This document shows positions 1 through 12,379 of a DNA stretch of 12,379 bases, piece by piece (position 1 is the first letter of the stretch; the number at the start of each line of letters is the position of its first letter). The notes beneath the pieces were generated by a model that saw only the letters and a list, made by a program, of their open reading frames with translations, was not told the origin of the DNA and did not search any database. Position numbers and translations under genes: made by a program. Source of the stretch: Pseudomonadota bacterium. Lineage in GTDB: Bacteria > Bdellovibrionota > Bdellovibrionia > Bdellovibrionales > Bdellovibrionaceae. The stretch covers positions 1 to 12,379 of the forward strand of contig JBEGVH010000004.1 in assembly GCA_041178425.1 (NCBI GenBank). The letters run 5' to 3'.

Positions 1-77
1 AGTATCGAGGGTGCAGAAATTCGCGAGAGCATGAATAAGCGCTACGCAAGATAGGTAGACTCTCAATTAATGTCCCA

Positions 78-123
78 TTAGGCTCTTCGGAAGTTTAAAC
101 TTACCTTTCGAGGAGCCTAAATG
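78..123 (+). promoter_or_regulatory. RNA hairpin sequestering the Shine-Dalgarno (and possibly the AUG) of the efflux operon's first gene
   Basis: 78-93 TTAGGCTCTTCGGAAG pairs with 105-120 CTTTCGAGGAGCCTAA: 16 bp, 14 Watson-Crick plus 2 G-U (86/112, 90/108). The SD GAGGAG (110-115) lies in the 3' arm. CAT at 76-78 can also pair with ATG 121-123 with one bulged A. Confidence 0.7.
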
Positions 124-1365
124 TTTGTGCAAAAAACAACCCTCATCGGGTTACTCCTTCTACTACCAAGCTCTGTTCTGGCTCTTTCTCCTATATCTCT
201 CAATGCCTTGATAGAAAGATCCCTTTCAAATCATCCTGAAAGCCGAATGTTTGAACAGCGTCGACACGCTACTTTGTCGATGATGGCCAGTGAAGTTTTT
301 CTTCCAAGCCCCATGATCGCTTACGAAGAGATGACTGGCGCAGGAATGCTGGGCTCGGGTCTTACCGGGATGAAGCAAACGATCTGGGAGTTTCGACAAA
401 AAATCCCCTTTTTTCCTAAAACCTATTTGAGCCGAGAGGTTTTAGAGCAAGAGGCGCAATCGATTGCGGCAGAACTGACGCAGGCCCAGAAAACCAGAAA
501 AGCCAAAATTACAACTGAGTATTTTCGCTGGTTGGCTATAAAGAAAAAGTTGAAAATAAAAAAGGAAGAAGAGCTTCTTTTGGCTCAGCTCATCGCCGTT
601 CAGCAAACTCGTTATCTTTCGCAAAAAGTTTCGCAGGTCGAGTTGGTGGCCCTTCAAATTGAACGTGGAAATCTTCTGACTGAGATCACCGAATTGGAAT
701 CCGAAGAGAAAAAACAACAAATCACCCTAGAAATTCTCGTCGGACCCGGTGAGAGTCTAGGTGGGTTCGAGCCTCAAGATCAAAAATTGATCCTCAAACC
801 ATTTTACGCTGGGGCGCCGGAGAAAGTTGCCGAGAGTCTCAATAAAAATAATTTGGAACTATCGGCCGCGCACGCGATGAATAAGAGAGGCCAAGCTAAT
901 GTTTCACGATCAAAAGCCGCGTGGGTTCCTGACCTTGAGCTGATGGTTTCCAGGCGAGAAGATGATTTGGGTAACAAGCAAGAGGGATGGCAGGTAGCCG
1001 TTGAAATTCCTCTTTGGTTGGCGGGGGAGCCCAGGGCGCGGGTGAGCCAGGCCAGAGCAGAGTCTCAGAATCTCGAAACAGCCTATATGGAAAAAAAGCG
1101 CCAACTGCAGTTAGAAGCCCAGGCGATGGTTGCGGACCAAAAGCAATTGCGAAAGCAACTGGAACTGATGGAAAACGGCCTTGTTCAATGGTCGAACCAG
1201 AACGTTAAATCGGCTCGTATTGCCTATCAAACTGGAAAGTTGGAGTATGCGAGCTTTCTTGCGCTCATGCAGTCGGCTTATCAAACACTCATAAGTTACG
1301 AAGATTTAAAAGTAAAAGTTTTAGACAATCAAGAGCAACTCCAAGTTCTCATGGGAGATACTTAA
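121..1365 (+). CDS. TolC-family outer membrane efflux protein (CusC/CzcC-like OMF)
   Basis: 414 aa; Sec signal peptide (LLLLLPSSVLA); two coiled-coil OEP-like halves with beta-strand motifs (FRQKIPF, VAVEIPLW) and AYQTGKLEYASFL; SD GAGGAG; first gene of an OMF-MFP-RND cluster. Confidence 0.9.
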   Translation: MFVQKTTLIGLLLLLPSSVLALSPISLNALIERSLSNHPESRMFEQRRHATLSMMASEVFLPSPMIAYEEMTGAGMLGSGLTGMKQTIWEFRQKIPFFPKTYLSREVLEQEAQSIAAELTQAQKTRKAKITTEYFRWLAIKKKLKIKKEEELLLAQLIAVQQTRYLSQKVSQVELVALQIERGNLLTEITELESEEKKQQITLEILVGPGESLGGFEPQDQKLILKPFYAGAPEKVAESLNKNNLELSAAHAMNKRGQANVSRSKAAWVPDLELMVSRREDDLGNKQEGWQVAVEIPLWLAGEPRARVSQARAESQNLETAYMEKKRQLQLEAQAMVADQKQLRKQLELMENGLVQWSNQNVKSARIAYQTGKLEYASFLALMQSAYQTLISYEDLKVKVLDNQEQLQVLMGDT

Positions 1366-1366
1366 T

Positions 1367-2482
1367 ATGGCCTCAATCTCATCTCAAAAACCAACAAAAA
1401 TTGTTTTTCTACTCGTTGGAGTTAGTTTGATTTCGGGAACGATTGGTTGGTGGCTGAATAAGCCATCGTCTTCTGTGTCCCCAGAGGCTAGCGTGGCTAA
1501 AAAGGTAGAAGAGAAAAAACCGATTTATCGCTGCCCTATGCATCCACATATAGTTTCTGATCGACCGGGACCTTGCCCGATTTGCCACATGGATCTTCAA
1601 ATTGTTGATGATGAGCCTGAGGGCACAAATTCAAATATAAATGAAGGGCCAGAGGGTCGCGCGGGGGTAAGCCTCACTTTGGAGCGCCAGCAATTGATTG
1701 GAGTCACCTACGGCAAGGCACAAAAAGAAAAACTCACTAAAGAAATAAATGCCACTGGCAAAGTAGCATTTGATCCGGATCTCTACACGGCTATCGAGGA
1801 ATACCGACAGGCTCGTTTGAGCTATTCGCAAATAGAAAAAGACTCTTATGGGTCTCTCAAGGAGCAAGCAGCCACTTTGTTGGAAGCGGCTCGCACTAAG
1901 TTGAAGCTCATGGGCTTTAGTGATGATAAGATCAAGAATATGGCGGATGCCCGTCAGGGTGGTATGGAGTTTCTTCTCCCAGACGGCAAAGCTTGGATTT
2001 ATGCGGAGGTTTTCGAATACGAAACAAGCGGACTGAAAATCGGACAAAAGCTCGAGGCGGTTCTCCCGTCGAGCCCTCAAAATATTTTTGAGGGAATCAT
2101 TTCTTCGATCAGTCCCTCCCTCAATAACCAAAACAGAACGGTCCGAGTGAGGGCGCAGGTTTTAGATCCAAAACGAATGCTTCGCCCCGACAGTTTTATG
2201 AATGTTCGTATATTGATTGATCTAGGGGACCGACTTTCCGTTCCTGATGAAGCCGTGTTGTTTTCTCAGGGAAAAGCTTTTGTGTTCGTCTCTGAGAAAG
2301 AAGGGCAGTTTCAACCGCGAATCATCGAAGTCGGAGAAAAAACCAGCAATCGCTATGAAGTCACAAGTGGTTTGCAAGAGGGTGAGAATATCGTCACGAG
2401 CGCAAACTTTCTTATCGACTCTGAATCTAAGCTGCGATCGGTTTTGGAGAAAGCTCAGCCATCTGGACACGAGGGGCACTGA
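1367..2482 (+). CDS. cusB: Heavy-metal RND periplasmic adaptor (CusB-like MFP) with N-terminal heavy-metal-binding domain
   Basis: N-terminal TM anchor; YRCPMHP...PGPCPICHMDL metal-binding motif; beta-barrel motifs (WIYAEVFEYE, RTVRVRA, LRPDSF); C-terminal GLQEGENIVTSANFLIDSESKL typical of CusB; His tail GHEGH. Starts 1 nt after the OMF stop and overlaps cusA (TGATG). Confidence 0.9.
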   Translation: MASISSQKPTKIVFLLVGVSLISGTIGWWLNKPSSSVSPEASVAKKVEEKKPIYRCPMHPHIVSDRPGPCPICHMDLQIVDDEPEGTNSNINEGPEGRAGVSLTLERQQLIGVTYGKAQKEKLTKEINATGKVAFDPDLYTAIEEYRQARLSYSQIEKDSYGSLKEQAATLLEAARTKLKLMGFSDDKIKNMADARQGGMEFLLPDGKAWIYAEVFEYETSGLKIGQKLEAVLPSSPQNIFEGIISSISPSLNNQNRTVRVRAQVLDPKRMLRPDSFMNVRILIDLGDRLSVPDEAVLFSQGKAFVFVSEKEGQFQPRIIEVGEKTSNRYEVTSGLQEGENIVTSANFLIDSESKLRSVLEKAQPSGHEGH

Positions 2483-5400
2483 TGATTGAAAAAATAATTG
2501 AATTCAGTTGTCGAAATAAATTTTTCGTACTTTTGATGACCTGTGTTGCCCTCGTGGGGGCGATGCAGATTTTAAATCGAATGCCACTCGATGCTATCCC
2601 GGATCTTTCGGATACACAGGTTATTATCTATAGCAAATGGGACCGCTCTCCAGACATCATCGAAGATCAAGTCACATACCCCATTGTAACGGCCCTCTTG
2701 GGTGCGCCAAAAATTAAAACCATTCGTGGTGTCTCCGATTTTGGATACTCTTATGTGTATGTCATTTTCGAAGACGGAACCGATCTTTATTGGGCCCGAT
2801 CTCGAATCGTTGAGTATCTCAACAAAATCAGTTCACAGCTTCCTTCGGGAGTGAAAACAGAAATTGGTCCTGATGCCACCAGCGTTGGATGGGTTTACCA
2901 ATATGCGCTCGTTGATGAAGCGAAGAAGTTAAATCTTTCGGAACTTAGAACATTGCAGGATTGGACTTTGCGATTTCACTTGCAGTCCCTTCCAGGTGTT
3001 TCTGAAGTGGCTTCGATCGGTGGATTTGTAAAGCAGTACCAGGTGAATGTGAACCCCCATCGTCTACAGGGCTATGGCATCTCTTTGGCGCAACTTATTG
3101 AGGCGATCAAAAAAGGCAATCAAGACACTGGCGGTCGTGTGATTGAGATTGCGGGTTCAGAGTACATGGTGCGAGGCCGTGGCTATGCCAAGGGTGTTAA
3201 GGATATCGAAAATATCGTCGTTGCCAATGATCCACAAACTCACGTTCCCATTCTCGTGCGACACCTGGCGCGTGTGCAGTTGGGCCCCGATATGCGGAGA
3301 GGTGTGACCGATTTAGATGGACTCGGCGATGCCGTTGGCGGAATCGTGATTATGAGGCAGGGTGAAAACGCTCTCAATGTGATCGAGAGAGTCAAAGAAA
3401 AGCTAACCGAAATTCAACCGAGCCTTCCTTCGGGAGTAAAGGTTATTCCGGTCTACGATCGCTCCACTCTGATTGAAAGAGCCATCAGTACGCTCAAGAG
3501 CAAGGTAACGACGGAAGTTATTATCGTTAGTTTAGTTATTTTACTTTTCCTTTGGCATATTCCGTCGGCGATCGTTCCGATTCTTACGATTCCTATTTCA
3601 ATCTTTTTGGCGTTTATTCCCATGTACTCTATGGGAGTGACGACGAATATTATGTCCCTCGCAGGCATCGCTATTTCTATTGGTGTTCTTGTGGACGGGG
3701 CCATTGTCGAAGTGGAAAACGCCTATAAAAAATTAGAACTGTGGAATAGCGGGGGGCGCGTTGGTGATTTTCATGAAATTCGAATGAATGCGCTCAAAGA
3801 AGTGGGGCCCAGCGTATTCTTCTCTTTGTTAGTGATCACGGTTTCTTTTCTACCAGTGTTCACTCTTGTGGATCAAGAGGGGCGATTATTTTCGCCACTA
3901 GCGATTTCGAAAACACTCACAATGGCCTTGGCGGCAATATTAGCATTAACTCTCGATCCTGCGTTGAGAATGCTTTTTTCTCGTATGGATGACTATGATT
4001 TCAAGCCTCGTTGGCTTTGTCGCCTAGCCAATCATTTATTGGTTGGAAAGTATTATCCAGAAGAAGAACATCCCGTGAGTCGAACTCTTTACCGGTGGTA
4101 TGAACCGATTTGTAATTGGGTATTAAATAACATAAAGGCCACCATTGCCACCGCCTTGGTGTTAATGGCTTTAACCGTGCCGGTCTTCTTTCAGCTTGGC
4201 TCAGAGTTTATGCCGCCTCTTAATGAGGGAGATTTTCTGTATATGCCGACCGCTTTTCCGGGAATGTCGGTCACAGAGGCGCAGAGAATTGTTCAGCGCC
4301 AAGATGAAATCATTAAAACGTTTGGCGAGGTCAAAAGTGTCTTCGGCAAGGCGGGCAGGGCAGAGACGGCGACCGATCCTGCTCCCTTTTCGATGATGGA
4401 AACCACGGTGATGTTAAAGCCGGTGGAAGAGTGGCCCGCTGTTGATCGATGGTATTCCTTTTTGCCAGAACTTTTGCGCAAGCCCTTTTATTGGATCACT
4501 CCTCCTCATCGCAGCATGGATGAGTTGCGAGAGGCGCTCGATAAAAAGTTAAAGTTTGCCGGCATCCCCAACATTTGGACCATGCCGATTAAAAATCGTA
4601 TTGATATGCTTTCAACAGGAATTCGAACGCCCGTGGGCATCAAAGTAATGGGCCCCGACCTGCAGGTGATTCAAAAAATGAGCGAAGAGATTGAGGCGGT
4701 TGTTCGCGGTGTGAAAGGGACGACCAATGTTTTTGCCGAACGCACAAGCGGTGGTTATTACATCGACTTTCAGCTCAAACGAGAAGAGCTCTCTCGTTAC
4801 GGGATCAGCGTTCAAGATGCGCAAATGATAATTAGTTCTGCCATTGGTGGAGAAGTTGTTTCGAACACCATCGAGGGTCGCAGTCGTTTTGGCATTAGTG
4901 TTCGTTATGCCCGCGAGTTTCGCGAAGATGTGTCGGCCCTGGAGCACGTGATGGTGCCAGCCCCCAATGGAACTGAAATTCCGATGGCCCAGATTGCCGA
5001 CATCAAGTTAGTAGAAGGCCCGGCGATGATTCGAAATGAAAACGGGTTGCTCGCAGGTTTCGTTTACATCGATGTTAAAGATCGCGATATCGGTGGTTAC
5101 GTTGAAGAGGCCAAACAGTTAGTTGAGTCCAAAGTAAAGCCCGCTACCGGCTACAGTCTCATCTGGAGTGGGCAATATGAAAACATGATTCGCGTGAAGG
5201 AGCGATTGAAGGTTGTGGTTCCGATCACGTTGTTGATGATCATGCTGCTCTTGTATCTTAATACTCAGTCGTGGGTAAAAACAGCGATTGTTATGTTGGC
5301 GGTGCCATTCTCACTCATTGGAGCGTTCTGGATTCTCTGGCTACTCGGTTACAATATGTCGATTGCGGTTTGGGTGGGAATGATTGCCTTGATGGGCCTT

Positions 5401-5748
5401 GATGCCGAAACGGGAGTTTTTATGTTGATGTATCTCGATCATGCCTTTGATGATCAGGTCAAAGCAAATCGAATGCACACAATCGAAGACTTACGCGAGG
5501 CTGTTATTCATGGGGCCGTAAAACGCATACGCCCCAAAATGATGACAGTGATGGCGGCATTTATGGGTCTCACTCCAATCATGTTTTCGATGGGGACTGG
5601 CAGCGATGTCATGAAGCGAATCGCCGCACCAATGGTGGGTGGGTTAATTTCGAGTTTTGCACTTGAGCTTGTTGTGTATCCAGCCATTTTCTTCGTTTGG
5701 AAGAAGCGAGAATTGGAGAAGGCAACACTTCGCCTCAATGAGGGATAG
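2482..5748 (+). CDS. cusA: CusA/SilA-type Cu(I)/Ag(I) efflux RND permease
   Basis: 1088 aa; DAIPDLSDTQVII and GPDATSVGWVYQY motifs. The Met triad equivalent to E. coli CusA M573/M623/M672 is present (FLYM588P, APFSM638ME, RIDM709LSTG). Proton-relay equivalents are VDGAIV (D405), DAETG (E939) and RIRPKMMT (K984). Confidence 0.96.
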   Translation: MIEKIIEFSCRNKFFVLLMTCVALVGAMQILNRMPLDAIPDLSDTQVIIYSKWDRSPDIIEDQVTYPIVTALLGAPKIKTIRGVSDFGYSYVYVIFEDGTDLYWARSRIVEYLNKISSQLPSGVKTEIGPDATSVGWVYQYALVDEAKKLNLSELRTLQDWTLRFHLQSLPGVSEVASIGGFVKQYQVNVNPHRLQGYGISLAQLIEAIKKGNQDTGGRVIEIAGSEYMVRGRGYAKGVKDIENIVVANDPQTHVPILVRHLARVQLGPDMRRGVTDLDGLGDAVGGIVIMRQGENALNVIERVKEKLTEIQPSLPSGVKVIPVYDRSTLIERAISTLKSKVTTEVIIVSLVILLFLWHIPSAIVPILTIPISIFLAFIPMYSMGVTTNIMSLAGIAISIGVLVDGAIVEVENAYKKLELWNSGGRVGDFHEIRMNALKEVGPSVFFSLLVITVSFLPVFTLVDQEGRLFSPLAISKTLTMALAAILALTLDPALRMLFSRMDDYDFKPRWLCRLANHLLVGKYYPEEEHPVSRTLYRWYEPICNWVLNNIKATIATALVLMALTVPVFFQLGSEFMPPLNEGDFLYMPTAFPGMSVTEAQRIVQRQDEIIKTFGEVKSVFGKAGRAETATDPAPFSMMETTVMLKPVEEWPAVDRWYSFLPELLRKPFYWITPPHRSMDELREALDKKLKFAGIPNIWTMPIKNRIDMLSTGIRTPVGIKVMGPDLQVIQKMSEEIEAVVRGVKGTTNVFAERTSGGYYIDFQLKREELSRYGISVQDAQMIISSAIGGEVVSNTIEGRSRFGISVRYAREFREDVSALEHVMVPAPNGTEIPMAQIADIKLVEGPAMIRNENGLLAGFVYIDVKDRDIGGYVEEAKQLVESKVKPATGYSLIWSGQYENMIRVKERLKVVVPITLLMIMLLLYLNTQSWVKTAIVMLAVPFSLIGAFWILWLLGYNMSIAVWVGMIALMGLDAETGVFMLMYLDHAFDDQVKANRMHTIEDLREAVIHGAVKRIRPKMMTVMAAFMGLTPIMFSMGTGSDVMKRIAAPMVGGLISSFALELVVYPAIFFVWKKRELEKATLRLNEG

Positions 5749-5858
5749 TAACGAAATACTAAACTATTTGCATTGCGATTGATTAACCTTGTTTGGAAAG
5801 CTTAAACTTGAAAAGAGAGATTGGTTTTCCTGATAGATCTAGGCGAAAGGCAAGTGAT

Positions 5859-6962
5859 ATGTTGAGCTCTAATATCAAATTCAAGTTTCTTATTTGTCTG
5901 GTTATTTTGGTTCAATTTATTGTTTTGAGAGAAGTTCAGGCGTGCACAAACGACTCGTATGGCCTTAACAATAGCACCACTCAAGATATTGACGAGTGTG
6001 GAATCTGCGCTCGTGTCACGAACTCTATAGGCTCAAAAATCTTTATTCCTACCAAAACCGAAGCTGAGTGGCGGGCTTTTCTAACGAATAAACCGGCGGG
6101 TGTCACGCTCGGGTGTTGTCGATCATCGCAAACCTTTACCACATCGGGCTCACAAACCTGGACCCCTCCATCAAAATATTTTCCCTCGGGTTACTCTTAC
6201 TGCACAACGGTGAGTGTGGTGGCCGTGGGCGGTGGTGGCGGTGGTTTCGCTTACTCCAGCTATGCTCGCGGTGGCGGTGGCGGTGGCCTGGGTTGGAAAA
6301 ACAACATATCAGTCACCCCGGGAAGCTCCTATACTGTTGTCGTTGGGGCTGGCGGGGCCAGGGGCGCCTGGGGTTCTAACGCGAGCGCCGGTGGAAATAG
6401 CTACTTCATAAATACCTCCACTGTCTATGGGGGCGGTGGCGGTGGTGGTACCTATAATACCACGCCAGGCGCTGGGGGTAGTTATGCCGGTGATGGGGGC
6501 GGCTCCGGGGGATCCGGGGGCTATGGATATGTATATGCTGGTGGTGGTGGCGGTGCAGGTGGGTATGCCGGTAATGGTGGCGCTGGTTATGTGGCGTCTA
6601 GTACGTCCTATTATGGATCAGGAAATGCCGGTAGTGGTGGCGGTGGTGGCGGTGGTGGCTCTGGTGGATCTGGGGCTGTTGCCGGCGGCGGCGGTGGCGT
6701 CGGACTTAATGGCCAAGGTGCAAATGGAACAGCAGGTGCTGGTAGTACGGGCCATGGTGCTGGCGGTGGCGCGGGTTCAAGTGGAACAGCGGGAGCAGGA
6801 GGTTCTTTAAACTACTCTAATGGCGGTAGTTACGGCGGCGGCGGTGGCGGCTCCGATTACACGGGATCGCCGTACTATCACGGTAATGGTGCTCCTGGAG
6901 CTGTTCGAATCATGTGGGGCGTTGGCCGGAGCTTTCCATCAACCGATGCAGCGGCACCTTAA
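5859..6962 (+). CDS. Secreted glycine-rich protein: Cys-rich N-domain plus phage-type glycine-rich (polyglycine II-like) domain; putative adhesin
   Basis: ATG 5859 has an AAAGG SD 8 nt upstream and begins a signal-peptide-like segment (KFKFLICLVILVQFIVLREVQA|C), so it is preferred over the TTG at 5793. The N-domain is IDECGICARVTN...FIPTKTEAEWRAFL...P.GVTLGCC. It is followed by TFTTSGSQTWTPP...VVAVGGGGGG...ISVTPGSSYTVVVGAGG...GAVRIMWG..RSFPST, the frame of glycine-rich domains seen in phage virion/tail proteins. Confidence 0.8.
   Translation: MLSSNIKFKFLICLVILVQFIVLREVQACTNDSYGLNNSTTQDIDECGICARVTNSIGSKIFIPTKTEAEWRAFLTNKPAGVTLGCCRSSQTFTTSGSQTWTPPSKYFPSGYSYCTTVSVVAVGGGGGGFAYSSYARGGGGGGLGWKNNISVTPGSSYTVVVGAGGARGAWGSNASAGGNSYFINTSTVYGGGGGGGTYNTTPGAGGSYAGDGGGSGGSGGYGYVYAGGGGGAGGYAGNGGAGYVASSTSYYGSGNAGSGGGGGGGGSGGSGAVAGGGGGVGLNGQGANGTAGAGSTGHGAGGGAGSSGTAGAGGSLNYSNGGSYGGGGGGSDYTGSPYYHGNGAPGAVRIMWGVGRSFPSTDAAAP
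6228..6851 (+). repeat. Low-complexity GGY codon runs (poly-Gly) inside the glycine-rich CDS
   Basis: Multiple GGCGGTGGTGGCGGTGG-type runs (e.g. 6228-6245, 6270-6287, 6432-6449, 6541-6554, 6636-6659) encoding Gly5-Gly8 tracts; locally high GC. Confidence 0.75.
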
Positions 6963-6989
6963 AAGGCAAAGAATTAGCAGGTTCAGAGC

Positions 6990-9482
6990 CTAAAAGGGAT
7001 AGTTGGAAGGATTGTAGCAGCTCCAGCTAGCTTGGTTAGCTACAGAATGACACCAACCACCGGTGGCCTTATTGGCACAGGTGACTTGGACACTGGTGCT
7101 GATGATAAAATTGCATTCGGAATAGTTAGCATTGGGCCATCCAGTCGGTTGGTTACATGACCAGCCATCAATTCCCGGAATAGTGTAGCACCACTTACCA
7201 TCCGAGACACGAATGCACCCTTGAATAACGTAAGTGCTGCCGAGAGCTCCTGAACACTTGATATTTGCAGAAGCAGCAGTGGTTTGTACGGAGCCATCAG
7301 GAAATTTAATGCCACCCGAGGTGCTCTCAATAACACCGGCAACGGTAAGTGAAGAAGATGGCGTTGTCGTTCCAATCCCAACATTTCCGTTTGGATAATT
7401 AATTGAAGCACTCTGGCCTGCGACCCACTGTGGTGTATAACCAGATTTATCCCCAGGTGAGCTCGTGACTAAGCAGATTAAAGGTTTGGAAATCCCGCAT
7501 CCAAACCCGCCCGCGGCCCAGCGACTCGGGCCAGTAGTTGCTACTCCCCATACCCCCATGTAGGTACCAGTCTCTCCAATAGTCCAACCGTTGCAATCGC
7601 TACTGTTCGCTGGCGCTGTGTTATCAGTTCTGGCTGAGGTGTTTGGCCAATAAGTACTTGGGCCTGGGACGCCACTAGGATAGCCACCACGACCACTCCA
7701 ATAACTTGGAGATGATGTTGAACTAGAAAGGTAATCGGGGCCACCCCAATCGTTATTATCGTTGGGCCCGAGGCCCCCTGAGTCTGCCAAAAAACTGGCT
7801 CCACCGGTCTTCGTATCTCCGGATACTGCAAAGAAGTAACGAGTGTTTGGACTAGCATTATTGCAATTGGCATTATCACAAAGCCAGGCTTTAACTGTAG
7901 ATGAGGTTAGATTGGCATTGTTTTTCCCGAGCCAATTATTGGCCTTTAAGTCTTCGAGACAAAAAGAATCTGCTCCAGAAAGGCCCCCCATATTTCCCTT
8001 GGTAGTAGCCTTTGTAAGAACGAAGTAATTTCCATTGCCCGAACTCTTTGGCTCAATAGGCATGCCATTGATAGAGATGGATGAAGCATTGATTGCACCA
8101 TTAACATCAAGTTGATAACTAGGGGTAATTGTCCCAATCCCCACTTTACCAGCCGAGGTAATTGTCAGCCGCTCTTGTCGCGAATTGGCGTTGGTGGGTG
8201 ATGTTGAAAATGATATGCGCTGAGGGGCATTGCCAACCGATACGCTGCCATCAACTCTAAAATCAATGAGGGCTGTTCCTTGGGTGTTTGCTCCGTCAAA
8301 GATAGCGCCAAGAAAGCTGAGGACCTGATCGTTCTCATCGGGTACCTCGGGTATTGCAAGCGTTCCGCGAGCACGAACCCCTTTAAATACGGGGCGGTCC
8401 CCAATCAAGTTGGAAGCGGCGACCAAGGATAGACCTGGAGCTGTGTCTTGATAGGAAAGTATAAGTTTATCCGTTGTTAAAAGATGAGAGTCTACCGTAT
8501 TACCATCCGATAAATGTAAAGTTCCGGCAGGAGCTGTCGTCCCCAAGCCAACACTGCCCGTTGAATACGAAATATTGTTGCCATTGGTGGTCCATGGTGA
8601 GCTGCTGTTATTCGAGTTTTCCGCAGCTGTCACGTTGGACCAAAACATTCCCCCGGTGCCATCGCTCGTGAGCACTTGCCCGTTGGAGCCTTTGCTGGTG
8701 GGTAGGGATAGAGAGTAGCTGGTAAAGGTGGTCGAAGGTGCGATGAGAGTCACTTGTGGCTGCAGGCCGGTGCTTCCGCCAATGGTCACCGAGTTTCCAC
8801 TGACGGAGGAAGAAGCCTTTGCGTATTTTGAGGATGTGCCGTTGATGAGATCGAGGAACGCAGTAAAGTTATCGAGGTTCATGGCGTAGTTACTACTTCC
8901 CAAATTCGCAGCTCCCACGGAGTTATCCACACGTAAGACTTGTTGGCTTGGAATTCCTGCAACAGACATGGTGTCCATCGAAGAAGGTGTTTGGGTAATT
9001 TCAATTCCTGGTAGTGTTTGCACCCCAGAGCCATCATTGAAAGAAACATTTAGGTACAAGCTATCGCCAGCTTGTTTAACGTAACCACCAGAGCATTGGG
9101 TGAGGTGCGGGTAAATTAAATTAGTACTAAATATTCTATCGAGGGCCGTCGAACTCGCATCCGTTCGAACTCCTCTGCCAATGATCACATTAAATACACC
9201 CTTCGTCGCCGAGAGATCCACCGTGTGTCGTTCTGAGTACATCACACAGGTGCTCGCTCCACTCTGAGGCCCAGTGATTTGTAAATTCAGTTCAACAGCC
9301 GATGCCGTGACCGGCGTGCCATCCGGATTAAGAATGCGACCTTGATACGTGAAACCAGCGTTTGCAGCAAAAGATTTGAGATTGAAGCCTAATACTGAAA
9401 AAAGAATGAAAAACCAAAAACACAGAGTTTTTAGCGATCCCTTGAAATTGTTTTTAAGGGCGAACAAGGCACTTATAATCAT
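6990..9482 (-). CDS. Secreted mosaic phage-tail-fibre-like adhesin (Bdellovibrio MAT / 'cell wall surface anchor' type)
   Basis: 830 aa; signal peptide ending SFA|A. The N-domain FTYQGRILNPDGTP...CVMYSERHTVDLSATKGVFNVIIGRG resembles the conserved N-terminus of Bdellovibrio fibre proteins. Fibre motifs: LPTSKGSNGQVLTSDGTGGMFW, three G[SKN]VG[LI]GT..P repeats (~8540-8560, 8121-8150, 7359-7388), RARGT...ERLTI and GGIKFPDGSVQTTA. Internal GNMGGLSGADSFC (DUF1554-like) module; Cys-rich C-terminus; no S74 chaperone seen. Confidence 0.82.
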   Translation of the reverse strand: MIISALFALKNNFKGSLKTLCFWFFILFSVLGFNLKSFAANAGFTYQGRILNPDGTPVTASAVELNLQITGPQSGASTCVMYSERHTVDLSATKGVFNVIIGRGVRTDASSTALDRIFSTNLIYPHLTQCSGGYVKQAGDSLYLNVSFNDGSGVQTLPGIEITQTPSSMDTMSVAGIPSQQVLRVDNSVGAANLGSSNYAMNLDNFTAFLDLINGTSSKYAKASSSVSGNSVTIGGSTGLQPQVTLIAPSTTFTSYSLSLPTSKGSNGQVLTSDGTGGMFWSNVTAAENSNNSSSPWTTNGNNISYSTGSVGLGTTAPAGTLHLSDGNTVDSHLLTTDKLILSYQDTAPGLSLVAASNLIGDRPVFKGVRARGTLAIPEVPDENDQVLSFLGAIFDGANTQGTALIDFRVDGSVSVGNAPQRISFSTSPTNANSRQERLTITSAGKVGIGTITPSYQLDVNGAINASSISINGMPIEPKSSGNGNYFVLTKATTKGNMGGLSGADSFCLEDLKANNWLGKNNANLTSSTVKAWLCDNANCNNASPNTRYFFAVSGDTKTGGASFLADSGGLGPNDNNDWGGPDYLSSSTSSPSYWSGRGGYPSGVPGPSTYWPNTSARTDNTAPANSSDCNGWTIGETGTYMGVWGVATTGPSRWAAGGFGCGISKPLICLVTSSPGDKSGYTPQWVAGQSASINYPNGNVGIGTTTPSSSLTVAGVIESTSGGIKFPDGSVQTTAASANIKCSGALGSTYVIQGCIRVSDGKWCYTIPGIDGWSCNQPTGWPNANYSECNFIISTSVQVTCANKATGGWCHSVANQASWSCYNPSNYPF
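6996..7256 (-). repeat. Protein-level tandem repeat (2 x ~40 aa, Cys/Trp-rich) at the fibre C-terminus
   Basis: aa 743-783 CSGALGSTYVIQGCIRVSDGKWCYTIPGIDGWSCNQPTGWP and aa 790-829 CNFIISTSVQVTCANKATGGWCHSVANQASWSCYNPSNYP share C-x11/12-C-x5-G-x-W-C-x8-W-S-C-x2-P-x2-[WY]-P. Confidence 0.8.
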
Positions 9483-9490
9483 TCAATTAT

Positions 9491-9518
9491 TTATCGGAAC
9501 AAGTGGTGTTGTTGTGTA
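9491..9518 (-). promoter_or_regulatory. Putative sigma28 (FliA)-type promoter of the fibre gene, probably leaderless
   Basis: The minus strand reads TACA-N16-TCCGATAA (consensus TAAA-N15-GCCGATAA). The -10 box ends 8 nt before the ATG at 9482 and there is no SD. The -35 match is weak. Confidence 0.55.
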
Positions 9519-9544
9519 GGTTCTTAAATGAAAATGGAAAAGTT

Positions 9545-9557
9545 TCTCATTTTGAGA
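9545..9557. promoter_or_regulatory. Palindrome TCTCA-N3-TGAGA, candidate transcription-factor site
   Basis: TCTCATTTTGAGA lies about 27 bp upstream of the putative sigma28 -35 element of the fibre gene. Confidence 0.4.
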
Positions 9558-9648
9558 GATCACCCCTGGACCCAAACAAGAGAGGTTGTTTTAACTATAG
9601 CTCAATTTGGTACAGGACCCTGATTGGACTTTAAAGTAAATTGAATGA

Positions 9649-9696
9649 CCGCGGCGCTACCGCTACCTATCATGATAAACAGCGGTAGTAACACGG
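9649..9696 (-). other. Long strand-specific RNA hairpin (possible sRNA, leader or stabilising element)
   Basis: Minus-strand RNA CCGUG-UUA-CUACCGCU-GUU-UAU-CAUG-AUA-GGU-AGCGGUAG-CGC-CGCGG gives a 14-bp inner stem with 3 G-U pairs and a 5-bp outer stem with 1 G-U. The wobbles become A-C mismatches on the + strand. Confidence 0.5.
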
Positions 9697-9764
9697 ATTA
9701 TAATAAGAATAAAAGTGAACAAAATCATTTGTATCGTCGAAATTCAAAAAGCTCCTCGAGTCGC

Positions 9765-10640
9765 TTATCTAAACCTATTCTTGTATTGGCATTTCTGACA
9801 AAGAGGTTCGATCGCCTTGTTTTTGGAAAAGCCTTCGAGAATCGATTTCGCTCGGGGGGAATTCAAGATTTCGGAGAGATGAGTCTCAAAGGCCGAACCC
9901 AAATTGATCACGGCCTCTTTATCGAGACAGCAGGGAACCACTGTTCCTTCGGTGAGAATTGCTAATTGATTTTTGAGGCCATAGCAAAAGCCGTCGCTCA
10001 CGGATGAAACCGAATTAAGACTGGGCCATTCAAATTGGGTGTCAAAATGAAGCTTAATATGCCGATCGAGTCGGTAAGACTTTTTCTCTCGCACCTCGAT
10101 ATGCGCGGGCAGCTCGGGCTCAATAAAGAGTGTCCTTAGCTCATCGTAAATGCGGTCATGACGTTCTTGAAGCAATTGATCTTTTGCGGGCAAATCCCAG
10201 AGGCGAAAATTAACAAAAGATTCCGGAGATCTCGATACAAAATCTTTGGCAAACTGGCTGAGTTTTTCAAGATAGGGGCGAATCTCTTTGTCGGGAAAGT
10301 TATCAAAAAAACTATGAACGCTAAAGTTTACTTGTTTGATTGTGGGGGCGTTCAATAGCAATTCACGGTGCCGATCTAATAATAACCCATTGCTGGTTAA
10401 AATCAGAGGAACATTTTCTTCTTCTAGGATTCGCAAGAACTCAGGGAAGCTTGGATGAGCGAGTGGCTCTCCCATCACGTGCAGTGTGACGGCCTTGGCG
10501 ACAGGTTTCACTTCTCGAATCACGCGTTTAAAATGTTGGGGTGACATCATTTTTTTCGGGCGCAAGACCTCGGGGCAAAAGCTACATTGCAAATTACAGA
10601 TATTACTGATTTCTATATAAACTCGATCGAAGCGACTCAT
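9765..10640 (-). CDS. Radical SAM protein with C-terminal SPASM/Twitch-type auxiliary Fe-S domain, function unknown
   Basis: YIEISNICNLQCSFC (CX3CX2C), HVMGEPLAHP, LTSNG, NFSVHS; C-terminal GFCYGL...GTVVPCC...LGS...LCQKC. The start overlaps the methyltransferase stop (ATGA, 10637-10640). Confidence 0.9.
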   Translation of the reverse strand: MSRFDRVYIEISNICNLQCSFCPEVLRPKKMMSPQHFKRVIREVKPVAKAVTLHVMGEPLAHPSFPEFLRILEEENVPLILTSNGLLLDRHRELLLNAPTIKQVNFSVHSFFDNFPDKEIRPYLEKLSQFAKDFVSRSPESFVNFRLWDLPAKDQLLQERHDRIYDELRTLFIEPELPAHIEVREKKSYRLDRHIKLHFDTQFEWPSLNSVSSVSDGFCYGLKNQLAILTEGTVVPCCLDKEAVINLGSAFETHLSEILNSPRAKSILEGFSKNKAIEPLCQKCQYKNRFR

Positions 10641-11785
10641 TTTTTCTTTAACACCGCAAGTATTTCAATGTGAGGAGTATGGGGGAATTGATCCAGACCC
10701 TGTACTTCAGTAATCACATAACCTCTCTTCTTTAGTCGTCCGGCATCGTGAATAAAAGTATCGAGACTACACGAAACATAGATAATTTCACGCGGAAATC
10801 CAAATTGTCCAACAAACATGTCTATTTTGCTAAAACCATCGCGAGGTGGATCCAAAAATAAATAATCAGGGAATGGGCACTCCGCTTTTAAAAGCTTCCA
10901 GTCGCTTGGTTTAAAAAGATTGGCCTCAACAACCGTGCATGGGCCGCCGAGATCGCGGGAGCGCAGTTTCTTGAGCCCTTCGCTGGCAATATCTACCGCA
11001 ACAAAATTCTGAAGCCCCTGAGCCGCAATCACTTCGGTGAAGTTTCCAGAACCGCAGCAGAGCTCGATGGCGCTTCCCTGGGCCCAGTGATGAGTTTTCT
11101 CACGAACCCATGCCTTCATCCGGTGATTTTGCTGAGAGTTGCCTTGGCGAAAGGGACGACGCTTGTTAGGAACGACATCCTCCAACTTGGTTTCATCATC
11201 GAGATCAACATATGACCAGTGATGGGGCGGGGTGGGGCGCCAGGGGTCTTGAGGCATGGTTCTTAGGACTTGGCTTAGAAGATCTCGCAAGGGTTTGTTG
11301 AGAATCAGGCAATCATTGATGGGCGCAATCACCTGACTGAAGCGGCTAACAAAACCCAGAATGTCGCCGTCGGTTTTAAATTGTGCTCGATTTCGAAATC
11401 CAAAGACAGACTCACTTTCCCAAACGGGGGGGATATCATCATTCTCGGGCCATAGCCGATCCCGGTGAAGTGCATGAGTTAGCATATGACGTTTGTAGGA
11501 GAGCTGTTTCTGGTAACTTAGGCCCATCCAGGGGCAACCGCCACAGAGTCCTTCTTTGATGCCGGCATGGGCGCAGGGTGGGGTGATGCGCTCAGGGGAT
11601 TCTTCGATCATTTTTACAAGGCGGGCATATCCATATCGCTCTTTGAGATGAACCACTTCAAAAAGGCCAAGATCACCGGGAAAAGTGCCTAGCACAAAAA
11701 ACACTAAGTTATCGGGATGATCGACAACACCGTAACCTTCAACAGATATATCTCGGACTCGGCCTTGAAATTGGTTTCCTATCAT
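10637..11785 (-). CDS. rlmD: RlmD/RumA-family (TrmA superfamily) SAM-dependent m5U RNA methyltransferase, compact form
   Basis: TRAM-like N-terminus; Fe-S cysteines CAHAGIKEGLCGGC and INDCLIL; FRNRAQF; FRQGN; ELCCGSGNF (SAM binding); LDPPRDG; catalytic YVSC; DQFPHTPHIE. The exact RNA target cannot be determined from sequence. Confidence 0.85.
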   Translation of the reverse strand: MIGNQFQGRVRDISVEGYGVVDHPDNLVFFVLGTFPGDLGLFEVVHLKERYGYARLVKMIEESPERITPPCAHAGIKEGLCGGCPWMGLSYQKQLSYKRHMLTHALHRDRLWPENDDIPPVWESESVFGFRNRAQFKTDGDILGFVSRFSQVIAPINDCLILNKPLRDLLSQVLRTMPQDPWRPTPPHHWSYVDLDDETKLEDVVPNKRRPFRQGNSQQNHRMKAWVREKTHHWAQGSAIELCCGSGNFTEVIAAQGLQNFVAVDIASEGLKKLRSRDLGGPCTVVEANLFKPSDWKLLKAECPFPDYLFLDPPRDGFSKIDMFVGQFGFPREIIYVSCSLDTFIHDAGRLKKRGYVITEVQGLDQFPHTPHIEILAVLKKK

Positions 11786-11899
11786 TATTTGACCCTGCGA
11801 AAGGCAAGTTCATAGCAAAACTCCCCCCGCCCAAGGTACTTTTTTTAAAAGGGAGTTTGGTCTTTTGGGAAAATTTCACGAACAACCGCTTTTGGCGTA

Positions 11900-12274
11900 T
11901 CACTTTTTGTTCTGAAACTCCTGAGCTTTAAAAAGATAGGTATATTCTACTGTGGTCGTTGTGAATCGAGGCCCCTTTGGGAATCGCATCCCTTTGAGCT
12001 GGTCGATGATCATGCCGTTGACGAGATCATTGTGAAGGGTGTCGTGCTCTATCGTAATATTCTCAGGCATGCCCTTATCGTTGACCGTCCATTGAACGGT
12101 CACATAGGCCTCTTTGATGTCTTTGAGAGTGACCATTTTTGTGAGCTGATTTGGCAAATCGCCACGATTTTGAAGATAGAAATCGACCGTCCCCTGAGCG
12201 TCTGAACCCCTCTTGTGACTAATAGCGCAACCAGCAAACAAGAGGCTGAGGGTAAAAATAAGTATTGTCTTCAT
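11900..12274 (-). CDS. Lipoprotein with TonB C-terminal-like / AgmX-PglI C-terminal-like domain
   Basis: ATG 12274 with a GAAAGGA SD is preferred over GTG 12304. MKTILIFTLSLLFAG|C lipobox. VTVQWTVNDKG...IEHDTL.N..V...I...L....FPK......VEYTYLF matches the AgmX/PglI (TonB_C-like) pattern. Confidence 0.7.
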   Translation of the reverse strand: MKTILIFTLSLLFAGCAISHKRGSDAQGTVDFYLQNRGDLPNQLTKMVTLKDIKEAYVTVQWTVNDKGMPENITIEHDTLHNDLVNGMIIDQLKGMRFPKGPRFTTTTVEYTYLFKAQEFQNKK

Positions 12275-12296
12275 GGGCGTCCTTTCGCAGATTGAA

Positions 12297-12311
12297 AATC
12301 TCACTGAGATT
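12297..12311. promoter_or_regulatory. Palindrome AATCTCA-C-TGAGATT in the divergent lipoprotein/icd intergenic region
   Basis: Perfect 7-1-7 inverted repeat between two divergent start codons (12274 on -, 12350 on +). Confidence 0.35.
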
Positions 12312-12349
12312 GTAGTACAACAACCGAGTAAGAATTATAAGAGGTGAAT

Positions 12350-12379
12350 ATGAAAAAAATTAAAGTGGCTCAGCCAGTA
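12350..12379 (+). CDS. icd: 5' end (partial) of probable NADP-dependent isocitrate dehydrogenase
   Basis: Strong SD TAAGAGGTGA (12338-12347), then MKKIKVAQPV, which matches the N-terminus of eukaryote-like dimeric NADP-IDH (KIKVxNPVVELDGDEMTR). Only 10 codons are visible. Confidence 0.65.
   Translation, partial: MKKIKVAQPV

Follow-up and report, generated by a model that had tools for sequence, protein, structure and literature searches.

The locus considered here raises the question of whether a small, glycine-rich secreted protein could serve as an exchangeable tip of a surface fibre and, if so, whether it docks on the fibre encoded beside it or on another one. The window, which is the entire contig of 12,379 bp, contains two genes with facing stop codons, separated by a spacer of 27 bp in which a consensus scan finds no terminator-like hairpin. 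The coordinates of both genes agree with the tail-to-tail pair described by the first-pass annotation, and the metal-efflux operon reported on one side is of the CusCBA type, forming the left flank; a radical-SAM/SPASM gene and a U5-methyltransferase gene form the right flank. Signal peptides had been claimed for both products, and each protein indeed begins with a hydrophobic, signal-peptide-like stretch, as read from its sequence. The pair contains the following features:

5859–6962, + strand: candidate secreted head adhesin gene, with signal peptide, N-terminal module (ND) and TNF-like/glycine-rich head (ORF, Gly_rich_2, phrog_4474, AlphaFold2)
5859–5942, + strand: putative signal peptide, residues 1–28, MLSSNIKFKFLICLVILVQFIVLREVQA, then CTND (from the letters alone)
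5952–6149, + strand: ND, about 65 aa, residues ~32–97, proposed docking cap (paralogues, cluster matches)
6117–6959, + strand: TNF-like and glycine-rich (TG) head, residues 87–367 (VIA-align, Foldseek)
6963–6989, no strand: 27-bp spacer between the converging stops
6990–9482, − strand: MAT-family fibre gene, 830 aa, non-S74 (NS74) subgroup (NF053851, PDB matches)
8967–9395, − strand: MAT_N, N-terminal beta-rich domain conserved in MAT fibres, residues 30–172 (NF053851)
8076–8399, − strand: shaft segment, residues 362–469 (8oml_A, E 6.5e-8; 8on4_A, E 3.8e-4; phrog_9942, 6.3e-10)
7413–8048, − strand: globular insertion, residues ~479–690 (tblastn, Pfam)
7233–7391, − strand: collar motif NGNVGIGTTTPSSSLTVAGVIESTSGGIKFPDGSVQTTAAS, residues 698–750 (8ond_A, bd2133, E 1.4e-11)
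6993–7259, − strand: C-terminal Cys-rich tip, residues ~742–830, 10 Cys (sequence, tblastn)

The short gene encodes 367 aa from the ATG at 5859, or 389 aa from an alternative upstream TTG at 5793. The AlphaFold2 model of the 367-aa protein has a mean pLDDT of 90.7 and a pTM of 0.87; the signal-peptide region contains a helix at residues 8–22 with low pLDDT, and cleavage probably occurs after residue 28. The protein had been described as a Cys/Trp-containing N-domain fused to a Gly-run domain, which corresponds to the ND followed by a match to Pfam Gly_rich_2 (PF21722, 38.3 bits against a cut-off of 24.3); it also matches phrog_4474 (E 4e-48). Over residues 87–367 of the model, VIA-align superimposes the head on the Pam3 fibre 7ypx_A with Z 18.8 and an rmsd of 2.9 Å (188 residues aligned, 34% identical there), a relationship also recovered by Foldseek (E 2.8e-7). 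The same method gives Z 14.5 for the Bxb1 tail tip 9d93_Qb and Z 7.2–8.6 over about 130 residues for the TG domains of ALK/LTK. These animal receptor kinases, which bind cytokines, possess the same supradomain fold but have no context in common with the ND proteins. The TG head is likely the ligand-binding part of the protein.

The long gene, earlier called a mosaic fibre, proves to encode a member of the Bdellovibrio MAT family (PMC10769870). It matches NCBIfam NF053851 Bdello_MAT_N at 94.5 bits (cut-off 60), the solved MATs 8ond, 8oml and 8on4 by sequence, and phage tail-fibre PHROGs. The shaft segment resembles both solved MAT pieces and phage tail-fibre families; the globular insertion has no Pfam match, and tblastn of the genome returns only itself, with no paralogue. 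The domain identities of both window proteins are established by these matches. Caulton et al. 2024 (PMC10769870) distinguish an S74 group (e.g. Bd3182) and an NS74 group (e.g. Bd2133, Bd2439, Bd2734 and Bd2740). Pfam Peptidase_S74 is not found in the 830-aa fibre, and none of the 11 S74 matches in the genome lies on the window contig. The collar is of the motif type preceding the cleavage site in S74 fibres; here, it continues into a covalent tip, whose domain boundary probably lies near residue 742. This tip is unique in the genome, as tblastn of residues 685–830 gives only short collar matches elsewhere.

Two Cys are conserved in the ND, as is the motif F-[IV]-P-T-K-T-x-x-E-W-x-x-F. The module has no counterpart among Pfam, NCBIfam or PHROG models, and it was not found in PHROGs or among 50,697 phage records. 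Folded alone, it reaches a pLDDT of 84.7, and no PDB match was found for the isolated fold. Phage receptor-binding proteins combine a conserved N-terminal anchor with swappable C-terminal binding domains, and the ND proteins are built alike, with the proposed docking module joined to highly variable heads. The fusion to variable C-terminal domains anticipated by the first-pass annotation is seen both in the window genome and beyond it. The window genome has 12 ND paralogues, each with a signal peptide, the ND and a differing head (Gly_rich_2, Fibrinogen_C, both combined, or another domain). Outside it, 2,196 protein clusters match the ND at E≤1e-3; among the best 150 of these, the ND starts within the first 66 residues in 149, and the heads represent 40 Pfam families, none in more than 11 members, including LamG, Lcl_C, RCC1, FISUMP, Kelch and GP38 (the last in P0121, at 41.3 bits). 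Horizontal shuffling is evident in these mosaic architectures. The covalent tips of NS74 MATs, given in PMC10769870 as TNF-like, C-type lectin and beta-sandwich, are of classes also found among these heads.

ND genes are strongly enriched beside fibre genes, as had been supposed. In the window genome, three of ten independent ND loci have one of the 11 MAT genes no more than 300 bp away, which exceeds chance (random placement gave at least three in 8.5e-5 of 200,000 trials). Outside it, an S74-bearing ORF lies directly upstream on the same strand of 27 of 87 ND genes (25 of 77 loci of the same class), with gaps between the frames of −79 to +136 nt. Where a MAT_N gene is found no more than 1.5 kb from an ND gene, the fibre comes first in 26 of 28 cases, and Pfam Peptidase_S74 is present in every one of the 15 upstream fibres tested outside the window genome. 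In a scan of all species, with one genome per species selected by ND motifs alone, the same pair occurs at 14 of 24 loci, in Hyphomicrobium, about ten Patescibacteria records, an alphaproteobacterial MAG, a Methanosarcinales-labelled MAG and named B. bacteriovorus strains. At three loci (L055, L064 and L069), proteins of 349–351 aa with ND and Gly_rich_2 directly follow S74 MATs of 1,386–1,818 aa; the first of them is 31% identical to the window head protein over 177 residues, and the ND protein of Hyphomicrobium (L102) shares 43% identity with P0121. The conserved partner of the ND is a fibre that terminates in a self-cleaving Peptidase_S74 chaperone and whose gene precedes that of the ND on the same strand. 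S74 fibres do not need the ND, however: one related genome (G013) contains 21 MAT_N genes but a single ND gene, and the four same-genus genomes have S74 genes and no ND. Conversely, another genome (G036) has an ND gene and no MAT_N match. An upstream S74 gene is absent at 52 of the 77 class loci and 10 of the 24 all-species loci, although several of these loci sit at contig ends.

With respect to the window itself, the glycine-rich protein might be taken to dock on the tip of the adjacent fibre, since the genes are only 27 bp apart, and three of the ten ND loci in this genome adjoin MATs, of which two, the window fibre and C26:7924-9750, are devoid of S74. Such a cognate pairing is very unlikely. 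The collar of the window fibre runs into a covalent tip and, because the fibre has no S74, no new C-terminus would be produced; furthermore, the convergent genes are not co-transcribed, and all tested fibres directly upstream of an ND gene elsewhere are of the S74 type. Considering its own tip and the absence of S74, it is more probable that the 6990–9482 fibre is another component of a gene cluster for prey or surface recognition than that it serves as the dock.

A wider reading, possible but doubtful, is that the ND proteins are free-standing secreted lectins, in which the ND has no connection with fibres but serves in anchoring, oligomerisation or export, and the adjacency reflects co-regulation in prey-recognition clusters. 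Consistent with this, the ND genes of the window genome are dispersed, six of the ten loci being either 6 kb or more from the nearest MAT gene or on MAT-free contigs, and the orientations beside MAT neighbours are mixed (convergent, divergent and upstream). In addition, 52 of the 77 class loci have no upstream S74 gene; bare ND proteins of 88–112 aa exist; and fibrinogen-like and TNF-like heads frequently self-oligomerise. However, abutting or overlapping same-strand pairs of S74 fibre and ND recur across distant phyla, an order that would be unusual for co-regulation alone.

The proposed alternative, docking on an S74-cut end, was modelled on the operon pair of G013, with three copies of fibre residues 640–821 and one copy of ND residues 30–100. 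The fibre was ended before the catalytic S822, so that the model presupposes cleavage. The three runs give ipSAE values of 0.83, 0.84 and 0.83, against 0.00 for the best of three controls, with contact agreement of at least 84% and partner pLDDT of at least 83. In the calibration of the tool, the ipSAE mark is reached by 116 of 157 complexes of known structure and by 2 of 215 mismatched pairs, counts that apply only approximately here, where custom alignments were supplied and one chain was present in triplicate. For this pair, one ND is predicted to sit on the three C-terminal tails left by S74 cleavage, with an interface formed by fibre residues 814–821 of all three chains and ND residues 37–41 and 66–89. 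The mechanism envisaged is that the Peptidase_S74 intramolecular chaperone would cut itself off the fibre at the conserved Ser of SDxxxK, leaving three tails with an aromatic ending of approximately A-x-[FY]-x-[YH]-[ST]. A single ND would then bind the three tails via the F, P, K, T, E and F of FxPTKTxxEWxxF, whereby the fibre would acquire a separately encoded, swappable head.

The comparison of sequences is consistent with this model. All 37 S74 fibres that have an ND gene after them show the aromatic stump, compared with 6 of 14 S74 fibres at the same loci that have none, although these rows are not independent. The predicted interface of the ND varies less than its remaining positions (mean entropy 1.69 against 2.15 bits; one-sided Mann-Whitney p 0.03, a weak test), and the window ND retains the consensus at F, P, K, T, A, E, F, P and V of this surface. 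The common stump, the model scores and the location of the most conserved ND residues in the predicted interface all argue against free lectins.

The same contacts, which fall on cleavage-site residues, would also suit a maturation or protection factor, in which the ND at the fibre end aids release of the S74 chaperone or shields the cut end, and the C-terminal domains are secondary. The gene order resembles that of phage fibre and tfa, for which PMC9608196 describes Pam3 gp25 and the Tfa of phage Mu, proteins consisting of the ND only exist, and phrog_863 ('tail fiber assembly') matches the window protein (E 6.4e-12). However, this last match covers the glycine-rich head (residues 74–282), outside the ND; S74 is described in PMC10769870 as an already self-sufficient chaperone, and the majority of S74 fibres have no ND gene. 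Moreover, the heads are highly varied lectin-like binding domains, which fit target recognition better than assembly. A role in maturation is accordingly unlikely, and docking of a detachable head is the preferred reading.

For the window head, the dock is likely an S74-type fibre elsewhere in the genome. Among the ten S74 ORFs there with a readable cleavage motif, only C9:36678-45920, an S74 MAT of 3,080 aa with the stump VAFLYS|SD, has the canonical form, and one on contig C22 has it in part; the former is the best candidate dock. Against such docking, no ND gene follows it, and none of the 12 ND genes of the genome directly follows an aromatic-stump fibre; one of them, C21:7599-8657, is flanked by two S74 MATs with a different stump, ...CTSS|SD.

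The gp37/gp38 analogy drawn by the first-pass annotation is retained in part. The long tail fibre gp37 of T-even phage S16 is reportedly capped by the gp38 adhesin (Dunne et al. 2018, as cited in PMC9608196). A single, separately encoded gp38 caps the distal end of the trimeric gp37, with the gene order fibre then adhesin; gp38 attaches through a small N-terminal domain, and its receptor-binding domain is rich in glycine and bears variable loops. The G013 model predicts the same 3:1 geometry of fibre and cap, the gene order is the same, and P0121 reaches Pfam GP38. However, nothing in the PDB matches the ND fold, the window protein gives no Pfam GP38 hit at E≤0.01, gp37 is not known to have an S74-generated C-terminus like the proposed dock, and the ND system is cellular, with Sec-type signal peptides. 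The head is closest to cyanophage Pam3 gp24 (PDB 7ypx, 7yfw), with which it shares its fold, TNF-like and rich in glycine; PMC9608196 proposes the TG region of gp24 as the receptor-recognising tip. According to the same source, gp24 docks to the baseplate via an N-terminal helical bundle and requires the separate chaperone gp25, whereas the window protein has the ND in place of the bundle and occurs outside any virion. Unlike the anchors of phage receptor-binding proteins, the ND would recognise, instead of a baseplate or adaptor, the C-terminus that proteolysis creates on another fibre. In the case of S74 MATs, ligand binding has been proposed via a beta-helix cleft exposed by proteolysis (PMC10769870); the main text of that paper mentions no separately encoded tip, glycine-rich or fibrinogen-like protein, or neighbouring gene.

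Hence, the exchangeable tip adhesin is supported at the family level by the swapped heads, the synteny and the G013 model, and docking on another fibre is favoured over docking on the adjacent one, because the upstream partner elsewhere is of the S74 type and the window fibre is convergent, lacks S74 and has its own tip. The gene at 5859–6962 is read, with a probability of about one half, as a secreted, detachable adhesin head, in which the first 65 mature residues (the ND) would be the docking cap for S74-cut fibre ends and residues 87–367 a TNF-like/polyglycine domain of the kind with which some phage tail fibres bind receptors at their tip. Such a head presumably docks on a fibre, putatively the C9 protein, and may bind a ligand on the prey surface. 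If this is true, cells may equip their surface fibres with heads that can be exchanged, in the manner of some phages.

The window covers contig C4 (12,379 bp) in its entirety, one of the 43 contigs of the 3.06-Mb genome G000, and carries the following genes, where ND denotes a short N-terminal module and MAT (mosaic adhesive trimer) a Bdellovibrio mosaic fibre.

121-5748, + strand, CusC/CusB/CusA-type efflux operon
1367-2482, + strand, CusB-like membrane-fusion protein with an N-terminal heavy-metal-binding HMBD motif (PF19335, 41.7 bits)
5859-6962, + strand, ORF of the glycine-rich ND protein, 367 aa
6990-9482, - strand, ORF of the MAT fibre, 830 aa
9765-10640, - strand, radical-SAM/SPASM gene
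10637-11785, - strand, U5-type RNA methyltransferase gene
elsewhere in the window, a small ORF, secreted or lipoprotein-like

The converging stop codons of 5859-6962(+) and 6990-9482(-) are separated by 27 bp, and both proteins begin with a signal-peptide-like segment; hence, the pair of adjacent convergent genes for secreted proteins described in the first-pass annotation is present in coordinates, gap and starts alike. The gene upstream of the glycine-rich protein is cusA. A scan of 5700-9800 for promoters and terminators gave counts at the level of shuffled sequence and no signal in the 27-bp spacer. Sequencing runs listed for 5700-9600 include no RNA data; the 11 runs are DNA metagenomes, one of which may be the origin of this very DNA. 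The radical-SAM/SPASM and methyltransferase genes (9765-11785(-)) overlap by 4 nt, which suggests that they form one operon.

The fibre at 6990-9482(-) is a typical MAT. In the available text of PMC10769870, the hallmark of these fibres is a signal peptide followed by a conserved, β-rich N-terminal domain of ~130 aa, and both elements are present here, the domain matching NCBIfam NF053851 (Bdello_MAT_N) at residues 30–172 with 94.5 bits against a cut-off of 60, as one of 11 MAT_N matches in G000. The shaft and collar resemble solved MATs by sequence (8ond, bd2133, E 1.4e-11 at residues 698–750; 8oml, E 6.5e-8; 8on4, E 3.8e-4), and phage tail-fibre PHROGs are matched as well. Pfam finds no Peptidase_S74 (PF13884), the self-cleaving chaperone with the SDxxxK motif (S74), in this fibre, and none of the 11 Peptidase_S74 matches in G000 lies on contig C4, which places the fibre, as judged from its domain content, in the NS74 subgroup of MATs without S74 as that text defines it. 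S74 fibres have a motif of the same type as the collar NGNVGIGTTTP...L.V.G ahead of their cleavage site; here the collar continues into a C-terminal domain of ~88 residues with 10 Cys, unique in G000. Residues ~479–690 (7413-8048(-)) form a globular insertion in the shaft, with no Pfam match and no paralogue in G000.

The head of the glycine-rich protein matches Pfam Gly_rich_2 (PF21722) at residues 94–298 of its 367 residues, with 38.3 bits against a gathering score of 24.3; the same model searched against G000 itself returned four other loci and missed the window gene, and was therefore not used for counts. The AlphaFold2 model of the 367-aa protein, built on a 141-row alignment, has a mean pLDDT of 90.7 and a pTM of 0.87. 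Residues 87–367 superpose on the fibre of cyanophage Pam3 (7ypx_A) with a Z of 18.8 and an rmsd of 2.9 Å over 188 residues at 34% identity, and Foldseek gives E 2.8e-7 for the head model and the same chain. Furthermore, the head model matches the tail-tip chain 9d93_Qb of mycobacteriophage Bxb1 (Z 14.5) and the TNF-like/glycine-rich domains of ALK/LTK (Z 7.2–8.6). In the case of Pam3, the counterpart region of gp24 is a proposed host-recognising tip with stacked glycine-rich motifs and variable distal ends, and resembles S16 gp38, according to the available text of PMC9608196. S16 gp38 itself (6F45; polyglycine-II sandwich) is not among the structural matches listed by Foldseek and VIA-align, and the window protein has no match to Pfam GP38 (PF05268) at E≤0.01. 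The name 'tail fiber assembly' of phrog_863 was not counted in favour of a chaperone role, the match (E 6.4e-12; residues 74–282 of the window protein, profile positions 383–597 of 690) falling in the glycine-rich head and not in a chaperone domain.

ND, located at residues ~32–97 of the window protein, is a ~65-aa module that adjoins the signal peptide and is marked by two conserved Cys and the motif FxPTKTxxEWxxF, all of which the window protein possesses. It scores 105.8 bits (E 2.8e-30) against a 12-sequence ND profile that includes its own sequence, and agrees with the consensus wherever the family is almost invariant (C, N, F, P, T, E, W, F and C). ND is not covered by any model of Pfam, NCBIfam or PHROG. 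Folded alone, it reaches a pLDDT of 84.7 and comprises four to five strands and one helix, with no convincing structural relatives (best Z 3.1 by VIA-align among 48,161 chains; best Foldseek E 0.6) and, in the ESM Atlas, no usable feature match and structure rows at TM 0.40–0.47. In 50,697 phage records, tblastn with an ND-only protein of 112 aa as query gave no match at the sensitivity of that search. Among the 92 members of the ND alignment A5, PHROG matches are few, at most four members per family, and the ND-only member has none; these matches seem to stem from the non-ND domains, as checked for the ND segment of the window protein. A function as a lipoprotein signal was discarded, a Cys standing right after the signal peptide in only 2 of 12 paralogues.

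In G000, 12 ORFs contain ND, each directly behind a signal peptide, and their heads differ: Fibrinogen_C alone in seven, Gly_rich_2 alone in two (the window protein and C6:123387), Gly_rich_2 with Fibrinogen_C in two, and another domain in one. Two of these paralogues, C16:123084-124934(-) and C14:125266-127155(-) (loci L020:9084-10934 and L021:9266-11155), unite ND, Gly_rich_2 and a fibrinogen-like domain in one protein of 616–629 aa, in which a single cap is followed by two successive lectin-type heads of different kinds. A search of 1.84 billion representative proteins with the 12-sequence profile gives 2,196 clusters at E≤1e-3, of which 698 reach E≤1e-10. Among the 150 top-scoring matches, 149 have ND starting no later than residue 66; the proteins are 88–936 aa long. 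These best 150 of the 2,196 clusters bring 40 Pfam families as companion domains, including Fibrinogen_C (11), Gly_rich_2 (9), COLFI (8), Laminin_G_3 (5), Lcl_C (5), RCC1-type (4) and Fib_succ_major (3). A conserved N-domain fused to variable C-terminal domains, as anticipated in the first-pass annotation, is thus borne out by both the paralogues and the companion families, and ND represents a large protein module of ~2,200 clusters that had no model in the libraries searched. The best profile match in the whole library, P0121 (389 aa, E 3.3e-34), has ND twice in tandem and, behind the second copy, a glycine-rich domain that scores 41.3 bits against Pfam GP38 (PF05268). Four short library proteins of 88–112 aa (P0132, P0144, P0187 and P0232) have nothing beyond their signal peptide, ND and a brief tail, and could be bare caps without a head.

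The ND family is dispersed in G000. A MAT gene lies less than 1.3 kb from four of the 12 ND genes, which represent 3 of 10 independent loci, the distances being 28, 277, 289 and 1,235 bp; when 10 loci were placed at random, at least three fell within 300 bp in a fraction of 8.5e-5 of 200,000 trials. These neighbours are not oriented alike: the genes converge in the window and diverge on C26, and on C21 the order is fibre–ND–fibre on one strand. On the last of these contigs (C21:3114-11489, locus L017), an ND-fibrinogen gene stands between two S74 MATs on the same strand.

Within the class, ND occurs in 57 of 301 genomes, G000 having the most copies (12), and none of the four other genomes of its genus carries the module. 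S74 fibres also occur without ND, in same-genus genomes, and one genome (G036) has ND and no MAT_N match. The neighbourhoods of all ND matches with E≤1e-10 outside G000 comprise 77 loci with 87 ND genes, the 15 weakest matches (E between 1e-10 and 1e-5) being left out. By a local MAT_N profile, a MAT gene lies within 500 bp of 21 of these ND genes and within 1.5 kb of 28, of which 26 follow the fibre on the same strand; fibre genes cut at contig ends or at the start of a record add more cases. By a local S74 profile, an S74 ORF stands directly upstream of 27 of the 87 ND genes, with the two frames overlapping or nearly abutting (-79 to +136 nt), and Pfam confirms Peptidase_S74 in 15 of the 15 upstream fibres tested outside G000. 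These rows are not independent, many loci being orthologous within two genera; distinct locus types occur in several genera and three families. The remaining ND loci, the majority, have no adjacent S74 gene. Since genomes hold only a few to ~30 S74 genes, such a gene should rarely be the immediate upstream neighbour by chance, a point argued from gene numbers, the permutation test covering G000 alone. The window ND gene itself is not directly downstream of an S74 fibre, with cusA upstream and the convergent fibre lacking S74.

The scan across all species, with one genome per species (GTDB set) and two ND peptide patterns, gave 27 loci, a sample biased to ND variants near the three ND-only proteins whose alignment served as the query. 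Twenty-four loci with ND E≤1e-8 were kept, and L112 (no ORF under table 11), L127 and L128 (ND E ~1e-5) were dropped; the neighbours of L117, which is among the 24, are unreadable under table 11, and its record belongs to a group that recodes UGA. In 14 of the 24, the directly upstream ORF on the same strand carries S74. These pairs come from a Hyphomicrobium MAG (1,993-aa fibre), an alphaproteobacterial MAG, eight Patescibacteria-type records, an unclassified bacterial MAG, a Methanosarcinales-labelled MAG and two named B. bacteriovorus strains. At the other loci, the upstream genes are unrelated (MFS transporter, DnaB, TPR-peptidase and others) or unreadable. Each partner has its own signal peptide, so the S74 fibre and the ND protein are separate secreted proteins.

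The heads encoded behind S74 fibres include two Fibrinogen_C domains, FGE-sulfatase-type, TSP1, CARDB, LVIVD and other beta-propellers, and small Cys-rich tails or no known domain. Gly_rich_2 heads occur at L055 (351 aa, 25.4 bits) and L069 (20.3 bits, below the cut-off), and the L055 protein has the same architecture as the window protein, with 31% identity over 177 residues. P0121, the protein with the GP38 match, shares 43% identity with the ND protein of Hyphomicrobium. At the Patescibacteria-type loci (L107–L126), the genes for short S74 fibres (~200–640 aa) precede those for ND proteins whose heads are CARDB, TSP1 or beta-propeller domains or Cys-rich tails, and these pairs may be host-attachment proteins of episymbionts. 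In the related genome G017 (contig C28, L026:5538-10073), an opposite-strand flagellin gene stands between the MAT and ND genes, which are 1.25 kb apart. In the related genome G013 (L025:1465-11565), the sole ND gene stands between two MAT genes, with an alpha-amylase gene beside it; the second MAT of this locus has S74 and the non-aromatic fibre end LKGTLTQA/SD (slash, cleavage site), and no ND gene follows it.

The S74 fibres followed by ND share the end ...GNVGIGT..P...L.V.G.V.A..[FY].[YH][ST]/SDxxxK, in which S822, D823 and K827 are invariant in alignment A6. Aromatic residues at positions -4 and -2 before the cleavage Ser are present in 37 of 37 ND-followed S74 fibres versus 6 of 14 not followed by ND at the same loci, in a comparison whose rows are not independent and whose loci were chosen around ND genes. 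The operon pair for co-folding came from G013, whose complete genome of 3.73 Mb has 21 MAT_N matches and only one ND gene; three copies of fibre residues 640–821, the mature end cut at S822, were combined with ND residues 30–100 and with supplied alignments of 29 and 100 rows. The ipSAE values are 0.83, 0.84 and 0.83, against 0.00 for the best of three controls, in two of which the partner was swapped for an unrelated protein and in one the fibre was swapped. Among solved complexes, 116 of 157 reach the mark of the tool, and among mismatched pairs 2 of 215, figures that apply only approximately here, the input having included custom alignments and one chain in triplicate. At least 84% of contacts are shared between the runs, and the pLDDT of the partner is at least 83. 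One ND copy is predicted to cap the trimeric fibre tip, residues 814–821 (KATAYLYT) of all three chains facing ND residues 37–41 and 66–89, and this model supports the binding of ND to the S74-cut fibre end. Across 100 family members, the predicted interface varies less than the rest of the module, with a mean entropy of 1.69 bits versus 2.15 bits at the other ND positions (one-sided p 0.03). Its positions include F69, P71, T74, E77, F81, P86 and V89 (numbering of the library protein P0270), and the window ND has the consensus residue at each.

In G000, the canonical stump, that is, the fibre end left by cleavage, is found in 1 of 10 S74 ORFs with a readable cleavage site, the 3,080-aa MAT C9:36678-45920 (VAFLYS/SD), and in part in C22:46394-49729; from their stumps, both are candidate docks for the window head. 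No ND gene follows C9:36678-45920. Both C21 fibres end in ...CT/SD or ...CTSS/SD, and the ND gene between them does not fit a simple docking rule because the flanking stumps are non-aromatic. Elsewhere on C9 (255858-261789), three tandem overlapping S74 ORFs of 617–683 aa, with no MAT_N match and non-aromatic stumps, seem to represent short S74 fibres of a family of their own.

In the window, the preferred interpretation makes the glycine-rich protein one of the 12 plug-in heads of G000: its ND would cap an S74-cut fibre end, and its TNF-like/glycine-rich domain would bind the target. The neighbouring fibre, having no S74 and a covalent tip, cannot offer a cut end; this and the convergent transcription make a clustering of recognition genes a more likely cause of the adjacency than a cognate pair. 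The first-pass annotation had taken the two genes as a possible cellular analogue of the phage gp37/gp38 fibre tip. An exchangeable tip adhesin is still plausible in light of the ND family, the S74 synteny and the G013 model; the adjacent fibre gives way as partner to an S74-type fibre elsewhere, which is probably the dock. More broadly, and tentatively, with a probability of roughly 0.4, ND would be a universal adaptor for the three S74-cut tails of trimeric fibres, such that cellular fibres in predators (Bdellovibrionota), ultrasmall episymbionts (Patescibacteria) and some Proteobacteria would, once secreted, receive interchangeable lectin heads encoded by genes of their own, in a combinatorial 'one fibre, many heads' recognition; the window protein would be among the 12 heads of G000, the largest repertoire seen here.

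The MAT fibres, the S74 chaperone, the Gly_rich_2/Pam3 tip and the gp37/gp38 principle are already known, and a cellular, S74-dependent analogue of the phage fibre-plus-adhesin system is plausibly new. The gp38 gene of T-even phages directly follows the fibre gene that it caps, whereas the window genes are convergent; the gp38-like order of fibre and then adhesin is found in ND relatives, at 25 of the 77 class loci and at the 14 all-species loci with S74. One copy of T-even gp38 caps the trimeric tip via its N-terminal domain, and the same geometry is predicted for the G013 pair. The Pfam GP38 match in P0121 belongs to a distant member of the ND family, and the window protein has no such match. 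Neither ND nor a head encoded apart from its S74 fibre was found described in the open-licence papers and preprints searched; the words 'glycine', 'fibrinogen', 'neighbour' and 'accessory' are absent from the main text of PMC10769870, and for target binding by S74 MATs its available text proposes only a cleft on the fibre itself.

According to the model, binding should hinge on S74 cleavage and a few specified residues of each partner; the model is specific, spans several phyla and is testable with few constructs. It bears on how the S74-type fibres of predatory bacteria choose their targets. If true, a separate, swappable head would constitute a second, modular layer of prey or host recognition and would explain the very conserved cleavage-site stump on otherwise mosaic fibres. 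To our knowledge, the attachment proteins of Patescibacteria episymbionts are largely unknown, and the same model, if true, would link them with the predators through their attachment proteins.
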